Part shown: piece after piece, positions 1-64,000 of the stretch | Layout: each line of letters begins with the position of its first letter | How positions within the stretch are numbered: the first letter of the stretch is position 1 | Assembly: GCA_011839185.1 (NCBI GenBank) | Contig: GCA_011839185.1_3918.1 | Origin: a phage | Strand: one strand, 5' to 3' | DNA length: 64,000 nucleotides | Translations under genes and position numbers: made by a program | The notes under the pieces: model-generated | Seen by the model: the letters and a program-made list of their open reading frames with translations, nothing else | What the model was told of the DNA's origin: nothing | The model's database searches: none

Positions 1-2
1 TT

Positions 3-269
3 GTGGTAGTATCTGAGACATGCGTTATCTGCAAAGGTATTGTAGGTAGCTTAAAGGATTTGGGTGTAGATGGTTTTGTAGAAGTTAATCCAATTACCTC
101 TAAAGCAGATAAAGACTTCTGTAAAGAGAACGGACTATGGATTGCAGATATTGTCTACTATGATGGTGAGCAGTTCCATGTAACCTCATACCCGAAACTG
201 AATTATGATGCTAATAACCTGAAGTGCTGGTTAAAAGGGGTTGGTTATAATGGATTCACAGAACATTAA
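3..269 (+). CDS. hypothetical protein (start at window edge, possibly N-terminally truncated)
   Basis: ORF track 88 aa; same strand and tight spacing with downstream genes; no recognisable motif. Confidence 0.35.
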   Translation: MVVSETCVICKGIVGSLKDLGVDGFVEVNPITSKADKDFCKENGLWIADIVYYDGEQFHVTSYPKLNYDANNLKCWLKGVGYNGFTEH

Positions 270-573
270 TAAAGAAGGTGTGGCTCAGAAGAGCCACTTC
301 TCAAACTACAATATTTCTATGACGGTGTTTATGAATGACCCGTTACTAGAAAAATATGGTGAGACTCCAGATACACTTCTGGACAATGAACAAGTTTTAA
401 AAGCAGTCCTGTACAAATATGGGATTGATATTGAGAAAGAATATTCTTTTGAAATCTGCCAACACAGGAATACTTTTGGTAAAGTTGTAATGGCTCCACT
501 ATTCATGGGTGTAGAAAGAACTGACTATGGTTGGTTATATCTAAAAAGAAACTTGGAGAAATACCGTGTCTAA
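241..573 (+). CDS. hypothetical protein
   Basis: ORF track 110 aa; short overlap with neighbours suggests an operon; no motif recognised. Confidence 0.45.
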   Translation: MVIMDSQNINKEGVAQKSHFSNYNISMTVFMNDPLLEKYGETPDTLLDNEQVLKAVLYKYGIDIEKEYSFEICQHRNTFGKVVMAPLFMGVERTDYGWLYLKRNLEKYRV

Positions 574-901
574 AGCAAAAAAGCTATCTTATGATGACAT
601 TATCTCAGGTGCTAAATTAGGTGTTGACAGTATCGGACAAGATGTTAAGCACGGAGACACAGTTATGTACTGTGATGACCGAAGAGGCAGAAGTGCAATC
701 TTGTTTGGAAGAATTGTTTGCAAGATGCGAGGTAACTACGTTGTTGCAGACATGGATGAGAACACTACACAAGAGCTTGAAGCAATTATGAATGGCAACA
801 CATCATCGTGGTTCCTGAATTGTATGCACACTTCATCAGTCACAAAGGTAAGCGATAAGTTTTACGATATGTGGCAGAATGAGCAAATTTTCAAGATTTA
901 A
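566..901 (+). CDS. hypothetical protein
   Basis: ORF track 111 aa; followed by a terminator-like hairpin. Confidence 0.45.
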   Translation: MSKAKKLSYDDIISGAKLGVDSIGQDVKHGDTVMYCDDRRGRSAILFGRIVCKMRGNYVVADMDENTTQELEAIMNGNTSSWFLNCMHTSSVTKVSDKFYDMWQNEQIFKI

Positions 902-907
902 ACTAGG

Positions 908-930
908 GAGCCTCTTCGGAGGCTCTTTTC
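908..930 (+). terminator. rho-independent terminator-like hairpin
   Basis: GAGCCTC-TTCG-GAGGCTC stem-loop followed by TTTTC. Confidence 0.55.
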
Positions 931-947
931 ATCTGTAGGATTTAAAA

Positions 948-3182
948 ATGATTAAGACAATTAAAAAATCAAACGGTACAGTAGTAAGCTTTGACCCAGA
1001 AAGACTGAATAAATGGGCATCATGGGCAGATAAGCGTGGAATTATCTGGTCAGAAGTCACTATGGAAGCTATGAAACGTGTCTATGAAGGTTGCACCACA
1101 AAAGAGATGCACCAAGCCATGATTGATGTTTGTGTTGATAAACAAACTCAAGAGTACTCAGATATGGCTGGACGGCTACTTCTGGGTATTATCTACAAAG
1201 AAGCCTTTGGAGGCTTTACTAAGGTTCCTACGCTGGTTACCTTCGTTAAAAATATGGAGAGAGCAGGACTTTGGGAGAAGATGGATTATTCACAGGAAGA
1301 ACTTGAATACCTGCAAGGCTACATCGTACACTCAAAAGATATCTCTTACGGCTATGCAGTGTTGAAACAGTTCAGAGATAAATATGGTATCCGTGATATT
1401 AAAACGGGAAGACTTTTTGAGTCACCACAATTTATGTTTATGGGTATGGCTATGAAAGCCTTTGAGAAGCAACCAAAGCACCGTAGACTGCAAGATGTTA
1501 TTAAGCTGTACACTTACCTATCTGACCTGAAGATTAATGCTCCTACACCTTATCTGAATGGTTTACGTGCTACTAAATCAGGTTATGCGTCATGCTGTTT
1601 GATTAAGGCGAATGATACTGCTGAATCTCTCGGTATTGCTGCAAAGGTTGCTTATGACATGACTACAAAGCAAGCTGGCATTGGGATGCTGATGGAGACT
1701 CGTACTATTGGTGATGGTATCCGTCAAAATACTATTGAGCACATGGGTAAACTACCTTATTACAAGCTTGTACGCTCATCTGTAGAGGCAAACAAACAGA
1801 AGAGTCGTGGTGGTTCAGCTAATAACTTCTACACTGCTCTAGACCCGCAGATTGAAGATTTACTGCGTTTGAAGCACCCTACAACGGTTCCTTCTAAACG
1901 TATTAATGAGATGGACTACTCATTCGGCACAAACGATTATTTCTGGCAGTGTGTTCAGTATGATACAGATTGGTTGCTATTCTCTTACAAAGATGCACCA
2001 AAACTCTATGACATGTTCTACACAGCATCTGCTGATGAGTTTGCTATGGCAGTTGGTCATGCAGTACATTCAGGTGTTAAGCATAGACGAGTCAAGGCTC
2101 GTGAAATTGCTAAGCTGTTTATTCAACAGCGTTATGCTACAGGTCGTGTGTATCCATTCTTCACTAACAATGCAAACACACATACACCATTTAAAGAACC
2201 ATTGAAGATGTCAAATCTTTGTATGGAAATTGTATTGCCAGTGTATGGTTTTGAGAAAGAGACAGACCTTTACAGAGACGATGCTGTGAAAGAGGATGGT
2301 GAGGTGGCTCTTTGCTTCCTAGCTAGTTTGGTTGCAGGGAGAATTTCAGAAGATGAATACGCTGACGTTGCTTATTATGCTCTTGCAATGGTTGACTCCG
2401 TTATTGACCTTATGGATTATCCGTATCCGTCGATGCGTAACCATGTTCAGAAGCGTCGTTCTGTTGGGATTGGCCTTACAAATGTGGCTCATTACCTTGC
2501 GAAGAACTACGTGAACTATTCTTCAAGAGCGGGTAAGACGAAGCTTCATGAGCTTGCTGAAATGCACTCTTACTACTTACACGAAGCTTCTTTGAGACTT
2601 TCTAAAGAACGTGGTGTACCTGAATACATGAAGTTCACTAAGTACCCTGAAGGATGGGTTCCTCCGAAGACAGCTAACAGGAAGATTGATGAGAAGCATG
2701 ATGCAAAACTTCGTTATGATTGGGATGACTTAGCACAACGTATTAAAGAAAATGGTGGAATCCGTAACTCTGTATTAGAAGCTTACATGCCTAATGAGAG
2801 TTCTTCACTGGCAACTAATACGACAAATGGCTTGTATCCAATTCGTGACTTTATTTTAACTAAAAAGTCTGCAACTGGTAACGTACTGTTTATTGTTCCA
2901 GATTATGAAGAGTTGAAGTATGTCTATGAAATTGCTTGGGATATTGACACCTTTGACCTAATTGATTGTTATGCAATTGTTCAAAAGTTCACTGGTCAAG
3001 CTATCTCTTCAGATTTCTATGTTGACTACGCAAAAGCGAAGAAGGTATCATTGGCTCAAGCTTTGAAGTATATGATTTATGCCAACTCAGTAGGTATGAA
3101 AACCATGTACTACCTTAACAGCCGCATTGGTGTAGGTAAATCTGCACTGCAAGATGCTTATTGCGAGGGTTGTGGTGTTTAG
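948..3182 (+). CDS. nrdA: ribonucleotide reductase class Ia large subunit
   Basis: 744 aa; N-terminal ATP-cone-like segment; NLCMEI active-site motif; C-terminal CEGCG cysteine pair; followed by a beta-subunit gene. Confidence 0.9.
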   Translation: MIKTIKKSNGTVVSFDPERLNKWASWADKRGIIWSEVTMEAMKRVYEGCTTKEMHQAMIDVCVDKQTQEYSDMAGRLLLGIIYKEAFGGFTKVPTLVTFVKNMERAGLWEKMDYSQEELEYLQGYIVHSKDISYGYAVLKQFRDKYGIRDIKTGRLFESPQFMFMGMAMKAFEKQPKHRRLQDVIKLYTYLSDLKINAPTPYLNGLRATKSGYASCCLIKANDTAESLGIAAKVAYDMTTKQAGIGMLMETRTIGDGIRQNTIEHMGKLPYYKLVRSSVEANKQKSRGGSANNFYTALDPQIEDLLRLKHPTTVPSKRINEMDYSFGTNDYFWQCVQYDTDWLLFSYKDAPKLYDMFYTASADEFAMAVGHAVHSGVKHRRVKAREIAKLFIQQRYATGRVYPFFTNNANTHTPFKEPLKMSNLCMEIVLPVYGFEKETDLYRDDAVKEDGEVALCFLASLVAGRISEDEYADVAYYALAMVDSVIDLMDYPYPSMRNHVQKRRSVGIGLTNVAHYLAKNYVNYSSRAGKTKLHELAEMHSYYLHEASLRLSKERGVPEYMKFTKYPEGWVPPKTANRKIDEKHDAKLRYDWDDLAQRIKENGGIRNSVLEAYMPNESSSLATNTTNGLYPIRDFILTKKSATGNVLFIVPDYEELKYVYEIAWDIDTFDLIDCYAIVQKFTGQAISSDFYVDYAKAKKVSLAQALKYMIYANSVGMKTMYYLNSRIGVGKSALQDAYCEGCGV

Positions 3183-3195
3183 TTTTAACAACTAT

Positions 3196-3215
3196 GAGGG
3201 TCGTAAAAGACCCTC
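3196..3215 (+). terminator. intergenic stem-loop between nrdA and the next gene (attenuator or weak terminator)
   Basis: GAGGGTC-GTAAAA-GACCCTC perfect 7-bp hairpin followed by an A-rich rather than T-rich tract. Confidence 0.3.
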
Positions 3216-3237
3216 TAAAAATAACTTTGGAGAGACC

Positions 3238-3495
3238 ATGAAAGATTTAATAGAAAAACATGAGCGACCAATATACTTGCTCTACAAACCCCGCAAAACA
3301 TTGTACTATGTGAGCAGCACAGGTATCATGATAAAGCAGAATGATGACTTATGGGTCACTGGAGCCTCTTACATCTCTACAGCAGATGGTAAAATCTACG
3401 CAAGACCTTATGAGATGTTTAATAAAGAAAATTGGGAAGTTTTAGATAGAAAACAAGCCTTAGAGATGATAAAGAAAGGAGAAATCACATTATGA
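3238..3495 (+). CDS. hypothetical protein (start trimmed from ORF-track 3154 to the ATG behind a GGAGAG RBS)
   Basis: ORF-track start overlaps nrdA and the hairpin; ATG at 3238 is preceded by GGAGAG. Confidence 0.4.
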   Translation: MKDLIEKHERPIYLLYKPRKTLYYVSSTGIMIKQNDDLWVTGASYISTADGKIYARPYEMFNKENWEVLDRKQALEMIKKGEITL

Positions 3496-4565
3496 TTAAC
3501 CAACACCCAATCTTTTTAGGTGGTGAGAGAAAGACATTTGACTCACTTAACAAGCACTACCCAAAAATCTTTGAGCTATATAAACAACAAAAAGCGCAAG
3601 ACTGGTCAGAAGATGAGTTCCCTTTTGAACAATCACGTCTTGATTTTGAGAGTGTGCCAGCATCAATGTCAGGTGTAATGCTTGAGATTCTTAAGTGGCA
3701 GTGGGAAGCAGATACCCAAGTTGCTAAGAGTTTAGCGTTTGCTTTTGCACCATTCATCTCTGATGACATTTATGCAACTGCAATTATGAAGCAGTCTGAG
3801 ATTGAAAACTTACATGCTCTGACTTACTCAGAGATTGTAAGGCAATGTATTAAAAACCCTGAAACAATCTTAGATGAGATTAACCAGAACATTGCTGTAC
3901 AAGACCGATTAAAAACTGTGAATCGTGTTCTTGAAGAATTGCTGGATGAAGGTATAAACTATCGACTGAGTTATGTCCGTGACTCACTTCTGGACAAAGA
4001 CCCTTTACACTTCCATAAAGTGATTCTGAAAGGTCTATTTGCAGTGACTGCACTGGAAGGTATATCTTTTATGGCATCCTTTGCATGTACTTTTGCACTT
4101 GATGCTCAAGATAAATTTCAGGGTATTGCTCAAGCTGTTCAGAAAATTATGCTTGATGAAATCCTTCACACTAAAATTGATATTGAAGTTTTAAAAGAAA
4201 CTTTAAGAGACGATGAGTGGCAAAAAGCTTTCCAACAAATTCTTCCAGAGATTAAAGTAATCTTAGATGAAGTAGTTGAAAGCGAAGAAAAATGGTCGTA
4301 TTATATCTTCTCCGAAGGACGTGCTGTAGTTGGTTTAAATACAAAGCTTCTCCATGAGTGGGTTTACTATAATGCTGCCCCACTGTATGATATGTTTGGC
4401 ATTCCCAGAGATTTTGTAGCTCCTAAAGAACCACCTCTGAAGTATATGATTAAGAAGATGGAAATTGATAAAGAGCAGAATGCTAATCAGGAGCAACAGA
4501 ACGGCGCGTATTTATTGAATACTGTTGTAGATGATTTGAATAGTGGATTTTTAGAGGTTCCTTAA
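3492..4565 (+). CDS. nrdB: ribonucleotide reductase class Ia small subunit
   Basis: 357 aa immediately downstream of nrdA; size and helical, acidic composition fit the di-iron R2 subunit. Confidence 0.8.
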   Translation: MINQHPIFLGGERKTFDSLNKHYPKIFELYKQQKAQDWSEDEFPFEQSRLDFESVPASMSGVMLEILKWQWEADTQVAKSLAFAFAPFISDDIYATAIMKQSEIENLHALTYSEIVRQCIKNPETILDEINQNIAVQDRLKTVNRVLEELLDEGINYRLSYVRDSLLDKDPLHFHKVILKGLFAVTALEGISFMASFACTFALDAQDKFQGIAQAVQKIMLDEILHTKIDIEVLKETLRDDEWQKAFQQILPEIKVILDEVVESEEKWSYYIFSEGRAVVGLNTKLLHEWVYYNAAPLYDMFGIPRDFVAPKEPPLKYMIKKMEIDKEQNANQEQQNGAYLLNTVVDDLNSGFLEVP

Positions 4566-4807
4566 TGACTTATGTAATTTACTCCAAAACTGGATGCCCT
4601 CAGTGTGAGACTGCAAAGAATTTTGCAAAAGCTCGTGGTATTGACCATGTTGTGAGAATGTTAGGGCAGGACTATGAACTGTCAGACCTGATGGATATTG
4701 CACAGATGCCAGTTCGTCAGATGCCATTCATCATGAAAACTGATGGTCAAAATCTAAAACCTGTTGGGACGCTACAGAATTTTATGGTAGAGGTGAATAA
4801 TGCTTAA
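4565..4807 (+). CDS. glutaredoxin/thioredoxin-like redoxin (NrdH/NrdC-like)
   Basis: 80 aa with CPQC redox motif near the N-terminus; sits between nrdB and nrdD. Confidence 0.6.
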   Translation: MTYVIYSKTGCPQCETAKNFAKARGIDHVVRMLGQDYELSDLMDIAQMPVRQMPFIMKTDGQNLKPVGTLQNFMVEVNNA

Positions 4808-5006
4808 ACGCCTTTGGGAAGGTTTGGTTGTTGATGCACCAGCCATTGTGATTGGTATGCTTGTTGTTAACCTATTTACTGATTTTGAACAAGGTTCATT
4901 GTTTGGAGCCATGCTATTATGGGTTATCTTTGAAATATTAGAGATACAGCTAGGCATCACTGAAAAACTAAGAAAACTCGTTTCAAAGTTTTCTAAAAAG
5001 ATTTAA
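4800..5006 (+). CDS. small hydrophobic protein
   Basis: 68 aa, mostly hydrophobic with a basic C-terminus; overlaps the previous stop. Confidence 0.35.
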   Translation: MLKRLWEGLVVDAPAIVIGMLVVNLFTDFEQGSLFGAMLLWVIFEILEIQLGITEKLRKLVSKFSKKI

Positions 5007-5013
5007 AATGAAA

Positions 5014-5035
5014 GGGTCTCTTCGGAGACCTTTTT
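5014..5035 (+). terminator. rho-independent terminator-like hairpin
   Basis: GGGTCTC-TTCG-GAGACC followed by TTTTT. Confidence 0.55.
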
Positions 5036-5054
5036 AGCATGTAAAGGGGCAATA

Positions 5055-7199
5055 ATGAACAAAGTACAGATTATTAAAAAGAATGGCTCACTTGAAGAAC
5101 CTGATATCAAAAAAGTTTTAGCAGCAGTAACTAAGTCAGCTAACAGGGTTGGGTATAAAGAACTTCCACCAGATGTTACCCAAGCTCTTGAGTCAGCATT
5201 CATGAGGATTCTGGTGAAGTCCACTAAGCAGAATAATTTGCTCATCTCGGTAAATGACATTCACAGTATTGTTGAGGGTGCTTTGGCAGAAGTCAATCAC
5301 GAGATTTACGAGTCTTACTCAACATATAGAAATTACCGTAAAGAGGTTGCTCAAAATTGGGATGAGCTTTACCAAAAGACTAGAGACACACTCTTCTTAG
5401 GTGACCGTGAAAATGCCAACTTTGACAGCAGTTTAATTTCTACAAAAGGTTCAATTATTCGTGGTTATCTGACTAAAGAAATCTTTAAACAATACCATTT
5501 AACACCAGAGGAACTTGAAGCCATTGAAAAAGGGTTTATCTACATCCATGACTTAAGAGACTTAATTTTTGGTGGTATTAACTGCTGCTTGTTTGACATT
5601 GGTAAAGTACTGAAAGGTGGCTTTGAAATGTCTGGCATCGAATATTGTGAACCGAAGTCTGTGCTGTCGGCCTTACAAGTTATTGGTGACGTAGTTCTTT
5701 CAGCAACTGCACAGCAATTTGGTGGCTTTACTTTAGCAGAGATTGACAAGGTACTTGTACCGTATGCTAAGAAGTCTCTACGCTATCATGCTGAGAAAGC
5801 AACATCTTATGGTATTCCTAAAGAACATTACCATAATTATGTCATGGAGCAGTTACAGATTGAATTAACTCAAGGTTTCCAATCACTTGAAATGAAGCTA
5901 AACACTGTACCTTGCAGCCGTGGTGATTTCGCATTCACAACTTTAACATTTGGTTTACTTGACTCAGATATGTCTAATGAAGACAACCGATTACAATACA
6001 TGATTGCAAGTACTCTCCTAGATGTTCGTATGAATGGACAAGGGAAGAGCAAGAAGCCTGTTGTATTTCCTAAACTGGTTTATATTTATGACCAGAAGAG
6101 GCATGATGAAAATATCTGTCAAGGTCAACTGTACAGTAAAGCCATTGAGTGTTGCTCTAAAGCAATGTATCCAGATTTCTTAAGTGTATCTGGTCATGGT
6201 GCTGTAGCAGAGGCTTTTGAGCGTTCTGGCAAGGTAATTTCACCGATGGGTTGCAGAGCCTTCTTATCTCCATATCTTAATGAGGATGGAGAAGAGTTCT
6301 ATGTTGGTCGTGCTAATATTGGTGCTGTATCTTTGAACTTACCAATGATTTATCAGTACGCCAAAGAGAATGGTTTAGATTTCTGGAAAGAGCTTGATAA
6401 GTACCTAGAGATGATTCGCAGCTTCCACAAGAAACGCTACGAAATGATTGCTAATATGCCAGCAAGTTCTAACCCTCTTGCATTCACACAAGGTGGTCTG
6501 TACAAAGGAACTAAGAAACCTACTGACAAGGTTGGTTGGGATATTGTGAAGTCCTTCACAGCTTCTTTTGGGGTTACTGCGCTTGATGAGTTATCTGTTC
6601 TTGCTGAGGGTAAACGACTTCATGAAGTTGGAAGCTATAGTTTTGCATACGATGTTCTGGCATACATCAACATGAAAACTGAAGAGTTTAAAAACGAAGA
6701 TGGCTTCTTATATGCCGTCTATGGTACTCCAGCAGAATCACTTTGTGGAACTCAACTAAAACAGTTCAGAGATATGCTTGGCGTTATTAAAGGTGTTTCT
6801 GACAAGGAATACTTCACAAACAGTTTTCATATGAATGTTGCAGCAGACATCTCACCATTTGAGAAGCAGGACTTAGAAGAGCCATTCTTCCATATCTGTA
6901 GAGGTGGCAGAATCCAGTATGTAAGGGTGGCTAACCCAGAAAACTTATCAGCACTTAAAAGCTGTATTACAAGAGGCATGTTGAAAGGTTTTTATCAGGG
7001 ACTTAACTTTGACTTAGCAATCTGTGAGCATTGTGGTAACAGGCCAAAGGCTGATGTTGAAGAATGTGAAGTTTGTCACTCACATGATATCTCTGTGATT
7101 AACAGGGTGTGTGGGTATCTTGGATGGACTAAGATTAAAGGTGAATCCCGAATGAACGATGCAAAAATCGCTGAGATTCGTGATAGAGTCTCTATGTAA
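5055..7199 (+). CDS. nrdD: anaerobic ribonucleotide reductase class III
   Basis: 714 aa; N-terminal ATP-cone-like segment; C-terminal glycyl-radical motif RVCGYLG; CxxC...CxxC zinc ribbon before it. Confidence 0.9.
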   Translation: MNKVQIIKKNGSLEEPDIKKVLAAVTKSANRVGYKELPPDVTQALESAFMRILVKSTKQNNLLISVNDIHSIVEGALAEVNHEIYESYSTYRNYRKEVAQNWDELYQKTRDTLFLGDRENANFDSSLISTKGSIIRGYLTKEIFKQYHLTPEELEAIEKGFIYIHDLRDLIFGGINCCLFDIGKVLKGGFEMSGIEYCEPKSVLSALQVIGDVVLSATAQQFGGFTLAEIDKVLVPYAKKSLRYHAEKATSYGIPKEHYHNYVMEQLQIELTQGFQSLEMKLNTVPCSRGDFAFTTLTFGLLDSDMSNEDNRLQYMIASTLLDVRMNGQGKSKKPVVFPKLVYIYDQKRHDENICQGQLYSKAIECCSKAMYPDFLSVSGHGAVAEAFERSGKVISPMGCRAFLSPYLNEDGEEFYVGRANIGAVSLNLPMIYQYAKENGLDFWKELDKYLEMIRSFHKKRYEMIANMPASSNPLAFTQGGLYKGTKKPTDKVGWDIVKSFTASFGVTALDELSVLAEGKRLHEVGSYSFAYDVLAYINMKTEEFKNEDGFLYAVYGTPAESLCGTQLKQFRDMLGVIKGVSDKEYFTNSFHMNVAADISPFEKQDLEEPFFHICRGGRIQYVRVANPENLSALKSCITRGMLKGFYQGLNFDLAICEHCGNRPKADVEECEVCHSHDISVINRVCGYLGWTKIKGESRMNDAKIAEIRDRVSM

Positions 7200-7209
7200 A
7201 ACTTGACAA

Positions 7210-7247
7210 GGTGATGTGGGTCTTGATAGGCTTACATCACCTTTTTT
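7210..7247 (+). terminator. rho-independent terminator
   Basis: GGTGATGT...ACATCACC hairpin followed by TTTTTT right after the nrdD stop. Confidence 0.6.
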
Positions 7248-7353
7248 ATTGGATGTTAGATATGACAGATAGTATTATTGGGTTGTTCATAGGTTCTGTC
7301 TTACTAGGGTTCTTTTTAGGACTCTCTTATTGTGAATTGAGAGATAAGTTAAA

Positions 7354-7554
7354 ATGTTTAAGATATCAAAAGCGTTGATATACATACTCCACATTCTAAT
7401 CTTCTTCTTTGGTGTTAGCGTTATGGTATGGGGTTTTTCAGACCCACAATGGAGTTTCTCATATCATGGTCAGATGGATTTATGGCCATGCTTCAAACCA
7501 TTTTTAGGATTAGCTATAGCATTCAGTACATTACCAACTAAGGTGAAATTATGA
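7354..7554 (+). CDS. small membrane protein
   Basis: 66 aa with a hydrophobic N-terminal segment. Confidence 0.3.
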   Translation: MFKISKALIYILHILIFFFGVSVMVWGFSDPQWSFSYHGQMDLWPCFKPFLGLAIAFSTLPTKVKL

Positions 7555-7946
7555 TTAAGTTAAGCCAAAAACAGTTAGAGTGGATTAAAGATTATGCCTC
7601 AGAGTGTGGCTCTTGTGAAAAGAATCACGTAAGATACTCAACATTCCACACGGTCTTCACATTGTATATTGGCGACAATGTTCTAAGTGATTCTGTAGAA
7701 GATGGTGTAGCATTGCCTAATGAATTGCTTGACAAATTAGCTGTAGTCACTGGAACTTGGTCTGAAGAAGACGGTCATGAACTATCTAACGATGTTGTCT
7801 TCTACAGTCTTGAAAACATCATGAATCCAGAGTACATTATGCTAATGACTTGCGCACAAGATTGTGTACCATTACAAAACTTCATTAAAGAGCACTGTGA
7901 AGAATTTATTACTAAACAGGTTCCTTGTCAGGTGGTGTTTGAATGA
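7551..7946 (+). CDS. hypothetical protein
   Basis: 131 aa; cysteine-containing; overlaps the upstream stop. Confidence 0.45.
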   Translation: MIKLSQKQLEWIKDYASECGSCEKNHVRYSTFHTVFTLYIGDNVLSDSVEDGVALPNELLDKLAVVTGTWSEEDGHELSNDVVFYSLENIMNPEYIMLMTCAQDCVPLQNFIKEHCEEFITKQVPCQVVFE

Positions 7947-8005
7947 GTAAAACAATTCGAAGAAAAGGTTTAAAGAACGTTTATATTTATTGGTGAGGTA
8001 ACTAG

Positions 8006-8491
8006 ATGAATTACATGGAGATTAGACCATTTGACACAGCTAATGGTGAAGGGGTTCGTGTAAGCCTCTTCGTAGCTGGTTGTAAGCATCACTGCGAAGG
8101 CTGCTTTAACAGGGAGTCTTGGAAGTTTAATGCTGGTAAAGAGTTTACTTATGCAAACCTCTACGGTATCATTAAGTTAATGGATGATGAGGCCATCAGT
8201 GGGTTGTCAATACTCGGTGGAGAGCCTCTGGATGATAGAAATATTCAAGAGGTTACCAACATATGCAAGCGTATTAAAACTGTTTATCCAGAAAAGTCTA
8301 TATGGCTTTGGACAGGTTTTCAACTGCACGAAAAAATTCACCTAGATGTGATGAAATATGTTGACGTGGTGATTGATGGTAAGTATGATTCATCTAAACC
8401 AACAGTTAAACCATATCGTGGTTCTGATAACCAAAACCTCTGGAGAAAAGAGTATGGGTGGCAAGGCGATTGTCAGTGGAGAGCCGAGTAA
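8006..8491 (+). CDS. nrdG: anaerobic ribonucleotide reductase activating protein (radical SAM)
   Basis: 161 aa; CKHHCEGC cysteine cluster near the N-terminus; close to nrdD. Confidence 0.85.
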   Translation: MNYMEIRPFDTANGEGVRVSLFVAGCKHHCEGCFNRESWKFNAGKEFTYANLYGIIKLMDDEAISGLSILGGEPLDDRNIQEVTNICKRIKTVYPEKSIWLWTGFQLHEKIHLDVMKYVDVVIDGKYDSSKPTVKPYRGSDNQNLWRKEYGWQGDCQWRAE

Positions 8492-8615
8492 GTCTCGTTG
8501 TAAAGTAGGTTATCGGTAAAGGCCACTTTACAATGTTCTACAGAACAAACTTAACCGTTGGTGTCACTGAAGAAGAACTTAAAACATTTTGTGAAAAGAT
8601 TGAGAGAGATATGAA

Positions 8616-8873
8616 ATGGGACTCTGGAATAGTTTTAAATCAAAAGTAAAAGCCGCACTAGCTTCATTAGGTATGCTCACTGGGGTTGATGTGACTCATC
8701 TTATGCAGAACTTTAAGATGGATGAGAAGCTGGCTAATGAGATTATGGAAAGTATCTATGTAGGCCGTGGCAAAGGTGGTAAGAAACAAGCCCACCGTCC
8801 GTCTGGTGCAGCAGCTATTAAACGAGCAGCTAAGAAAGCTCGTAACCGTAAACGTAATAAGAAGGCTAAATAA
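8616..8873 (+). CDS. small basic protein
   Basis: 85 aa with a Lys/Arg-rich C-terminus. Confidence 0.4.
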   Translation: MGLWNSFKSKVKAALASLGMLTGVDVTHLMQNFKMDEKLANEIMESIYVGRGKGGKKQAHRPSGAAAIKRAAKKARNRKRNKKAK

Positions 8874-8875
8874 TC

Positions 8876-9196
8876 ATGAGCAAAGTTTATAACACTCGCA
8901 AATTACAGATTTTCGTACTGTGCCAGTTTATGGCTAAAGAATACAACTTCTACTATTGTGGTACAGGTTTTATTAGTGATGATGATGGCTCATACCTTCC
9001 ATTCAAAGAAGCTGTGAAGCTCTTTAATGAAGAGGAAAGCTCTAAGAAAGATATTGAAAAGGTGAAACTGACCTACAGCAAGAAAGATAAGAAGATTATC
9101 TGCCTAGATAACTTTGTAAAAGTTACTGGAAAAGCAAAAGAGCTTATGGATGAGAGTGAGATTCCATTCACAAGCCTCTTGAAAGTAGCTCAGTAA
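8876..9196 (+). CDS. hypothetical protein
   Basis: 106 aa; followed by a terminator. Confidence 0.45.
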   Translation: MSKVYNTRKLQIFVLCQFMAKEYNFYYCGTGFISDDDGSYLPFKEAVKLFNEEESSKKDIEKVKLTYSKKDKKIICLDNFVKVTGKAKELMDESEIPFTSLLKVAQ

Positions 9197-9209
9197 GCAG
9201 ATACTATAA

Positions 9210-9235
9210 GGGAACTGTAAAGGTTCCCTTTTTAT
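9210..9235 (+). terminator. rho-independent terminator
   Basis: GGGAAC...GTTCCC hairpin followed by TTTTTA. Confidence 0.6.
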
Positions 9236-9247
9236 TTTGGAGATAGT

Positions 9248-9763
9248 ATGTACCTGTCAAATCTGAAACGTTCTGCTGCAATGTCAGTGTTAAGACTCAG
9301 TTTTGAGGAACGTCAAGAGTTCATTGACTCCCACCAATACGACCCTTCCAACTCCAATCACATGATTCTCTGGAATCGTGAGAGTACTCGTGAAAGAGCA
9401 TTATTTCGATATTACCCACACTACACCATAGATAATCTGTATGAATGTTTTGTTGTGAAGAACACCATTACAGTACTCAATAAACTTTGCAGATACACAG
9501 GCAGTCAATCCTTCACATTAGGTCATCACAAACCTGTTACAAAAGGTGGTGAACATCACTGTGCAAACTGGTTTATCCAAACTAAAGCTGATAACCAGAA
9601 GCAAGGAGATAGCCTCCTAAGTATCCCTAAGATGACCTATGAAGAGCAAGAGAAATATATCAAAAATAATATGCCAGATGTGCTTGACAACAACTATACA
9701 GATTTGGCAATATCTCTCCTGTTGAAGTTCGAGACAGTTTATAGGGCAACTTATAATGGCTAA
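9248..9763 (+). CDS. HNH-family endonuclease-like protein
   Basis: 171 aa; HHKPVTKGGEHHCANWFIQ...N matches the HNH pattern. Confidence 0.55.
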   Translation: MYLSNLKRSAAMSVLRLSFEERQEFIDSHQYDPSNSNHMILWNRESTRERALFRYYPHYTIDNLYECFVVKNTITVLNKLCRYTGSQSFTLGHHKPVTKGGEHHCANWFIQTKADNQKQGDSLLSIPKMTYEEQEKYIKNNMPDVLDNNYTDLAISLLLKFETVYRATYNG

Positions 9764-10034
9764 AGAAAAGTGGGAGATTTTACCATTAGTCAGTGAAGGA
9801 GGTAATGGTTGTGAAATGTACATGATACGTGGTCATGTTCCAGAGCCAATTGCACTTGAGATGGTAAACAACTTTACAGATGGTTCTTACAAAGACTTAG
9901 GCGAACCAACTGTCAAGCAACAATGGGTTAAACCTGTACCAGACAGCACAGGTAACTGTAGTGTACTTTATCACGTTGTAGACCCTGCAAAATGCAAATC
10001 TGCAATGGCAGTAACAAACGTAACTTTTGATTGA
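9756..10034 (+). CDS. hypothetical protein
   Basis: 92 aa; start overlaps the upstream stop. Confidence 0.4.
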   Translation: MAKEKWEILPLVSEGGNGCEMYMIRGHVPEPIALEMVNNFTDGSYKDLGEPTVKQQWVKPVPDSTGNCSVLYHVVDPAKCKSAMAVTNVTFD

Positions 10035-10049
10035 GAGAGAGAGAAAACT

Positions 10050-10931
10050 ATGAAAACAACTATCCGAGTTCTGCTTAATGCTAATACTAAAGGTAGCATT
10101 CAAGAAGTCTTTAACATTATCCAATTCCCGTCTGGTGAGATTGGTGGCAACTTCTCCGAAGACTTTGTTGGATTTGCTGAAAAATTTGCTGGACAGATTG
10201 ATAATGCTTTCTTCGCAGTGCAAGGCTATGACAAAGATACGCTATTTGCATTAGCTCTGGCTAAAGAGGCAGTTGATAAATTGGTTCCTCAAGGTTCAGC
10301 TACGAAGACAGTTGTTTTTGGATTCTTACCAAACGCACGTTATGACCGTCACATGTTTAAAGGTGATGCAGCAGCCCTTAAGGTATTTGCTAATTTGGTA
10401 AATGCAATGGAGTTTGATGCAGTATGTGCTTTGGACACTCACAGTAACGTTGCAGAAAACCTTTTCAAGTGCTTCCACAACTTACCTCAGAAAGAGTTTG
10501 CAGCACACTTTGCAAGTGACCCTCGCATTGATTACTTGGTAGCTCCAGATGCAGGTGCAGCTAAGAAGACTGAAGAGACTGCTAAAGAGGTTGACAAGCC
10601 TTACATTACAATGGCAAAAGTTCGCAACCTGAAAACTGGTGAAATCACTGGTATGCGACTTCTCGATGATGTAGACTTAACTGGTAAAACCGTCATGATT
10701 CTTGATGATATTTGTGATGGTGGTCGAACATTCGTAGAGGCTGCAAAGTGTCTTCGTGAAGCTGGAGCAGAACGTGTGGAACTGTATGTGACACATGGTA
10801 TTTTCTCTAAAGGTGTCCAGAACCTTCTTTACAATGGTATTGACCATGTTTATACTACAAACTCTTTAGGAAATGCTGAAGACCGTGGGTTATCACATTT
10901 CAACAAAGTAACTGTAGCAAACCTTGATTAA
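10050..10931 (+). CDS. ribose-phosphate pyrophosphokinase-like enzyme (PRPP synthetase or ADPR-PP synthetase type)
   Basis: 293 aa; LVAPDAGAAKK and VMILDDICDGGRT PRPP-binding-type motifs. Confidence 0.7.
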   Translation: MKTTIRVLLNANTKGSIQEVFNIIQFPSGEIGGNFSEDFVGFAEKFAGQIDNAFFAVQGYDKDTLFALALAKEAVDKLVPQGSATKTVVFGFLPNARYDRHMFKGDAAALKVFANLVNAMEFDAVCALDTHSNVAENLFKCFHNLPQKEFAAHFASDPRIDYLVAPDAGAAKKTEETAKEVDKPYITMAKVRNLKTGEITGMRLLDDVDLTGKTVMILDDICDGGRTFVEAAKCLREAGAERVELYVTHGIFSKGVQNLLYNGIDHVYTTNSLGNAEDRGLSHFNKVTVANLD

Positions 10932-10940
10932 AACTTTATA

Positions 10941-10963
10941 GGGGCTTTTAAGCCCCATTTTGA
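10941..10963 (+). terminator. terminator-like hairpin
   Basis: GGGGCTT-TTAA-GCCCC followed by ATTTT. Confidence 0.45.
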
Positions 10964-10976
10964 GAGAGATTAAAAG

Positions 10977-12758
10977 ATGACTAAATCACTTTATGCAGTA
11001 CCAGCAGGTTTAAACGCAGATGCTTACAAATCTGGTCACATTTACCAGTATCCTAGTGCAACAGAATACTTGATGTTCAACCTAACACCACGTAGTGACA
11101 AATGGTTTAACAGCCCTTTAGCAATTGACGGTGTAGTGGCTTTTGGTATTCAACGTTTTGTTAAAGATTACCTGATAGACCACTGGAACGCCACCTTCTT
11201 TGAACGTGACAAAAAAGAAGCAATTGATGAAATCTTAGAAGTCATGAACGGTGTTCTGGGTAAAGATGCTATTGGTCGAGAGCATTGGGAAGCACTCCAT
11301 GACTTAGGTTATCTACCAGTTGAAGTATACGCTGTAGAAGAAGGCACAGTTGTCCCTATGCGTGTACCAATTATTGTCTTCCAGAACACTGTTTCAGGTT
11401 TCCATTGGGTAGCGGGGTATCTTGAAGATGCTTTCTCTGCTGAGATTTGGAAGGCTTGTACCATTGCAACTATTGCATTGCACTACAAACGTATCTGTAA
11501 GAAGTGGGCTGACCTTACTTGTGACAACGACTTGCATTTACCTTATCAGTGCCATGACTTTGCTATGCGTGGTATGTCCGGCTTTACTGATGACGCATTT
11601 AACGCTGTAGGACACTTAACCAGCTTTAAAGGAACTGATAGTTTCCCTGCTGTGTATACAGCTAAACGCATCTATGGGCAGTCCTACCCAATCTCTGATA
11701 TTGGTAGTTCTGTACCAGCCACTGAACACTCTGTAATGTGTGCAAACATTGCTTGGGAAGGTGGTAATGAATTGATTGAAGAAGAAAGACGCTTCAAAGG
11801 TGAGTTGCAAACCTTCCGTCGCTTCTTAACAGAGACTTACCCGACTGGTATTGCAAGTATTGTTTCAGACACTTATAACTTCTGGAGAACTGTGTCAGAA
11901 ATCTTGCCAGCACTTCGCAAAGAGATTATGGAACGTGACGGTAAACTGGTAATTCGTCCTGACTCTGGAGACCCTGTACATATTGTCACAGGTTATAAAG
12001 CAATCCACTTAGAGTGTGCTAAAAAGGCTTATTATGAACACCTAAGCAAGCTGGAAGCCAGTGACACAATGCTGAATGCTGTTCTGAACATGAAGCTTGA
12101 GAATATCAACTATGGTATTGCTGGATGGCTACTGTCAGAAGGCTATGAAATGGTTGTTGACAGAGAAGACTTTGAAGTTGCTGATACAGTGATGTTGAAA
12201 AATGCTTATATGGTTGGTTCTGCAAACGTTGTAACACGTCCTGTAGCAGAGATTGATGGGGCCATTAAGACCCTGTATAACATCTTTGGAGGAACTATCA
12301 ACTCTAAAGGGTTTAAGGTACTGGATGAGCACATTGGACTTATCTATGGTGACTCTATCACGTTGGAACGTGCAAACGAAATCCTGAAGCGTTTGTATGA
12401 AATGGGTTTTGCAAGTTCTAACGTAGTGTTTGGTGTAGGTTCTTACACTTACCAGTACATGACTCGTGACACCTTTGCATTTGCTGTCAAAGCAACTCTT
12501 GCGAGCATTGGTGGTAAAGAGATTATGCTTGCAAAAGACCCTAAAACAGATAGTGGTATTAAGAAGTCTGCTTTTGGTGGTGTAGCCCCTATGTGGGATG
12601 GTGAGAACCTGAAAGCTGTAGATGGCTATGGATTCCAGAGTTTTGCAGATGCACTTGAACACCCAGCTTGTGCTTTACGTCTAGTCTTTAGCGACTCTGA
12701 GCAGTTCGGCTACACAACTCTTGGCGATATTCGAAATAATATTGACAAGCAGCTTTAA
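10977..12758 (+). CDS. nicotinamide phosphoribosyltransferase-family protein (NAMPT-like)
   Basis: 593 aa; VIRPDSGDP motif typical of NAMPT/NAPRT enzymes; directly downstream of the Prs-like gene. Confidence 0.7.
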   Translation: MTKSLYAVPAGLNADAYKSGHIYQYPSATEYLMFNLTPRSDKWFNSPLAIDGVVAFGIQRFVKDYLIDHWNATFFERDKKEAIDEILEVMNGVLGKDAIGREHWEALHDLGYLPVEVYAVEEGTVVPMRVPIIVFQNTVSGFHWVAGYLEDAFSAEIWKACTIATIALHYKRICKKWADLTCDNDLHLPYQCHDFAMRGMSGFTDDAFNAVGHLTSFKGTDSFPAVYTAKRIYGQSYPISDIGSSVPATEHSVMCANIAWEGGNELIEEERRFKGELQTFRRFLTETYPTGIASIVSDTYNFWRTVSEILPALRKEIMERDGKLVIRPDSGDPVHIVTGYKAIHLECAKKAYYEHLSKLEASDTMLNAVLNMKLENINYGIAGWLLSEGYEMVVDREDFEVADTVMLKNAYMVGSANVVTRPVAEIDGAIKTLYNIFGGTINSKGFKVLDEHIGLIYGDSITLERANEILKRLYEMGFASSNVVFGVGSYTYQYMTRDTFAFAVKATLASIGGKEIMLAKDPKTDSGIKKSAFGGVAPMWDGENLKAVDGYGFQSFADALEHPACALRLVFSDSEQFGYTTLGDIRNNIDKQL

Positions 12759-12773
12759 AAGTATATGATAAGA

Positions 12774-12795
12774 GGCTCCTACGGGAGCCTTTTTA
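12774..12795 (+). terminator. rho-independent terminator
   Basis: GGCTCC-TACG-GGAGCC followed by TTTTT. Confidence 0.6.
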
Positions 12796-12811
12796 ATTTC
12801 TGGAGAAGATT

Positions 12812-13147
12812 ATGAAAATCAAAGAAATGAACATCAATATTGTCTTAGAAGAACGCTGGGAGAACATCAAGAAGCCTGAAAATGGTCATAAGTTCCTCAA
12901 CAAAATCTTAGTAGCAGCTAAAGAAGAACTGACTGGCAAGATTGCAGCAGCAGTCACAATAAAAGTTTGTGTAAAAGGTCTTCCAGACAACCACCAATTT
13001 GCGCTTGACGAGTTTAAAAAAAGCTTCTACAATCCAAACAAACAGATGCTTGAAAGTAACTTTGCAGTATCTACAAGTATCGTCCATGACAGAAGCTTTA
13101 TCCTTTACAAAAATATGAGAGGTGAGTCATGCAAGCATATTGGATAG
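12812..13147 (+). CDS. hypothetical protein
   Basis: ORF track 111 aa. Confidence 0.45.
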   Translation: MKIKEMNINIVLEERWENIKKPENGHKFLNKILVAAKEELTGKIAAAVTIKVCVKGLPDNHQFALDEFKKSFYNPNKQMLESNFAVSTSIVHDRSFILYKNMRGESCKHIG

Positions 13148-13305
13148 AAATTTTACTGTCACTTGGTAGCGTAGCAGTATTTGTTTACCTTCTTTGCAAG
13201 TACTATGCAGAGTACAAGAAGTGTGATTACTGCAATGGGGAAGGGTATACAAGAGCAGGTTGTTGCCCTATGTGTGGTGGTTCTGGTAAAATGTTTAATA
13301 AGTAA
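13129..13305 (+). CDS. small membrane protein with C-terminal zinc ribbon (58 aa, absent from the ORF track)
   Basis: ATG at 13129 to TAA at 13303-13305; hydrophobic N-terminus then CDYC...CPMC. Confidence 0.3.
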   Translation: MQAYWIEILLSLGSVAVFVYLLCKYYAEYKKCDYCNGEGYTRAGCCPMCGGSGKMFNK

Positions 13306-13333
13306 TTTAACAGTAAACTAAGAGGAAAGTATT

Positions 13334-15700
13334 ATGCGCATGGTAAATGACCACGCAGAAGTGATTAAGAGTTCAACTTCTTTAGAGACGTCTCAAGCAC
13401 AGATTACAATGACACCTGAGATGTTCAGCCTTTTGAGTTCTGGTGTATATACCTTTAAAGAAAGGGCAGTGATTCGTGAACTGTCATGTAACGCAGTAGA
13501 TGCTCAGAAAGAAGCTGGAAAAGAGAACATTCCGTTCCATGTGCATTTACCTACTCGTTTTGAGCCTTACTTTGAAGTTCGTGATTTTGGAACTGGATTG
13601 ACTCATGATAAAGTTATGAGTTTGTACCTAAACTACGGGGCTTCTACGAAGAATGACTCTAATGACTACATTGGTGCAATGGGTATCGGCTCAAAATCCC
13701 CATTTGCAATTGCTCAGTCATTCACAGTATCTAGCTATGTTGATGGTGTTGTTAATAAGTACTCTGTTTATCTTGAGAATGGTATCCCTCAAGTAACTAA
13801 GCTGACCACTAACCCAACAAAAGAACCCAATGGTTTAGCTGTACGTGTGGCAGTTGCTGACCACCGTATCTCAAAGTTCTTTGAAGAAGCTGGAAATGTG
13901 TACTCATACTTCACTGTAAAACCAGAAAGTAATATTGAGTACGACGATGTATTAGCAGATATGAACGTCATTGCCCGTGAAGAAGGTGTTTATGATGCCA
14001 TGATTCATAAGCAAAGCTGGCGTTCTAGTGGTAACAGGACAGAGTTTAATGTGGTGATGGGTAATATTGCCTATCCAGTGAACATGGAAGCATTACTTGG
14101 TGATGATTTCTTCAAAGTCTTGCCAGAGTTTTTCCGTAGGAGCGTAGACCTTGTAAACATCTACATGCCTATTGGTTCAGTTGCTATAGCAGCTTCTCGT
14201 GAAGCATTGCAGATGAATGATACGACAAAAAATGTTATCATCGAGGCTACCAAAAAGATAACTGAAGCAATTACAAAGGATGTTATCAAGAAAGTTAATA
14301 GCCAACCTACACTCATGGATGCTGCACAGGCTTATGCAGAGTTACGTTTGAACTCACGAGAGATGTTTAATGCTGTGTGTCCAAAGCTAGAGTGGGGAGG
14401 CGTTAAGCTTGATTCTCTGGAAGAAGAATTGTTAAACATTCGTCGTGGAATTATCTACGCAGAAGACGGCTCAGTCATTTATGAACGTGACGGTAAAGGC
14501 AATATTAAGGTTGATAGGAACGGGAACAATATCCCTAAAGTAGATTATCTTTATAACCCAGTTGCTTATGTCAAGTTCAACTCTTTAGAGAGTAAGATTC
14601 GTGCAACAGCACTTTCCTACACTCAAGAGGCAAGTATGTTCAATATCTTTGGCGCAATGCGTAAAAGCCAAATTGAACAGTTTTTGTTCGTGATTAATGA
14701 CCGTCGCAATAAAAATGGTACTGAGAAGACTGTAGGCCGCAATCAGATTCTGCGTGGTGCATGTCGAGACTACGCCAGTGAGTCAAGTCTGTTTCACAGA
14801 TATAATGGTATTGTGTTTGTATTCTCGACTGAAAAAGAGTTAGACGACCTAATCAACCTACACAAACTTGATAAAAGCTTGTTAAAGATTGTGAAGATGT
14901 CTGATAAGGAACATCACTATCAGCGTAAAGAAGCTGTAAGAGGTGTTGTAAAACTCTGGAAAGCTGTTCCAGCAGAAGGTGTAGCTTCCTATAAAGAGGT
15001 TTCAGAGGACTTAGATACGATTGAAGAGCCTCAGCTTTATATTAAGGCAGTAGGCGACACAGTTGATGGCGAATGTTTTTGCTCATCTCCAGAAGATGTA
15101 GCTAAGTCAGTTGCCAATGTCATTGGAAAGAAAGTATATGTTTTCCGAAAAGCAAATTGGAAAAAGATACCAGAAGACTGGATTGAAGTAGATGAGAAGC
15201 TCTTGAATGACAGCTTAACTGATGTTCACTGGATTAACCATAACAGGTATATGACACGTATCTATATGAATGGTGTCCTTGACCTTACAAGCAGTTGGAT
15301 TATTGCCAGAAACTTTACGTTCAATAACAGGAAGATTTCTCGTGGCTATTGTTATTCGCGGGATACAAACAAAACTATCTTCTTAGAAGGTAATGAAGAT
15401 GCTGTAGAGGCAATGTTTGGTAAAATCCAATACGTTGCTGCACCATTTGCATACACTTACATTATTAGTGTGTTGCAAGATTTGAAAAGGTGTCTTGATA
15501 ATGATACAAAGCTTTACAAGAAAATTAAGAAAGCTGGTGACCGCATGGTCATTAAGGTGACAAACTACCTTTCAAAAAGAAAACAAGAAAACTTCTTGCT
15601 TTCTCATTTAGATTGGAATAAAGTGTCACCCATCGAAGTGAGTAAGTTCTTAGGCTTTGATGTGAAGTGTGTTCCAGAAGGGACTACAATTTACGATTAA
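13334..15700 (+). CDS. rIIA: rIIA-like protein with GHKL-type ATPase N-terminal domain
   Basis: 788 aa; ELSCNAVDA, DFGTG and GAMGIGSKS motifs of a histidine-kinase-like ATPase fold; followed by an rIIB-sized gene. Confidence 0.7.
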   Translation: MRMVNDHAEVIKSSTSLETSQAQITMTPEMFSLLSSGVYTFKERAVIRELSCNAVDAQKEAGKENIPFHVHLPTRFEPYFEVRDFGTGLTHDKVMSLYLNYGASTKNDSNDYIGAMGIGSKSPFAIAQSFTVSSYVDGVVNKYSVYLENGIPQVTKLTTNPTKEPNGLAVRVAVADHRISKFFEEAGNVYSYFTVKPESNIEYDDVLADMNVIAREEGVYDAMIHKQSWRSSGNRTEFNVVMGNIAYPVNMEALLGDDFFKVLPEFFRRSVDLVNIYMPIGSVAIAASREALQMNDTTKNVIIEATKKITEAITKDVIKKVNSQPTLMDAAQAYAELRLNSREMFNAVCPKLEWGGVKLDSLEEELLNIRRGIIYAEDGSVIYERDGKGNIKVDRNGNNIPKVDYLYNPVAYVKFNSLESKIRATALSYTQEASMFNIFGAMRKSQIEQFLFVINDRRNKNGTEKTVGRNQILRGACRDYASESSLFHRYNGIVFVFSTEKELDDLINLHKLDKSLLKIVKMSDKEHHYQRKEAVRGVVKLWKAVPAEGVASYKEVSEDLDTIEEPQLYIKAVGDTVDGECFCSSPEDVAKSVANVIGKKVYVFRKANWKKIPEDWIEVDEKLLNDSLTDVHWINHNRYMTRIYMNGVLDLTSSWIIARNFTFNNRKISRGYCYSRDTNKTIFLEGNEDAVEAMFGKIQYVAAPFAYTYIISVLQDLKRCLDNDTKLYKKIKKAGDRMVIKVTNYLSKRKQENFLLSHLDWNKVSPIEVSKFLGFDVKCVPEGTTIYD

Positions 15701-15705
15701 AGTGT

Positions 15706-15735
15706 TTGACAAGGGGCTTCAAAGCCCCTTAGAAT
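15706..15735 (+). promoter_or_regulatory. sigma70-like promoter overlapping a hairpin
   Basis: TTGACA, 17-nt spacer (AGGGGCTTCAAAGCCCC, itself an inverted repeat), then TAGAAT. Confidence 0.45.
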
Positions 15736-15779
15736 AGCCTTACAAAATGATTTATTAACTAACAAGAGAGAGTAATAAG

Positions 15780-16889
15780 ATGACTACTAAAACTAAAGCA
15801 CAGATTGACGCAGAAATTTACAAACTGGTTAAAGAAGGTAAGCTGACTAAAACAGCTATTGCACAGAAATTTAATACTTCAACCCGTTCAGTTGGTCGTG
15901 CTGTAGAGCGTCATGAAGCAACCTTAAAAGGGAATAAGAAGGCGACTTCTACACCAGCTACGAAAACTTTGAAGCAAGTTGCTAAGACCTTTAAGAAGAA
16001 AGCTGGCAAACCAGTTGAAAAGGCTGTTAAAGAGTCTGTACAGAAAGCTCCGGTGAATAAACTGCATGAAGCTATGCAGAAAGATGACAAGATTGAGTAC
16101 ATGATTACTGGTGACTCTGTAATTATGACTTACGGTTCAGAATCTGAAATTGTTGAGTCTACTCATCCGAACTATCAAGATATTGTAGTTCATGTTGTGA
16201 AAGGTGAGTTTAAGAAAGCCTTTGAACTGATGAACATTCGTAAGTCTATCGAAAACTTCACTCAGGGTGCTATCACAATCAAAGGTGACAAGCTATTCTA
16301 CGGTGCTGTTGAGATGCGTTCTACTCTGGTTGACCGTATTCTTCACATGATGAAGACTGGGGATAAAGGTTTTGAACGCCTTGTGATGTTCTTCGAAAAA
16401 CTGATGGAAAACCCATCTAAAGATTCTGTAGAACAACTTTGGGGCTTCGTATCTCACCTTGATGTTGAAATTGATGAAGAAGGTTACATCATTGGTTGGA
16501 AGAAAGTATCTACTCGTGAAGGCAAGTTGGTTGATTCTCACACCTACAGAGTGCCTAATGATTTGGGTAACATTGTAGAAATGCCACGTTGGATGGTTGA
16601 TAATAACCGTAACGTGACTTGCTCTCAAGGTCTTCATGTTGGTGCTTGGGATTATGTTCGTTGTTTCTCAGGTGATACAATTCTGAAGGTTCGTGTCCAT
16701 CCACGAGATGTTGTATCTGTTCCAACTGATTACAACGATATGAAGATGCGCTCATCTCGTTATGAAGTTGCAGCAATCGTTGATAATCAACGTAAAGTGT
16801 TGAAAGCATGGGATGGCAAGACTGAAGCTTTACATGTCATCGTTGGTACTGCTGGTGAACTCATCTCTCAGCGTAAACGTGAAATCTAA
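15780..16889 (+). CDS. rIIB: rIIB-like protein
   Basis: 369 aa immediately downstream of the rIIA-like gene; assignment by position and size only. Confidence 0.5.
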   Translation: MTTKTKAQIDAEIYKLVKEGKLTKTAIAQKFNTSTRSVGRAVERHEATLKGNKKATSTPATKTLKQVAKTFKKKAGKPVEKAVKESVQKAPVNKLHEAMQKDDKIEYMITGDSVIMTYGSESEIVESTHPNYQDIVVHVVKGEFKKAFELMNIRKSIENFTQGAITIKGDKLFYGAVEMRSTLVDRILHMMKTGDKGFERLVMFFEKLMENPSKDSVEQLWGFVSHLDVEIDEEGYIIGWKKVSTREGKLVDSHTYRVPNDLGNIVEMPRWMVDNNRNVTCSQGLHVGAWDYVRCFSGDTILKVRVHPRDVVSVPTDYNDMKMRSSRYEVAAIVDNQRKVLKAWDGKTEALHVIVGTAGELISQRKREI

Positions 16890-16906
16890 TAAGTAATTTC
16901 TTAAAA

Positions 16907-16928
16907 GGCTGCTTCGGCGGCCTTTTTT
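16907..16928 (+). terminator. rho-independent terminator
   Basis: GC-rich hairpin around TTCG followed by TTTTTT. Confidence 0.55.
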
Positions 16929-16989
16929 ATTTGTATTTTGTGCAGAGTGCTGTATAATTGTTGTCACGATAAACTAAACAGGAGAACCA

Positions 16990-17538
16990 ATGAAGAAATT
17001 GATTCTAGGTTTGTGCTTAATGTTTACAGCACACTTATCTTATGCAGTTGACTGCCCAGAGCTATCAATTAGCCAAAAAGTGAACATGTTAAAAGCTTAC
17101 CAGTATGGTGAGAATAACATGGGTAAAGGTTGGGGTATCACTCTAGCAGCTATAGCCTTACAAGAGTCAGAGTTAGGTCTGAAGGTAGAAAATAAAAAGA
17201 CCCATGACTATGGTATCTTCCAGAATCACTTGAAGACTGTTGTAAAGCGTAACAAAATTAGTCCTAATGTTGCTAAAAAGAAACTCTTAAAAGATTTTGA
17301 CTATGCCGCAAAAGAAACACATAAAGAGCTTGAGTTTTGGACGAAGGTACATGGTCAGCCAAAGTCAAAGAAGACTTTACAAAAAGTTTTAGCATCATAT
17401 AATGCTGGGTATTCGTACAAAACCCCTAAAGCTAAGAAATACTCTCAAGATGTCTATAACAATATGAAAGTTATCGCTCAATGTGAATTTGCAACAAACA
17501 TTTCTAAGGTAAATCATGAAAAAATTAAGAAAGTCTGA
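16990..17538 (+). CDS. secreted lytic transglycosylase / lysozyme-like protein
   Basis: 182 aa; N-terminal signal-peptide-like segment; ALQESELG ... DYGIFQ resembles the SLT catalytic region. Confidence 0.45.
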   Translation: MKKLILGLCLMFTAHLSYAVDCPELSISQKVNMLKAYQYGENNMGKGWGITLAAIALQESELGLKVENKKTHDYGIFQNHLKTVVKRNKISPNVAKKKLLKDFDYAAKETHKELEFWTKVHGQPKSKKTLQKVLASYNAGYSYKTPKAKKYSQDVYNNMKVIAQCEFATNISKVNHEKIKKV

Positions 17539-18211
17539 TGAAGTCCTGTGCCACGCTTATGACTTGCATCCTCATGAGTTAGGTCTTGATTCCTGTGTAT
17601 GGACTCCAGAACAGTGCAGGGATTTTGAAGACACTGCAAGAGAAGTTGTATGTTCACTGGAAGAGTTCCACACATCAGAACCAATTGTGAACGTTGTGGA
17701 CAAAGAGACTGGACAAACTATAGGTGTAAGGCGTGATAGTTTAGTCATAGTCAATAAAGACCTTGTAGAAAAAGGTAACCTCATCTTAGCAGATATTGAT
17801 GGTGTTCTTACAAATTTTAATCACGAAGATTGCTCAACGGAATTGACTGATGGGTCATTCTCACAGTACACTAATCTTCTTGACTCTGTAAGAGCAAAAC
17901 CAACGTATGTTTTTAGTATTATTGATGCAATTGCTAATCATGCTGCCATTGGACTCTTGACAGCGAGAGGTGAATCTCAGAGAATACCTACTGAGATGTT
18001 TTTAAGGCATAACATAGAGCATGATTACATGCTTTTTATGCGTGGTTTTGGAACTAACTCTATAAGTGCAGAAAGTTTAAAAGTGAGGATGATTCAGTCT
18101 TGCATTCTTCCTTATTTTAATATAGTATGCTTTATAGAAGATACAGAGAAGAATGTTCAGAAGGTAAACAGAATCCTTCCACACATTAAAACCATGTTAG
18201 TTAAACATTGA
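17516..18211 (+). CDS. hypothetical protein, possible HAD-family phosphatase
   Basis: 231 aa; LADIDGVLTNF resembles the HAD DxDG motif; weak. Confidence 0.35.
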   Translation: MKKLRKSDEVLCHAYDLHPHELGLDSCVWTPEQCRDFEDTAREVVCSLEEFHTSEPIVNVVDKETGQTIGVRRDSLVIVNKDLVEKGNLILADIDGVLTNFNHEDCSTELTDGSFSQYTNLLDSVRAKPTYVFSIIDAIANHAAIGLLTARGESQRIPTEMFLRHNIEHDYMLFMRGFGTNSISAESLKVRMIQSCILPYFNIVCFIEDTEKNVQKVNRILPHIKTMLVKH

Positions 18212-18687
18212 GAGAAAAACTTATGAACAATATCATTACGGTAGCACTGGACGATACGGCAAACAAATCTGAAGTAGTTCGTAAAATGATTCAAGGTAAC
18301 TTTGAAGGTAAAATTTTCCGTGCTGTTAATGTAAAAGCTGATGGCAGTATTCGTGAATACCGTGCATTGTTGAATGTTAAAAAGCACGTAAAAGGTGCTG
18401 GTTCAACGACTGCACACAAAGAAAACCTGATGACTATCTATGATATGGGTAAGGCTTCAGAGTTAGGTGCTGAAGGTATCGTTAAAGAAGGTGCTCCGTA
18501 TCGCTCTTTCAATCTGGAAACTACTCTTATGCTTTCCTTTACGAGTGGTTCTAAAACAATCACTTATCTCTTTACTGATGCTGCAACGGTATCTGCTATT
18601 AAGGATAGCACTGTCAAAGCTGGCGTAGTTGCTGCTGCAAAAGCTTCTTCGATGGCTGCAAATATCCTTGCTAAAGTCCTCGGTTAA
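18208..18687 (+). CDS. hypothetical protein
   Basis: 159 aa; followed by a strong terminator. Confidence 0.45.
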   Translation: MREKLMNNIITVALDDTANKSEVVRKMIQGNFEGKIFRAVNVKADGSIREYRALLNVKKHVKGAGSTTAHKENLMTIYDMGKASELGAEGIVKEGAPYRSFNLETTLMLSFTSGSKTITYLFTDAATVSAIKDSTVKAGVVAAAKASSMAANILAKVLG

Positions 18688-18699
18688 GGTTAAGATACA

Positions 18700-18721
18700 G
18701 GCTCCTTCGGGAGCCTTTTTC
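18700..18721 (+). terminator. rho-independent terminator
   Basis: GGCTCC-TTCG-GGAGCC followed by TTTTT. Confidence 0.65.
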
Positions 18722-18739
18722 ATTTCAGGAGATTGTTAA

Positions 18740-19087
18740 ATGACATTTAAAGAGTTCTGTCAAGCTACTTTCATAATTGTTTTCTTAGTTGGGGCAGGTG
18801 TCTGGGGAGGATACTCTTACAGAGACTACCAAGTTGCTGAAACTGAGCTAAACAATGAGAAGCTGATAAGTGTTGCTAAAGATGCTTATCAGGAAGGATT
18901 AGCTACACTGAGCACCAATTACAAAAATGATTTGAAAGATGTGCTTGCTAAGAATAAGCACACAAAAGAGGTACTAACGTATGAAAAAACTAAGCCAGAG
19001 TTTTATAATGTTTGTGTTACTGATAATTATGTCAGGGTGTTCAACGAACAAAGTGAACAGTACATTCAAAAACTCCCAAGTAAGTGA
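18740..19087 (+). CDS. inner-membrane spanin-like protein
   Basis: 115 aa; single N-terminal TM segment then charged periplasmic-type region; 3' end overlaps a lipoprotein gene in another frame. Confidence 0.4.
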   Translation: MTFKEFCQATFIIVFLVGAGVWGGYSYRDYQVAETELNNEKLISVAKDAYQEGLATLSTNYKNDLKDVLAKNKHTKEVLTYEKTKPEFYNVCVTDNYVRVFNEQSEQYIQKLPSK

Positions 19088-19250
19088 GAGTGATAAGTAC
19101 ACTCAAGAAGATTCAAGATTCACTATCAAAGGTAATACTGGTAGTGATGTGGCAGCAGCCCTTGAGTTCTATCGTGATGGATTTTACCAGTGCACAATCA
19201 AAGCTAATAACCTTATTGATATGATTTTATTAGGAAATAAACAGCAATGA
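18981..19250 (+). CDS. outer-membrane lipoprotein, spanin-like
   Basis: 89 aa; signal peptide with lipobox-like IMSGC; starts inside the 3' end of the preceding gene. Confidence 0.4.
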   Translation: MKKLSQSFIMFVLLIIMSGCSTNKVNSTFKNSQVSESDKYTQEDSRFTIKGNTGSDVAAALEFYRDGFYQCTIKANNLIDMILLGNKQQ

Positions 19251-19516
19251 CAGAGAATGAAGATACTTTTTACGTAGAAGGATACTTACTGTTACCGCGA
19301 CCAAAAGAAACTTATATGCGAATTGACTTTATACCAACCATTATGGATAATGTGATGTGTCATATCTTTATGCAGGGTGTCACAGCACAGCTTAAGCATG
19401 TTGGTAAAGAGTGCAAAATAAAGGTTGACACTCATCCAGAAATCAAAGAGAATCACTACACATGGTTCTTACCAGACTCTAAAGAAATCTTAGCAGTTCT
19501 TAAAACGAGGAAGTAA
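19247..19516 (+). CDS. hypothetical protein
   Basis: ORF track 89 aa. Confidence 0.4.
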   Translation: MTENEDTFYVEGYLLLPRPKETYMRIDFIPTIMDNVMCHIFMQGVTAQLKHVGKECKIKVDTHPEIKENHYTWFLPDSKEILAVLKTRK

Positions 19517-19518
19517 CT

Positions 19519-19845
19519 ATGCAGATTAATGGAAGAGACTTTGTAGCCGTTTACTACGAGAAAGATAAAGAGGTTGGTGTAGCACAAGTAACTTACGGCA
19601 ATGGTAAGTGGCTATATGGAACAATCGCAGTAGTTGGAACAAGAAGTGACACAAAAACTTTTAAAGATTGTGTTGACCTTCTTGAAGAATCCATTCAGAA
19701 TCATTGGTGTCTGATATGGATGACTGACAACGAAGTGATAGAACGCTTCAAAAAGATTGATATCAACATTGATAGTATTGAGCATGTTGATTTATACGAG
19801 CTAACTGAGAAGGTAAACTATGAAAGTAATACTAGCCAGAGATAA
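19519..19845 (+). CDS. hypothetical protein
   Basis: ORF track 108 aa. Confidence 0.4.
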   Translation: MQINGRDFVAVYYEKDKEVGVAQVTYGNGKWLYGTIAVVGTRSDTKTFKDCVDLLEESIQNHWCLIWMTDNEVIERFKKIDINIDSIEHVDLYELTEKVNYESNTSQR

Positions 19846-20047
19846 AAAGACACGAAAGCTTATCAGGTCAGCAGTGTTCATTGGACGAAATGAGGTCATC
19901 CCATTTACAGCAAATGATGTGATAGCTTACAGGAAGAACTTAGTATTCACTGACTGCTTACGTGGCTTCATCTCTGAACCATTGGAAGACTTTAAAAGTC
20001 GTTGTGGTAAAGGTATCATCATTCAAGAGGCAATTATTCATGGCTGA
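19820..20047 (+). CDS. hypothetical protein
   Basis: ORF track 75 aa. Confidence 0.35.
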   Translation: MKVILARDKKTRKLIRSAVFIGRNEVIPFTANDVIAYRKNLVFTDCLRGFISEPLEDFKSRCGKGIIIQEAIIHG

Positions 20048-20240
20048 CTTCTGTAAAGATTGTTCTATCGAAATGTTCGGACGTGATACAGGTGACTTAA
20101 AAGGTCTTATCACTGAAGATGACTTTAAAGCTGGTTATGCAATGCCAGTAATCTGTGAAGGTTGTGGGTGCATCTGGGTAGACCACGAAGGGCAGCGTGT
20201 AAAACCTTCAGAAGATAAAGAATCTTGGGAGAGATGTTAA
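20040..20240 (+). CDS. small Cys-rich protein (start trimmed to the ATG overlapping the upstream stop)
   Basis: MADFCKDC ... CEGCGC cysteine pairs; ORF-track entry 19962..20240 trimmed. Confidence 0.35.
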   Translation: MADFCKDCSIEMFGRDTGDLKGLITEDDFKAGYAMPVICEGCGCIWVDHEGQRVKPSEDKESWERC

Positions 20241-21026
20241 ATGGGTATTGTAAAAATCATCAATGGCGATATCTTTGCCGCATTTGATAAAGGTAAGTTT
20301 GACATTATTGGTCACGGTTGCAACTGTATGAATTTAATGGGTGCAGGTATCGCTGACAAGATTTCTAAACTTTACCCAAAAGCATATGAGACAGATACAG
20401 AAGTCTATCTATATGCAGGTGGCATAGGTCACAAACCCTGTGAAAATTTACTGGGTAATTTCTCTGTAGCACGTTTAAAACAAGGTCGTATAGCTAACCT
20501 TTACACTCAGCTTAAGACTGGTAAAGATGCCCGATACAGTGCTTTAGAGTCATCTTTGAAACAGCTTAACAGATACTGTGAAGTTAATCAGTTGAAGAAA
20601 GTTGGTTTACCTATGATTGGTGCAGGTATAGGTGGGCTGGACCCTCAAGCTGTCACAGTTATCATCAATCAGGTGATGAAGAGTGTAGATGTTTATCTGT
20701 ATGTCTATGAAGGAGAGATGTACCACAAGTTACGCTCAGGTTGGAAGAACTACTGTGAACCAGAATACTTTGCAGGTGTAGCAGTGTTCACGGATAACGC
20801 AGTTACCCTCTTCAGACGAAGAAAAGGTAAGATACATCAAAGTAACCCTCCGGTTGAAAGGATGTCTCTAAGTAACGCTCTAGTTACCCACCTGTCGAAG
20901 AGCAATCACAGAATAGCTGTGACATTTGGTAGTGATGCAGATGCTTACATCTATGCAAGAACTGATGAGGATATCGAGGCAATTTTCTCATCACCGGAAG
21001 TTACCTTCTTAGACGCAAAGAACTAA
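20241..21026 (+). CDS. macro-domain-like protein (ADP-ribose binding or processing)
   Basis: 261 aa; GHGCNCMNLMGAGIADKI resembles the macro-domain Gly-rich loop; not confirmed. Confidence 0.4.
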   Translation: MGIVKIINGDIFAAFDKGKFDIIGHGCNCMNLMGAGIADKISKLYPKAYETDTEVYLYAGGIGHKPCENLLGNFSVARLKQGRIANLYTQLKTGKDARYSALESSLKQLNRYCEVNQLKKVGLPMIGAGIGGLDPQAVTVIINQVMKSVDVYLYVYEGEMYHKLRSGWKNYCEPEYFAGVAVFTDNAVTLFRRRKGKIHQSNPPVERMSLSNALVTHLSKSNHRIAVTFGSDADAYIYARTDEDIEAIFSSPEVTFLDAKN

Positions 21027-21094
21027 GAAACTCTGTAGAATATTCACAATAGACTAAGCCTTTCTTATCTGGTAAATTTTTCAGGTAAGGGGGG

Positions 21095-21280
21095 CTTTTT
21101 CATTTCAGGATTGTGCAGGTAGAGTTCTGTATAGAAATCTGTAGAGAAAATTTTGAACTCCAAAGGGAAAATTCATTTTCAAGCTGTGCAGGTAATCTCC
21201 AAAGAGCTTTTTCATTTTCAAAACGTGCAGACCCCGCTCAGGTCGGGCAAGAAAAATCATTTTAGAATCGTGCAGGTAGG
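21095..21280 (+). repeat. four direct repeats of about 25 bp (TTTTCATTTTCA-N4-GTGCAGGTA)
   Basis: copies at 21095-21122, 21168-21195, 21207-21233, 21251-21280; non-coding context upstream of the early-gene array. Confidence 0.6.
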
Positions 21281-21302
21281 TTTTTATAGAGAGTCAGACC
21301 AA

Positions 21303-21334
21303 CCCCTCTCCCCCTCTTACTCCCCCTCTCCCCA
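21303..21334 (+). repeat. CT-rich polypyrimidine tract
   Basis: CCCCTCTCCCCCTCTTACTCCCCCTCTCCCC. Confidence 0.6.
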
Positions 21335-21453
21335 AAAGTCAAGAGAAAAATTTGTAGTGGATTGAAAAATAATTCTTGATTTGTGTTTTGTTTTGTGGTA
21401 GTCGTGCGCGCCCGTTCATTTCCCAACCTTACAAAAATATTTAATAAAAACCG

Positions 21454-21482
21454 TTGACACGCCAAACAAGTTTACGTACTAT
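21454..21482 (+). promoter_or_regulatory. sigma70-like promoter
   Basis: TTGACA, 17-nt spacer, TACTAT; downstream GGAGAATC RBS before the ATG at 21532. Confidence 0.55.
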
Positions 21483-21531
21483 TTGCATCAGACGGGCAAG
21501 CTAGCCACTTCCTAAACTGGAGAATCTAAAA

Positions 21532-21723
21532 ATGGCATCAAGAAAAATCAAAGTCGGTGATGAGGTTAACGTTAAGTATGAGCACTCTCATAAAATGTTA
21601 ACTATTCGCTCTTACAAGGTTTATCAGGTGGAAGCTATCCACGAAGACGGTACATTTTCCCTAAAAGGACATAGCGAACGTTTCCCTGCTGAATTGTTCG
21701 AAAAATGGAGTACTAAAAAATGA
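21532..21723 (+). CDS. small early protein
   Basis: 63 aa; conserved AAACTGGAGA RBS context. Confidence 0.55.
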   Translation: MASRKIKVGDEVNVKYEHSHKMLTIRSYKVYQVEAIHEDGTFSLKGHSERFPAELFEKWSTKK

Positions 21724-21926
21724 TTTACAGCCGTGAATTGATGGTTACAACTAACGTTAACACAAAGGTAAAACGTTTTTACATGCAAATCTGTGGCGTA
21801 TGGTCCAGAATATCAGAAGCCGACTATTGCAACTATGTAGAAACGGCAATCAACTCGAATTGCTACCTTACAAGAAACACTAAGAATTTTACAAGGCAGA
21901 CAGCGATTTACTACTACGATAAATAA
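21720..21926 (+). CDS. small early protein
   Basis: 68 aa; start overlaps the upstream stop. Confidence 0.45.
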   Translation: MIYSRELMVTTNVNTKVKRFYMQICGVWSRISEADYCNYVETAINSNCYLTRNTKNFTRQTAIYYYDK

Positions 21927-21931
21927 AGTAC

Positions 21932-21967
21932 TTTACAAGGGGCTTATAGTTCGATAGAGTAAGCCCC
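21932..21967 (+). promoter_or_regulatory. type-I cassette: promoter embedded in a hairpin
   Basis: TTTACA, 17-nt spacer, TAGAGT; the spacer and -10 lie inside the inverted repeat GGGGCTTA...TAAGCCCC; followed by the conserved UTR CAGATAAAGAGCTTTAC...GGAGATTCTAAAATG. Confidence 0.5.
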
Positions 21968-22012
21968 AGATAAAGAGCTTTACTAACTAACCTTAAACTA
22001 GGAGATTCTAAA

Positions 22013-22393
22013 ATGGCTTATCGTGCACCGAAATTCATCAACAAAGACAACTTTCGCAACGTACTGGAGAAGGCACTTGATGAAAAATTTAAAGGTAACA
22101 TTATTATTGTTCACTCATTCAATTTTAAGTATGACATCAACGGGAATAAAATCAACCATTACACGGCAACAATGATAGACGGTACGTTATCAAGTGAAAA
22201 AGCCGTACTGAATGCACTTGCTGGACGTGGTAAAAACCTGATAAGCTGCAATAAGAGACGTTATCAAGGTGGCGCATATGGTTATGATGATGCTGTTTAC
22301 CATCTTGAAAATATGGGCTATTCAGTGGAGAAAGCTGGAGCGTCTCAAATAATTGGTAGTGATGGTTATGTGACAATATTCAAAATTAACTGA
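22013..22393 (+). CDS. small early protein
   Basis: 126 aa behind a type-I cassette. Confidence 0.55.
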   Translation: MAYRAPKFINKDNFRNVLEKALDEKFKGNIIIVHSFNFKYDINGNKINHYTATMIDGTLSSEKAVLNALAGRGKNLISCNKRRYQGGAYGYDDAVYHLENMGYSVEKAGASQIIGSDGYVTIFKIN

Positions 22394-22401
22394 TAAAGTA
22401 C

Positions 22402-22437
22402 TTTACAAGGGGCTTATAGTTCGATAAAGTAAGCCCC
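22402..22437 (+). promoter_or_regulatory. type-I cassette promoter/hairpin
   Basis: near-identical copy of the 21932 cassette (TTTACA, 17 nt, ATAAAG/TAAAGT). Confidence 0.5.
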
Positions 22438-22481
22438 AGATAAAGAGCTTTACCACTCAATCCTAAATTGGAGATTCTAAA

Positions 22482-22772
22482 ATGGCTATTATCAAAAACG
22501 TTGTAATTCCTGCAAAAACTCGTGATGACGCTCGCATCATGGCGAAAAAGTTAGGCGGGAAAGTGGTTGACAATGGAAAACAATCTGCTGTAAGATGGGG
22601 CGTAAAGGCTGATAAACAGTTGAAGCTAAAAAATTCACCGATAAACCTTTTTACATGTGTAAGCACTATCGGGAAGACAAATGTATACACGAAAAAGGCA
22701 TATATTAGACGCATAACCTTAACATCCCCCATTCGTACAATGAGAAGTTATGCAAAGCTGAAAATTAACTGA
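22482..22772 (+). CDS. small early protein
   Basis: 96 aa behind a type-I cassette. Confidence 0.5.
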   Translation: MAIIKNVVIPAKTRDDARIMAKKLGGKVVDNGKQSAVRWGVKADKQLKLKNSPINLFTCVSTIGKTNVYTKKAYIRRITLTSPIRTMRSYAKLKIN

Positions 22773-22780
22773 TAAAGTAC

Positions 22781-22816
22781 TTTACAGGGGGCTTAAAAGT
22801 TGATATCTTAAGCCCC
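22781..22816 (+). promoter_or_regulatory. type-I cassette promoter/hairpin
   Basis: TTTACA, 17 nt, TATCTT inside GGGGGCTTAAAAG...CTTAAGCCCC. Confidence 0.5.
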
Positions 22817-22860
22817 AGATAAAGAGCTTTACCACTAAATCCTAAACTGGAGATTCAAAA

Positions 22861-23157
22861 ATGAAACTATCAAATAAAGTCCGTGAAAATCTAAGCAAGT
22901 TACTTAATAAAATTGATTTCATTGAAACATCAAGGAATAGTCATGATGTTATGGAATGGTTACACGGAAAAATCAAAGGCCGTCGTGTAGTGATTTGCTT
23001 ATGGAATAGTTGCAGGGAGTATAAAAAACCTGTATTGCAAGTCAATATTTACGATGATACTTTTAAAAGCCCTGTAAAGTCTAAAAGCGATTTATTAGAA
23101 TCTTATGAGATAACTGTAAGTGGCAAAGTATCACGTAAAGAGGAAACACCATGTTAA
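22861..23157 (+). CDS. small early protein
   Basis: 98 aa behind a type-I cassette. Confidence 0.55.
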   Translation: MKLSNKVRENLSKLLNKIDFIETSRNSHDVMEWLHGKIKGRRVVICLWNSCREYKKPVLQVNIYDDTFKSPVKSKSDLLESYEITVSGKVSRKEETPC

Positions 23158-23483
23158 TGACTGGTATCACTGCAATCATTGCCATTTTCGCGCTATATAA
23201 GGCATATAAAGCCTATAATCTAGCAAATAAGGCAATCACACAGCAGGTTAGCAATAACCTTGTAGAAAGCTTTCTAGGACGTCTCAGTGATGAGCAAATA
23301 AAGCGGCTAGAGATGAGCTTCAGATATAAAGCCAAAACCTATCAGATAAGTGACATCTTCAAAGATGATTTTCAGTTAGTTGATGATTATAATTCTCTGA
23401 TAAATGCTTTAAACATCAGTGACTTGAAAGGCTATCATGCTGTAATTGTTCAAGAGTTGAGCAAACGAAAACAAAATTCTTGA
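23151..23483 (+). CDS. small membrane-anchored protein
   Basis: 110 aa; hydrophobic N-terminus; start overlaps the upstream stop. Confidence 0.45.
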   Translation: MLMTGITAIIAIFALYKAYKAYNLANKAITQQVSNNLVESFLGRLSDEQIKRLEMSFRYKAKTYQISDIFKDDFQLVDDYNSLINALNISDLKGYHAVIVQELSKRKQNS

Positions 23484-23538
23484 CACTGGTTTTTAGATAG
23501 ATTAAATTACACATCAACGGGGAGGGGATGACCTTCCC
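23479..23538 (+). promoter_or_regulatory. type-II cassette: promoter plus 5'-UTR hairpin
   Basis: TTGACA, 17 nt, TAAATT, then hairpin GGGGAGGGGATGACCTTCCCC and the conserved RBS GGAGAATCTAAAATG. Confidence 0.55.
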
Positions 23539-23571
23539 CACTAAATAAAGTCCTAAACTGGAGAATCTAAA

Positions 23572-23844
23572 ATGTATGCTACTAACAATGGTCGCACTTT
23601 AAATGTCACACTACGTCACTATGTAGATGGTGTCATGCACTTTGAAGATTTACAAGCTGAGCAACATATCTTAGATTGGCAAGTCGCAGGACTCCAAAAA
23701 ACTGCTACGGGATACGGTAAAAAGATTCCAACCAGTTGGAAAGTACACTACGAAGGACGTTTGCGCAGAATTTATCAGGATGTGCAAAGCAATAGTGCAT
23801 CGAGTTACATTATAGTAAAAGGTAAAAAACTGCATTTAGTGTAA
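23572..23844 (+). CDS. small early protein
   Basis: 90 aa behind a type-II cassette. Confidence 0.55.
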   Translation: MYATNNGRTLNVTLRHYVDGVMHFEDLQAEQHILDWQVAGLQKTATGYGKKIPTSWKVHYEGRLRRIYQDVQSNSASSYIIVKGKKLHLV

Positions 23845-23849
23845 AGTAC

Positions 23850-23885
23850 TTTACAGGGGGTTATCAAGCTGATAAGATAGCCCCA
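23850..23885 (+). promoter_or_regulatory. type-I cassette promoter/hairpin
   Basis: TTTACA, 17 nt, TAAGAT inside GGGGGTTATC...GATAGCCCC. Confidence 0.5.
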
Positions 23886-23928
23886 GATAAAGAGCTTTAC
23901 CACTCAATCCTAAATTGGAGATTCTAAA

Positions 23929-24333
23929 ATGACTATTAATAACCGTGAATTATCAATCTTAAAAGCACGTTTGACCGTCAACCGGATTAATGTTCTGACA
24001 TCATCAGCGCCTGATGAAACATTGCACAACATTATCGGAAAGATTCAAAGCGTTATTTTAGACGTTGAAAACGTAAAAAGCTCATTGGCTGACGTTGCAG
24101 CAGGTATCACGCTAGACGGTGCGCAATATGAAATGGCTGACATGTTAGGCAAATCGAAGGTAATGAATAAAGAGCTTGATTTAAAAATGTTTCGATTTGC
24201 CGTGAAAGTATGGCTATCCGTCGAGTATGACGCTAATTTTGCAATCGCTGATTTCTTCGCCACTTGGTTACAACGTAATTTGGCAAATCATGACTTTCGT
24301 GACATCTGCGACGCAATTTATGCAGAACTCTAA
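23929..24333 (+). CDS. small early protein
   Basis: 134 aa behind a type-I cassette. Confidence 0.55.
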   Translation: MTINNRELSILKARLTVNRINVLTSSAPDETLHNIIGKIQSVILDVENVKSSLADVAAGITLDGAQYEMADMLGKSKVMNKELDLKMFRFAVKVWLSVEYDANFAIADFFATWLQRNLANHDFRDICDAIYAEL

Positions 24334-24341
24334 AAATTTTA

Positions 24342-24401
24342 TTGACACTGGTTTTTAGATAGATTAAATTACACATCAACGGGGAGGGAATGACCTTCCC
24401 C
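24342..24401 (+). promoter_or_regulatory. type-II cassette: promoter plus 5'-UTR hairpin
   Basis: TTGACA (24342-24347), 17 nt, TAAATT (24365-24370), hairpin GGGGAGGGAATGACCTTCCCC (24381-24401). Confidence 0.55.
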
Positions 24402-24433
24402 ACTAAATAAAGTCCTAAACTGGAGAATCTAAA

Positions 24434-24637
24434 ATGGCTATTATTAACGGCTTACACATTGAAACAACTCACATCAAAGATATTAAAGTTGGTGATGTAG
24501 TCCTTTCCCACGGCGTAGAGAAAACTGTCACTGCAAAGGATATCAAAGAGGACTCTTTCATGGGTAGGACTCTCTTCGGTGATTCTTATTGCTTAGGTTA
24601 TCTTGCAGTTTTAAAAGTTGTCAAAAATAACAAATAA
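24434..24637 (+). CDS. small early protein
   Basis: 67 aa behind a type-II cassette. Confidence 0.5.
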   Translation: MAIINGLHIETTHIKDIKVGDVVLSHGVEKTVTAKDIKEDSFMGRTLFGDSYCLGYLAVLKVVKNNK

Positions 24638-24642
24638 AGTAC

Positions 24643-24680
24643 TTTACAGGGGGCTTGGAAGTTGATATCTTAAGCCCCAG
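24643..24680 (+). promoter_or_regulatory. type-I cassette promoter/hairpin
   Basis: TTTACA then GGGGGCTTGGAAGTTGATATCTTAAGCCCC. Confidence 0.45.
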
Positions 24681-24724
24681 ATAAAGAGCTTTATCACTCA
24701 ATCCTTAAACTAGGAGATTCAAAA

Positions 24725-25267
24725 ATGAAATGCTATCACGGAACTACTCAAGAAAATTTCCTCAACCTGATTAATAACGGTGATAAACCATCAGGCGCAT
24801 GGAATTGTTCGGATATGGACGGCAATTTTTACGTGTATCCAGAAAATAAAATCTATGGCGACGATGAGGAAGAGATAACATCAGAAGGCATCCAGCAAGC
24901 TCTAGGCAATGCCACTATCACCGCAGCTTTTCAGATGAAGACTCAAAATATTGTTATCTTAGAACTCGATATTCCAGAGGATGAGCTGAATGACGATTAT
25001 TCTTGTGATAATATGTCGAGTGTAGCAAGTTTTACAGAGTACTTTGATGTAAATTGGATTAAAAAGGTCTATACAACAGAGTTTAACGCTATGTATTCAC
25101 CTTTTTGTCTTCCTTCATTGGATAACCCAAATTTAAACTATCTTGATGAGTCTCTGGAGCTTCTTGCTAAAAGTGTCCAACAGTCGGACAGTATTCAGGT
25201 TTTTTGTGACATCATGGATACACTGACAGGGAACATTGCAGAAGAGGATTTAAAGAGCTTTTTCTAA
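24725..25267 (+). CDS. hypothetical acidic protein
   Basis: 180 aa behind a type-I cassette. Confidence 0.55.
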   Translation: MKCYHGTTQENFLNLINNGDKPSGAWNCSDMDGNFYVYPENKIYGDDEEEITSEGIQQALGNATITAAFQMKTQNIVILELDIPEDELNDDYSCDNMSSVASFTEYFDVNWIKKVYTTEFNAMYSPFCLPSLDNPNLNYLDESLELLAKSVQQSDSIQVFCDIMDTLTGNIAEEDLKSFF

Positions 25268-25300
25268 AAACCTATGCAATCACCTTATAAACACTAATTA

Positions 25301-25320
25301 GCCCCTTGTAGGGGCTTTTA
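25301..25320 (+). terminator. terminator-like hairpin
   Basis: GCCCC-TTGTA-GGGGC followed by TTTTA. Confidence 0.5.
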
Positions 25321-25333
25321 GAGGACTTAAATC

Positions 25334-25567
25334 ATGCTTACAACCATTTATCTCATCCTTTCCATTTGTAACGGCCATTCATGCGATTTTAAAGGGCTTG
25401 AGGAGTTCACAGGAAGTAAAGAAAATGCCATTCAAGTTTGTCAGATAGCAAGGCAAGACTATCCCGCCAGTGATGACATACAATGCTACTTTAAGACAGA
25501 AGATGAAGAAGGCATTTATTTTGATAGTGTTGACGGTCAATATGAAATTATCATTGAAAAAGACTAG
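25334..25567 (+). CDS. small protein with N-terminal hydrophobic segment
   Basis: ORF track 77 aa. Confidence 0.45.
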   Translation: MLTTIYLILSICNGHSCDFKGLEEFTGSKENAIQVCQIARQDYPASDDIQCYFKTEDEEGIYFDSVDGQYEIIIEKD

Positions 25568-25603
25568 ACAAGCCTGATAAAAGCTTGTAGAGTGTCAATC
25601 AAC

Positions 25604-25624
25604 GGGGAGGGAATAACCTTCCCC
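25604..25624 (+). promoter_or_regulatory. type-II cassette 5'-UTR hairpin
   Basis: GGGGAGGGAATAACCTTCCCC followed by the conserved RBS context. Confidence 0.45.
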
Positions 25625-25658
25625 ACTAAATAAAGTCCTTAAACTAGGAGATTCTAAA

Positions 25659-25907
25659 ATGTATACTAAAACGCAACTTAAAAGCATGGTTAACAATGGT
25701 TTAATGGATGAAGTCTACAAAGAATGTAGACGCTATGGAAAAATCATGGATAAGTCTAGTTATGAGTATACTCACACAATAGATTTCAAAACTAATGAAA
25801 AACGAACTGACTTTATCACTGTGATAGTTATTGAATATAAATGCTTACTGTGGACTTTTGAGCTAGTAAAGGGTGAGTGTATAGAAATCGAATACAAAGA
25901 CGCTTAA
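25659..25907 (+). CDS. small early protein
   Basis: 82 aa behind a type-II hairpin. Confidence 0.5.
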   Translation: MYTKTQLKSMVNNGLMDEVYKECRRYGKIMDKSSYEYTHTIDFKTNEKRTDFITVIVIEYKCLLWTFELVKGECIEIEYKDA

Positions 25908-25913
25908 AAGTAC

Positions 25914-25950
25914 TTTACAGGGGGCTTAAAAGTTGGTATCTTAAGCCCCA
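25914..25950 (+). promoter_or_regulatory. type-I cassette promoter/hairpin
   Basis: TTTACA then GGGGGCTTAAAAGTTGGTATCTTAAGCCCC. Confidence 0.45.
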
Positions 25951-25993
25951 GATAAAGAGCTTTACCACTAAATCCTAAACTGGAGATTCAAAA

Positions 25994-26335
25994 ATGGCTT
26001 ATGTAACTGTAATTACCGATAAAGAGAATTCATCTTGGTCAACTCAGGTTAGTGATAAGATGTCACCTATGCAGTGCCTAAAATACTTTGAGCAGTGGAA
26101 CAAAGGCGAGGATGTAAGCCCCTTTCAGGTAATGCAAATCATCCATACAGATAACGAAGGGAATAAAACGACACTGAATAGTGAGTACTATGCAAGCCGT
26201 TTTGAAACGAGAAGTAAAACAATGAAGCTTTTACGTGAATCCGGCTATTCTCACATTGCCGCGCTAATATGGGATGACCTGCTGAAAAGCCAGCGTATCA
26301 GCTATGTAAAACCTGAAAAAATATTCATCAGTTAA
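25994..26335 (+). CDS. small early protein
   Basis: 113 aa behind a type-I cassette. Confidence 0.55.
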   Translation: MAYVTVITDKENSSWSTQVSDKMSPMQCLKYFEQWNKGEDVSPFQVMQIIHTDNEGNKTTLNSEYYASRFETRSKTMKLLRESGYSHIAALIWDDLLKSQRISYVKPEKIFIS

Positions 26336-26535
26336 TCAATAACTTATAAAAAACTTTAAAAAATTACTTGACGATACCCCTTGACAATAGTACATTTGTT
26401 CGAGGGGGTTTATCTAAAAGGGATTCACTTAAAAGATTCTTTATAGATAAACTTAAAAAATTGCTTGCAATCATCTTCCAAAAACTTTATAGTTTATCTC
26501 AAGCAATAATGCTTTCCTAAACTGGAGATTCAAAA

Positions 26536-27066
26536 ATGAACAAGTTCAAAGCTATCAACTACATTCGCTCAAATAGTGTCATGTCTAAGCCTGTTAAGGA
26601 TACCTACGAATTTCGTTGCAATGGCGAACACTTTGCTACCATCACCAAATCAAACAACGGGGCTTATTATATCCATCGTCGTAATGTTTCTACGGTTGTA
26701 GTTTCTAACTTTATGCAAGCTGTAGCGGAACTCCTCCCACTCTTCTTAGAAAAGTATGCCGTACAGTGTGAAAGTGTTCGTGAATGCACTAAAACAGTGT
26801 TAAACGGTTATCGTATGGCTTATGAGCGCTCTTTAAAGAATCTCAATAAATACTACAAAGCACCGGAAGGTACTTCATCCACAGCCTACGGGGTAGGGGG
26901 CTTCAATGTCAGCCTTTACGAAGTGGAAGAAATCGAGCTTTATGACCATCGCCCAAATGGTTACGCTAAGACACTGGGAGATGGGTTAATGCTGAATATC
27001 AAGAACTTAGAAAAAACTTTAAGAGAAATTGAAAAAGATATTGACGAGACAATCAAAAGTCTGTAA
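26536..27066 (+). CDS. hypothetical protein
   Basis: 176 aa; conserved GGAGATTCAAAAATG RBS context; promoter-like TTGAC/TTGCTT words upstream. Confidence 0.55.
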   Translation: MNKFKAINYIRSNSVMSKPVKDTYEFRCNGEHFATITKSNNGAYYIHRRNVSTVVVSNFMQAVAELLPLFLEKYAVQCESVRECTKTVLNGYRMAYERSLKNLNKYYKAPEGTSSTAYGVGGFNVSLYEVEEIELYDHRPNGYAKTLGDGLMLNIKNLEKTLREIEKDIDETIKSL

Positions 27067-27079
27067 ATTATCAATCAAC

Positions 27080-27100
27080 GGGGAGGGAATAACCTTCCCC
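27080..27100 (+). promoter_or_regulatory. type-II cassette 5'-UTR hairpin
   Basis: GGGGAGGGAATAACCTTCCCC. Confidence 0.45.
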
Positions 27101-27131
27101 ACTAAGTAAAGTCCTAAACTGGAGATTCAAA

Positions 27132-27395
27132 ATGGAACACGTAGAACTGACCACACTCTTACAAATCGCAACCGACAAGGAAGACGTAGCATTATTTCAC
27201 CGTATCGAAAGTGATTTGTTCAATGGTGAAATCATCAAAGAATCTTACGAAGTTGTCGGATTCAAAGATGGTAAAGCATTTGGCTTTTTTGACCTCGACA
27301 AAAGCAAAGCGGTTACAAAGTACGATGTTCTATCTTGTGAGATTCTTACAAAATACAACGAAAAAAGGCTTGCAACATACGCCAACATGCAGTAA
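27132..27395 (+). CDS. small early protein
   Basis: 87 aa behind a type-II hairpin. Confidence 0.5.
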   Translation: MEHVELTTLLQIATDKEDVALFHRIESDLFNGEIIKESYEVVGFKDGKAFGFFDLDKSKAVTKYDVLSCEILTKYNEKRLATYANMQ

Positions 27396-27408
27396 ATTAC
27401 TAATCAAC

Positions 27409-27427
27409 GGGGAGGGATGACCTCCCT
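27409..27427 (+). promoter_or_regulatory. type-II cassette 5'-UTR hairpin (variant)
   Basis: GGGGAGGGATGACCTCCCT. Confidence 0.4.
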
Positions 27428-27459
27428 ACTAAATAAAACCTTAAACTAGGAGATTCAAA

Positions 27460-27708
27460 ATGGCTACTATCCGCGCAACTGTTAACGAATTCGGCTTTTG
27501 CTCTCTGGATGTTAAATTTGACCTTGTAGGTACTGATAACGCCTTTGAGATGGTGAAAGGTCTTATCAGTCAAACCATCAAAGACTATAACCCTTCTGAT
27601 GAGTTCTGGAAAGAAACAAAACAGGAAGTTCTCAAAGATGGTTATTCTTATCACTATTGGGGTGAAAAAATTGTCTCCCTATACTACGACAAAGAGGGCA
27701 CTAACTAA
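27460..27708 (+). CDS. small early protein
   Basis: 82 aa; last gene of the + strand block. Confidence 0.5.
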   Translation: MATIRATVNEFGFCSLDVKFDLVGTDNAFEMVKGLISQTIKDYNPSDEFWKETKQEVLKDGYSYHYWGEKIVSLYYDKEGTN

Positions 27709-28482
27709 TCGACGCAACGGGGCTAAATAGCCCCAGATACCTTAAAAGCTCCTTCTCATAGGGGCTTTTTTACGTCTATAAAGAATCCTTTCCCTTTCCT
27801 TTCCAGAATCTACCCCACTGATTCGATAGAGTCTATCTCATACCTTAAAAAGCAATAACTCTATAGTCTATTCTATAGCCCCTTATCAAATCAACTTAAA
27901 TAAAAGCCAATAACCCCAGAAAGGGGATGGCCCATTTAAACGCTCTATAAAGCTCTATAACAGCCTTATCAACCTAACTTAAGGGATTGCATTAACCCAC
28001 TCTAAAAAGCCCTTTATAAAGCTTCCTATAGCCTTAAAAGAATCTTATAAGGTGTAAGCTTTATCATCTCGTTAGTTTCTTGTGAATATCTAAAAAGGGC
28101 TTGTTAGTGTCTTAAAAGTATGTTATAGGGGCTTAAAAGTAGCTTAAAAGCTATGTGAAAGAGGCTATAAAGTTACGTAAATGCTAGCCCCCTTAACATT
28201 TTCTTAACAATTTCTTAACAAACCCTACATAGTTATGCTTGTTAGAGACTTGTTAGCCCCTTGTTAAATCTCTGTTAAAACCACGTAAAAGGCTTGTAAG
28301 AACCTTTGGCATAGCCTTAAAAGCTCCTGTAAAGCCCTATAAAGAGCTATCCATACAGTTGAGGGGTAAATACTAGGAAGAGGCTTAAAAGAGCTTACAA
28401 GGAGCTATAGAGAGCTTTTAAGAGGCATGTTTAAGGAATCACTAAGAAAGGAAAGGGAACGATAAGGAAGAGATAGTGACCA

Positions 28483-28757
28483 TGTTAATAGCTTGTTAAA
28501 AAGATTAAACACTTGTTAGAAACTTGTTAATTATCTTAACAAAATAACCCTTTAAAATTAACTTGTTAGCTCTTGTTAGTCATCTGTTAAGATTCTGTAA
28601 AGCCTATTCAGCACTTGTTAGAAAACTGTTACAGTCTTGTTAGTTCTGTTAAGAATCTGTTAAGACCTTTGAAGAGTTGTTAAGAAGATGTAAGGACTGT
28701 TAAGAGATTGTTAAGGATATTTTAAAATTTTGCAAAGTACTTGTAAGGGAGTTGTTA
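28483..28757 (+). repeat. helically phased array of at least 16 TGTTA(A/G) words
   Basis: TGTTA at 28483, 28494, 28514, 28524, 28564, 28574, 28585, 28615, 28627, 28638, 28648, 28658, 28678, 28698, 28709, 28753; spacings are multiples of 10-11 bp. Confidence 0.65.
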
Positions 28758-29317
28758 AGGGCTACCAAGCAGATATACATCTTCTACAGATATTTTTCAG
28801 TTCCTTCAAAGACCCTAAAAAATGACTTGATAGTCCTATTTTATAAAAATTTTAAAATTCTGAATAATTACCTATACAGTCTTTTAAAAATACAGGTAGA
28901 AACAGGCTTATAAGATACCTTGTTAGTACCGTGTTAGACCTTGTGAGATAAGGTCTGTAAAGATATTACTGTTAAGTTTGTTAAAACAGTCTATATAGAG
29001 GCTTAGTATTTCCTAGTGAACATCTATAGAGAGTCACATAGCTGACATAGAGATTAAGAGGTGTATAGGAGCTTCTAAGAAGGTGTAGAGAGATGGTTAA
29101 GGTGATTGTATAGGTTGTTAAGAAGGCTTGTTAGAGGGCTTGTTAGAAGGGTTATACAGAGGGGCTATTAAGACCACTAGATAGTTACTAAGATACTATA
29201 TAGTACTATATAACTATATAGAGAGTAAGATTAAGAAGGTTGTTAAGAAGGGTAGATATTTTATTCACATATGATGGTGACCCAGAGGTTGGGACAACCG
29301 ATAAATTTTATAAAAAT

Positions 29318-29345
29318 TAAAAAGCCCCCGATTAAGGAGGCTCTT
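29318..29345 (-). terminator. terminator-like hairpin for the minus-strand block
   Basis: on the minus strand AGCCTCC-TTAATC-GGGGGCT followed by TTTTT. Confidence 0.4.
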
Positions 29346-29353
29346 AAGATATT

Positions 29354-29947
29354 TTAAATCAGTGTTTCCAGAACTGTTTTTAATGATGACTTAGTTGTCT
29401 GATAAAAATGAGTGAATCCGTTGTTGTTATCGAATATCTGCATCATGATATCATCTCCCTTGATTGGATACACTCGGATATCATAGTGAAACCCATTAAA
29501 GACAGCAGAACCATTACAGAACACACTAAAATCACTTGCTGAGATATACTCTTCATGACCTGTGATTTTTATACAGATACCCTTACTTGGTCTCTTAGGG
29601 TTGATATCCTCCATCACAGACATACTCTGTCCACCAAGAGATACCATAGTGACCACTTTACGGTTCTTCTGTTTAAAGTACATCTTAACTTTCTGCAAAG
29701 TGTCTTCATAGAACGGATAAGACTTCTCTACAAAGATTCCTTCTAATGGCTCTTTACCATTTTCAACCTCTCTGTTGTGTCGTACTGCAAAGGTAATTTG
29801 TTCGAACCAGTCAAGATTTTCTTCGGAGAGTGCTTCTCGAATATCATTCGAGTCAAGGACTAGGTAGTTACCTTCAACCTCTTTTAAGTTATCTTTTTCC
29901 ATAGCTATCACACCATTATCGTAAAACTTGGTAAGCTGGTACTGCAA
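29354..29947 (-). CDS. hypothetical protein
   Basis: ORF track 197 aa. Confidence 0.5.
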   Translation of the reverse strand: MQYQLTKFYDNGVIAMEKDNLKEVEGNYLVLDSNDIREALSEENLDWFEQITFAVRHNREVENGKEPLEGIFVEKSYPFYEDTLQKVKMYFKQKNRKVVTMVSLGGQSMSVMEDINPKRPSKGICIKITGHEEYISASDFSVFCNGSAVFNGFHYDIRVYPIKGDDIMMQIFDNNNGFTHFYQTTKSSLKTVLETLI

Positions 29948-30380
29948 ACTTGTTGCTATTGTTCCTAATAAGGTCTTCTTCTGTTACTAAGAATGTAATC
30001 CCACATAAGTGCGTATAGTGGCTGTCATACTCGAATATTTTAAGTAAGTATTTACCATCATGATAAACAGATTCTACTACACCTTTTGCAACAATCTTTC
30101 CAGTCTTGAAGTCTTTAAGAGGGTATGTATTACCAACTTTAGGGACTGTTTTCACTTCAGGTTCTTTTAGCTTCTCACTAGCTTCTACATCACCTAGTAA
30201 GTTAGAACTTTCAAAAGCTCTGAATCTCATATAAGCTTCTGAACATTCCCAGATAAAACAATGTACAAGAACCTTAGCAGCATGTCTTGAGCAATTCAAC
30301 TCATCACAGATTTCTTTGTACATCTCATCTTTAGTTGAGTTGTTAAGCATTGCTTTTTGAACTACTTCTTTAATTTTCAT
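29916..30380 (-). CDS. hypothetical protein
   Basis: ORF track 154 aa. Confidence 0.5.
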   Translation of the reverse strand: MKIKEVVQKAMLNNSTKDEMYKEICDELNCSRHAAKVLVHCFIWECSEAYMRFRAFESSNLLGDVEASEKLKEPEVKTVPKVGNTYPLKDFKTGKIVAKGVVESVYHDGKYLLKIFEYDSHYTHLCGITFLVTEEDLIRNNSNKFAVPAYQVLR

Positions 30381-30798
30381 AAGCTCTCCGAATAACCCTA
30401 TTAAGCATCTCTAAAGTCAGCTTTCCAGACTCTAAATGTGGCATAACAAGCTTTAAAGCTTTTTCAACATCATGCACAACATCTATTATACCTTCTTCAT
30501 AGGCTTCTACAAGGATATCTTTTACGTTTTGTTGGTTATCTTTTTGTGGTATTGCTAGACGCATATCAAACTCATTTGCTTGAGGGTGGTCACTACCATG
30601 CCAGTAACCATCTTTGTTAAAGCTGATGTAGTCACCGTGGTAAAAGTGTACACCATTAGCTTTAAACTTCTCCAGCACAAGGCATTGAATTGGGTATTCA
30701 GTATTCCACTCCCTGACTCCTATAACCTTCACTGTTGCGATGTACTCCTGTGTTTTTGCATCTACGATGTCAAGTTCTTGACCAGCTATGATTTGCAT
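30370..30798 (-). CDS. hypothetical protein
   Basis: ORF track 142 aa. Confidence 0.5.
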   Translation of the reverse strand: MQIIAGQELDIVDAKTQEYIATVKVIGVREWNTEYPIQCLVLEKFKANGVHFYHGDYISFNKDGYWHGSDHPQANEFDMRLAIPQKDNQQNVKDILVEAYEEGIIDVVHDVEKALKLVMPHLESGKLTLEMLNRVIRRAYEN

Positions 30799-30851
30799 AT
30801 TCGCTACCTTCTAAGTTCTACAAAGGGGCTATCAAGTAACCCCTCAAGCTA

Positions 30852-31076
30852 CTACTCAGACTTTTCAGTCTTCTTATCGGATTTCTTACTAGTCTTCTTC
30901 TCAGCTTTCTGTTCAGGTTCCTTCTCAGAAGTTGCCTTGATAACCATATCAAGAAGCTCTGATAAGTCACTCTTCAGCAAAGTAACAGGTTGCTCATTGT
31001 AGAAGTTTTTGTCAAGATAGACTTTGAACTCTTCAATAGATGGAAATCCAAAAATTGGTACAGGTGTCTTAATCAT
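30852..31076 (-). CDS. small protein with Lys-rich C-terminus
   Basis: ORF track 74 aa. Confidence 0.4.
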   Translation of the reverse strand: MIKTPVPIFGFPSIEEFKVYLDKNFYNEQPVTLLKSDLSELLDMVIKATSEKEPEQKAEKKTSKKSDKKTEKSE

Positions 31077-31152
31077 TACTTAGTTTCTCCATAAGCATCT
31101 TTCAAGATTGCCTTGTTAATCATTTCAGCGATTGCAAAACGAACACATACAG

Positions 31153-31656
31153 CTATAATTGTAGGTTGCATTCTTTACTTACCTCTTCAAGTTTAACCTC
31201 AGAGTCCTTAAGTCGTTTCTTATGAACTCTGAATCTTATTAGTGAGATGATGATACCAGCTAAAGGAACAGCATACAAGTACCAGATATCATGTAGCTTT
31301 GCAGTAATCTGTGTAATTGTCAAATCTTGAGCTATGTAGCTGATTGCTGATACTGCTAGTAATGTTGCTAAGAAAAACACTAGTATCATTGCAATATTCA
31401 TACAACCTCTTGCATGGTACTCATGCTTAATACACTTATTCTTTTCGTCAACAACCCTGTTGTAGTCATTTGTAAAGTCTCTGTAGAAAGCTTTCAAGTA
31501 TTCTTTATTGTAGCCTTCAAAGCAACCTGTACCGTACCAATAATCACCACCAAAATGTGCTATGATACCAGTATCTCCGTTTGGTTTGGTTACTCTTAGA
31601 GAGACATGATGACCAGTCTTCTGGTAATCTATCTTATATCTTTCTTCGTAAATCAT
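31153..31656 (-). CDS. membrane protein (two predicted C-terminal TM segments)
   Basis: 167 aa with hydrophobic stretches MILVFFLATLLAVSAI and YAVPLAGIIISLI. Confidence 0.5.
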   Translation of the reverse strand: MIYEERYKIDYQKTGHHVSLRVTKPNGDTGIIAHFGGDYWYGTGCFEGYNKEYLKAFYRDFTNDYNRVVDEKNKCIKHEYHARGCMNIAMILVFFLATLLAVSAISYIAQDLTITQITAKLHDIWYLYAVPLAGIIISLIRFRVHKKRLKDSEVKLEEVSKECNLQL

Positions 31657-31871
31657 TTTTCAACCCCTCTCAATCTCTTGTTCCATTCAAGGTCAACAAA
31701 TCTTTGCAGAACTTTTCCTCTAGGTGTTACACCTTTTAAATCTGCATCGTAACAATGGTAAAAGTCACCTTCAGCGTGTTTACCATAGCATTTTCTGATA
31801 TTCTGGCTTCTGCGATACTGTTCTAACAAGGACAGTTTGTAGTAATCTTCAACTGTAGTTAGTTTTTTCAT
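31653..31871 (-). CDS. hypothetical protein
   Basis: ORF track 72 aa. Confidence 0.4.
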   Translation of the reverse strand: MKKLTTVEDYYKLSLLEQYRRSQNIRKCYGKHAEGDFYHCYDADLKGVTPRGKVLQRFVDLEWNKRLRGVEK

Positions 31872-31955
31872 TCTTTCACCACGTATCTTCTCAAGAAACT
31901 AAAAAAGGGAACTACCTCTCGATAGCCCCCATCATAGTTAATGTTGTATATTCGG

Positions 31956-32537
31956 TCAAGAGTATTTTTTAGGCAGTAATGCACTGCGCTTATTGCTCTC
32001 TTCACTCAATAGTGCGATAAATTCATCACCTTTACCCTTCCACGGGCTGAATGTCGGAATGTGCTCTCTGATAGCATCAATCACTGTTTTAAGGGCGTTG
32101 TTTTTTAACCACCAATCAGACACTGCTGAGGCTACAATATAATAAGCACCATCATCTGTGAAGATTGGCTCAGAGATACATGGTGAAATCATAGTGGTGA
32201 TGATAGAGCCGTTATTCATGTAATATGTTCTTTTTTCAACCTTATCAAGAAGTTTATGTAGGTCTGCAAAGAGACTCACAACCTCTTTATGGTCAATATC
32301 TTTTTCAAGATTTGCTCTGTATTTCAGCAGTGCAGCATCGACCTCTTTGTCATTGAATTTGAAGTATTGAACTTCTTCATTCACACATACACTGATGTTG
32401 TTGGTGTTTATCGTCAATTTGCACAGTTTGACTGGAGAGTTAATGTTGGTCTGAAAAAGTGCTACACAGCCTTCTACATTCCCGAAATGTTTGACTAATG
32501 TAACTTCTGGTTGGATGTGCTCATGTTCTTCTGACAT
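31956..32537 (-). CDS. hypothetical protein
   Basis: ORF track 193 aa. Confidence 0.5.
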   Translation of the reverse strand: MSEEHEHIQPEVTLVKHFGNVEGCVALFQTNINSPVKLCKLTINTNNISVCVNEEVQYFKFNDKEVDAALLKYRANLEKDIDHKEVVSLFADLHKLLDKVEKRTYYMNNGSIITTMISPCISEPIFTDDGAYYIVASAVSDWWLKNNALKTVIDAIREHIPTFSPWKGKGDEFIALLSEESNKRSALLPKKYS

Positions 32538-32881
32538 TATAGTTTCCTCATTAAATACTTTTTAAGTTGTGTGTTAGGTTTCTCAAAAACTTCTATAGAA
32601 GATATCTTGACAGACTCACCACGCATACCTGTATGTTTAAATATGTAATACTCTAACATCCCTATGTACTTTGCTGGTAAGTCATGTTTGACATACACTG
32701 TTACAGAATCTTCAAATTCAACAACCTTTGTACCATCCTTGTAGTTAAACTCTCTAGGGTGGTTGTAGTTATCAATGTCATACATTAAAAAGAGTCTTTT
32801 CCGTTGCATGTCAAGCTTATTGGTTAAAGACTCTTTAATATCTGAGAAGTTTTTGTACACTGTGACATGGAGCTTACTCAT
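32537..32881 (-). CDS. hypothetical protein
   Basis: ORF track 114 aa. Confidence 0.45.
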   Translation of the reverse strand: MSKLHVTVYKNFSDIKESLTNKLDMQRKRLFLMYDIDNYNHPREFNYKDGTKVVEFEDSVTVYVKHDLPAKYIGMLEYYIFKHTGMRGESVKISSIEVFEKPNTQLKKYLMRKL

Positions 32882-33167
32882 CGTTAAACTCTCTGACGAA
32901 GAAATAGTTGACTTTATTATTACCTACCATAAGGTCAAAGCAGGTATTCTCAAAAGGTTTGTTGTAGGCATCGTATGAAGTGTACGTATCAGCTACTTGT
33001 TTAGTATTGAGCTTTTTACTTGATGGGTTTAAGAGGCCACCATACAGTTTCTTGATAGCCTCTTCTACAACAGACCAGATGATTTCGTCAGTAATTTCTT
33101 CGTACAGGTCAAGTTCACGCTCTAGTGAGAAGTCACAAATAGGGAAGATAACCTGTACTTTGCTCAT
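32874..33167 (-). CDS. hypothetical protein
   Basis: ORF track 97 aa. Confidence 0.45.
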   Translation of the reverse strand: MSKVQVIFPICDFSLERELDLYEEITDEIIWSVVEEAIKKLYGGLLNPSSKKLNTKQVADTYTSYDAYNKPFENTCFDLMVGNNKVNYFFVREFNDE

Positions 33168-33562
33168 TAACGAATAACCTGTGAAACTTGAATTGCTTCA
33201 GTTACAGACAAATCACCAACTTTCTCTTCTTTGATGAAAGTAAAGGTGAGTTCAACAGGTTCTTGCTCTTCTTGCTCAACTGGAATACCGTTAAGCTCAT
33301 CAAAGATTGATTGGGTAGTCCAGTCTTCTCCACCATCTGGATAGTGGATGGCATAAAGAGGAAACTCTAAATTATACCAAGCAAAAACAGGACAACCGTC
33401 TGCATCATCTCGGCATCTGTGGAGGTACGTATTTGTACCTTCAAAATGCAAATGAAGATTGCCATTCTTCTCAAAGAGAAGAGCATCTCGCAGGTCTAGT
33501 TCCTCATTTTCGCTGTAACGACTGACATCAACTTTAACGTGGATATGACTGTTATTATTCAT
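33167..33562 (-). CDS. hypothetical acidic protein
   Basis: ORF track 131 aa. Confidence 0.45.
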   Translation of the reverse strand: MNNNSHIHVKVDVSRYSENEELDLRDALLFEKNGNLHLHFEGTNTYLHRCRDDADGCPVFAWYNLEFPLYAIHYPDGGEDWTTQSIFDELNGIPVEQEEQEPVELTFTFIKEEKVGDLSVTEAIQVSQVIR

Positions 33563-33953
33563 AAAAACCTCTCTCTGCTTGTTCGATTTTTGCTCTTAAA
33601 GTTTCGCAATGCTGTAAATGGTAGTTAGCTTCTTGTTCATGTGTTGCTAACTGCCTTTCAAGAACAGTTTTATAGTAACCTGCAAGTTGCTCTTTTGTCA
33701 ATGGGTGCTCTGAAATAATATCAAGTCCACTTTCACCAAGAGGATTGAATTGTCCATGCTCATTGACATTGTAAGTCTCAAACTTGAACATACCATTGTT
33801 CACAGACTCAATAGGTGACAGTTCAACAAGCTCTACAGTAAACCGTGTATACACCTTGTCGCCTCTTGAAACTACATTGTTTCCAATGATGCGTACAAGC
33901 GAACCATTACGAGTGTATTTAAAAGTCCCAAAATCACTAGCCCAAAGCTTCAT
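33555..33953 (-). CDS. hypothetical protein
   Basis: ORF track 132 aa. Confidence 0.45.
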   Translation of the reverse strand: MKLWASDFGTFKYTRNGSLVRIIGNNVVSRGDKVYTRFTVELVELSPIESVNNGMFKFETYNVNEHGQFNPLGESGLDIISEHPLTKEQLAGYYKTVLERQLATHEQEANYHLQHCETLRAKIEQAERGFYE

Positions 33954-33971
33954 AGTTTTCTCCTTAGAAAA

Positions 33972-33994
33972 TAAAAAAGGCTCCCGAAGGAGCC
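33972..33994 (-). terminator. rho-independent terminator downstream of the endolysin gene
   Basis: on the minus strand GGCTCC-TTCG-GGAGCC followed by TTTTTT. Confidence 0.6.
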
Positions 33995-34004
33995 TATGAA
34001 GATA

Positions 34005-34469
34005 TTACTTTGGATATACACTGTCAAGATAAATGTCAGCTTCCATTCTACGTCTGTTTTTCAGACCGTTTGAAGTGACCTTCTTACCTTTGACTGTAAC
34101 CTTGTTCCACCACTGCATAGCTTCTGCACAACCTACCTTATTACCAGCATTGTGGCGCTTGATAAATGTGGAATCCTGCATAGCTGTGATACCGATGTTG
34201 TATGTTTCACTTACAAGTGCATCGAACTCATTCTGAGTAGTTGGAACCTTGATAGCTTTGTTCACTGCTGCAACAAACTTCTCAACATCCGCGAGAAGAT
34301 ACTGTTCAGCTTGTTCAGCGGTGATTTTCATTCCCATCTTAACAGGTTTTCCGTCAATACGGATTGTACCATACCCGATTGTTGGGATTCCGGCAGAGTC
34401 TTCGTAAGCCTCTAACTCCAGACCTTCGAAGAACTTAATAGCTTCTAAACCTTTTCTTGAGAGTTGCAT
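34005..34469 (-). CDS. endolysin, phage lysozyme (glycoside hydrolase family 24 type)
   Basis: 154 aa; LEAYEDSAGIPTIGYG and NEFDALVSETYNIG motifs typical of T4/P22-type lysozymes. Confidence 0.85.
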   Translation of the reverse strand: MQLSRKGLEAIKFFEGLELEAYEDSAGIPTIGYGTIRIDGKPVKMGMKITAEQAEQYLLADVEKFVAAVNKAIKVPTTQNEFDALVSETYNIGITAMQDSTFIKRHNAGNKVGCAEAMQWWNKVTVKGKKVTSNGLKNRRRMEADIYLDSVYPK

Positions 34470-35353
34470 TATGCCTCCCCTGCTGGGTTAACAGTAACTG
34501 TTGCAGCATTAGACGTTACAGAACCACCTGCACCAGTAACTACACAGGTGTAGCTTCCTGCATCAGCAGCGGTTGCACCTTCTTTGGTGTAAGTTGCAGT
34601 AGTTGCATCGAGGATGTCTTCCTCACCTTTCTTCCATTGGTAACCTGTCGCACCTGTTGCCACAACATTCAGCGTTAAGGTCTCACCTTCAGTGATTTCT
34701 TGATTTGCTGGCTGTTGAGTGATTACTGGAAGTGCATTCACAGTAACTGTTGCTGCATCTGAGGTAACACTTGTTCCACCCTCTCCAGATACAACACAAG
34801 TGTATGAACCAGCGTCAGAAGGTGCTACTGACTGTTTTGTGTAAGTTGCAGAATTGGCACTAGGGATGTCCTCACCATCCTTTTTCCATTGATATCCAGT
34901 GGCATTAGTTGCAATAACGCTTAGGGTAAGTGTACCCCCTTCATTTACTGTTTGATTGGTTGGTTGCTGAGTGATTGATGGTGGTGTGATGACATCTTTC
35001 AACTTAGCATTCAACATTGAGAACGGCTTAACTCTTGCCAACCATTCACAGTAAATTGTGTCAACATCTTTACCATTGATGATTGCATACTGCAAATCCA
35101 TGAAGAAATCAGCAGTTCTCATCTGTGCACCAACACTGTAAAGCAATTCATCACTAAATGGAACTTTGTAGTCTGGTTTGTAGTCAAACTTCTCAACTTC
35201 TGCAATATCAGCTTCAGGCCAATATGAACTATAGGTAAGTGGTAAAATAGCCTCTTGATATGTTCTAAAATCATATCTCTTACCAGCCTTTACGTTTGCA
35301 ATGAAGCCCTTCACAAACTCTTTAAAGTCTGGGTAAGTCTTTGCTTTAATCAT
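34469..35353 (-). CDS. protein with two tandem C-terminal Ig-like domains
   Basis: 294 aa; duplicated ~85-aa segment each with DAGSYTCVV and GYQWKK motifs; N-terminal ~100 aa paralogous to the upstream gene. Confidence 0.6.
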   Translation of the reverse strand: MIKAKTYPDFKEFVKGFIANVKAGKRYDFRTYQEAILPLTYSSYWPEADIAEVEKFDYKPDYKVPFSDELLYSVGAQMRTADFFMDLQYAIINGKDVDTIYCEWLARVKPFSMLNAKLKDVITPPSITQQPTNQTVNEGGTLTLSVIATNATGYQWKKDGEDIPSANSATYTKQSVAPSDAGSYTCVVSGEGGTSVTSDAATVTVNALPVITQQPANQEITEGETLTLNVVATGATGYQWKKGEEDILDATTATYTKEGATAADAGSYTCVVTGAGGSVTSNAATVTVNPAGEA

Positions 35354-35721
35354 TTCTTTTTAGCCTCTAAATGTGCGTTTAGTCTAAAATAACCTTTGTG
35401 GTGTGGAGATACATCACCAACAACAATGCCTTTAACCTTATAACCTTTACCAATTACATACTGAATATCCATAAGGAATCTCCCAAGACCAACAATATGG
35501 AACATTGGATATAATAGGTTCTCAGAGTCTGGAATATTGATTTCAGGTTTGTAGGTGTGTTGTTTGCTTGTTGGTGTAATATCTTCTTCAGGCCATTTAC
35601 TGAGTCTCCATGTCAAAGGTGTTGGGATAACATCATTAAGGTTGTACCTTTCACCATTTTGCACGGAATTGATATAGGATTGTAGGAAGCAATAAAAGTC
35701 TTTTGCACTCTTAGCTTTCAT
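35350..35721 (-). CDS. hypothetical protein, paralog of the N-terminal domain of the Ig-like protein
   Basis: 123 aa; shared YKP, LLY and FLMD(I/L)QY(V/A)I segments with 34469..35353. Confidence 0.5.
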   Translation of the reverse strand: MKAKSAKDFYCFLQSYINSVQNGERYNLNDVIPTPLTWRLSKWPEEDITPTSKQHTYKPEINIPDSENLLYPMFHIVGLGRFLMDIQYVIGKGYKVKGIVVGDVSPHHKGYFRLNAHLEAKKK

Positions 35722-35768
35722 TAAATATCCTTATAAATAGTTAAAGGGGCTGATGCCCCTATTCACAC

Positions 35769-36359
35769 TTAAGCTTTGGTCTTAAGTAGGTTTTTAAGTT
35801 TTTTAAGATTCATACTCTCATCAAACTTAAAACCAAATCCATTGACATAATCAATGAACTCGGATTTCTTACTGAGTGACAATGCGTAACTCATATCGAA
35901 GTTCTTACTTGTTTCTGCGTCTGGACTAGAGTTCACATCAAATGAAATTTCTGTAGGTTCTTGCTTACTTTTTCTCATATTATCAACCAACAAACATGTA
36001 TAGTTTGCTGGATAGAAGTTTACACTACCATCAACGTAGCTGTACTTATTATTATGGATAAGGTTTGAAAATACCTTAAGAAATGTTTCTGAGTCGTGGC
36101 AAACAAGTTTGAATTGGCTGCTCTCTCCAAGCGCAACTAATGAGTACGGACTTTCACTATCAAAGTCATAATTTGGATTCGATGGCGTCACTGTTACACG
36201 CATCAAGTTATTAGCGATAGTCTTCTGTTTAAAAGAATTTTGAACATAGTGAAGACCTCTATCACACTGATTGACTAGCTCTTTAAGTAGGTCATTTGCA
36301 TATGGTGAATTAATTGATACAGAGCCATCACTATTGTAATTAAAACTTACTGTTAACAT
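35769..36359 (-). CDS. hypothetical protein
   Basis: ORF track 196 aa. Confidence 0.5.
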   Translation of the reverse strand: MLTVSFNYNSDGSVSINSPYANDLLKELVNQCDRGLHYVQNSFKQKTIANNLMRVTVTPSNPNYDFDSESPYSLVALGESSQFKLVCHDSETFLKVFSNLIHNNKYSYVDGSVNFYPANYTCLLVDNMRKSKQEPTEISFDVNSSPDAETSKNFDMSYALSLSKKSEFIDYVNGFGFKFDESMNLKKLKNLLKTKA

Positions 36360-36586
36360 TTTTCAGTTCTCCTGCGATTTATAATTTTGCTGCAATAGAG
36401 AAACGAAGTAAACTCACTGGAAGAAACCATTAAGTGTTGTTCACTAGATTGAGCCATTGCCCTGAAATACATTCCAGTCAAAGCATCATAGTGACTATTC
36501 TTTCCAATTGAGGTTATATAGCCATGACTCTTTGCAGTTTGATATAAATCTATAATATCTGCGATTTCTAATTGGGAACTACACAT
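36353..36586 (-). CDS. hypothetical protein
   Basis: ORF track 77 aa. Confidence 0.4.
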   Translation of the reverse strand: MCSSQLEIADIIDLYQTAKSHGYITSIGKNSHYDALTGMYFRAMAQSSEQHLMVSSSEFTSFLYCSKIINRRRTEKC

Positions 36587-36750
36587 AGATAATCCTCTTG
36601 TCTTCTGTAATTTTGAAAGAACAGGTACAGACCAATTTCAGAGGATGAATAGTAGATTAACTCTACCCTTTTTGATTCCTTACAGTGATTGGTATTCTTA
36701 CCTTTCTTCGGTTTATTTGATTTTCTCATTAAGTCTCCTTTGTAGAACAA
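36568..36750 (-). CDS. small basic protein
   Basis: ORF track 60 aa; first gene of the minus-strand block. Confidence 0.35.
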   Translation of the reverse strand: MFYKGDLMRKSNKPKKGKNTNHCKESKRVELIYYSSSEIGLYLFFQNYRRQEDYLCVVPN

Positions 36751-36978
36751 GGCAGACCTACAGCTTTAACTAAGATGGTACAGTAATCCATACAACAAGT
36801 CAAGAACTATTGCAAGTTAAAAAAGTTGTTGACAAAGTACTTGACAAGGTGTAGGCTTATAAATACTTAGAAGATAACTTAAAAGGTTCCTCTAAAAAGG
36901 CTATTTAAACAGATATCTTTCTGGATATCTATCTTTTATCTTAAAAGCCTTTTAAGAGGTCTTATAAGAGGCATACCA
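36751..36978. promoter_or_regulatory. divergent promoter region between minus- and plus-strand blocks
   Basis: two TTGACA hexamers (36829, 36841) and TATAAAT (36858-36864) in an AT-rich intergenic region. Confidence 0.4.
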
Positions 36979-37350
36979 ATGAAAAACAGAACAAACAAAG
37001 GCCAGTTTAAAAAAGGCCAGTCTGGAAACCCATCTGGAAGACCAAAAGGCTCTCGTAACAAAAGCTCACTTGTAAAAGCTCAACTGACCATTGATAATTC
37101 TGCTGAGTTTGCTGCAAAGTTGTTTGAAGCAATTGTTACAAGGGATGCTGCTAAGCTTGCAGAGTTCGGGTTAAACACAGACGACGTAACCATCAAGAGC
37201 ATGATTGAGGTCGGTAAAACTATCATGACTCACTCAGCAGGTGAGATGAAAGCCATTGCAGCAGACACTAAGAAGACTCCTGATAATGGTGGTCAGTCTC
37301 AGACAGATAACAAACCAACGTTCTCTGCTGTAGCGACTCTTAAAAAATAA
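36979..37350 (+). CDS. hypothetical protein with basic N-terminal KGQSGNPSGRPKG motif
   Basis: ORF track 123 aa. Confidence 0.5.
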   Translation: MKNRTNKGQFKKGQSGNPSGRPKGSRNKSSLVKAQLTIDNSAEFAAKLFEAIVTRDAAKLAEFGLNTDDVTIKSMIEVGKTIMTHSAGEMKAIAADTKKTPDNGGQSQTDNKPTFSAVATLKK

Positions 37351-37362
37351 TTTTAAAAGATG

Positions 37363-37392
37363 TTGACAGACTCTACAAAGTTGCTCTAAAGT
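37363..37392 (+). promoter_or_regulatory. sigma70-like promoter
   Basis: TTGACA, 18-nt spacer, TAAAGT. Confidence 0.5.
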
Positions 37393-37431
37393 CTGTCACA
37401 TCAAACAACAAATGAGAGAAGAGAGTAAAAT

Positions 37432-38847
37432 ATGAGCGAATTATTTAAACATGCGCACCTTCATGCAGGTCGAACTGAAAATGGTGCTGTAAACCATACT
37501 TCATCAATGTCTGCTCTTGTAGACTTTTACAAAGCTGCTGGTTCAAGCCGTAGTAACGTAGAAATCTTACCAGACCTGTTCTACAAAGCTTTGCGTGAGG
37601 ATGTTGATGTTGCAGTTCGTATTTTGCTTCATATGCGAGATGTACGAGAAGGTATGGGTGAGCGTAAAGCCTTCAGAACTGTTTTGCTTCAAGCAATTGA
37701 AGATAAAGTTTTAGAGTCTACGCAGGTTCTTCGCATTATGGATAAGATTGCAGAACTTGGTCGTTTTGATGACTTCAAAATCTTCGTAGGTACTCGTTTC
37801 GAGACAGATGCCTTCAAACATTTAGAAGAAGCATTACTAGACCCTGCAACAGCAGGTTTGGCGGCTAAGTGGTTACCACGAGTCAAACCACGTCATAAGC
37901 AGTTTGTAAAACGTTTCTGCAAGTTTGCCAACTTGAGTGAGAAAGAGTACCGCACACTGTTGTCTGCACTATCTGATACAGTTGAGCAAAAAATCTCTGC
38001 TAATGAGTTTGGTAAGATTGACTACAGTAAGATTCCTTCACTTGCTGCTGCACGTTACCAAAAACTGTTTAACCGTAAAGATGGAGAGCGTTACAAAGCT
38101 TACATCGAGTCCTTATCAAAAGGTGAGGCTAAGATTAATGCTGGTGCTGTTTACCCATACGATGTGATTAAATCTGTCAAGCATGGTAATGCAGATGTTG
38201 CTAATGAGCAGTGGAAAGCACTACCAAACTGGATGGCAGAAGGTGAAAACATCTTGTGTATGTCTGATGTATCAAGTTCAATGTCTTGGGTGAATTTTGG
38301 CTCCATTACTGCTCTGGATATTGGTGTATCACTTGCCTTGTATGTAGCAGAACGCAATACAGGTTGCTTTAAGAATGAGTTGATGGTTTATTCAACAAAC
38401 CCTCACTTCATCGAACTGAGTGGTGATTTACGAAACCGTCATCGTCAGGTGATGCGACACGTTGAATATGGCTCAACTAACTTACAAGCAGCTTTTGACC
38501 GCATTCTTGAGACAGGCAAAAGAAACAACTTGACTCAGAAAGATATGCCAAGTAAGCTTATCATCTTCTCCGATATGGAGTTTAATCAGGTTGATGGGGC
38601 TAACGGTCGTACAAACTTTGAAGCAATTCAGAGTAAGTACAAAAAAGCTGGATATGAGATGCCACAACTGGTATTCTGGTACTTAGCAAACCGTAATGGT
38701 ACTTGCGAAGTATCTGTTAAGGATAACGGTGTAGCAATGGTATCAGGGTTCTCTCCAGCCACTTTAAAAGCTCTGCTTGGTGGTGAGAAGTTTGACCCAA
38801 TCAGTGTAATGCTCAAAGCAGTAATGATTGACCGTTATATCTGGTAA
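37432..38847 (+). CDS. vWA-domain protein with helical N-terminal domain (possible Ro60/Rsr-like or DUF2828-like)
   Basis: 471 aa; MIDAS-type DVSSSM at about residue 279 with downstream T and D residues; ~270-aa helical N-terminal region; directly upstream of the tRNA array. Confidence 0.6.
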   Translation: MSELFKHAHLHAGRTENGAVNHTSSMSALVDFYKAAGSSRSNVEILPDLFYKALREDVDVAVRILLHMRDVREGMGERKAFRTVLLQAIEDKVLESTQVLRIMDKIAELGRFDDFKIFVGTRFETDAFKHLEEALLDPATAGLAAKWLPRVKPRHKQFVKRFCKFANLSEKEYRTLLSALSDTVEQKISANEFGKIDYSKIPSLAAARYQKLFNRKDGERYKAYIESLSKGEAKINAGAVYPYDVIKSVKHGNADVANEQWKALPNWMAEGENILCMSDVSSSMSWVNFGSITALDIGVSLALYVAERNTGCFKNELMVYSTNPHFIELSGDLRNRHRQVMRHVEYGSTNLQAAFDRILETGKRNNLTQKDMPSKLIIFSDMEFNQVDGANGRTNFEAIQSKYKKAGYEMPQLVFWYLANRNGTCEVSVKDNGVAMVSGFSPATLKALLGGEKFDPISVMLKAVMIDRYIW

Positions 38848-38865
38848 AAAGTTTTAAAAAGGGTA

Positions 38866-38894
38866 TTGACAATGTGTTTAATACCCTTTAATAT
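38866..38894 (+). promoter_or_regulatory. sigma70-like promoter
   Basis: TTGACA, 17-nt spacer, TAATAT. Confidence 0.5.
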
Positions 38895-38955
38895 GTTCTA
38901 CATAGAAACGAAATGAGAGCTTTTCTAAGATACTGAAAAATATTTTAAAAAGTTC

Positions 38956-38985
38956 TTGACAACCACTAAAAAATAATGTTAAAGT
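38956..38985 (+). promoter_or_regulatory. sigma70-like promoter ahead of the tRNA array
   Basis: TTGACA, 18-nt spacer, TAAAGT. Confidence 0.5.
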
Positions 38986-39011
38986 GGTTACATAGAGTTT
39001 GAAAAGTTTAT

Positions 39012-39088
39012 CTCTGTTTAGCTCAGCTTGGTAGAGCGTTCCGTTTGGGGCGGTAAGGCCGGAGGTTCAAGTCCTCCAACAGAGACCA
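39012..39088 (+). tRNA. tRNA-Pro (anticodon TGG)
   Basis: manual cloverleaf: acceptor CTCTGTT/AACAGAG, D-arm GCTCAGCTTGGTAGAGC, T-arm GGAGGTTCAAGTCCTCC, encoded CCA. Confidence 0.8.
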
Positions 39089-39095
39089 AATTAAT

Positions 39096-39173
39096 GTTCC
39101 AGTGGACAAAATGGTAAAGTCACCACTCTTTCAAAGTGGATATTTGAGGGTTCAAATCCCTTCTGGAACGCCA
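39096..39173 (+). tRNA. tRNA-Glu (anticodon TTC)
   Basis: acceptor GTTCCAG/CTGGAAC, anticodon arm CCACT-CTTTCAA-AGTGG, T-loop TTCAAAT, encoded CCA. Confidence 0.75.
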
Positions 39174-39180
39174 GTTTTGA

Positions 39181-39253
39181 CAGAAGACCAATTACAGCAA
39201 ACTTAATCTTATTCATCTGAAGGTAAATCGGACAAAGAAGAGATTTGGTCTGG
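39181..39253 (+). ncRNA. candidate structured element A (hairpin with conserved bulged closing stem)
   Basis: 5' CAGAAGACCAAT ... ATTTGGTCTGG 3'; AT-rich ~48-nt interior; one of four related elements. Confidence 0.35.
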
Positions 39254-39264
39254 TCATTAAGAAT

Positions 39265-39341
39265 TGCGGGTATAGAGAAAGGGCGTCTCACATGTCTCAT
39301 TAGCATGGTATCGGCAGGTTCGACTCCTGCACCCGCCTCCA
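39265..39341 (+). tRNA. tRNA with CAT anticodon (Met or Ile2)
   Basis: acceptor TGCGGGT/ACCCGCC with 1-72 mismatch, anticodon arm CATGT-CTCATTA-GCATG, T-arm GCAGGTTCGACTCCTGC, encoded CCA. Confidence 0.65.
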
Positions 39342-39347
39342 AATTTA

Positions 39348-39411
39348 CAGAAGACCGTTTACAGCAATATTTATTAAATTTTTAGCGGAAAAATTGAAAG
39401 ATACGGTCTGG
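39348..39411 (+). ncRNA. candidate structured element B
   Basis: 5' CAGAAGACCGTTTACAGCAA ... ACGGTCTGG 3'. Confidence 0.35.
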
Positions 39412-39424
39412 TAATACTAAACAT

Positions 39425-39501
39425 GGTTAGGAAGCACATAAGGTATGTGCGGTCGCCTGTTAAGCGAATGGCACAGGGTTCGAATCCCTGACTAACCGCC
39501 A
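39425..39501 (+). tRNA. tRNA-Asn (anticodon GTT)
   Basis: acceptor GGTTAGG/ACTAACC, D-arm GCACATAAGGTATGTGC, loop CTGTTAA, T-arm CAGGGTTCGAATCCCTG, encoded CCA. Confidence 0.75.
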
Positions 39502-39570
39502 AATTTAGGAGAGAAGCGATTGCTCACCGATTTGTAAGGTGCAAGTCCTTAGCCTGAATAGAAATCAAAT

Positions 39571-39658
39571 GTGTCGTTATCCCGTAGATGGTAGCGGTGG
39601 GGACTGTAAATCCCTTGTCATTGAGACTCGGTAGGTTCGACTCCTACACGGCACACCA
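39571..39658 (+). tRNA. tRNA-Tyr (anticodon GTA), long variable arm
   Basis: 88 nt; acceptor GTGTCGT/ACGGCAC, loop CTGTAAA, T-arm GTAGGTTCGACTCCTAC, encoded CCA. Confidence 0.75.
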
Positions 39659-39663
39659 ATAAA

Positions 39664-39741
39664 GGTTATGTAGTTTAATTTGGTTAAAATACTCCCCTGT
39701 CACGGGAGATGATGAGGGTTCAAATCCCTTCGTAACCGCCA
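39664..39741 (+). tRNA. tRNA-Asp (anticodon GTC)
   Basis: acceptor GGTTATG/CGTAACC, arm CTCCC-CTGTCAC-GGGAG, T-arm GAGGGTTCAAATCCCTT, encoded CCA. Confidence 0.8.
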
Positions 39742-39769
39742 ATTTTGAGAGGGCTATTTAGCCCCTCCC

Positions 39770-39797
39770 TTAAAGGGTTCTTACGAGTATCCTTTAA
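39770..39797 (+). promoter_or_regulatory. conserved hairpin with GTTCTTACGAG loop (copy 1 of 4)
   Basis: TTAAAGG-GTTCTTACGAGTAT-CCTTTAA. Confidence 0.4.
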
Positions 39798-39802
39798 AGG
39801 AG

Positions 39803-39876
39803 CAGAAGACCAAATACAGCAAGTTACTTAAAATTTCAAGCCAATTTAATTTTGAAAAATTTAAAACTTGGTCTGG
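39803..39876 (+). ncRNA. candidate structured element C
   Basis: 5' CAGAAGACCAAATACAGCAA ... CTTGGTCTGG 3'. Confidence 0.35.
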
Positions 39877-39889
39877 CTCAACAAATTTA

Positions 39890-40020
39890 CAGAAGACCGT
39901 TTACAGCAAAACTTAAACAATCTATTTCTCGGTAAAGAAAAGGCGAAGGTTCGATTCCTTCACTCGGCAGATGTCGAGTTGGTGTAATGGTAGCACTTAA
40001 GATGATAAACAACGGTCTGG
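39890..40020 (+). ncRNA. candidate structured ncRNA D: closing stem as A-C, enclosing a permuted tRNA-like module
   Basis: CAGAAGACCGTT ... AACGGTCTGG; inside in order: T-arm GAAGGTTCGATTCCTTC, 7-bp acceptor-like hairpin ACTCGGC-AGAT-GTCGAGT, D-arm GTGTAATGGTAGCAC. Confidence 0.45.
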
Positions 40021-40021
40021 T

Positions 40022-40165
40022 AATTATCTTTGTAGATAAGTTATTAAGCTTACCTGTGAGTATGCGACCACAAAGGGTGAAAGGGTAAATTCTAGATTTA
40101 AACCTAAAAAGGCACATCGCTACAGACCTTAAGCAAGTCTGGGTAGCTTATCTACAAAGATAATT
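40022..40165 (+). repeat. long inverted repeat (19-bp perfect arms) enclosing about 106 nt
   Basis: AATTATCTTTGTAGATAAG (40022-40040) and its exact reverse complement (40147-40165). Confidence 0.6.
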
Positions 40166-40169
40166 TAAT

Positions 40170-40245
40170 GGAAGTGTAGCAGAATGGTGATGCGGCAGAC
40201 TTTTAATCTGACAGGCGATGGGTTCGAATCCCTCCACTTCTACCA
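40170..40245 (+). tRNA. tRNA-Lys (anticodon TTT)
   Basis: acceptor GGAAGTG/CACTTCT, loop CTTTTAA, T-loop TTCGAAT, encoded CCA; T-stem imperfect in my parse. Confidence 0.65.
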
Positions 40246-40323
40246 AATTCACCCTTAACTGAGAAACACCTGCGCGGCTGGAAACACCCACTCAACAGTT
40301 TCTCTAACTAGGGTACTTATTCT

Positions 40324-40400
40324 GGTTCAGTCGCAGATAAGGTAATGCAAGGGTCTCATAAGCCCTATGAATGTGGGTTCGATTCCCATCTGAACCTCCA
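40324..40400 (+). tRNA. tRNA with CAT anticodon (Met, fMet or Ile2)
   Basis: acceptor GGTTCAG/CTGAACC, anticodon stem with three G-C pairs (AGGGT/GCCCT), loop CTCATAA, T-arm GTGGGTTCGATTCCCAT, encoded CCA. Confidence 0.7.
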
Positions 40401-40416
40401 ATTCGTTGGTGATATT

Positions 40417-40902
40417 ATGTTTTGTGCTAATAAAGATTGTGACAACAAAGCCGTTAAAGGTGGAAAGTATTGTTCACGCTCTTGTGCTGCAAGGGTAAAC
40501 AACAAGAGTCATCCAAAAAGAAGACAAGAAGGCTCTTGTCATTCATGTGGAAAGCAGACACCAAAATCAAGAAAGTATTGTGATGAATGTATTTCAAATG
40601 GTATTCTGAAACAATACAAAAACCCCGATGAAGAAAAGAAAGCGAAGTCACAACACGTTAAAAAGTCTCGTGACAAACTTAAGAGGGTTTTAGTTGATTA
40701 CAAAGGTGGTTGTTGCTCAATTTGTGGATACAATAAGTGCATAAAGGCTTTAGAGTTTCACCACTTAGACCCTAATACAAAGGACTTCACAGTAGGACAA
40801 AAACACTTCTCTATAGAGGTAATGAAGTCTGAAGTTGATAAGTGTGTATTACTGTGTGCAAATTGCCACAGAGAGGTACACGAAGGGGTAACAAAGCTGT
40901 GA
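40417..40902 (+). CDS. HNH homing-endonuclease-like protein with N-terminal zinc ribbons (start trimmed past the tRNA)
   Basis: C-terminal EFHHLDP...LLCANCHREVH HNH motif; several CxxC pairs; ORF-track start 40345 lies inside the tRNA. Confidence 0.65.
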   Translation: MFCANKDCDNKAVKGGKYCSRSCAARVNNKSHPKRRQEGSCHSCGKQTPKSRKYCDECISNGILKQYKNPDEEKKAKSQHVKKSRDKLKRVLVDYKGGCCSICGYNKCIKALEFHHLDPNTKDFTVGQKHFSIEVMKSEVDKCVLLCANCHREVHEGVTKL

Positions 40903-40971
40903 AAGCACATATGGATGTGCATTCGGCTGATAACCGAAAGGCAGAAGGTTCGAATCCTTCTCACAGTACCA
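40896..40971 (+). tRNA. tRNA-Ile (anticodon GAT)
   Basis: acceptor GCTGTGA/TCACAGT, D-arm GCACATATGGATGTGC, arm TTCGG-CTGATAA-CCGAA, T-arm GAAGGTTCGAATCCTTC, encoded CCA; first 7 nt overlap the HNH stop codon. Confidence 0.75.
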
Positions 40972-40986
40972 ATTTCAATAAAGTTG

Positions 40987-41015
40987 TTGACATTGAGATG
41001 TGACTACTTTATAGT
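40987..41015 (+). promoter_or_regulatory. sigma70-like promoter inside the tRNA array
   Basis: TTGACA, 17-nt spacer, TATAGT. Confidence 0.55.
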
Positions 41016-41182
41016 AACCTTAGTTTTCGTTGCGTAGCGTCTATTTTGCAAATTTAAAATAAATGCAAACGACAATGTTTTTCTGGCAGTAGCTTGATAG
41101 GCTAAACACCAGTGAGGTCTTCCAATCCCTCATCAAAGAATTTGGCGTACTCGCCCACGGTATGATTAATAAGGTGGGCATC

Positions 41183-41210
41183 TTTAAGGGCTTTCTAAGA
41201 GAGTCTTTAA
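41183..41210 (+). promoter_or_regulatory. conserved hairpin-motif variant (copy 2 of 4)
   Basis: GGCTTTCTAAGAGAGTCTTTAAAG, about 10 nt upstream of tRNA-Arg. Confidence 0.3.
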
Positions 41211-41218
41211 AGATTAAT

Positions 41219-41295
41219 GCACCCTTAGTTCAACTGGACAGAGCAAATGACTTCTAATCATTGAGTTACAGGTTCGAATCCTGTAGGGTGTGCCA
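41219..41295 (+). tRNA. tRNA-Arg (anticodon TCT)
   Basis: acceptor GCACCCT/AGGGTGT, arm AATGA-CTTCTAA-TCATT, T-arm ACAGGTTCGAATCCTGT, encoded CCA. Confidence 0.8.
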
Positions 41296-41437
41296 ATTAG
41301 TTAGCAGATTACTTAGACGACCTTATCGGGTCTCCGTGTAAGGAGGTGGTCTGTATCTCATGTTTTCCAGAACATGTAAATAATCTGAGAAGGGGCTTTA
41401 CAGTGTTGAGATAACAGGGTAAGCTTCGAATTATAGT

Positions 41438-41520
41438 ATGGGACGATGTTAAGACTCTAAGGCATGAGCAACGGCTTCCAACACCGTTTCAAAGGGGTTC
41501 AACTCCTCCGTCCCATGCCA
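41438..41520 (+). tRNA. atypical tRNA-like gene, anticodon CCA (Trp-type), about 7 extra nt between acceptor and D-arm
   Basis: 3' two-thirds parse canonically (arm ACGGC-TTCCAAC-ACCGT, T-loop TTCAACT, acceptor GTCCCAT, CCA) but the complementary 5' acceptor sits 7 nt too far upstream. Confidence 0.3.
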
Positions 41521-41533
41521 AAGTCTTATTAGG

Positions 41534-41621
41534 GGTAGGTAGCGGCTAATGGTAGCCAAACTGTCTTGAAAACAGTTGCCACTGTAGAGATACGGTGAGG
41601 GTTCGACTCCTTTACTTACCG
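41534..41621 (+). tRNA. tRNA-Ser (anticodon TGA), long variable arm
   Basis: 88 nt; acceptor GGTAGGT/ACTTACC, 3-bp D-stem, arm ACTGT-CTTGAAA-ACAGT, T-loop TTCGACT; no encoded CCA. Confidence 0.65.
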
Positions 41622-41843
41622 CCTAATAAGATTTAAAGCCAAGCTTCATTCGGATGTTGCTTTGGTATCCCTCGTGTATTGTCGTACACACTGATAAAGC
41701 ACCTAGTAGGTGTCACGGAGAAGAGATAATATCAAGCTCTCCAAAGGTTCTAGTCACCGGATTAAACAAGACTATGCAAAGACCTATTTAGGTCTTTTTA
41801 GAGGGCTTCTAAGGTTATTACAGCTTGTTGTGGAACCTTGTTG

Positions 41844-41868
41844 CTTAGGTTCTTAGAAGTTCTCTAAA
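41844..41868 (+). promoter_or_regulatory. conserved hairpin-motif variant (copy 3 of 4)
   Basis: TTAGGTTCTTAGAAGTTCTCTAA, about 10 nt upstream of a tRNA. Confidence 0.3.
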
Positions 41869-41878
41869 AAGATTTAAT

Positions 41879-41955
41879 GCACCTATAGCCCAACTGGTAG
41901 AGGCAGCAGACTTAGAATCTGCTCAGTGTGAGTTCGAATCTCTCTAGGTGTACCA
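41879..41955 (+). tRNA. tRNA with Leu anticodon TAG, class-I-length variable loop
   Basis: perfect anticodon stem GCAGA/TCTGC with loop CTTAGAA; Leu-like D-loop AACTGGTAGA; discriminator A; 5-nt variable loop. Confidence 0.6.
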
Positions 41956-41962
41956 AATTAAT

Positions 41963-42038
41963 GCAGGTGTAGCAAAATGGTTATGCGGCTGACTCTTAAT
42001 CAGTAAGACGATGGGTTCAATTCCCTCCACCTGTACCA
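41963..42038 (+). tRNA. tRNA-Lys (anticodon CTT)
   Basis: acceptor GCAGGTG/CACCTGT, loop CTCTTAA, T-loop TTCAATT, encoded CCA. Confidence 0.65.
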
Positions 42039-42044
42039 AACATT

Positions 42045-42120
42045 GGGGTCATAGTTTATATGGTTAAAATTCGAGTTTTGCAAACTTGGGAACTGAGTTC
42101 AATTCTCAGTGACTCCACCA
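42045..42120 (+). tRNA. tRNA-Ala (anticodon TGC)
   Basis: acceptor GGGGTCA/TGACTCC with G3-U70 wobble (Ala identity element), loop TTTGCAA, T-arm CTGAGTTCAATTCTCAG, encoded CCA. Confidence 0.8.
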
Positions 42121-42125
42121 ATTAG

Positions 42126-42201
42126 TGCATCCATAGTTTAAACGGGAAAATTACAGTCTTCCAAACTGAGGTTGAGGGTTCGATTCCCTCTGGATGCTCC
42201 A
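42126..42201 (+). tRNA. tRNA-Gly (anticodon TCC)
   Basis: acceptor GCATCCA/TGGATGC, loop CTTCCAA, T-arm GAGGGTTCGATTCCCTC, encoded CCA. Confidence 0.75.
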
Positions 42202-42208
42202 AATTAAT

Positions 42209-42284
42209 GCTCCTATCGTATAATTGGCTATTACGGTTGCCTTGTAAGCAACTTATCAGGGTTCGAATCCTTGTGGGAGCACCA
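42209..42284 (+). tRNA. tRNA-Thr (anticodon TGT)
   Basis: acceptor GCTCCTA/TGGGAGC, arm GTTGC-CTTGTAA-GCAAC, T-arm CAGGGTTCGAATCCTTG, encoded CCA. Confidence 0.8.
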
Positions 42285-42287
42285 ATT

Positions 42288-42376
42288 CAGAGGTCAAGTG
42301 AAAGACCGCTTTGAGTCAACTGAAGACCGTAACAAATTCCACGGAGTTGAGTTAGCGGCACAACTCCAGACCTCTT
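42288..42376 (+). ncRNA. candidate structured element E between tRNA-Thr and tRNA-Val
   Basis: 7-bp closing stem AGAGGTC/GACCTCT enclosing an internal hairpin GGAGTTG...CAACTCC and a GAAGACCG word shared with elements B and D. Confidence 0.3.
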
Positions 42377-42380
42377 TCAT

Positions 42381-42455
42381 ACTCGCTTAGTTTATATGGT
42401 AAAACATCACCCTTACAAGATGAAGAAAAAGGTTCAAGTCCTTTAGTGAGTACCA
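42381..42455 (+). tRNA. tRNA-Val (anticodon TAC)
   Basis: acceptor ACTCGCT/AGTGAGT, loop CTTACAA, T-arm AAAGGTTCAAGTCCTTT, encoded CCA. Confidence 0.7.
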
Positions 42456-42456
42456 T

Positions 42457-42534
42457 GTTCCAGTATCCCAATTGGCAGAGGATGCAAGCTCAAACCTTGT
42501 ACTAGTGACGGTTCGAATCCGTCTTGGAACACCA
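42457..42534 (+). tRNA. tRNA with Leu anticodon CAA, class-I-length variable loop
   Basis: acceptor GTTCCAG/TTGGAAC, Leu-like D-loop CAATTGGCAGA, loop CTCAAAC, T-arm GACGGTTCGAATCCGTC, discriminator A, encoded CCA. Confidence 0.55.
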
Positions 42535-42539
42535 ATTTT

Positions 42540-42615
42540 GCAGGATTAGTTCAAATGGATAGAGCAACAGTCTACGAAGCTGTTAGTAGGGGTTCGAATC
42601 CCTTATCCTGCGCCA
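42540..42615 (+). tRNA. tRNA-Arg (anticodon ACG)
   Basis: acceptor GCAGGAT/ATCCTGC, arm ACAGT-CTACGAA-GCTGT, T-loop TTCGAAT, encoded CCA. Confidence 0.75.
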
Positions 42616-42633
42616 GATAAGCAAGAGGAATTT

Positions 42634-42876
42634 ATGCAAACATTAATCGTCGTTGAACATGAAAATCCCAACAGTATTGAGTTTGTAAGGGTTCCCACTA
42701 TAGATACTCACATTTTCTTGAAAGTCGGATGGGAATGCGACCCGATAAAAGTAGGAAAATTTCTTGGTCATTACTTTGGTGGAAGACAATTTAAAAGTAT
42801 CAATTTTGAGACAGTATTACCAGAAAACTCAGAAACAGACAATAATACTTACCTCCTTACGAGGATTAGACAATGA
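42634..42876 (+). CDS. hypothetical protein inside the tRNA array
   Basis: ORF track 80 aa; does not overlap any tRNA. Confidence 0.45.
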   Translation: MQTLIVVEHENPNSIEFVRVPTIDTHIFLKVGWECDPIKVGKFLGHYFGGRQFKSINFETVLPENSETDNNTYLLTRIRQ

Positions 42877-43430
42877 GATACTTAAAATATGTTTCATGGA
42901 TTTTCTTAGCTTTGTTAGAACCATTTGCAGCAACCCTAGCAGTCATCTTAGCACCTTTCGTAGTTCCATTCTACAGTGAGAAGAAAGGGCATCTACCTTT
43001 TGGATTCAGATGGATGGAGACCTATGACAACCCTATTGATGGTGACAAAGGCCACGTTGAGAGATGGGCTAAGATTAGAAAGATTGGTAAGCTTGGTGTC
43101 TACATGCAGAGAGTTGGATGGCTCTGGAGAAACAAAGCTTATAACTTCTCTTACCATGTATTAGGAAGAGATGTAAAAGACGTTACTAAGTGGAAAGGTA
43201 ATATCAACGTAAGTTCTAACCCTGAAGATAATCAAACAGGTTATCTCCTAATGTGGAATAGCAATGCTTGGGGATTATTTGCTTTTATCCCATCAATTAA
43301 AGTCTTTGGTAAACAGTTTTACTGGAGAATTTATATTGGATGGAAACTAAAAAGTGTTGTCCCAGAAGAAAGAGCATTCTCAAGGGAAAGAGTTATGTTG
43401 GCATTCTTTATTCATCCACTGAGAAAGTAA
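42873..43430 (+). CDS. hypothetical protein with N-terminal hydrophobic segment
   Basis: 185 aa; Trp/aromatic-rich; start overlaps the upstream stop. Confidence 0.5.
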   Translation: MRYLKYVSWIFLALLEPFAATLAVILAPFVVPFYSEKKGHLPFGFRWMETYDNPIDGDKGHVERWAKIRKIGKLGVYMQRVGWLWRNKAYNFSYHVLGRDVKDVTKWKGNINVSSNPEDNQTGYLLMWNSNAWGLFAFIPSIKVFGKQFYWRIYIGWKLKSVVPEERAFSRERVMLAFFIHPLRK

Positions 43431-43438
43431 AGATTTAA

Positions 43439-43514
43439 AGGGGATTAGTTTACAAGGTTAAAACCTCGGTCTTTGAAATCGAAGAAGTTGGTTCAATTCC
43501 AACATCCCCCGCCA
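43439..43514 (+). tRNA. tRNA-Gln (anticodon TTG)
   Basis: acceptor AGGGGAT/ATCCCCC with weak 1-72 pair, arm TCGGT-CTTTGAA-ATCGA, T-arm GTTGGTTCAATTCCAAC, encoded CCA. Confidence 0.7.
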
Positions 43515-43516
43515 AT

Positions 43517-43595
43517 GCTCCATTACTCCAATTGGCAGAGAGGCCAGACTTAAAATCTGTGTTATGTATCGGTTCGAATCCGATATGGAGTACCA
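43517..43595 (+). tRNA. tRNA with Leu anticodon TAA, short variable loop
   Basis: acceptor GCTCCAT/ATGGAGT, Leu-like D-loop CAATTGGCAGA, loop CTTAAAA, T-arm ATCGGTTCGAATCCGAT, discriminator A, encoded CCA; anticodon stem imperfect. Confidence 0.5.
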
Positions 43596-43600
43596 AATTT

Positions 43601-43675
43601 AGCGGTATAGCATAACTGGCAATGCAACAGTCTCTGAAGCTGTCCTATTAAGGTTCAAATCCTTATGCCGCTGCC
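43601..43675 (+). tRNA. tRNA-Gln (anticodon CTG)
   Basis: acceptor AGCGGTA/TGCCGCT, arm ACAGT-CTCTGAA-GCTGT, T-arm TAAGGTTCAAATCCTTA, encoded CCA. Confidence 0.7.
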
Positions 43676-43680
43676 ACTTC

Positions 43681-43704
43681 TAAGGGTTCTTACGAGAGTC
43701 CTTA
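43681..43704 (+). promoter_or_regulatory. conserved hairpin with GTTCTTACGAG loop (copy 4 of 4)
   Basis: TAAGG-GTTCTTACGAGAGT-CCTTA just upstream of tRNA-His. Confidence 0.4.
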
Positions 43705-43707
43705 AAT

Positions 43708-43783
43708 GTGGCCTTATCATAAATGGTAATGACCCATGCTGTGAACATGGTCTATACGGGTTCAAATCCCGTAGGTCACCCCA
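43708..43783 (+). tRNA. tRNA-His (anticodon GTG)
   Basis: acceptor GTGGCCT/AGGTCAC, arm CCATG-CTGTGAA-CATGG, T-arm ACGGGTTCAAATCCCGT, discriminator C, encoded CCA; no encoded G at -1. Confidence 0.7.
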
Positions 43784-43789
43784 ATTTAT

Positions 43790-43865
43790 AGTCCAAGTAG
43801 CTTATATGGTTAAAGCGCGTGTCTGAAAAACATGAGAAGAGGGTTCAAATCCCACTGGACTACCA
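43790..43865 (+). tRNA. tRNA-Phe (anticodon GAA)
   Basis: D-arm GCTTATATGGTTAAAGC, arm CGTGT-CTGAAAA-ACATG, T-loop TTCAAAT, CCA; acceptor pairing imperfect so ends are approximate. Confidence 0.6.
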
Positions 43866-43881
43866 ATTTCAAAGGTGCTTA

Positions 43882-44616
43882 ATGAAAGAGATGACAGAAC
43901 AAGGTAAGGAGATTTTTAATCTCTTAAAAACCGGTAAAGGGTTCTCTAACCCACTTATTACTGGTGCAGCAGTTCTCGGTGGAACCGTAGCTGCTTCTAC
44001 ATCACTTGTAAGCTCTATTAGTTCTGTAACAGACCCTACAATGAAGGAGAAACTTGTTGCTGCTGGACTTACAACAGTCCTTCTAAACAGCTTTACAACA
44101 AGCCTTACAAGCACTACAGCAACTACTAAGACCCTAACAGACTACGGTCAAAAGTCTATTGATGAGTTTTCATCACGTATGCAGGTAGCAAAGGGATACT
44201 CCAATGTTATGGGTGCAGCAGGAGAACAAGTTGGTTGTACACCATTCAGTGGTATTATGGGTGTTGCTACAGAGTATGGTCAAAAAGCTATTGACATGAT
44301 GAACAGTACACTAGATAGTGTTAATGGTGTGTTAAGTGACTTACAAGATGCTATTGACAAAGGTCTTGATACTATTTCTGATTTAGCTGAGCAAGCTGTT
44401 AGTAAGATTAATGAAGGTATTTCAAAAATTACAGCTTATGCAGATGAAGTTGTGCAGATGATTGAAGAAGAAGCTGCTCTTATTGCAGAGTACCTTAAAA
44501 CGAATATCAATGGGTTCTTAGCAGGTATCTTACCAGACTGGTTTGATGATGCCTGTAAAACTGGTGTAATTGACACTATTGCAACACCAGAAATGAAGAA
44601 CGCATTACAGAAATAA
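43882..44616 (+). CDS. hypothetical protein (Ser/Thr-rich segment then helical region; start trimmed past tRNA-Phe)
   Basis: ATG at 43882 preceded by AAAGGTG; ORF-track start 43819 lies inside the tRNA. Confidence 0.5.
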   Translation: MKEMTEQGKEIFNLLKTGKGFSNPLITGAAVLGGTVAASTSLVSSISSVTDPTMKEKLVAAGLTTVLLNSFTTSLTSTTATTKTLTDYGQKSIDEFSSRMQVAKGYSNVMGAAGEQVGCTPFSGIMGVATEYGQKAIDMMNSTLDSVNGVLSDLQDAIDKGLDTISDLAEQAVSKINEGISKITAYADEVVQMIEEEAALIAEYLKTNINGFLAGILPDWFDDACKTGVIDTIATPEMKNALQK

Positions 44617-44618
44617 AT

Positions 44619-44711
44619 GGAAGATTAACCCTAAAAGGTAAGGGAGCAGTTTGCTAAACTGCCAGTAGCTGAGAAATCGGTGTACCAGTTCAAGTCTGGT
44701 ATCTTCCTCCA
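44619..44711 (+). tRNA. tRNA-Ser (anticodon GCT), long variable arm
   Basis: 93 nt; acceptor GGAAGAT/ATCTTCC, arm GCAGT-TTGCTAA-ACTGC, T-arm ACCAGTTCAAGTCTGGT, encoded CCA. Confidence 0.75.
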
Positions 44712-44715
44712 ATTT

Positions 44716-44791
44716 GAATCCGTGACAGAAATGGCTATGTGCCTGTCTGCAAAACAGGTTTATAAGGGTTCGAGTCCCTTCGGATTCTCCA
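44716..44791 (+). tRNA. tRNA-Cys (anticodon GCA)
   Basis: acceptor GAATCCG/CGGATTC, arm CCTGT-CTGCAAA-ACAGG, T-arm AAGGGTTCGAGTCCCTT, encoded CCA. Confidence 0.8.
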
Positions 44792-44828
44792 AGTTATTTT
44801 ACTCTCTCTCAATTAAAATAATAATAAT

Positions 44829-44888
44829 GCCCTGCTATAAGTATTCTTCCTTTCGCTACCGAAGAGTATTTTTAGACAGGGCTTTTTT
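44829..44888 (+). terminator. rho-independent terminator (long nested hairpin) ending the tRNA array
   Basis: GCCCTG ... CAGGGC with inner inverted repeat, followed by TTTTTT. Confidence 0.55.
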
Positions 44889-44953
44889 ACAGAGTTATAC
44901 TTTATAAGAAGACTTATACAGTATGTCTCTGACGTACATTGTGGTTTCTCCTT

Positions 44954-44977
44954 GACGGTCTCTGTGCCGTCTTTTTT
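44954..44977 (+). terminator. rho-independent terminator
   Basis: GACGG-TCTCTGTG-CCGTC followed by TTTTTT. Confidence 0.6.
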
Positions 44978-45013
44978 AAGGGGAAACATGGTTAACTATT
45001 TGGAGAAAACATA

Positions 45014-45214
45014 ATGAGCGAGACCGTTTATAAAGAGCTTTATGAAGCTAATAAGAAGCTAGAATTTATGCAGAATACTATCATGGCAATTGCAGACAGA
45101 TTGTCTGTAGCAACAGGTATTGATATTAAAGAAGCATCTATGGATGCACTTCTTGATGCTGTTGATGCAAAGTTCGAAGTTAAGAAAGAAGAGACTGCTA
45201 CAGACTCTGAATAA
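45014..45214 (+). CDS. small acidic helical protein
   Basis: 66 aa immediately upstream of the large terminase gene. Confidence 0.45.
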   Translation: MSETVYKELYEANKKLEFMQNTIMAIADRLSVATGIDIKEASMDALLDAVDAKFEVKKEETATDSE

Positions 45215-45220
45215 TTCTAT

Positions 45221-46837
45221 TTGCGGAGGTGCTTAATGGACTTAAATGCTGTTAAGCAGAAGCGAGTGGAAGATGTTAGGAAAGTCCTAGCTGGAGAGTT
45301 GGGGCTCTCTGATGAAGTAAAAGAAATTATCAAATCATTCGGTAAAGACCCCTCTAAATTCCTTCCAACTCAAATTCTGACTTTATTAAGATACACACCA
45401 GACCAAGTTAGACTTATCTTCAAATTGATGACTGATAAGAATTATGTAGCCCCTCAGCCGGGTTCTCAAGAGGTCTTTTTAAATACTAATGCTGACTTGG
45501 TTCTCTATGGTGGTGCTGCTGGTGCTGGTAAAACTGCTGCATTGTTAATGGATTCTTTAAGGTTTATTGAAGACCCTAACTATAATGCTGTATATTTCCG
45601 TCGAAATACAACACAGCTACAAGGTGGTTTATGGCCTGCTGCAAAGAAACTATTTGGTAAGTTTGGTGGGATTCCTCACGAGCAGAAAATGACTATCACA
45701 TTCCCTTCTGGGGCAACTATCAAGTTTACCTACCTAGAACTTGAAAAGCACGCTGAAGGTCATCAGGGTATTGAATACTCAGCTATTTACTTTGACGAAG
45801 GTACACACTTCTCTGCTTCACAGATTTCATACCTACAAACCCGTCTACGTTCTGGTGCTGAAGGTGATTCATACATGAAGATTTCCATGAACCCAGACAG
45901 AGACCACTTTATTTACGATTGGGTAGAGCCATTCTTAGATGAAGAAGGCTATCCAGACCCTGAAAAATGTGGTCGTATTCGTTGGTATGTAATGAACGAT
46001 GGTGTGATGGTTTCTGATTGGGAGAGAGACAAGATTCTTGAAATGTTCCCTCTTGAGATTCCTCAAACATACACCTTTATCTCTGGTACGATTGATGATA
46101 ACCCAATCCTTGACTTCTTAGAGCCTAAGTACCGTGGTAAGTTGGAAAACAACACCCCTGTAAACGTTGCAAGACTTCGTTTCGGTAACTGGAAGGCTCG
46201 TGCAGAAGGTTCAAACTATTGGCAAAGGCAATGGTGTGAGATTGTTGATTCACTCCCAGAAGATGTATTTGATGTTAGAGCGTGGGACTTAGCAGCAACT
46301 TTACCATCTGAGATTAACCCTAATCCAGACTGGACAGCAGGTGTTAAGATGGGTAAATCTAAAAAAGACGGTTGCTATTATATCATTGATGTAGTAAGAT
46401 TTAGAGATAGACCCTCTGGAGTCGAAACACAAATTAATTTGACTGCTGAAAGTGACGGTAAGCGAACTGGTATTTTTATCCCTCAAGACCCAGGCGCTGC
46501 TGGTAAATCCTACGCAACATCCCTCATCAGGAAACTTGCCGAGAAAGGTTATCGTGCAAGAGCTAAACCAACAAATAAAGATAAAGTTACCCGCTTTGCG
46601 GGATTTTCTGCTGCTTCTGAGGCTGGACTTGTAAAAGTCTTGAGAGGTAGTTGGAACGAAGCTTATTTTCAAGAGCTTGAAGGCTTTTGTGGTGATGGCA
46701 AAACTAAAGATGACCAAGTGGATGCTACCAGTGATGCTTTCAACAGTCTTAACGAAGTTAAATTATTCAAGCCACCATCAATGGGTGCTCACACAGACTT
46801 AGTGAGAGGAAACCCATATGAGGGGCTTAGACGTTGA
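45221..46837 (+). CDS. terminase large subunit
   Basis: 538 aa; Walker A LYGGAAGAGKT; Walker-B-like IYFDEG; position ahead of the portal gene. Confidence 0.8.
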   Translation: MRRCLMDLNAVKQKRVEDVRKVLAGELGLSDEVKEIIKSFGKDPSKFLPTQILTLLRYTPDQVRLIFKLMTDKNYVAPQPGSQEVFLNTNADLVLYGGAAGAGKTAALLMDSLRFIEDPNYNAVYFRRNTTQLQGGLWPAAKKLFGKFGGIPHEQKMTITFPSGATIKFTYLELEKHAEGHQGIEYSAIYFDEGTHFSASQISYLQTRLRSGAEGDSYMKISMNPDRDHFIYDWVEPFLDEEGYPDPEKCGRIRWYVMNDGVMVSDWERDKILEMFPLEIPQTYTFISGTIDDNPILDFLEPKYRGKLENNTPVNVARLRFGNWKARAEGSNYWQRQWCEIVDSLPEDVFDVRAWDLAATLPSEINPNPDWTAGVKMGKSKKDGCYYIIDVVRFRDRPSGVETQINLTAESDGKRTGIFIPQDPGAAGKSYATSLIRKLAEKGYRARAKPTNKDKVTRFAGFSAASEAGLVKVLRGSWNEAYFQELEGFCGDGKTKDDQVDATSDAFNSLNEVKLFKPPSMGAHTDLVRGNPYEGLRR

Positions 46838-46844
46838 TAGCTAG

Positions 46845-48320
46845 GTGAGAAGAATGGCAGATATTACAGAAACACAAGAAAGCTTACCACCATTTAGAAT
46901 GGGTGAAGTAGGTTCTTTGGGTCTGAAGGTTAAGAATGGAAGAATCTATGAAGAACCTCGTCAGGCACTAAGGTTCCCTGAAAGTATTAAAACTTTCCAA
47001 TTAATGATGCGTGACCCTGCTGTAGCAGCATCTGTAAATATTATTAAGATGTTTGTCAGAAAAGTCAACTGGAGATTCGTACCTCCAAAGGGAAAAGAGC
47101 AAGACCCTAAAATGCTTGAAAGAGCAGACTTCTTTAATTCTTTAATGGATGACATGGAGCATGATTGGGCAGATTTTATTAACTCTGTAATGTCATTCTG
47201 CACTTATGGGTTCTGTGTTAACGAAAAGGTTTATAAGAAACGTCAGGGTAAAAAAGGAAAGTACCAGTCAAAATTTGATGATGGTCTAATTGGGTGGGCT
47301 AAATTACCAATCAGAAACCAGTCAACGCTTGATAAGTGGTATTTTGACGAAGACTTTAGAAAAGTTACTGGTGTTAGACAGAATCTGAGAAATGTTTCAC
47401 ATATTGCTGGAGCAATCAATCTCGGAGAAAGACCACTAACAAGAAAACTTCCACGAGCTAAATTCATGCTGTTTAAGTATGATGATGAGTATGGTAACCC
47501 AGAAGGTCGTTCACCATTACTTAATGCTTATGTACCGTGGAAATATAAAGTACAGATTGAAGAGTATGAAGCTGTTGGTGTTTCAAGAGACTTAGTAGGT
47601 ATGCCAAAGATTGGTTTACCACCAGACTATCTGGATGAAAATGCAGAGCCTGAAAAGAAAGCTTTCGTACAATACTGCAAAACTGTTGTTAATGACATGA
47701 TTGCTAATGACAGAGCAGGTTTAATCTGGCCTAGATATATCGACCCAGAAACTAAAGAGGATATCTTTGAGTTCTCATTAGTTTCTAGACAGGGTGCTAA
47801 AGCATATGATACAGGTTCTATCATTGACAGATATTCCAAGCAAATTATGATGGCATTTATGTCAGATGTTCTTGCTATGGGTCAGTCAAAATATGGTTCA
47901 TTCTCTCTTGCAGATTCTAAGACAAGCCTATTAGCAATGTCAGTAGATATTCTGCTGAAGCAAATTAAGAACGTAATTAACCGTGATTTAGTTGCACAGA
48001 CTTATGCTCTTAATATGTGGGATGATGAAGAACATGTACAAATCACATACGATGATATCGAAACTCCAGACCTTGAAGCAATTGGTTCTTATATTCAGAA
48101 GACTGTTGCAGTAGGTGCTTTGGAAGTTGACAAAGAGCTATCTAACAAACTTAGAGAGCATATTGGTCTTCCTCCTGCTGATGAGTCTCAGCCAGTATCT
48201 GAAAAGCTTTCTCCAAATAGCCAAAGCCGTTCAGGAGATGGTTATAAGACCGCTGGAGAAGGTACTGCAAAGACACCTTCAGCGAAAGACCCAAGCACAG
48301 CAAATAAGGCAAATAAATAA
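46845..48320 (+). CDS. portal protein
   Basis: 491 aa immediately after the large terminase; assignment by size and position. Confidence 0.6.
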   Translation: MRRMADITETQESLPPFRMGEVGSLGLKVKNGRIYEEPRQALRFPESIKTFQLMMRDPAVAASVNIIKMFVRKVNWRFVPPKGKEQDPKMLERADFFNSLMDDMEHDWADFINSVMSFCTYGFCVNEKVYKKRQGKKGKYQSKFDDGLIGWAKLPIRNQSTLDKWYFDEDFRKVTGVRQNLRNVSHIAGAINLGERPLTRKLPRAKFMLFKYDDEYGNPEGRSPLLNAYVPWKYKVQIEEYEAVGVSRDLVGMPKIGLPPDYLDENAEPEKKAFVQYCKTVVNDMIANDRAGLIWPRYIDPETKEDIFEFSLVSRQGAKAYDTGSIIDRYSKQIMMAFMSDVLAMGQSKYGSFSLADSKTSLLAMSVDILLKQIKNVINRDLVAQTYALNMWDDEEHVQITYDDIETPDLEAIGSYIQKTVAVGALEVDKELSNKLREHIGLPPADESQPVSEKLSPNSQSRSGDGYKTAGEGTAKTPSAKDPSTANKANK

Positions 48321-48820
48321 TGGCTGAAGTTATCTCTATTTCAAATGCTACACGAGTGCATTCGTATAGGGGTGTCCTTATCATCACTAATAAGTTATCT
48401 GTAGAGGCTGGCTCAAGGGTCAGCCTTTCAGGTTATGTTAGTGATGGTGGAGTCTCTGACGTTTTCACTATTTGCAGGTTACTTGATGCACCAATGAGTG
48501 GAAAACCGTTTATTTCAGGAAATTGTAGTGAAATTGTTAAAATTCCATTTGACAGTTCATGCCTTTTGGGTGTAAAGTTATATAACTGCGAGAATAAACG
48601 TATCAATGTTAATAGCATTGAAGCCGCTTTCATTACCCTCGATACTGCATTTCAATCCCCAATGACAGTTAACAAAGAAACAAACAGACTTGAATACATT
48701 TTTTCACAAAATGATTACAAAGTACTTGTCAAAGGTAAAGTATATGATATGATTGTAAATGTGGTAGATGAATCTGGTAACCATTCAACAGTCCTTAAAC
48801 AAAAAGTAAGGTTTAATTAA
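48320..48820 (+). CDS. hypothetical head-module protein
   Basis: ORF track 166 aa; start overlaps the portal stop. Confidence 0.45.
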   Translation: MAEVISISNATRVHSYRGVLIITNKLSVEAGSRVSLSGYVSDGGVSDVFTICRLLDAPMSGKPFISGNCSEIVKIPFDSSCLLGVKLYNCENKRINVNSIEAAFITLDTAFQSPMTVNKETNRLEYIFSQNDYKVLVKGKVYDMIVNVVDESGNHSTVLKQKVRFN

Positions 48821-49152
48821 TGGGAACATTAACTATTGATGGTAAGAATAAAATCCTCGCCACGCTAACCCCAACGACTATTATTTTACACAATGTAGAC
48901 CCAACGGCAGACCCTACAGCAAATAAGGTTACTCAGCCAGTGGCTATTTATTTTTCTGAACCGGATAATGGCTTAATTGCCTCAGAAGACACAGTTAATA
49001 TTACTGTTCCAGCTTCTGCAACGGTCTCACACTATAGCTTGTGGGATGCTAACGATAAATGCGTGGCAACTGGTGCTCTTAGCAAACCTCAATTCTTTGC
49101 TGAAGAAGGTATCTATGTTATCTCTTCAGTCTCTGTAGATTTAAACAAATAG
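48820..49152 (+). CDS. hypothetical head-module protein
   Basis: ORF track 110 aa. Confidence 0.45.
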   Translation: MGTLTIDGKNKILATLTPTTIILHNVDPTADPTANKVTQPVAIYFSEPDNGLIASEDTVNITVPASATVSHYSLWDANDKCVATGALSKPQFFAEEGIYVISSVSVDLNK

Positions 49153-49163
49153 GGTGAGTAAAA

Positions 49164-50510
49164 ATGAGTTCGAATATCTTCAGACTTGCTGATAGATTAT
49201 TCAACCAACCTTTACTAGCCACTGAATCATTAGCTCACTCAGCAGCAACTTATGTGAATAACAGATTGCTGGGTGATGTCCAAGCAGCAGTAAACTTTGA
49301 TAAACCCAAAGGTGAAGCAAGAAGTCTTTTAAAAGTGAAAGATGATATTGCTATTATTCCTATTATGGGTGGCTTAACCCATCGTATGACATTCATTGAT
49401 GCAATGTGTACAGGTGGTTTAAGCTCTTATGAAGGTTTACGCAGAGGCTTTGACGAAGCTTTAGCAGATGAGTCAATTAAGACTATTGTTCTGCACATCG
49501 ATTCTGGTGGTGGTGAAGCTTCAGGTTGCTTTGAATTAGCACGTCACATTATGGCTTCAAGAGGCCAAAAGAAAATTATTGCTTATGTAGATGAGTTCGC
49601 TTGTTCCGCTGCATATGCTCTTGCATCTTCTGCTGAAGAAATTATTGCATCACCAGATGCAGATGTTGGTTCTATCGGTGTAATCATGGTTCATCAGGAA
49701 TTAACTAAGGCATTTGAAAAGAATGGCGTAACAATTAACGTCATCAAAGCTGGTGAGTTTAAAGGTATGGGTTCACCATTCCAAGCACTTTCAGAAGAAA
49801 GCAAAGAAAGACTTCAAAAGAGAATTAATGATACCTACGCAACCTTTACAGGTTTTGTAGCCGAATCTCGTAATCTCTCTGAAGAAGCTGTAAAGAATAC
49901 TGAGGCGAATGTTTATTCTGCTCAGGAAGCTCTTGAACTTGGTTTAATTAACTCAATCATGTCTCAAGATGATTTCTTAAATTACTTACAAGGTTCTGAA
50001 GAGGCTCCTGTAAGTTTAAACGTTAACAATTCAGGTGAAGAAATGACTGAACAAGAAAAGCAAGAACTAGAAGCTTTGCGTCTTCAGGTTGCTCAAATGA
50101 AAGCTAAAGAACAGGAAGCTGCTTTGTCAGATTTGACTAATAAGATTTCTGCTTCTGCTGAAGCTTTTGGGTTTGATGCAAAAGAAGCTGCAACGACTAT
50201 TTTAGGTGCTGGTCTTGATAACCCTCTGAGCGTTCTGTTTATGAATGCTATGGAAGGTGCTAACCAGAAACTTAATGAAACTATCGCGTCCCATGCTTCT
50301 GCAATGGAAGAAAAAGAATCAGAAATTACCAAGCTGAAAGAAACTGCTGGTGCTGTTCTTGAACATTCCAACGCTATGGAAGAAATGGGTAATGACGGCG
50401 AAGCTGATTTGGTTGAAGAAGAAAAAGAACCAGCTAAGAATGCTTCCGAAGACACCGCTGAACAACGCAAACTGGCTCTCCAGAATGCTCTAAAATCTCT
50501 TATTAAATAA
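49164..50510 (+). CDS. prohead serine protease (S49/ClpP-like) fused to a scaffold-like coiled-coil C-terminus
   Basis: 448 aa; HIDSGGGEASG and FACSAAYALA motifs; C-terminal helical E/K/A-rich region. Confidence 0.7.
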   Translation: MSSNIFRLADRLFNQPLLATESLAHSAATYVNNRLLGDVQAAVNFDKPKGEARSLLKVKDDIAIIPIMGGLTHRMTFIDAMCTGGLSSYEGLRRGFDEALADESIKTIVLHIDSGGGEASGCFELARHIMASRGQKKIIAYVDEFACSAAYALASSAEEIIASPDADVGSIGVIMVHQELTKAFEKNGVTINVIKAGEFKGMGSPFQALSEESKERLQKRINDTYATFTGFVAESRNLSEEAVKNTEANVYSAQEALELGLINSIMSQDDFLNYLQGSEEAPVSLNVNNSGEEMTEQEKQELEALRLQVAQMKAKEQEAALSDLTNKISASAEAFGFDAKEAATTILGAGLDNPLSVLFMNAMEGANQKLNETIASHASAMEEKESEITKLKETAGAVLEHSNAMEEMGNDGEADLVEEEKEPAKNASEDTAEQRKLALQNALKSLIK

Positions 50511-50521
50511 GGAACACAATA

Positions 50522-50899
50522 ATGGCATATGAAGGTTTTACTAAGCTAGGTAAAAGAGAACCTCTGAATGATATCATTCTTTGGGAACAGGTTACCCCAA
50601 CAGGCCACTCTCGTAAAGAGTACACTCCAGTTGCTTCAACAGAATACCGTGTAGGTGAAGTTCTGAAAGCAGATGGTACTAAAGTTGCAGCAGGGGAAGA
50701 AACTCAGGCTGATTCTGTATGTATCGTTAACTTTTATGCAGACCTGCAACTGTCTTACCACGGTCAGTTGAAAGTTGTTGGTATTTACCGCGACGCAGAA
50801 CTAAAAGACCTGCTTACTCTTGAATCAGGTGTTGATGCTGCCGCAGTCAAGACAGCTCTGGCTGCTAAAGGTATCGATTTCGTACCAACTGGCCTGTAA
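50522..50899 (+). CDS. hypothetical head protein (possible decoration protein)
   Basis: 125 aa between the protease and the capsid gene. Confidence 0.4.
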   Translation: MAYEGFTKLGKREPLNDIILWEQVTPTGHSRKEYTPVASTEYRVGEVLKADGTKVAAGEETQADSVCIVNFYADLQLSYHGQLKVVGIYRDAELKDLLTLESGVDAAAVKTALAAKGIDFVPTGL

Positions 50900-50932
50900 T
50901 AACAATAATAAGACATTCTGGAGAATTTTACA

Positions 50933-52039
50933 ATGTTGACTAATTCTGAAAAAAGCAGATTTTTCCTTGCTGACCTGACTGGTGAAGTCCAGTCTATCCC
51001 AAATACTTATGGGTATATTTCCAACTTAGGTCTGTTCCGTTCAGCACCAATCACCCAAACTACTTTCCTTATGGACTTGACTGATTGGGATGTTAGCTTG
51101 CTTGATGCGGTAGACCGTGATAGCCGTAAAGCAGAGACTAGCGCACCTGAGCGTGTTCGTCAAATCAGCTTCCCAATGATGTACTTCAAAGAAGTTGAAA
51201 GCATCACTCCTGATGAAATTCAGGGTGTACGTCAGCCAGGCACTGCAAACGAACTGACTACTGAAGCTGTAGTACGTGCTAAGAAACTGATGAAGATTCG
51301 TACCAAGTTCGATATTACTCGTGAGTTCCTGTTTATGCAAGCTCTGAAGGGTAAAGTTGTTGATGCTCGTGGTACTCTGTATGCTGACCTGTACAAGCAG
51401 TTCGACGTTGAGAAGAAAACTGTTTACTTCGACCTTGACAACCCTAATGCTGACATCGACGCTTCTATTGAAGAACTGCGTATGCACATGGAAGACGAAG
51501 CTAAGACTGGCACTGTAATCAACGGTGAAGAAATTCACGTAGTTGTTGACCGTGTATTCTTCAGCAAGCTGACTAAACACCCTAAGATTCGTGACGCTTA
51601 TCTTGCACAGCAGACTCCGCTGGCTTGGCAACAGATTACTGGTTCTCTGAGAACTGGTGGTACTGACGGCGTTCAGGCTCACATGAACACTTTCTACTAC
51701 GGTGGTGTTAAGTTTGTCCAGTACAACGGTAAGTTCAAAGACAAGCGTGGTAAGGTTCACACTCTGGTGAGTATTGATAGTGTAGCAGCAACTGTTGGTG
51801 TAGGTCATGCTTTCCCTAACGTTTCTATGCTGGGTGAAGCAAACAACATCTTCGAAGTGGCATATGGTCCATGTCCTAAGATGGGTTATGCAAATACACT
51901 TGGTCAGGAACTGTACGTATTCGAATACGAAAAAGACCGTGACGAAGGTATTGACTTTGAAGCTCACTCTTACATGCTGCCATACTGCACACGTCCTCAG
52001 TTGCTGGTAGACGTTCGTTCTGACGCTAAACCAGACTAA
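50933..52039 (+). CDS. major capsid protein
   Basis: 368 aa; position after protease/scaffold; by position and size. Confidence 0.6.
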   Translation: MLTNSEKSRFFLADLTGEVQSIPNTYGYISNLGLFRSAPITQTTFLMDLTDWDVSLLDAVDRDSRKAETSAPERVRQISFPMMYFKEVESITPDEIQGVRQPGTANELTTEAVVRAKKLMKIRTKFDITREFLFMQALKGKVVDARGTLYADLYKQFDVEKKTVYFDLDNPNADIDASIEELRMHMEDEAKTGTVINGEEIHVVVDRVFFSKLTKHPKIRDAYLAQQTPLAWQQITGSLRTGGTDGVQAHMNTFYYGGVKFVQYNGKFKDKRGKVHTLVSIDSVAATVGVGHAFPNVSMLGEANNIFEVAYGPCPKMGYANTLGQELYVFEYEKDRDEGIDFEAHSYMLPYCTRPQLLVDVRSDAKPD

Positions 52040-52060
52040 TATTCTTAAGGAGGGTTATGA

Positions 52061-52510
52061 ATGTGCTATACAGGCGACCCAGCCAATAACCCTCTTGATA
52101 GAGTAAGAATCCTCTGCACAGACACCAATAATGATGAAATTCTTATTGAACAGTCTGTGCTAGAGTGGTTCTATCTAGAATCTGGAAAGGATGAAAAGAA
52201 AGCAGCCATCAAAGCTCTTAAATATTTACTCTTTCAAGTAGCCAAGATGGGAGATGAGAAGGTTGGTGGTGTTTATTTACGTAACTCTTCCAGATTCAAA
52301 TCTCTGAAAGCTGTTTATGACGACCTTGTTAAAAGCTCTGTTTCAGGACTACCCTATGCAGGTGGTATTAATCAGTGTGATATTGACATGCGTCGTCAGA
52401 ATCCTTGCTCTGTCAAGAAATACACAGAATATGGTGATGCTGCCAGATACGAAGGCAGAGATTACTGCAACCGTGTTAATGGCGTATTTATTATCGAGCG
52501 AGATGAATAA
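52061..52510 (+). CDS. hypothetical head-tail joining module protein
   Basis: ORF track 149 aa. Confidence 0.45.
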   Translation: MCYTGDPANNPLDRVRILCTDTNNDEILIEQSVLEWFYLESGKDEKKAAIKALKYLLFQVAKMGDEKVGGVYLRNSSRFKSLKAVYDDLVKSSVSGLPYAGGINQCDIDMRRQNPCSVKKYTEYGDAARYEGRDYCNRVNGVFIIERDE

Positions 52511-52992
52511 TGGTTAAAAGGGTTATTCACCCCGCTAGAGCAAAATTAGTCGGGGCTATGAAGAACTTGCAAACGGCTAATGCTCAAGTTGGGTATTTTC
52601 AAGAACAAGGTCAACATAGCTCTGGTTTTTCTTATCCTGCTTTAATGTATTTGCAAGAAGTTATTGGGGTTCCCTCAGCTTCTGGTAAAGTATATCGTAG
52701 GTTGTTTGAAATCACTATGATGCTAAACAGACAGACCTTGTTAGAGCAGACTAAGAAGAATCTATATAAGCAACTTAGCAGTCTCAACACAGACCCTTCA
52801 AATACCTTAGAAGCATTTGCAAAGAATGCTCAAAAGGCAATTAAAAGAGGTTTTGGTAATTCTGCTATACTCCCTCCTAACGCACCTTCCACAGTCAAGA
52901 AAAAAGGCTTTAATGCACCTCTTGTTGAGACAGGTGACTTAAGGGATAACCTTGCTTATAAAATTTCTACTAAGAAGGGTATTAAAAAATGA
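52510..52992 (+). CDS. hypothetical head-tail joining module protein
   Basis: ORF track 160 aa; start overlaps the upstream stop. Confidence 0.45.
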   Translation: MVKRVIHPARAKLVGAMKNLQTANAQVGYFQEQGQHSSGFSYPALMYLQEVIGVPSASGKVYRRLFEITMMLNRQTLLEQTKKNLYKQLSSLNTDPSNTLEAFAKNAQKAIKRGFGNSAILPPNAPSTVKKKGFNAPLVETGDLRDNLAYKISTKKGIKK

Positions 52993-53390
52993 GACTCTTA
53001 AACAGACACAGCTTTGTAGTAAAGCGCAAAGTCTCTGAAGATGGTTATTACAATGATGATGGTGATTGGGTAGCTTCACAAGATATTGTAGAGGTTAACT
53101 GTAAAGGTAATATCCAGCCATATATCAAAGGTTCTGTAAAGAATGGTACACAGATTGCTTTACCGGAAGGTATTAGACTAACCGATACAAGAATCCTGTA
53201 TACTACATATAAACTTAGAACTTCAGATGATGTAGAGTGGAATGAGTCTGACATTGTTATGATTGATGGTCATGAGTATGAAGTATTTATGACTATGGAT
53301 TGGTCACAGCAATTAGCCCATACGTCCCATTATGAATATATCATTATTAGAAGGGATAAAATGAATGCAGTTAGAAACAGCAGAACTTGA
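52989..53390 (+). CDS. hypothetical head-tail joining module protein
   Basis: ORF track 133 aa. Confidence 0.45.
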   Translation: MRLLNRHSFVVKRKVSEDGYYNDDGDWVASQDIVEVNCKGNIQPYIKGSVKNGTQIALPEGIRLTDTRILYTTYKLRTSDDVEWNESDIVMIDGHEYEVFMTMDWSQQLAHTSHYEYIIIRRDKMNAVRNSRT

Positions 53391-53964
53391 AAAAGGTCTA
53401 GTTAGAACCTTAGTGGATGTTATTGGTCACAGACTAGCTCGTGATAAAAATAATAGACCAAACGTAATTAGAGCTTACCCTTCTGATAACTCAAATGACA
53501 AAGGTTTAAAACCTGACCAGCCATTTATTACCGTATATTGTCAAGATGCTGCAACACCTTATGGTTGGGTTCTTGATAAGTTTGTTGAGGATGATGTAGT
53601 TTGCTATAGAATTGCTTTTCAAATTCCAGTATTAATTACGGTAAATGGTAAAGGTGCTCACAGTATTATGCTTGAGCTTAAACAACGATTAGAGATGAGT
53701 TCAGTCAGAGATTTAATTCTTGAAGAGACAGGAGCTACAGTACTAGACACTGGAGCAATCCCAAATGATTATACTTATCTCAATACAGATTTCGAAAATT
53801 CTGCGCCTCTTGTTGTAACTCTTGTAAAAAATTCAGTCCTGAAAGATGAACGTGGAAGTATTATTGAGCGTGTCATTGTTGATGGTGAGTTGGTTTATGA
53901 AGAAGGACAAGAGCCACCAGAATATACTATCCATCTAGATGTAGACTCCAAAGGGGTAAAATAA
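53365..53964 (+). CDS. hypothetical tail completion-type protein
   Basis: ORF track 199 aa. Confidence 0.45.
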   Translation: MQLETAELEKGLVRTLVDVIGHRLARDKNNRPNVIRAYPSDNSNDKGLKPDQPFITVYCQDAATPYGWVLDKFVEDDVVCYRIAFQIPVLITVNGKGAHSIMLELKQRLEMSSVRDLILEETGATVLDTGAIPNDYTYLNTDFENSAPLVVTLVKNSVLKDERGSIIERVIVDGELVYEEGQEPPEYTIHLDVDSKGVK

Positions 53965-55317
53965 ATGTGGAATCCAATTGTTAATGTAGATATTACATTG
54001 AACACCGCAGGAACTACAAGAGAAGGTTTTGGTTTACCACTATTCTTAGCTTCAACAGATAACTTTGAAGAAAGAGTACGTGGCTACACTTCCTTAACTG
54101 AAGTTGCTGAAGATTTCGATGAAAATTCTGCTGCATATAAGGCTGCTAAACAACTTTGGAGTCAGACTCCTAAAGTAACTCAGCTTTATATTGGTAGACG
54201 TGCTATGCAGTACACTGTATCAATTCCTGATGAGGTTGCTGAGAGCACCGACTATTCTTTAACTGTAGCTGTGAGCGGTGGAGTTTCTCAGCCATTCCAG
54301 TACACTTCACAGTCAGAAGATACTGCTGAGAAGGTGCTACAGCAGCTTAAAACTCAGATTGAAGCAGAACCTTCTGTAAAAGACCTTGTTACTGTCAATG
54401 TAACTGGTGCTGGCGGTTCAGCAACAATGGTAATCACCAAAGCTGGTGTCAACGACTTCGTGAAGGTTACTACTACAGCACAAACAGTGTCAATTGCAAG
54501 CACAACTGCTGACACAGCATCGACTGCTCTGGCAGCTATTGAAGCGTATTCAACTGACTGGTATTTCATTGCAGCAGAAGACAGAACTCAACAGTTTGTC
54601 TTAGCAATGGCTTCTGAGATTCAAGCTCGTAAGAAGATTTTCTTTACAGCTAACTCCGATGTAGCAGCACTGCAAGGTACAGAATTAGCGAGTGCAAATG
54701 ATGTTCCAGCACAGCTTGCTAAGAATCAGTACACTCGTACAGTTTGCTTGTGGCATCACACAGCAGCAGAAGACTATCCAGAAATGGCTTATATTGCTTA
54801 TGGTGCTCCGTATGATGCAGGTTCAATTGCTTGGGGTAACGCACAGTTAACTGGTGTAGCTGCTTCTCTACAGCCATCTAACCAGAGACCTCTGACAAGT
54901 ATTCAGAAGTCAGCTTTAGATGCACGTCACTGTAACTTTATTGACCTTGATGGTGGTGTTCCAGTGGTTCGTAGAGGGATTACTTCTGGTGGGGAATGGA
55001 TTGATATCGTCCGTGGTGTTGACTGGTTAGAATCAGACCTGAAAACTTCTCTGAGAGACTTGCTAATTAACCAGAAGGGTGGTAAGATTACTTATGATGA
55101 TACTGGTATTACCCGTATTCGTCAAGTCATTGAAACCTCTCTGCAAAGAGCAGTCAACAGAAACTTCCTGTCATCTTACACAGTTAATGTTCCTAAAGCC
55201 TCTCAAGTTGCTTTGGCAGACAAGAAAGCTCGTATCCTGAAAGATGTTACCTTCGCAGGTATCTTAGCAGGGGCTATCTTGGATGTTGACTTGAAAGGTA
55301 CAGTGGCTTACGAATAA
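53965..55317 (+). CDS. tail sheath protein
   Basis: 450 aa directly upstream of a ~150-aa tube-sized gene and the tape measure gene; by order and size. Confidence 0.55.
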   Translation: MWNPIVNVDITLNTAGTTREGFGLPLFLASTDNFEERVRGYTSLTEVAEDFDENSAAYKAAKQLWSQTPKVTQLYIGRRAMQYTVSIPDEVAESTDYSLTVAVSGGVSQPFQYTSQSEDTAEKVLQQLKTQIEAEPSVKDLVTVNVTGAGGSATMVITKAGVNDFVKVTTTAQTVSIASTTADTASTALAAIEAYSTDWYFIAAEDRTQQFVLAMASEIQARKKIFFTANSDVAALQGTELASANDVPAQLAKNQYTRTVCLWHHTAAEDYPEMAYIAYGAPYDAGSIAWGNAQLTGVAASLQPSNQRPLTSIQKSALDARHCNFIDLDGGVPVVRRGITSGGEWIDIVRGVDWLESDLKTSLRDLLINQKGGKITYDDTGITRIRQVIETSLQRAVNRNFLSSYTVNVPKASQVALADKKARILKDVTFAGILAGAILDVDLKGTVAYE

Positions 55318-55332
55318 TAGAGGTAAATTGGA

Positions 55333-55779
55333 ATGGCTATGTATCAGCAATATTCCCCTAAAGACGTTGTGTGTAGCTGGAATGGTATTGCCATTGAAGG
55401 CTTTGCCCCAGACTCATTCTTACGTCTACAGAGAACATCACCACTTGTGACACCAGTTGTAGGTGCGGGTGGTCAAGTTGCTCTGACAAGAAATGCAGAC
55501 AAGACAGGTACTATTGAGATTGAGCTAATGCAGACTTCTCTCTCTAACCAGATGCTTTCTGCAATTCAAGCTAAACAAGACAATATGGAACTTGAAGAAG
55601 ATATCTCTTCTAACTTCGTAATCTACGACCCATCAGGCTCTGTTCTGGCAACTGGTATTAATGCTTGGTTGCAGGAATTACCACAGATTGAACTTGGTCG
55701 TGACCAGAACTCTAAAACTTGGATTTTTGGTTGTGAGAAGCTAGACTACACTTCTACAATTCCAGCGTCAAGTGTTTAA
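55333..55779 (+). CDS. tail tube protein
   Basis: 148 aa after the sheath gene; followed by a strong terminator. Confidence 0.5.
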   Translation: MAMYQQYSPKDVVCSWNGIAIEGFAPDSFLRLQRTSPLVTPVVGAGGQVALTRNADKTGTIEIELMQTSLSNQMLSAIQAKQDNMELEEDISSNFVIYDPSGSVLATGINAWLQELPQIELGRDQNSKTWIFGCEKLDYTSTIPASSV

Positions 55780-55791
55780 TAAATCCTATAA

Positions 55792-55824
55792 GGGGGAGAC
55801 TTTAAAAGGTCTTCCCCTTTTTTG
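55792..55824 (+). terminator. rho-independent terminator
   Basis: GGGGAGAC-TTTAAAAG-GTCTTCCCC followed by TTTTTTG. Confidence 0.65.
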
Positions 55825-55852
55825 TTTCTTTTAAAAGTATTAAGGAATCACA

Positions 55853-56251
55853 ATGAAAACAGAATCTAGAGTAATTAATGGTAAGAAAGTAAATATCGTT
55901 CTGCTTGGGGCAAGAGATGGTATTAAGATGTCTATGAAGTTGGGTAAAATTGTTGTTCCAACCTTTGCACAGATGCTGTCAAGTCTGACTGATAAAGACA
56001 AGAAAGAAGCTCCAATGGTTCCATTTAAAGAACTTGTTGAAGCTTGTTTTGACAGAATTGAAGAAATTAACCTTGAAGAAATGGCTACATTACTATTTCA
56101 AGGGGCAACTGTTGATGACTTCCCACTTAATATTGATACATACTTCCAAGCAAACTACGGTGAATTTATTGATTACTTAGCATTTGCGCTGGAGGCAAAC
56201 TTCGGAAGTTTTTTCGAAGCAAGCATTTTCAAAAGCCTAACTTCTCAGTAA
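55853..56251 (+). CDS. tail assembly chaperone-like protein
   Basis: 132 aa upstream of the tape measure gene. Confidence 0.45.
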   Translation: MKTESRVINGKKVNIVLLGARDGIKMSMKLGKIVVPTFAQMLSSLTDKDKKEAPMVPFKELVEACFDRIEEINLEEMATLLFQGATVDDFPLNIDTYFQANYGEFIDYLAFALEANFGSFFEASIFKSLTSQ

Positions 56252-56253
56252 AC

Positions 56254-56492
56254 ATGGGTAACACTCTACAGACACCACTGACTGATGCTGCTGTAGAGGC
56301 AACCTATGAAGAAGCAGACGAGATGAAATTTGTGCTTGCTATTTATGGTATGGAAGGGTGTAAAGAAACACTTGACCAACTCTTTGCTATGACATTCTCT
56401 GATTTATTATCATTGAGACAATTTCTTGAGATTCAGAGGTCGTATAAAGAGGAAATTGCTTACAACGAACTTAGAAGAGCAGGAAAAATGTA

Positions 56493-56493
<1 letters not shown>
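56254..56493 (+). CDS. tail assembly chaperone-like protein (second ORF)
   Basis: 79 aa in the -1 frame relative to the preceding ORF. Confidence 0.4.
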
Positions 56494-61877
<5,384 letters not shown>

Positions 61878-61878
<1 letters not shown>

Positions 61879-63347
61879 TGGCAGGATTAACTACAACAGG
61901 ATTACAAACTCTAAGATATCAGGAAATTTTTGATAATATCAAATCAAGACTTCTTAGAGATATTTCACCAAACCTTGACGTCTCTGAAGATAGCCAATTA
62001 GGTCTCTTCCTAGCTTCAATTGCAAGGTCTTTAGCAGATACACACGAGATTCTATCAGAAATCTATGACGGCGGGACAATTGACAAGGCTGAAGGATTTA
62101 ACCTTGATGATATTACAGCTTTGAATGCTGTATACAGATATGTTGCTCAGGCAACAAGGGGTCAGGTTGAGTTCACTGGAACAACTGGTGCTACCATCTC
62201 TTCAACAACAAGATTGAGAAGTACTGCTGGAAATATCTTTTATCCAGTTAACAATATTACCCTTACCCCATCATATTGTGTTGAAGCTGTTCTTGAAGTT
62301 AACTCTTTACGAACTGATGCAGATTATGTTATTATTATTGATAACGTTATTTTCTCATATAAACCAACCTCATCAGACACAATTACCACACTCCTAACTA
62401 AATTAGCAGAGGCTATTAATGGTGGTATTGTAGCAAAAGCAGAAGTTATCAATGATGGAGCCGCATTAAGAGTCTATAAAGATGAGGGTGATATCATTGC
62501 AAGAACAAATCCTATGGTTGTCACTGCGACAACGTTTCTGACCTTTACAAAGATTACAACTATCTCAGATGTAGTAGCTGAAGAGGTTGGTGCTATTCCT
62601 GCTTTAGCTGGAACTCTTATTGAGATTGAGACAACTGTTGATGGTCTTGACAGCATCTATAACAGGTATGACTTAACGACTGGTAGAAACGAAGAAACTG
62701 ACACAGAACTTAGACAGAGATATTTAGAATCCTTAGCAGTTACTGGTGTAGGGACTTTGGATGCAATTGTAGCTGCTGTTAAAAGAGTTCAAGGTGTCTC
62801 AGATGCTTCAGGTGTTGAAAATGATACTGAAGAGACAAACTCAGAAGGTCTTCCACCAAAATCTTTTAAGATTGTTGTAGTTGGTGGTCAAAATGATAAT
62901 GTTGCTCAAGCAATCTGGGATACAAAACCTGCTGGTATCAGGGCTTATGGCTCAATTTTTGGTACAGCCTATGATTTAGGTGGTCTGGCACATAATATCT
63001 ATTTTAGCAGACCAACACCAAAATACGCATTTGTTAAGGTGTCTTACTCATTATATGACGAAGAAAGTTTGACAATCCCTGAAGAAGATATCAGAGATAG
63101 TATTGTGCAAGGTATTAACGCCTACGGAAGAACTCTTAAGGTTGGTAATGATGTTATCCCTAACAGAATTTATGGGTACATCTATGACGTAATCAAAGGT
63201 ATTGAGATTAATGAGGTGAAAGTAGCATTATCAAACAGCCAATCAGTTCCACCTAGTGACGGACAATATACTACAGCAAGAATTACTGTTGACGGTGACC
63301 AATATACTGTTTGGGAAAGTAGCCAGTATACCATCACTAAGGAGTAA
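61878..63347 (+). CDS. putative baseplate J-like protein
   Basis: 489 aa; by position and size only. Confidence 0.4.
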
Positions 63348-63350
63348 TAA

Positions 63351-64000
63351 TGTTTGAAAAGATTGATAGTGTTTATTATAAAACACTTGATGAAAGGACT
63401 GTAACACAGTTTAAAGATAAATTTATCTATACAAGTATCTTGAAAGCAATCACTGATGAGCTACAAACACTAGAGGATGTTTGCTGGCAGATGCACACAG
63501 AGAGAAATATCAGGACGTCAGTAGGTCAACAACTTGATAATATTGGCTCACTGATTAAAGTTCCTAGACCTTTAGGTGCTGATGATGAAACATACAGAGC
63601 TATGCTTTATATCCAAATCTTCCTAAGACGTTCTGATACTACTCCAACATTCTTGCAAAAAGCAATTATGACATTGTATGGTGCAGCTTTCTCTCAGATT
63701 TTTGAGCATATTACTCCTAAGACTGGTGGTATCGTTATCCGTATTAATACTAGAAAAAGCGTTCTTGATGCTGCATATACACTGTCAAAGATTTCTGCAA
63801 CAACCACTGGTTCCGCTGTTATCTTAAGAGATGTTACTTTAAATGGGACTGCTTGGACACCTGTAGAGGTTGCTGATTCATCACTTGCTATTGTTGATGA
63901 TAAAGAGAACTGGTTTGTAACTGATGCTAACAGGGGTCTGGTAACAAATAACACTGGTGGCTCTCTGGAGTCCAACCTAGTAGGGAGTCTTGCAGATGCT
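63351..64000 (+). CDS. putative tail fiber or baseplate protein (3' end beyond the window)
   Basis: ATG at 63351 behind AGGAG; open to the window end with no stop; not in the ORF track because incomplete. Confidence 0.45.

Follow-up and report, generated by a model that had tools for sequence, protein, structure and literature searches.

What is the small hairpin that recurs in the spacers of a phage tRNA array, and what might it do there? The array in question lies in a stretch of 64,000 nucleotides, here called the window, which belongs to a FelixO1-like phage (Ounavirinae). An earlier note on this DNA had described a hairpin at four sites of the array, which we call A to D, and had proposed that its 14-nt loop rather than its stem is conserved, with sequence-specific recognition as the consequence. 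From the work described below we conclude that the tRNA/ncRNA array of the Ounavirinae contains the motif as a structural element of its RNA, a hairpin of 10-16 bp with a UNCG-type tetraloop. Our literature search found no description of this hairpin.

Results

The hairpins and their surroundings

The array is transcribed from promoters which a promoter scan of the window places at 38866/38956 and 40987. Not all of it is tRNA: there are also a tmRNA-like RNA driven by a promoter, four Y-RNA-like elements near a Ro60-like gene and further conserved structured RNAs. Arrays of the FelixO1 type have gained and lost HNH endonuclease genes, and the tRNA cassettes adjoining A have been swapped between phages. 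The elements which concern us here are the following:

39747 to 39767, + strand: companion hairpin ("hairpin 0", GAGAGGGCU-AUUU-AGCCCCUC), conserved, directly 5' of A
39770 to 39797, + strand: hairpin A, canonical (TTAAAGGGTTCTTACGAGTATCCTTTAA), by fold and covariance-model match
41022 to 41214, + strand: tmRNA-like RNA with an "mRNA-like domain", its last element being hairpin B
41180 to 41214, + strand: hairpin B, degenerate relative, 16-bp stem with three G.U pairs and a triloop
41788 to 41877, + strand: long hairpin of about 29 bp, unrelated to the motif (-37.6 kcal/mol, z = -4.5)
43681 to 43704, + strand: hairpin D, canonical (TAAGGGTTCTTACGAGAGTCCTTA), by fold and covariance-model match

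Hairpins A and D lie where the earlier note had placed them, fold stably when their flanks are included (-15.1 kcal/mol, z = -2.2 for A and -16.4 kcal/mol, z = -3.8 for D) and have the exact 13-mer GGGTTCTTACGAG in common. What had been taken for a 14-nt loop is mostly stem: seven pairs form inside it (G1-C18, G2-C17, G3.U16, U4-A/G15, U5-A14 or a U.U mismatch, C6-G13 and U7-A12) and leave only a UACG tetraloop, which caps a helix of 10-12 bp. In A the core from G1 to C18 spans 39775-39792 with the tetraloop at 39782-39785, and an outer helix (CUCC 39765-39768 with GGAG 39799-39802) extends the structure to 39765-39802; in D the core is at 43684-43701 and the tetraloop at 43691-43694. The tetraloop is closed by U7-A12 in every copy. 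The G.U pairs of the + strand fold would become A.C mismatches on the opposite strand. Hairpin 0 covaries as well, GGGCU/AGCCC having changed to GGACU/AGUCC in lineage L225.

A position about 10 nt upstream of a tRNA had been suggested for the sites. This holds for D, which occupies the 31-nt spacer between tRNA-Gln(CUG) and tRNA-His, starts 4 nt past the CCA of the former and ends 3 nt before the latter, for B, which ends 4 nt before tRNA-Arg(UCU), and for C, but not for A. Hairpin A lies 3' of tRNA-Asp and abuts Y-RNA-like element 3 on its 5' side, and the next tRNA in the 3' direction is 372 nt away.

The genome-wide search which the earlier note had called for gave an answer that depended on the query. 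An 11-mer of the motif with up to two mismatches matched 21 times in the window against 14.5 ± 4 expected, exact matches being A and D only; with mismatches admitted, the 11-mer by itself is no commoner than chance predicts. The significance of the A/D pair lies in the hairpin context which they have in common, their strand, their location in array spacers and their conservation in other genera. A covariance model did single out A (54.3 bits) and D (55.7 bits) in the window and found nothing else: any other locus scored at most 16 bits, and A and D read on the reverse strand 18.6-19.4 bits. No Rfam family matched over A or D at E values up to 5, and B was touched only by a weak tmRNA alignment.

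The two weaker variants fared differently. Hairpin B folds well (-17.4 kcal/mol, z = -3.9) and scores 14.9 bits with the covariance model (E = 0.12); it is a diverged homologue of the motif, as the Erwinia phages show: there the orthologous position is occupied by the canonical GGTTCTTACGAGAGTC, with which B aligns column for column. In SUSP1 a different hairpin stands in place of B. Site C (41844-41868), on the other hand, does not fold alone (z = -0.8), was missed by the covariance model and is the 3' arm of the long hairpin at 41788-41877, and we rejected it as a member. Four sites thus become two canonical copies and one degenerate copy.

The tmRNA-like RNA ends on its 3' side in hairpin B, and both B and the canonical Erwinia copy occupy the position expected of a terminator, namely where an ncRNA gene driven by a promoter ends. 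The promoter of this RNA lies at 40987-41015 (promoter scan, 11/12 matches) and its tag frame at 41065-41097 encodes ANDNVFLAVA and a stop; the context, ...AAAUAAAU GCA AAC GAC ..., is that of a tmRNA in its resume codon and its stops. Orthologues with conserved tag peptides occur in six phage groups; tags from five other groups than that of this phage are ANDAQFLAVA, ANDNAYLAVA, ANDDVVLMAA, ANEEMYLAVA and ANDSEMRVDA. The Rfam tmRNA match is below threshold (15.9 bits, with 47 as the gathering threshold), ARAGORN called no tmRNA, and a tRNA-like domain with acceptor stem, G3.U70 and CCA was not found on the same molecule. This tmRNA-like phage RNA is widespread and unannotated. Some hundreds of bases downstream of the homologous RNA of a Deseoctovirus (L142) there is what by eye resembles an ordinary terminator.

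Conservation and covariation in related phages

Comparison with related phages bore out the recurrence of the motif. From the viral collection we fetched 26 arrays of Felixouna-, Susp- and Mooglevirus, and all 26 contain exactly two canonical copies. In Kolesnikvirus a tmRNA-like RNA has the single copy of each locus at its 3' end, and this includes the Erwinia phage FIfi106, whose whole genome has no second copy. Metagenome arrays agree on two copies where the contig spans both sites. All copies are on the + strand, which is that of the tRNAs, and D remains upstream of tRNA-His even in lineage L225, which is without tRNA-Gln(CUG).

Is it then the loop or the stem that is kept? We surveyed the variation in about 60 copies from five lineages. 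Pair 2:17 occurs in four states, G-C, A-U, a G.U intermediate and one A.C mismatch, with copies of A among them, and wobble pairs have changed to Watson-Crick pairs (G3.U16 to A3-U16 and U4.G15 to U4-A15); D carries G3 to A in two genomes with the base pair kept. In the alignment 92% of cells are paired and 5 of the 12 pairs show changes on both sides, while sliding the 3' partners by 1-3 columns drops pairing to 30-62%. The loop is UACG in most copies, UGCG in L022 and L223, UUCG at site A of L225 and UAUG at site D of L225 and in L227. Its first U and last G are invariant, its second position is free (A, G or U) and its third is C or U, which fits the known constraints of UNCG tetraloops, UAUG departing from them at position 3. 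Since the helix survives these changes, it is the helix that is conserved and not the loop sequence, which overturns the premise of the earlier note; selection, as read from these alignments, acts on the structure and not on the loop sequence.

One observation goes beyond structure. Copy D of Felixounavirus and the Kolesnikvirus copy share the identical 16-mer GGTTCTTACGAGAGTC, although the spacers around it are unalignable and the tRNAs only about 79% identical, while B, the orthologue of the Kolesnikvirus copy, has diverged or been replaced in the same genera.

Likeness to the terminators of the phage

UNCG-capped hairpins of at least 9 bp occur seven times on the + strand of the window and not at all on the - strand, against a mean of 1.6 in shuffled sequence. 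Besides A and D there are five, and four of these are canonical terminators with an A-tract/GGG lower stem, C-G closing pairs and tracts of U4-6:

905 to 930, 5009 to 5036, 12770 to 12797 and 16903 to 16930, transcribed strand: intrinsic terminators of the phage with C(UNCG)G loops

The motif resembles them in its A-tract, its GGG/GGC lower stem, its UNCG tetraloop and the pyrimidine/U run after the stem. It differs in that a U-A pair closes the loop where the true terminators have C-G, in the G.U or U.U of its upper stem, in having only 2-3 U followed by A's, and in lying inside a transcription unit whose downstream tRNAs need expression. Intrinsic terminators have a G+C-rich stem with a tract of at least five U in eight directly behind it. 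The tracts after A, B and D are UUUAAAGG, UUAAAUGU and UUUAAAGA, and a terminator scan calls none of the three. A hairpin with a weak upper stem, in which A-U and G.U pairs abound, and with a U-tract of no more than 2-3 U before the A's should mostly be read through by RNA polymerase. The passenger RNAs of the array are apparently set apart by terminator-like hairpins which have been disarmed for read-through.

Discussion

What could such a hairpin be for? The broader suggestion of the earlier note, an RNA-level signal in the array transcript, for example for processing, is plausible and comes near to our own view. We favour, tentatively and at somewhat less than an even chance, the reading that it is a non-terminating or leaky punctuation hairpin, which makes or shields RNA 3' ends or directs processing. 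It would punctuate the polycistronic precursor: after excision of the neighbouring tRNA, for which RNase P is the candidate nuclease, or after occasional termination, it would be left as the compact, exonuclease-resistant 3' end of the upstream RNA, and it may also insulate neighbouring folds. The ancestral site would be the 3' end of the tmRNA-like RNA gene, the sole position in Kolesnikvirus and that of B here, and A and D would be duplicates set before the Y-RNA cluster and before tRNA-His. Several points speak against punctuation. A stable hairpin 4 nt after the CCA of tRNA-Gln(CUG) should impede rather than aid that tRNA's 3' maturation; at 10-12 bp the stem is short for cleavage by RNase III; the loop is closed by U-A and not by the classical C-G; and a structural role alone poorly explains an identical 16-mer alongside a drifting copy B.

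This last point is better accommodated if the hairpin is a sequence-specific ligand site or an excised small RNA, with a dedicated phage or host protein reading the invariant UUCU/AGAG upper stem, the conserved G.U pair and the tetraloop. The hairpin, released by RNase P and trimming or acting in cis, could then be an aptamer, a decoy or an assembly site. The identical core, the occurrence of one or more canonical copies in every genome, though at varying places, and the decay of B at the ancestral position where A and D exist are all in its favour. We nevertheless consider it unlikely: the loop and several stem positions vary while the structure is preserved, and no candidate partner was found. 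Kolesnikvirus is without a Ro60-like protein, and FIfi106 has the hairpin and no homologue of the Ro60-like ORF of the window, so that the two do not co-occur as a Ro60-binding Y RNA module would. The ProQ/FinO protein of Kolesnikvirus is absent from the parts of Felix-like genomes searched (all 64 kb of the window, and phage garuso over its first 45 kb), and across 185,579 bacterial genomes the 16-mer has no host copy or complement. A more specific proposal, which we regard as a long shot, is a dedicated recognition module which marks the non-tRNA passengers for a specific factor. It might, for example, be the 3'-terminal handle of a split phage tmRNA-like system, reused near the Y-RNA cluster and near tRNA-His, which this proposal takes to be G-1-less. 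In that case every genome would need one or more canonical copies, acting in trans or in cis, for mimicry of ribosome rescue or for RNA quality control during infection.

Is the punctuation perhaps termination itself? A leaky terminator or attenuator, which would set transcript dosage along the array, is a special case of the favoured reading. The architecture of the four canonical UNCG terminators, the upstream A-tract with UUU or UU directly downstream of the stem and the position at the end of the tmRNA-like RNA gene would suit it, but the upper stem is weak and the tract of 2-3 U escapes the terminator scan. The promoter scan found no promoter between D and the downstream tRNA-His/Phe, and strong termination at D would therefore silence them; we think this role distinctly improbable. 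To much the same degree we doubt an endonuclease site in the strict sense, a target of RNase III or a positioner of RNase E. Together with their outer helices A and B would offer some 16 bp, several non-tRNA RNAs of the array are not releasable by RNase P alone, and a structured leader may need removal since D ends so close to tRNA-His and B to tRNA-Arg. Against this, D has only its 10-12 bp, below the usual length of RNase III substrates, which is about two turns of double-stranded RNA, an internal-loop architecture like that of the T7 R sites is absent, and the distances to neighbouring RNAs vary.

The 5' arm, GUUCUUAC, raises a further question. It is one pyrimidine apart from the boxA of lambda nutR, GCUCUUAC, and resembles the gamma-proteobacterial consensus (GYTCTTTAANA, in RNA GYUCUUUAANA; PMC5725501), and both settings are long untranslated transcripts. 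boxA protects untranslated CRISPR arrays (PMC7665894), and a Nus-factor loading site which binds NusB/NusE would make transcription of the untranslated array Rho-resistant. The window contains one-mismatch matches to the consensus and no exact match, and therefore none near the array promoters, which speaks for this reading. Yet the core, GTTCTTACGAG, is one U short and the 3' half of the 11-nt consensus is mismatched, the motif is sequestered in a hairpin of -15 to -17 kcal/mol instead of being single-stranded, the change of G3 to A in copy D of two genomes removes the invariant G of boxA while the base pair stays, and between the promoters and the copies there are 750 nt to 4.7 kb, which places the copies outside the leader. 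We consider this role very unlikely. Least probable of all is an element of the DNA, such as a target of homing endonucleases or recombination or a cruciform, or else a functionless remnant of a duplicated terminator. The coming and going of HNH genes and the exchange of cassettes beside A would agree with it; changes which are compensatory or mediated by wobble pairs, and G.U pairs which hold on one strand only, however, indicate an RNA helix, the orientation never varies, no HNH gene lies beside A or D in the annotation inspected (FelixO1, SUSP1, Maleficent and the window), and the element is retained universally across five lineages.

By itself the hairpin is a small item, a structured spacer specific to the Ounavirinae and another example of how phages organise long tRNA/ncRNA transcripts. 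Its main value is as a landmark, which draws attention to the fact that the "tRNA array" of FelixO1-type phages is a mixed array. If the hairpin does define RNA ends, it would also be a handle for mapping and manipulating the passenger RNAs in genetically tractable phages such as Bas63 or FelixO1.

How does the punctuation hairpin which we favour compare with known systems? With REP-type palindromes and the 3' stem-loop stabilisers of bacterial operons it has in common that it recurs between genes, is conserved, lies on the transcribed strand and is of a kind that can block 3' exonucleases; it differs in having only 1-3 copies per genome, in being confined to the tRNA array and in the absence of an associated transposase. 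In the tRNA cluster of phage T4, RNase III has to cut a leader hairpin on the 5' side of tRNA-Gln before this becomes accessible to RNase P, work which reportedly goes back to McClain in 1979 and to Pragai and Apirion in 1981. Our motif has a shorter stem and no sequence similarity to that leader, and copy A is not beside a tRNA; what the two have in common is a hairpin just 5' of a tRNA in a polycistronic phage tRNA precursor, which in T4 acts as a processing signal. Hyperstable C(UUCG)G hairpins in the intercistronic regions of T4, reportedly described by Tuerk et al. in 1988, may stabilise RNA or mark its ends. The classical T4 hairpins are closed by C-G, whereas the motif is closed by U-A and tolerates UAUG loops, but both are short phage RNA hairpins with UNCG loops which lie between genes.

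Structure and conservation of the hairpin

The region matches FelixO1-type phages (Felixounavirus, Ounavirinae) at about 95% identity, with 409 matching phage records, and ARAGORN places 26 tRNAs in it on the + strand, from 39012 to 44791. The array has sigma-70-like promoters at 38866/38956 and 40987 and a terminator at its end, at 44954. An earlier note had described a hairpin with a conserved 14-nt loop at four sites among these tRNAs and had taken it to suggest sequence-specific recognition, for example as a processing signal. The sites are as follows:

39770-39797 (+), hairpin A, canonical copy
41180-41214, hairpin B, folding as 16 bp with three G.U pairs
41844-41868, site C, the 3' arm of a long hairpin at 41788-41877
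43681-43704 (+), hairpin D, canonical copy

A and D lie where they had been placed and have the exact 13-mer GGGTTCTTACGAG in common. Folding adds seven pairs inside the supposed 14-nt loop, leaving a UACG tetraloop on a stem of 10-12 bp; with flanks, the fold energy is -15.1 kcal/mol for A and -16.4 kcal/mol for D. A covariance model of eight copies from four genera gave A and D 54-56 bits in the 64-kb window and every other locus at most 16 bits. It reaches B with only 14.9 bits (E = 0.12) and misses C, which we no longer count as a member of the motif. In the window, the 11-mer with mismatches is not enriched (21 matches, 14.5 expected), so the case for the motif rests on structure and conservation.

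It had been suggested that the loop sequence is conserved rather than the stem, but the variation among copies instead preserves the helix. In the core, numbered G1 to C18, pair 2:17 occurs as G-C, A-U, G.U and once as A.C, G3.U16 changes to A3-U16 and U4.G15 to U4-A15, and the outer A/U stem keeps its pairing with a locus-specific sequence. Among 52 covariance-model matches (15 distinct sequences), in an alignment fitted to the model and mixing paralogues, paired cells make up 92%, and both sides are changed in 5 of the 12 pairs; sliding the partners in the same alignment cuts pairing to 30-62%. Since the G.U pairs exist solely in + strand RNA, the element works at the RNA level, in the tRNA-sense transcript. 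The loops are UACG, UGCG, UUCG and UAUG. U1 and G4 never change, N2 varies freely and position 3 is mostly C, as in UNCG tetraloops.

Distribution among related phages

An 18-mer pattern search returned only Ounavirinae contigs and a few coding-region matches in IMG/VR; the latter lie inside ORFs with no tRNAs nearby, and we attribute them to chance rather than to a wider distribution. All 26 Felixouna-, Susp- and Mooglevirus arrays retrieved via a neighbouring conserved protein carry precisely two canonical copies, one in the A and one in the D position, always on the + strand. In Kolesnikvirus there is a single copy, both in the complete genome of Erwinia phage FIfi106 and in each of three further contigs, two of them from the viral collection and the third from a metagenome scan. 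This copy, AAAAGGTTCTTACGAGAGTCTTT, is 3'-terminal in a promoter-driven non-coding RNA and lies directly before tRNA-Leu(CAA). The position of site B is orthologous to it (alignment A4), which makes B a decayed copy; in SUSP1 a different hairpin takes the place of B. The metagenome scan also yielded an intermediate lineage, L225/L226 (68% identity in an ORF49-like protein), with copies at A and D. It lacks tRNA-Gln(CUG), yet its hairpin D is still 3 nt upstream of tRNA-His. L225 is the 80.9-kb contig ERZ1027012, and the lineage falls within the Ounavirinae between the Felix-like phages and Kolesnikvirus; its array is also without tRNA-Glu, and its hairpin variants have UUCG and UAUG loops. The 16-mer core, sought on both strands of 185,579 bacterial genomes, was not found in Enterobacterales. 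With just 35 scattered matches in 596 Gb of bacterial genomes, none of them in Enterobacterales, a host-derived sequence or an antisense to host RNA was rejected.

The tRNA-His of Felixouna-, Susp- and Mooglevirus and of L225 (43707-43783, + strand, in the window), which always follows hairpin D, has U at -1 and no encoded G-1, despite C73. Kolesnikvirus tRNA-His (5689-5766 in the Erwinia phage locus L034) encodes G-1 and has no hairpin. Some GenBank records mark the tRNA-His of these phages as a pseudogene.

Other elements of the array

Upstream of and including site B lies an RNA that resembles the mRNA domain of tmRNA:

41022-41214 (+), tmRNA-like mRNA domain (40987-41214 with promoter)
41065-41100 (+), tag frame GCA AAC GAC AAT GTT TTT CTG GCA GTA GCT TGA TAG

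The tag reads ANDNVFLAVA followed by two stops, with the resume context AAAUAAAU, and it is followed by helix-5-like and pseudoknot stems, which show covariation between genera. The RNA has homologues in 602 phage records of at least six groups (loci include L034 4590-4826 and L140-L143), among them Kolesnikvirus, Ackermannviridae, Deseoctovirus, a Klebsiella phage and Loessnervirus, with tags such as ANDAQFLAVA, ANDNAYLAVA, ANDDVVLMAA, ANEEMYLAVA and ANDSEMRVDA. Neither ARAGORN nor Rfam calls a tRNA-like domain (15.9 bits, gathering threshold 47). A 2014 survey lists phage ssrA solely in mycobacteriophages and Bacillus phage G (PMC4131195). The RNA could represent a new class of phage tmRNA mimic, or else a split tmRNA. 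Nearby, an HNH endonuclease ORF (40417-40902, +) is inserted between tRNA-Met and tRNA-Ile, its stop codon overlapping the start of tRNA-Ile; the HNH gene spacers differ among FelixO1, SUSP1 and Maleficent. To judge from BLAST coverage and the tRNA list, rather than an alignment, FelixO1 apparently lacks hairpin B and tRNA-Arg(UCU), together with the tmRNA-like RNA's 3' part, at the site of an HNH gene.

Downstream of a Ro60-like ORF (37432-38847; Pfam DUF2828 and DUF7788) are four Y-RNA-like elements with a bulged closing helix, NNNN-AGA-AGACC ... GGUCU-G-NNNN:

39178-39256 (+), Y-RNA-like element
39345-39414 (+), Y-RNA-like element
39800-39879 (+), Y-RNA-like element
39887-40023 (+), Y-RNA-like element

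They take the form CAGAAGACCnnUUACAGCAA...GGUCUGGUaa, with a conserved UUACAGCAA after the 5' strand, and their outer helices covary (UGAC/GUCA, UUAC/GUAA, GAGC/GCUC). Inside the fourth are a T arm, an acceptor stem closed by a loop and a D arm, an architecture as in YrlA (PMC4201824). Their position after the Ro60-like ORF fits the speculation made for Bas63 gp130 (PMC11482910). A more divergent fifth element is possible at 42285-42380.

Several further features were seen. An unannotated tRNA-like gene missed by ARAGORN (41438-41520, +) has an 8-bp acceptor stem with GCCA, a T arm (GGGGUUCAACUCCUC) and the anticodon-type loop UUCCAAC, whose CCA corresponds to Trp; its D region is aberrant, and it reaches only 16.9 bits with the Rfam tRNA-Sec model; the array is otherwise without tRNA-Trp, of which Kolesnikvirus has one. 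The 20-mer AAGGAGGUGGUCUGUAUCUC (41340-41359, +; L034 4948-4967) is identical in Felixounavirus and the Erwinia phage amid unalignable spacers; it holds a perfect Shine-Dalgarno and GGUCUG, is followed by no conserved ORF, and may be another small RNA. At 40023-40164 (+) a closing stem of 17-18 bp, AUUAUCUUUGUAGAUAAG ... CUUAUCUACAAAGAUAAU, surrounds about 100 nt, with its end 5 nt ahead of tRNA-Lys(UUU), and ...AAAGAU(N)UAAU ends several array passengers directly ahead of the tRNA that follows. Inverted repeats of 10-11 bp at 38858-38889 and 32789-32836 (+), AAAGGGTATT...AATACCCTTT and AAAGAGTCTTT...AAAGACTCTTT, lie on either side of -35-like sequences and extend into a TAATAT -10 element; they may be operator-flanked promoters. 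In the early region the hairpin GGGGCUUA(A)-loop-(U)UAAGCCCC occurs four times, each time with AGATAAAGAGCT after it:

21939-21967 (+), early-region hairpin repeat
22409-22437 (+), early-region hairpin repeat
22788-22816 (+), early-region hairpin repeat
25921-25949 (+), early-region hairpin repeat

Discussion

The hairpin is akin to the phage's own terminators. UNCG-capped hairpins of at least 9 bp number seven on the + strand of the window and none on the - strand (shuffle mean 1.6), and A and D are two of the seven. Four of the other five are textbook intrinsic terminators, for example TGAAAGGGTCTC-TTCG-GAGACCTTTTTA; they have the A-tract and GGG/GGC lower stem of A and D, but C-G closing pairs and U4-6 tracts. 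A and D look alike to these in design, but their upper stem is softened and their U-tract shortened to UUUAAA or UUAAA. Hairpin B and the Erwinia copy are positioned exactly where a terminator of the tmRNA-like RNA gene is expected, and the homologous RNA of a Deseoctovirus has, by eye, an ordinary-looking terminator downstream. The reading we favour, quite possible if short of probable, is that of a terminator-type hairpin which has been disarmed, or is leaky at most, and serves as punctuation in a polycistronic precursor. We infer that it would give the upstream RNA a compact, exonuclease-resistant 3' end, arising after RNase P cuts the next tRNA or by occasional termination, and that polymerase would continue past it to the downstream tRNAs; it might also insulate adjoining folds.

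Two observations are difficult for punctuation. Copy D begins only 4 nt after the CCA of tRNA-Gln(CUG), so near that a stable hairpin should hinder 3' trimming, and Felixounavirus D and Kolesnikvirus share an identical 16-nt core, a hint of some sequence-specific reading. A site for a trans-acting factor, or an excised small RNA, would account for the identical core, but no partner was found, and we consider it unlikely. Kolesnikvirus has the hairpin and no Ro60 homologue, so Ro60/Y-RNA binding fails as a general explanation, and the ProQ/FinO protein of the Erwinia phage has no homologue in either the 64-kb window or the initial 45 kb of phage garuso. That the hairpin is a true attenuator seems to us improbable, and we would say the same of an RNase III or RNase E site. 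RNase III cleaves the leader of the T4 tRNA cluster, the nearest precedent for such a site.

The likeness of GUUCUUAC to lambda nutR GCUCUUAC and to the consensus GYTCTTTAANA (PMC5725501) recalls boxA, but the motif is base-paired, does not match that consensus and tolerates G3 to A, and its copies are distant from promoters, so that we regard boxA as very improbable. A DNA-level element or remnant, being at odds with covariation of the RNA type, is highly unlikely too. A sarcin-ricin-loop mimic (common UACGAGAG) was rejected, partly by inspection: there is no bulged-G motif, the GAGA loop is broken in copy A and covariation favours another register. Likewise, the covarying pairs contradict the register that a tRNA-Val anticodon-loop mimic (CUUACGA, CUUACAA) would need, pairing with other array RNAs involves only the hairpin's own palindromic relatives, and a promoter is discounted by an unmatched consensus and just two copies per genome.

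The hairpin has no Rfam match, which disposes of a known ribozyme or riboswitch, and the literature searched contains no description of it and no usable transcript mapping for FelixO1. The hairpin would act much as do the stabilising or processing stem-loops known from operons of phages and bacteria, and it is a lineage-restricted addition to them, not a separate kind.

Follow-up and report, generated by a model that had tools for sequence, protein, structure and literature searches.

The window analysed here, a stretch of 64,000 nucleotides from a Felix O1-type phage (Felixounavirus), contains a tRNA cluster in which four paralogous elements, designated A to D, sit between tRNA genes at about 4-10 nt from the tRNA ends. 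Element D is a non-coding RNA gene of about 137 bases and the only one of the four with a tRNA-like domain. A gene for a Ro60-like protein lies 1.04 kb upstream of D on the same strand, and two predicted promoters precede the array of tRNA and Y-like RNA genes. The features were located as follows.

37432-38847, + strand: gene for a 471-aa Ro60-like protein (DUF2828 plus DUF7788/vWA), proposed protein partner of element D
38866-38894 and 38956-38985, + strand: two predicted sigma-70-like promoters (consensus scan, 10/12 matches each)
39178-39256, + strand: element A, short Y-like RNA without a tRNA domain, between tRNA-Glu and tRNA-Met
39345-39414, + strand: element B, short Y-like RNA, between tRNA-Met and tRNA-Asn
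39800-39879, + strand: element C, short Y-like RNA
39887-40023, + strand: element D, whole candidate tRNA-mimicking Y-like RNA (MFE fold, RNAalifold consensus, R1 and R2 models)
39887-39909, + strand: D, 5' half of the Y module, with outer helix UUAC (39887-39890), internal loop AGA (39891-39893), inner helix AGACCGUU (39894-39901) and motif UACAGCAA (39902-39909)
39925-39944, + strand: D, V hairpin UUUCU-CGGUAA-AGAAA followed by variable-loop-like AGGC (MFE fold, RNAalifold consensus)
39945-39961, + strand: D, canonical T arm GAAGG-UUCGAUU-CCUUC
39962-39979, + strand: D, acceptor-like hairpin ACUCGGC-AGAU-GUCGAGU, 7 bp including one G.U, closed and without CCA
39980-39981, + strand: D, linker UG (U8-G9)
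39982-39996, + strand: D, D arm GUGU-AAUGGUA-GCAC, with equivalents of A14, G18, G19 and A21
40011-40023, + strand: D, 3' half of the Y module, with AACGGUCU (40011-40018) paired with AGACCGUU, unpaired G (40019) and outer helix GUAA (40020-40023) paired with UUAC

Elements A to D share an outer helix, an AGA/G internal loop, an inner helix of the form AGACCnn/nnGGUCU and the single-stranded motif UACAGCAA. In element A the outer helix is UGAC/GUCA, the loop AGA/G and the inner helix AGACCAA/UUGGUCU, followed by UUACAGCAA; element B pairs UUAC/GUAA and AGACCGU/ACGGUCU, again followed by UUACAGCAA; and element C pairs GAGC/GCUC and AGACCAA/UUGGUCU, followed by AUACAGCAA. The outer helices vary among the paralogues yet remain complementary (TGAC/GTCA, TTAC/GTAA, GAGC/GCTC), and the better match in each case is between an element's own strands and within its own outer helix. 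An exact copy of CAGAAGACC occurs four times in the 64 kb, each time in the array and with GGTCTGG downstream. Scores were 41.7 bits (R1) and 35.9 bits (R2) for element A and 54.1 and 42.5 bits, respectively, for element B, while R2 matched orthologues of element C in SUSP2 (36.5 bits) and Moogle (34.8 bits). The two promoters (38866-38985) are consensus matches only, and no terminator-like site was found on the + strand downstream of them before 44954.

Structure of element D

The 5' region of D reads UUACAGAAGACCGUUUACAGCAA. Its terminal stem encloses, in order, a weak hairpin, a T arm, a 7-bp acceptor-like hairpin and a D arm, which is a permuted arrangement of tRNA modules. The initial annotation had proposed the order T arm, acceptor-like helix, D arm; the strings it quoted for the three are all present at the site, and the order was confirmed by covariation, by the covariance model and by the MFE fold. 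Folding the region without constraints, a check that had been suggested with that proposal, recovered every claimed helix and all the other helices of D, with a z-score of only -2.19, so that thermodynamics by itself is weak evidence. Two details needed revision. The D arm, originally given as GTG...CAC, is present and is better read as a 4-bp stem (GUGU-AAUGGUA-GCAC). The description of a tRNA whose ends have been moved to the anticodon stem is right about the permutation and too simple about the ends: a weak hairpin and a variable-loop-like tail of 4-5 nt (AGGC, GGUC) precede the T arm, and the Y stem is thus inserted between the D arm and this hairpin.

A canonical tRNA was rejected as an identity for D, the order being permuted and no tRNA being called between 39742 and 40169 by ARAGORN or the Rfam tRNA model RF00005. 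A dimeric-tRNA artefact, a familiar source of false positives when YrlA is searched for, was likewise rejected: the module has no matching outer tRNA halves on either side, its flanks being the two strands of the Y stem. The notion that the V hairpin is the remnant of an anticodon arm is kept only as a remark. When the halves were re-permuted, ARAGORN called a tRNA in 14/18 members, and it also called 70% of shuffled-hairpin controls, which makes this test uninformative. Loops of the V hairpin were 7 nt long in 6/16 cases, with U at position 2 and a purine at position 6 in five of those six.

Conservation and covariation

The argument that the structure of D is no product of chance rests on comparison with its relatives. 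Across the family the 5' consensus is A-N-A-R-G-R-NNNN-(U)U-W-C-A-G-C-A-A and the 3' consensus NNNN-Y-C-U-G. The G-C pair at helix position 2 is retained in 57/59 sequences; pairing in the inner helix reaches 97%, and 6/7 of its pairs vary on both sides; the A-N-A/G loop is conserved, and the outer helix covaries among paralogues. Stem positions were paired in 94.5% of cases in one alignment (39-45% in slid controls) and 89.1% in another (36-46%), with both-side changes in 28/31 pairs, statistics that lean towards the structure since the model guided the fitting of alignments A4 and A6, and R1 the choice of the R2 training set.

Within the tRNA-like domain, the V hairpin is the weakest helix (68-84% paired over the family, sometimes absent); its loop in Suspvirus is the 7-nt CUGGUAA. 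T-arm cells are 97-98% paired, with both-side changes, and the T loop is UUCGAAU, UUCGAUU or UUCGAGU in 17/20 members. Compensatory changes were found at 7/7 pairs of the acceptor-like stem, which is fully compensatory across Felixounavirus, Suspvirus and Mooglevirus and takes wholly different yet paired forms in three genera (ACTCGGC/GTCGAGT, ACACG/CGTGT and ACCCTTC/GAAGGGT). The U that follows the acceptor 3' strand (U8) is invariant in 20/20 members. Also conserved are nucleotides of the tRNA elbow, among them the D-loop GG and the T-loop UUCRANY; equivalents of A14 and A21 are present.

The acceptor loop in the window, Felixounavirus and Suspvirus is AGAU, AGGU or UUACGG, without CCA. In 6/20 members NCCA stands at the start of this loop, and NCCA-bearing relatives of D include Moogle (loop GCCAAACA), HP1, L033, L075 and S13. 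In Cronobacter phage S13 these modules follow the ordinary order of a tRNA and finish with ACCA, and both the permuted and the ordinary topology are present in one phage.

The upstream Ro60-like protein

The 471-aa protein matches the Pfam families DUF7788 (1.7e-43) and DUF2828 (9.5e-30) and PHROG 850, 'RNA-binding protein'. Its family, found in 710 phage records, also includes the mycobacteriophage 'Ro-like RNA binding protein'. NCBIfam had no family for it, and phmmer and profile searches of PDB sequences gave nothing meaningful. With an AF2 model of the protein (pLDDT 85.6), the top 12 Foldseek matches in the PDB were all Ro60/TROVE proteins (E 3e-9 to 5e-7, TM 0.4-0.66), the Ro60 structures 9kop and 9l5y of Thermus phage phiLo being among the best. 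An hhalign comparison with a TROVE protein gave 64% probability, a marginal value obtained over the vWA MIDAS motif only. The relationship to Ro thus rests on predicted structure, by which the protein is a fold-level homologue of Ro60.

In Felixounavirus Bas63, the Ro60-like gp130 is encoded just upstream of tRNAs, and its authors only speculated that some annotated tRNAs nearby are Y RNAs (bioRxiv 10.1101/2024.10.10.617714). The same 2024 study found gp130 in a genetic screen as defeating a bacterial defence system and reported that gp130 alone, plasmid-borne or inserted into T7, counters Ppl defence, so that at least the anti-Ppl activity is independent of these phage RNAs. No Felixounavirus transcriptome was found in the literature.

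Co-occurrence with DUF2828 genes

Homologues of D were sought with R1, which scores D at 147 bits, and with the covariance model R2, which was trained on distant phages only and contained no Felix-like sequence. With R1, full-length homologues turned up in distant phages beside their DUF2828 genes, and 111 of its 112 matches lay on the strand of the gene. R2 placed D of the window first (112 bits, E ~1e-22), and all of its 80 matches lay on the strand of the Ro-like gene. A model-free pattern of stem plus motif, applied to 80 DUF2828 loci, gave 121 matches on the strand of the gene against 2 on the opposite strand and was present on the gene's strand in 58 of the loci. Some weak matches are dimeric-tRNA false positives, e.g. 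L014. The signature was found near DUF2828 genes in phages of Enterobacteria, Yersinia, Cronobacter, Aeromonas and Mycobacterium and in many metagenomic viruses. In Faith1, L033 and L038 it lies beside a Ro-like gene without nearby tRNA genes; Faith1 has three tandem elements with a terminator at the end, and L033 has five elements. The RNA co-occurs with the DUF2828 protein gene rather than with tRNAs.

Comparison with YrlA and other RNAs

YrlA RNAs have the architecture V-T-AS-D and are encoded next to Ro60 (PMC4201824; bioRxiv 10.1101/312249); to count as YrlA, an RNA gene should share its strand with a Ro60 orthologue no more than about 4 kb away (Chen et al. 2014, PMC4201824). Further marks of YrlA are binding by Ro60/Rsr in vivo and tRNA modifications, namely pseudouridine from TruB and dihydrouridine from DusA (PMC4201824). 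For D, the gene 1.04 kb upstream on the same strand has a predicted Ro60 fold, but it is of the DUF2828 and not the TROVE type, and its profile similarity to a TROVE protein is marginal. Element D resembles YrlA in sharing its strand with a nearby gene of predicted Ro60 fold, in having its ends paired in a stem and in its internal order of V hairpin, T arm, closed acceptor-like stem, U-R linker and D arm. [quoted passage not shown] The features by which Y RNAs are broadly recognised, a conserved bulged end helix and phylogenetic co-occurrence with the protein gene, were found for D, as was the YrlA domain order (V, T, closed acceptor, D) with tRNA-type loops.

In sequence, however, D is set apart from YrlA. 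Comparison with a Y-RNA covariance model had been recommended together with the YrlA analogy, and the YrlA model RF02553 gave no match to 39887-40023 even at E<=10, nor any to Faith1, whereas the positive control, phage ET08, scored 37.4 bits (E 9e-6) beside its TROVE gene. In this TROVE-type phage YrlA is present and the D-type stem absent; with ET08 and Faith1 as controls, detection fails both ways, and the R2 match to the ET08 YrlA is confined to the tRNA-like core. Rfam scans of the array at the gathering threshold and at E<=10 gave nothing but tRNAs and noise at the site, and membership of D in the YrlA, tmRNA and permuted-tmRNA families was therefore rejected. The 5'-proximal GNCGAAN0-1G motif, with which YrlA presumably contacts Ro60, is absent from D, its place being taken by an A-N-A/G loop, a 7-bp helix (R-G-R-NNNN) and UWCAGCAA. 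Its proposed partner is of the DUF2828 plus DUF7788 type, whereas that of YrlA is TROVE plus vWA_Ro60. The analogy with YrlA therefore stands for the gene of predicted Ro60 fold about 1 kb upstream, the V-T-AS-D order, the conserved U8, D-loop GG and UUCRANY, and the way the RNA type tracks Ro-like genes across phages, and does not extend to the curated family RF02553. With YrlA of M. smegmatis, which is cleaved by RNase P and receives CCA (PMC4201824), D shares the 7-bp acceptor-like stem held responsible for that cleavage, but the D of the window has a closed AGAU tetraloop without CCA.

Thermus phage phiLo offers a further parallel, a phage-encoded Ro60, reported as a homologue found in UniProt, with the adjacent Y-like RNAs Yrl1 and Yrl2; these, however, were chosen by a CGAA motif in the bulge and are not described as tRNA-like (PMC12135203). 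In metazoan and Deinococcus Y RNAs, as in D, the 5' and 3' ends form a terminal bulged helix; in those RNAs this helix binds Ro, while a further module brings in an effector such as PNPase. The helix sequence in those RNAs is different (GGUCCGA/UUGACC), and metazoan Y RNAs lack a full tRNA-like domain. Permuted tRNA genes of Cyanidioschyzon merolae and two-piece or permuted tmRNAs resemble D in encoding the tRNA-like 3' half before the 5' half, and tandem-tRNA models of origin apply (that of Sim & Wolin, as cited in 10.1101/312249). What sets D apart is its closed acceptor, the absence of an anticodon loop and a putative protein-binding stem; the others become working acceptors on maturation and carry either an anticodon or a reading frame for a tag.

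Interpretation and proposed mechanism

Ro60 and Y RNAs are conserved from bacteria to humans, and their roles in bacteria and viruses are poorly understood. We consider it likely that D is a tRNA-mimicking, YrlA-like Y RNA of a distinct subfamily and that its partner is the upstream DUF2828 protein with the Ro60 fold. The evidence lies in the sequence anatomy, the covariation, the fold predicted for the protein encoded nearby and the co-occurrence of RNA and gene on one strand. Judged from sequence, the subfamily appears to be phage-borne and partnered with DUF2828 paralogues of Ro, in a pairing that recurs in many unrelated phages. From these observations we infer how D may be transcribed, processed and bound by protein, which effector it may engage and what its biological role might be.

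D would be transcribed from the promoters ahead of the tRNA array, within the tRNA precursor, and released by the nucleases that trim the neighbouring tRNAs. Its ends would pair into a bulged terminal helix composed of the outer helix, the AGA/G loop and the inner helix (AGACC.../...GGUCU), and this helix, with the adjacent single-stranded UACAGCAA, could serve as the docking site for the Ro-like ring, the same site being available on A, B and C. D alone would add a tRNA-shaped domain of T arm, 7-bp acceptor-like helix, D arm and elbow-building nucleotides. Bacterial Ro/Y RNA/PNPase complexes and YrlA suggest by analogy that the elbow may be shown to a tRNA-recognising factor, candidates being an exoribonuclease, RNase P, the CCA-adding enzyme and modification enzymes. 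The factor might thereby be tethered to the Ro-like protein, or the protein gated, and RNA turnover would be remodelled during infection. The initial annotation had suggested that such a mimic could engage tRNA-binding enzymes or titrate a host factor. A putative RNase P site lies in the acceptor hairpin between 39972 and 39973.

A broader reading, which we advance tentatively and regard as unlikely, joins the DUF2828 proteins and the 'CAGCAA' RNAs into a second Ro/Y-RNA system, found largely in phages and running alongside TROVE/YrlA. The tRNA-shaped RNA of this system would be modular and occur in both circular permutations: in Felix O1 its ends would lie in the Ro-binding stem, and in Cronobacter phage S13 it would have the ordinary order, with that stem folded as a hairpin and ACCA left free at the end. 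RNase P and CCA processing would turn the RNA of many phages into a nicked, CCA-bearing tRNA mimic, used by the RNP to sense, protect or destroy tRNAs in conflict with host defence.

Among the alternatives to D as a Y RNA partnered with the DUF2828 protein, we think it quite improbable that A to D are cis-acting processing or insulator stems (RNase III or RNase E sites) that separate tRNAs, the tRNA-like part of D being a tandem-duplication leftover that helps to recruit RNase P, with no trans role and no link to Ro. The position of the elements directly between tRNA genes would suit such stems, as would the same-strand tRNA genes at many related loci and the NCCA plus spacer retained within the acceptor loop by Moogle, L033, L075 and S13, which resembles a tRNA-tRNA junction. 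Stem and motif nevertheless also occur right beside DUF2828 genes in loci that have no tRNA gene within 3-4 kb, the co-occurrence being with the protein gene and not with tRNAs, and a dsRNA nuclease site of a generic kind would not be expected to have an invariant single-stranded UWCAGCAA and a fixed A-N-A/G loop.

It is very improbable that D is a free-standing decoy that acts without the Ro-like protein, its mimicry of elbow and acceptor sequestering a host defence nuclease directed at tRNAs or a sensor that binds them. The anticodon loop, where most known tRNA-directed defence nucleases cut, is missing in D. Such a decoy would account for the strong conservation of the tRNA-like core, and phage tRNA clusters are thought to counter tRNA nucleases (discussed in bioRxiv 10.1101/2024.10.10.617714), but it leaves the Y module common to A, B and C and the strand-specific linkage to DUF2828 unexplained. 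Hardly credible is a permuted or split tRNA gene, in which RNase P, together with 3' trimming or CCA addition, would open the acceptor hairpin and leave a nicked, CCA-ended and aminoacylated tRNA-like molecule for translation or tmRNA-like rescue: the 7-bp acceptor helix with U at -1 (39972), the NCCA right after the acceptor strand in 6/20 members, the ordinary order of S13 and the processing of M. smegmatis YrlA (PMC4201824) speak for it, but the loops of the window, Felixounavirus and Suspvirus lack CCA, there is no conserved anticodon loop (the V hairpin being weak, variable and sometimes absent), D has no mRNA-like part, and the conserved Y module would be left without a role.

With D taken as a Y RNA of the DUF2828 protein, elements A to D become concrete candidate Y RNAs for a protein of the Bas63 gp130 type, namely four unannotated RNAs of which one would be a tRNA mimic. 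The RNA signature accompanies DUF2828 genes in most of the sampled phage loci, and this uncharacterised protein family therefore gains a testable RNA partner and binding site. The RNA family also lends support to a tandem-tRNA origin of tRNA-like Y RNAs, given the CCA-spacer junction kept in some copies and the two topologies in one phage.

Annotation of the locus

A minus-strand ORF at 39887-40117, listed as 'hypothetical protein' in some records, was rejected as coding: its length differences from genus to genus are not multiples of three, and its changes are compensatory in the RNA stems. Recognising elements A to D cleans up the annotation of their loci. In several database records, elements of this type carry spurious small ORFs or no annotation.

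Element D and its setting in the tRNA array

Element D (39887-40023, + strand) is a predicted tRNA-mimicking, Y-like RNA of ~137 nt, and the permuted module that the initial annotation described in it is real. The sequence contains the T arm (39945-39961), the 7-bp acceptor-like hairpin with its tetraloop (39962-39979), the D arm (39982-39996) and the closing stem, in which AGACCGUU (39894-39901) pairs with AACGGUCU (40011-40018) and is joined by an outer helix, UUAC/GUAA. Unconstrained folding gave exactly these helices in the minimum free energy (MFE) structure, together with an additional small hairpin (V) before the T arm, UUUCU-CGGUAA-AGAAA; thermodynamic support was modest (z = -2.2). 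Nucleotides of the tRNA elbow are also in place, with U8 immediately 3' of the acceptor 3' strand, elbow-type D (A-A-U-G-G-U-A) and T (U-U-C-G-A-U-U) loops, and a pyrimidine preceding the T stem. The acceptor loop is closed, an AGAU tetraloop that lacks CCA, and U occupies position -1. Neither ARAGORN nor the Rfam tRNA model called a tRNA at element D, and no Rfam family matched there even at E<=10.

The region is matched at ~99% identity by Felix O1-type phages (Felixounavirus; 252 phage records), and among the matches listed no RNA gene is annotated in the spacer 39742-40169. A + strand array of 26 tRNA genes spans 39012-44791, and within it element D occupies the 428-nt gap between tRNA-Asp and tRNA-Lys. 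Consensus matches identified promoter-like sites at 38866 and 38956 ahead of the array, and a consensus scan found no + strand terminator-like site after them until 44954. A minus-strand ORF of 76 codons (39887-40117) overlaps element D and is recorded as 'hypothetical protein' in some GenBank records; these annotations are probably spurious, as the pattern of substitutions and indels suits RNA stems and not coding sequence.

CAGAAGACC is found as an exact string at four places in the 64-kb window, always within the first kilobase of the array, and GGTCTGG follows each copy 57-124 nt downstream. Element D has three shorter paralogues:

39178-39256, element A
39345-39414, element B
39800-39879, element C

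Elements A-D have in common a 4-bp outer helix that differs by paralogue yet remains complementary (UGAC/GUCA, UUAC/GUAA, GAGC/GCUC). They also share an asymmetric loop with AGA on the 5' strand and G on the 3' strand, an inner helix, AGACCnn(n)/(n)nnGGUCU, in which covariation is seen at the variable positions, and a single-stranded U/A-U/A-ACAGCAA. Among the four, the tRNA-like insert is restricted to D. The same pattern is seen at bacterial Ro60 loci, where one tRNA-like RNA lies beside shorter ones (YrlA/YrlB; PMC4201824).

The neighboring Ro-like protein

Directly upstream on the same strand, a gene at 37432-38847 encodes a 471-aa protein with Pfam domains DUF2828 and DUF7788 (PHROG 850, 'RNA-binding protein'). 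PDB sequence searches with this protein returned nothing. AlphaFold modeling with 40 homologues (pLDDT 85.6, pTM 0.86) yielded a structure whose top 12 Foldseek hits were Ro60 proteins, including Xenopus Ro60, Deinococcus Rsr and the Ro60 of Thermus phage phiLo, in alignments spanning 517-560 columns. By tblastn, the family was found in 710 phage records, some of them mycobacteriophage entries annotated 'Ro-like RNA binding protein'. Profile comparison with a true TROVE protein gave a marginal link, and the modeled fold is therefore best read as that of a remote Ro60 paralogue, not an orthologue. Independently, a 2024 preprint reported that the Felixounavirus homologue Bas63 gp130, described as directly upstream of tRNA genes, is Ro60-like and counters the Ppl defence (bioRxiv 10.1101/2024.10.10.617714).

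An RNA family that accompanies DUF2828 genes

A covariance model built from nine D sequences (R1) was run over 818 kb of sequence, made up of the window, seven annotated loci from phages and 80 viral contigs (38-99% identity), all of which encode DUF2828 proteins. In distant phages, full-length matches adjoined the protein gene; of the 112 hits, 111 lay on the gene's strand. A second model (R2), made from distant sequences only and without any Felix-like sequence, ranked element D of the window first (112 bits, E ~1e-22), with 80/80 hits on the gene's strand. In both alignments used for pair counts, which were fitted to the model and so favor the structure, 28 of the 31 pairs vary on both sides.

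Pairing and covariation in alignments A4 and A6 and in controls with slid columns
Alignment; distinct sequences; cells paired; slid controls; covariation score; slid controls
A4; 35; 94.5%; 39-45% (±1 to 3 columns); 0.37; 0.05-0.07
A6; 61; 89.1%; 36-46%; 0.35; 0.02-0.07

We also used a model-free pattern: a 7-bp helix whose second position is G, then, after 0-1 nt, U-[AUC]-C-[ACU]-GCAA, and a perfect complement 30-260 nt downstream followed by a purine. It matched 121 times on the gene's strand, in 58 of 80 loci, versus twice on the other strand. The family consensus of the stem module is A-N-A-R-G-R-NNNN-(U)U-W-C-A-G-C-A-A ... A-A-A-N-NNNN-Y-C-U-G.

In mycobacteriophage Faith1 (L010 4446-4712), three tandem Y-like elements, unannotated in the record, lie directly 3' of gp55 ('Ro-like RNA binding protein') and are followed by an intrinsic terminator. 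Their stems (GGACGC/GCGUCC, GGACUCC/GGAGUCC, GGUCAC/GUGACC) each precede UA(A)CAGCAA, and the middle element has the full tRNA-like domain. That the elements are a mere processing signal of tRNA operons is quite unlikely, because the RNA tracks the protein gene even with no tRNA gene within 3-4 kb, for example in Faith1, L033 and L038.

Relation to YrlA

The proposed analogy with YrlA-type Y RNAs stands for architecture: element D matches the YrlA order of V, T, closed acceptor stem, U-R linker and D arm, with the two RNA ends lying in a stem (PMC4201824; 10.1101/312249). It fails for membership of the curated family, as RF02553 had no match in the window, Faith1, Yersinia phage P778, Moogle or four other DUF2828 loci. 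As a positive control, RF02553 detected a YrlA (37.4 bits) next to the TROVE-type Ro gene in mycobacteriophage ET08, a locus where R1 found nothing and R2 matched only the tRNA-like core. The GNCGAAN0-1G motif of YrlA is absent as well. These results argue from sequence for two pairings in parallel, one of TROVE and YrlA, the other of DUF2828 and a 'CAGCAA' class, which have the tRNA-like effector domain in common but differ in the presumed protein-binding module.

Element D, whose reading as a tRNA mimic is supported, fits best as a tRNA-mimicking Y RNA in a phage-centred subfamily of its own, which is absent from Rfam 15. No publication describing this subfamily was found in the literature searched. 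PMC12135203 gives the phage list of Chen et al. 2014 as mycobacteriophages, CcrColossus and Bacillus phage G, in a search of genomes selected by an annotated TROVE-domain protein.

Conservation and origin

Elements A-D are all present in Felixounavirus, Suspvirus and Mooglevirus. Across Ounavirinae the T and D arms of element D are almost invariant; the acceptor-like stem is wholly replaced, with pairing kept:

Window: ACUCGGC-AGAU-GUCGAGU
Suspvirus and most Shigella phages: ACACG-UUACGG-CGUGU
Moogle and HP1: ACCCUUC-GCCAAACA-GAAGGGU

The Moogle/HP1 loop contains a discriminator, CCA and a 4-nt spacer, and in sequence looks exactly like a tandem-tRNA junction. P778, whose protein is 53% identical, carries analogous elements between tRNAs with different but covarying stems (for example UGC-ACA-GGACUGU-UUACAGCAA...ACAGUCC-A-GCA and GGAUUC/GAAUCC), and one copy keeps the V hairpin and T arm. 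An IMG/VR Felixounavirus contig (L020 6450-6583) holds a disrupted D copy (70 bits versus about 147) with the 5' half and T arm intact and the acceptor, D arm and 3' stem replaced, which suggests that some strains have undergone a rearrangement or an insertion here.

Among the 20 members with a tRNA-like domain, the acceptor loop begins with NCCA in six and the acceptor stem is 7 bp in 17. In Cronobacter phage S13 the family modules occur twice in ordinary tRNA order, followed by a permuted copy: acceptor 5' strand, D arm, Y-helix hairpin (GCAAACU-GACA-AGUUUGU, its GACA tetraloop being the conserved loop residues), AUUCAGCA, V, T arm, acceptor 3' strand and ACCA. The NCCA loops, 7-bp stems and ordinary-order copies together support a modular RNA that would have arisen from tandem tRNAs, as the Sim and Wolin model had already proposed (cited in 10.1101/312249). 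RNase P, which opens M. smegmatis YrlA, may also open some members. The Y module (terminal bulged helix plus single-stranded CAGCAA) appears to be an insertion that separates the D arm from a vestigial anticodon arm, because the 4-5 nt after V resemble a class I variable loop (AGGC, GGUC) and V has a 7-nt anticodon-like loop in some members. When the halves were re-permuted, ARAGORN called a tRNA in 14 of 18 members, but also in 70% of controls with a shuffled hairpin.

The non-permuted S13 RNAs (L015 4895-5296) are annotated as a 121-nt 'tRNA-Ser' and a 113-nt 'tRNA-OTHER'; in both, the Y helix forms an inserted hairpin and the RNA ends in ACCA or GCCA. ARAGORN called neither these nor the permuted S13 copy a tRNA.

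Proposed function

Elements A-D would share a transcript with the tRNAs, started at the promoter-like sites (38866 and 38956), and be released from it by tRNA-end processing. Co-occurrence and the structures of Ro/Y RNA complexes suggest that the terminal bulged helix and CAGCAA bind the ring of the Ro-like protein. The tRNA elbow of D could then bring a tRNA-recognizing factor to the RNP, or gate the ring. Recruitment is proposed by analogy with Ro/Y RNA/PNPase machines and with phiLo Ro60, which forms complexes with Yrl RNAs and PNPase (PMC12135203); YrlA, on which TruB, DusA and RNase P act (PMC4201824), provides a further analogy. Since Bas63 gp130 counters Ppl even without the phage RNAs (bioRxiv 10.1101/2024.10.10.617714), the RNAs are more likely to modulate or redirect the protein than to serve as an obligatory part of anti-Ppl activity.

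Other structured elements among the tRNA genes

Directly 3' of D, a structured element of ~140 nt (40024-40164, + strand; MFE -47.1 kcal/mol, z = -5.3) has a closing stem of ~18 bp that covaries between genera (UUUGUAGAUAAG/CUUAUCUACAAA versus UUUGCAGUGAC/GUUACUGCAAA), and one internal arm, CUAC-AGAC-C-UUAAGCAA-GUCU-GG-GUAG, resembles a miniature hairpin form of the Y module. A small hairpin whose UUACGAG (UNCG-type) loop is conserved recurs just 5' of element C (39773-39797), after tRNA-Gln (43682-43706) and in P778 (L004 ~5726-5752), its stems varying among phages yet remaining paired. The tRNA-Asn/tRNA-Tyr spacer (39502-39570, + strand) contains a T-arm-like hairpin, UAAGG-UGCAAGU-CCUUA, whose loop (UGCAANU) is a variant found in the T arm of a distant family member (L075:5569-5714).

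The tRNA-Ile/tRNA-Arg spacer (40982-41218, + strand) opens with the array's best promoter-like site (40987-41015, 11/12). It has weak Rfam tmRNA and permuted-tmRNA matches (20.3 bits, E 0.0028), as has its Moogle counterpart (L003 5853-6187, 29.8 bits), and may be another tRNA-like or structured RNA. The P778 tRNA array contains a long tRNA-like sequence with a large insertion and a weak tmRNA match (L004 6009-6149, E 0.0025), and an isolated element containing a T arm (~6340-6390). In Listeria phage A511 (L013), where Y-module hits were weak only, a ROOL RNA match (1465-2016; 87.5 bits, just below the gathering score of 99.1) lies among tRNA genes ~1 kb upstream of the DUF2828 Ro-like gene gp57.

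Follow-up and report, generated by a model that had tools for sequence, protein, structure and literature searches.

An inverted repeat directly before tRNA-Lys(UUU) as the probable closing helix of a conserved structured RNA in Felix-O1-type phages

Background

What is the role of a long and perfect inverted repeat that lies between the tRNA genes of a phage? The question is raised by the tRNA array of a Felixounavirus, a Felix-O1-type myovirus, of which a stretch of 64,000 nucleotides (here referred to as the window) was analyzed. The window carries 26 tRNA genes on the + strand. The original prediction had considered the repeat as an RNase III substrate, as the extended stem of a larger non-coding RNA (ncRNA) continuous with a neighbouring element (element D), or as the remnant of a mobile insertion. 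Annotations of phage tRNA arrays usually show tRNAs with nothing in the spacers between them. In the present array the spacers are filled with conserved structured RNAs, and one of these, located directly before the tRNA-Lys gene of Felix-O1-type phages, is a previously unannotated structured RNA of about 144-145 nt which is closed by the repeat.

Structure of the inverted repeat

The sequence AATTATCTTTGTAGATAAG occupies positions 40022-40040, and 106 nt further on it returns as its exact reverse complement (40147-40165). The predicted perfect inverted repeat of 19 bp around 106 nt was hence exact, and it was also unique: the 19-mer occurred at just these two sites of the 64-kb window with up to 3 mismatches tolerated, and two matches were obtained in none of 100 shuffles. 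With a repeat finder the arms reached 22 nt at 95%. RNA folding resulted in a helix of 24 bp including G.U pairs, here named P1, in which 40022-40045 pairs with 40142-40165 on the + strand. The 5' strand holds the perfect arm 40022-40040 and the 3' strand the arm 40147-40165. For the element of 150 nt a minimum free energy (MFE) of -47.1 kcal/mol was calculated (z = -6.4 versus shuffles).

The pairing inward of the arms had been proposed as AAGCTTACC/GGGTAGCTT. Comparison of related phages supported a different pairing, since the conserved inward extension of P1 is GUUAU(U)/(G)GUAGC; for GGGUAG there is an alternative role in closing a local hairpin.

The P1 3' strand ends 4 nt before the tRNA-Lys(UUU) gene (40170-40245, + strand), which is the invariant downstream neighbour of the element. 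The stem is followed by TAAT (UAAU in the RNA) and then by the tRNA from 40170, and the lack of a T-run was noted correctly before. An intrinsic terminator, consisting of a G+C-rich hairpin and a U-run, was rejected: the stem is A+U-rich, UAAU and a tRNA lie behind it and the scan detected no terminator on the + strand, which agrees with the earlier judgement.

Conservation of the element among phage lineages

This part of the array matched 288 phage records. The interval of 430 nt between tRNA-Asp and tRNA-Lys was approximately 98% identical among the records inspected, none of which contained an RNA gene annotation there. In the record of ULIM8 two short hypothetical-protein coding sequences were placed in this interval. 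A small protein encoded by the region is nevertheless hardly credible. ORFs of 33 aa (+ strand) and 76 aa (- strand) do occur in the window and a 33-codon ORF is annotated here in one record, but no frame stays open across the lineages (a stop-free stretch of 86 aa in the window shrinks to 23-59 aa elsewhere) and the substitutions follow the pattern of a paired RNA.

In Mooglevirus, Suspvirus and one Felixounavirus (BPSELC-1) the arms ...UCUUUGUAGAUAAG / CUUAUCUACAAAGA... are replaced by ...UCUUUGCAGUGAC / GUUACUGCAAAGA..., which still pair. Four P1 pairs and one pair of the terminal hairpin P4 (see below) are changed on both sides in these versions. In an alignment of 11 sequences from the three close genera all 347 of 347 cells were standard pairs. 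When the 3' partner was shifted by 1-3 columns, the paired cells fell to 25-48%, and the covariation score of this alignment was matched in 0 of 500 shuffles.

More distant arrays were added from Yersinia phage P778 and four metagenomic contigs, in which the neighbouring protein is 53-63% identical. Each of them carried, immediately before tRNA-Lys(UUU), a long-stem element whose closing helix had an unrelated sequence, AGUUUUAUUUGAAGUG.../...CACUUCAAAUAGAAUU in P778, and neither the P1 sequence of P778 nor those of contigs L092-L094 are related to P1 of the window. All five distant arrays were recovered by a covariance model built from the close genera alone.

Over the nine lineages, with neighbouring proteins as low as 53% identity, the helix measured 22-30 bp, the pairing was kept with compensatory changes and the median identity of the P1 5' strands was 36%. 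Double changes were found at 20 of 22 P1 positions in an ordinal, bulge-stripped comparison from each MFE fold; since every position is paired by construction, this count describes sequence turnover with retained pairing and is not an independent test of pairing. The ordinal comparison was used because the two P1 strands fall out of register in the distant lineages when aligned by MAFFT. In some lineages P1 contains internal loops of 1x1 or 2x2, located 10-12 bp from the base.

Each element contained 4-9 G.U pairs, and in 8 of 9 lineages the + strand folded better than the - strand (totals of -456.6 and -407.4 kcal/mol, respectively). Both observations point to RNA from the tRNA strand and therefore exclude a palindrome acting at the DNA level. 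Judged from the sequences compared, selection acts on the P1 helix as an RNA structure.

The suggestion that the repeat is left from a mobile insertion was not upheld. A perfect 19-bp inverted repeat around a short segment would fit the termini of a mobile element, or a DNA palindrome serving as protein-binding site or cruciform. However, the repeat is present as a single copy in the window at a site that is the same in all lineages, none of 5,426 complete E. coli genomes contained a match to the element, and the arms show compensatory changes including strand-specific G.U pairs that DNA pairing would not tolerate. A MITE or other small mobile element was rejected as well, given that dispersed copies, empty-site polymorphism and sequence-conserved terminal repeats are all lacking. 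We regard this whole group of explanations as extremely improbable.

The sole phage found without the element was FG1m, and it does not represent an empty-site variant. Here, a deletion of 744 bp occurred by recombination between the identical GGGTTCGAATCCCT of tRNA-Asn (39476-89) and tRNA-Lys (40220-33), within the T-arms. As a result tRNA-Tyr, tRNA-Asp, two further spacer elements (C and D), the inverted repeat element and most of tRNA-Lys were lost and a chimeric tRNA was left. FG1m is a viable isolate, and the region is therefore dispensable for propagation. Thus, of the comparison for presence or absence that had been proposed, the presence at the same site holds for nine lineages, while FG1m is not a clean absence.

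The gap between the P1 3' end and tRNA-Lys(UUU) was 0-10 nt in all nine lineages. This adjacency survived the gain of tRNA-Ala as well as the loss or relocation of element D. It is the most constant feature of the nine lineages in an otherwise rearranged array, and would be expected of a cis-acting 5' leader with a controlling or protective role in the maturation of pre-tRNA-Lys(UUU), a tRNA that host anticodon nucleases classically attack. However, a conserved order can have historical reasons, most tRNAs of the array are only a few nt apart, and no complementarity between loops and tRNA was seen on inspection by eye. A leader function therefore appears quite unlikely to us.

The enclosed domain

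P1 encloses a junction with three hairpins, P2, P3 and P4. Hairpin P2 (40050-40080, + strand; fold and alignment) contains a conserved core GAGUAUGC at 40058-40065, in which G40058, G40060 and U40061 do not vary among the 9 lineages. The pairing of P2 varies by lineage, so that the conserved GRGUAKGC core occupies different local hairpins and a common fold could not be derived. For P2 the sequence motif would accordingly be better supported than the exact fold.

The second hairpin, P3 (40082-40105, + strand), has the structure GGGU-AAAUU-CUA-GAUUU-AA-ACCU. Felix-, Moogle- and Suspvirus share an identical AUUCUAGAUU core in P3, and the outer stem differs in sequence with its pairing retained. 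A GYG-UAACGUU-CRC hairpin takes the place of P3 in P778 and in contigs L093 and L094. Reading UUCUAGA of P3 as a T-loop was rejected, as it is not conserved in L091, P778 and L093.

The terminal hairpin P4 (40123-40141, + strand; CAGAC-CUUAAGCAA-GUCUG) borders the 3' strand of P1. All 9 lineages share the loop pattern C.U...CAAG, and the stem covaries, its sequence changing and its pairing staying. The P4 loop may simply be a 3-bp extension with a tetraloop. Given the conserved interior and the covariation of P4, the structure is more than a hairpin: a conserved RNA domain lies within the stem. We consider it very likely that a conserved, structured ncRNA is closed by the inverted repeat.

Long stems in the tRNA array

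P1 is not the only long stem of the array. A paralogous stem with arms of 26 nt (85%) at 41788-41877 on the + strand ends just before tRNA-Leu(UAG), and its outer sequence UCUUUuuAG.../...CUaaAAAGAU resembles P1; the counterpart in L091 is located at 8907-8994. Additionally, a hairpin AUCUUUAAGGGCUUUCU/AGAGAGUCUUUAAAGAU (41180-41214, + strand) ends 4 nt before tRNA-Arg(UCU). P1, the stem and the hairpin share a common outer type, UCUUU..AG/CU..AAAGAU. Complementary flanks at 41521-33 and 41622-34 lengthen the acceptor stem of tRNA-Ser, and in relatives similar stems or complementary flanks were found around tRNA-Leu, tRNA-Ser, tRNA-Asn and tRNA-His. These long stems before and around tRNAs are consistent with double-strand processing stalks in a long precursor of stable RNAs.

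Such stalks are known as RNase III sites from the stems of rRNA operons and from T7 early RNA, where a helix of at least 2 turns flanks a structured RNA in a polycistronic transcript of stable RNAs. The substrate helix of RNase III comprises about two turns (at least 20 bp), a length which P1 exceeds in the window and also in the nine lineages, where its minimum of 22 bp is compatible with an RNase III substrate. RNase III participates in the processing of T4 tRNA precursors. An involvement of RNase III in P1 processing, one of the roles proposed originally, would have slightly less than an even chance.

In its extreme form this explanation would reduce the helix to a mere RNase III stalk that splits Y-like RNAs (see below) from tRNA-Lys, with the enclosed 100 nt as a functionless spacer. 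The helix length of at least 22 bp in every lineage agrees with this, and so do the stems of similar outer sequence before tRNA-Leu and tRNA-Arg and the flanks that bracket tRNA-Ser, tRNA-Asn and tRNA-His. However, invariant nucleotides of the interior and the covarying terminal hairpin persist despite a complete turnover of the P1 sequence. Furthermore, the paralogous stems enclose just 1-38 nt, so that a stalk needs no insert of 100 nt. A stalk around a functionless spacer is unlikely for these reasons.

The Ro60-like gene and elements A-D

The array is headed by a gene on the + strand (37432-38847) whose product contains DUF2828 and DUF7788 (Pfam), with a HEAT-repeat ring and a vWA domain that carries a DVSSSM MIDAS-type motif. 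Its AlphaFold model (pLDDT 87) was compared with PDB structures, and the ten best fold matches were all Ro60, with the protein of Thermus phage phiLo first, followed by Xenopus and human (E 6e-9 to 4e-7). Neither a sequence search nor a profile search against the PDB sequences gave a match, and the likeness was revealed solely by the comparison of folds. On the basis of the model, the product is Ro60-like by predicted fold. The ortholog Bas63 gp130 has been described as Ro60-like and as countering the ppl defence; that some of the Bas63 tRNA genes might be Y RNAs was only guessed by the authors (PMC11482910). The inverted repeat element begins 1.2 kb downstream of the Ro60-like gene, on the + strand as well.

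Within the spacers four paralogous RNAs of partner type were found, here named elements A to D, which consist of a stem, UACAGCAA, a module and the returning stem. Their consensus is NNNC-AGA-AGACC-NNN-UACAGCAA ... NNN-GGUCU-G-GNNN, and both flanking helices covary between the copies. All are located on the + strand: element A at 39178-39256 (UGAC-AGA-AGACCAA-UUACAGCAA ... UUGGUCU-G-GUCA), element B at 39345-39414 (UUAC-AGA-AGACCGU-UUACAGCAA ... ACGGUCU-G-GUAA), element C at 39800-39879 (GAGC-AGA-AGACCAA-AUACAGCAA ... UUGGUCU-G-GCUC) and element D at 39887-40023 (UUAC-AGA-AGACCGUU-UACAGCAA ... AACGGUCU-G-GUAA), the last overlapping P1 by 2 nt.

The module of element D consists of a V arm (39925-39940), a T arm (39945-39961), a closed acceptor hairpin (39962-39979) and a D arm (39982-39996). 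For YrlA the layout has been published as the order V-T-AS-D (PMC4201824). The same order is found in element D, from the 5' stem through V, T arm, closed acceptor stem-loop and D arm to the 3' stem. Its loops, UUCGAUU in the T arm and AAUGGUA in the D arm, fit those of YrlA (T-loop UUCRANY, D-loop GG). Across phages the acceptor hairpin occurs in six unrelated sequences, all of which pair. A search of 431 nt gave no match of element D to RF02553 at E <= 10. By its arms and loops, element D is a putative tRNA mimic of YrlA type.

The same design was present in mycobacteriophage Faith1, whose Ro-like protein shares 33% identity. In the non-coding gap behind the Ro-like gene three RNAs of the form GGACNNN-UA(A)CAGCAA ... 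NNNGUCC-AG were identified. The middle one contains V, T, AS and D arms, and the Rfam YrlA model aligns with it at 21.7 bits, below threshold. We scanned 81 loci carrying a Ro-like protein for the design (stem, 0-4 nt, CAGCAA, module, returning stem) and obtained 146 matches on the coding strand versus 48 on the opposite strand and 35 in shuffled sequence. The design was present in 66 of 81 loci, often within about 300 nt past the end of the Ro-like gene. From the covariation of elements A-D, their design in Faith1 and the enrichment among the 81 loci it follows that elements A-D are probable cognate Y-like RNAs of the Ro-like protein family. The partner-RNA design is thus common to mycobacteriophages and widespread in metagenomic phages.

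Separation of the element from element D

Element D and the inverted repeat element abut, sharing 2 nt (40022-40023); neither is annotated, and conservation within the genus is about 98% for each. They could hence form one RNA of approximately 280 nt, in which the inverted repeat stem extends element D. However, L091 contains the inverted repeat element and element C and lacks D. In L093 and L094 tRNA-Ala intervenes, and the D-type element lies beyond it. Additional D-type elements are located downstream of tRNA-Lys in L092 and, as a second site, in L093, and P778 (L090) carries between tRNA-Asp and tRNA-Ala a copy with just the V and T arms. Moreover, the first two pairs of P1 cannot form together with the outer helix of D. 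A single RNA is very unlikely in view of this. The proposed extended stem of an ncRNA continuous with D was consequently right in that the stem closes an ncRNA and wrong in that this ncRNA is separable from D (L091, L093, L094, L092).

Comparison with known RNAs

No Rfam family overlaps 40022-40165, even at E <= 10. With Y RNAs and YrlA the element shares a terminal helix in which the 5' end pairs with the 3' end (24 bp for the window, 22-30 bp over the nine lineages), and in both cases this long helix surrounds a variable structured module. A gene of Ro60 fold is likewise present on the same strand within about 4 kb. In contrast to YrlA, the sequences GNCGAAN0-1G (bacterial) and GGUCCGA (animal) are absent from the 5' strand of the element. 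GGTCCGA was not found in the array. The sole match to GNCGAAN0-1G, at 39942-39949, corresponds to the V/T junction of element D and is not conserved in FelixO1 and Si3. Furthermore, 40046-40141 contains neither a T-loop/D-loop motif nor an Rfam match to YrlA or tRNA. The Y RNA system (YrlA, YrlB, Yrn1; RF02553) differs also in its protein, as that of the window is of DUF2828 type and not annotated as TROVE. Judged by sequence and module, the element does not qualify as YrlA and is placed outside every curated family. It is an undescribed RNA family within a phage locus of Ro60/Y-RNA type.

The closest contextual analogues are rnaC and rnaD of T4, although the architecture differs. These stable RNAs (species 1 and 2) of the T4 tRNA cluster are still of unknown function (PMC3014915). 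Like the element they are non-tRNA genes, of 119-139 nt, inside a phage tRNA cluster; in contrast, rnaC has a tRNA-like fold with an acceptor-like stem, a T arm and long hairpins. Model R1 did not match at the annotated rnaC and rnaD, and its matches in the T4 locus were weak (<= 14.3 bits, E >= 0.04) and located elsewhere. T4 is not known to carry a Ro-like gene.

Several other types of RNA were rejected. A permuted tmRNA was not detected at the element by ARAGORN or Rfam; a weak tmRNA match sits elsewhere, away from the element. For a hammerhead-like core CUGUGAG would have to be CUGANGA, a 6S-like rod does not agree with the multi-branched interior, and no reverse transcriptase gene of a retron was seen in the ORFs and annotations that were inspected.

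Putative processing and function

Two sigma-70-type promoter-like sites lie on the + strand upstream of the first tRNA (38866-38894 and 38956-38985), both being consensus matches only. Between these sites and 40022 just one weak match (9/12, at 39344) was found for promoters and terminators on the + strand. The sites at 38866 and 38956 are the likely start of an element-containing transcript, as far as the consensus can tell.

We propose that the array transcript would begin at these two sites and that the element would be cut out of this polycistronic RNA. The RNase P cut at tRNA-Lys would set its 3' end, leaving the helix with a 3' tail of 0-10 nt. The 5' side could be freed at the junction with element D, or by an RNase III cut within the P1 helix of 22-30 bp. 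The long terminal helix would then shield the released RNA from exonucleolytic decay in the manner of a Y RNA terminal stem. To the complete statement, i.e. a closing helix of a conserved ncRNA including its excision as a discrete RNA, we assign a probability of roughly 0.6. A keyword search for transcriptome or end-mapping papers on Felix-type phages found none, its top results being mostly unrelated.

More speculatively, the released RNA could act together with the Ro60-like protein through P4 or P1. Written as AGAC-C-UUAAGCAA-GUCU-GG, P4 resembles the minimal partner signature AGACC-NNN-UACAGCAA ... GGUCU-G-G. P4 contains AGCAA, UGCAA or AACAA, and the partner RNAs contain an invariant CAGCAA; this likeness in sequence is a resemblance and not a demonstrated relationship. 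Model R1 was run on 80 viral loci and its matches were limited to five Felix-type loci, so that the inverted repeat element was not found by R1 in the 75 more distant loci with a Ro-like gene, and its known range was limited to phages of Ounavirinae type. The element is therefore not an obligatory partner of this protein family. In L015, the most distant array of the type, long-stem elements are present at 7648-7748 and 11092-11206, for which homology to the inverted repeat element could not be demonstrated. A direct partnership of the element with the Ro-like protein would be speculative and rather doubtful.

With coordinates, structures and covariation there are now four candidate RNAs of partner type, one of them a tRNA mimic, and one long-stem RNA. 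An RNA partner of a phage Ro60 protein thereby becomes directly testable in a tractable phage of E. coli or Salmonella.

A bolder and rather unlikely reading would take the inverted repeat RNA as a new partner or effector RNA of the Ro60-like anti-defence protein of Bas63 gp130 type. On this bolder reading the recognition signature (the stem and ...AGCAA loop of P4) may be placed on a side arm, and the helix of 22-30 bp may have a second function, e.g. nuclease recruitment or decoy. The RNAs built as stem, UACAGCAA, module and stem may then be the true cognates of DUF2828-type proteins from mycobacteriophages to enterobacterial phages. The domain DUF2828 occurs in eukaryotes and viruses. If all this were true, the Class I RNAs of Dictyostelium might be eukaryotic members of the family with this stem-UACAGCAA-module-stem layout.

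In Class I RNAs a terminal stem is combined with the motif CCUUACAGCAA of 11 nt, which adjoins the 5' strand of this stem; the rest is variable, and the 3' end reads C-UGU. These RNAs are reported to occur in Dictyostelia only and to be bound by a protein of RRM type, with no known link to Ro60 (PMC7919456). The Class I family (RF01414) is similar to elements A-D and not to the inverted repeat element, sharing a short terminal stem, ...UUACAGCAA located 3' of the 5' stem strand and a C-UG(U/G) end. The Rfam Class I model aligned end-to-end with element C and two Faith1 RNAs at 15.3, 18.9 and 14.3 bits, scores (14-19 bits) far under the threshold of 41.5.

The Ro-like protein and the inter-tRNA RNA family

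Annotations of the 37432-38847 product read 'RNA-binding protein', 'vWFA protein' or 'DUF2828'. The protein has the Ro60 fold, consisting of a HEAT ring and a vWA domain with DVSSSM. Relatives of this protein were found at the head of tRNA arrays in many distant phages (loci L015, L017, L018, L022, L023, L025, L032, L037, L039, L040, L043 and L044), and some loci encoding such relatives contained a tmRNA gene as well.

The RNAs between the tRNAs form a family with a common design, that is a stem, (U)UACAGCAA, a variable module, a stem and a G. Its members in the window are the elements A to D (39178-39256, 39345-39414, 39800-39879 and 39887-40023). Further members were present in L015, the most distant array of the same type, in Yersinia phage P778 (L090), in the metagenomic contigs L091-L094 and in mycobacteriophage Faith1 (L096, 3946-4210), where the same design is located 3' of the Ro-like gene. 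Both stems showed covariation, and in each phage one member of the family was a YrlA-type tRNA mimic. Within 81 loci carrying a Ro-like protein the design was matched 146 times on the coding strand compared to 48 and 35 times in the controls, the enrichment on the coding strand being seen in 66 of these loci.

Two further CAGCAA/TACAGCAA motifs are located in later spacers of the array (42928 and 44117), with inverted repeats close by at 42903-43144. These motifs may represent additional partner-type elements.

Similarity to other structured RNAs

The Rfam model of the Dictyostelium Class I RNAs (RF01414) aligned over its full length, at sub-threshold scores of 14-19 bits, to phage RNAs at 39808-39875 of the window and at 4011-4057 and 4144-4205 of Faith1. 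Class I RNAs and these phage RNAs have the architecture and the UUACAGCAA motif in common. A connection of Class I RNAs with DUF2828/Ro-like proteins is possible.

T4 rnaC (species 1 RNA; L095, 1409-1547, minus strand) folds into an acceptor-like terminal stem, a canonical T arm (CCGGG-UUCGAAU-CCCGG) and two long hairpins, so that the RNA as modelled is tRNA-like with insertions.

Long stems beside tRNAs and a natural deletion

The inverted repeat preceding tRNA-Lys (IR, 40022-40165) shares an outer sequence of the type UCUUU..AG/CU..AAAGAU with further long stems. These stems end just 5' of a tRNA, namely 41788-41877 before tRNA-Leu(UAG) and 41180-41214 before tRNA-Arg(UCU), and complementary flanks (41521-41533 with 41622-41634) lengthen the acceptor stem of tRNA-Ser(UGA). 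Equivalent stems were found in relatives around tRNA-Leu, -Ser, -Asn and -His. The distant Ounavirinae-like contig L015 carries a 26-bp stem closing a pyrimidine-rich loop of 63 nt between tRNA-Ser and tRNA-Ile (11092-11206).

Salmonella phage FG1m (L097) has a natural deletion of 744 bp at 1937-1963, with breakpoints equivalent to 39476-39489 and 40220-40233 of the window. Identical 14-nt segments in the T arms of tRNA-Asn and tRNA-Lys recombined, which left a chimeric tRNA, annotated as tRNA-Asn. Lost were tRNA-Tyr, tRNA-Asp, the elements C and D and the IR element.

Further sequences within the array

An HNH endonuclease ORF (40417-40895) lies between tRNA-Met and tRNA-Ile and extends to the start of the latter; several relatives lacked it at this position. 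Located 3' of tRNA-Ile is a near-consensus sigma-70 promoter-like site (40987-41015; TTGACA, 17 nt, TATAGT; 11/12), and L015 has three comparable sites 5' of its array. Rfam matches in the spacer from tRNA-Ile to tRNA-Arg (40982-41218) were weak, with 15.9 bits (E 0.003) for tmRNA and 20.3 bits for the permuted form; ARAGORN found no tmRNA there.

The spacer 3' of tRNA-Lys contains another conserved structured element (40246-40323, core CUGCGCGGCUGGAAACACCCACUCAACAGUU) with a counterpart in P778 (8901-8982), the closing stem being ACCCU/AGGGU in the window and GCCUCU/AGAGGC in P778. An unannotated tRNA-like sequence at 41438-41520, not called by ARAGORN, comprises AUGGGAC, a stem-loop with the loop CUUCCAA and GGGGUUCAACUCCUCC-GUCCCAUG-CCA; a similar sequence is present in P778 (within 9141-9517). 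Finally, a AAGGGUUCUUACGAG..CCUU hairpin occurs in two copies, 3' of tRNA-Asp (39747-39802) and 5' of tRNA-His (43682-43707). Moogle- and Suspvirus keep the first copy together with the GGGCU-AUUU-AGCCC hairpin preceding it.
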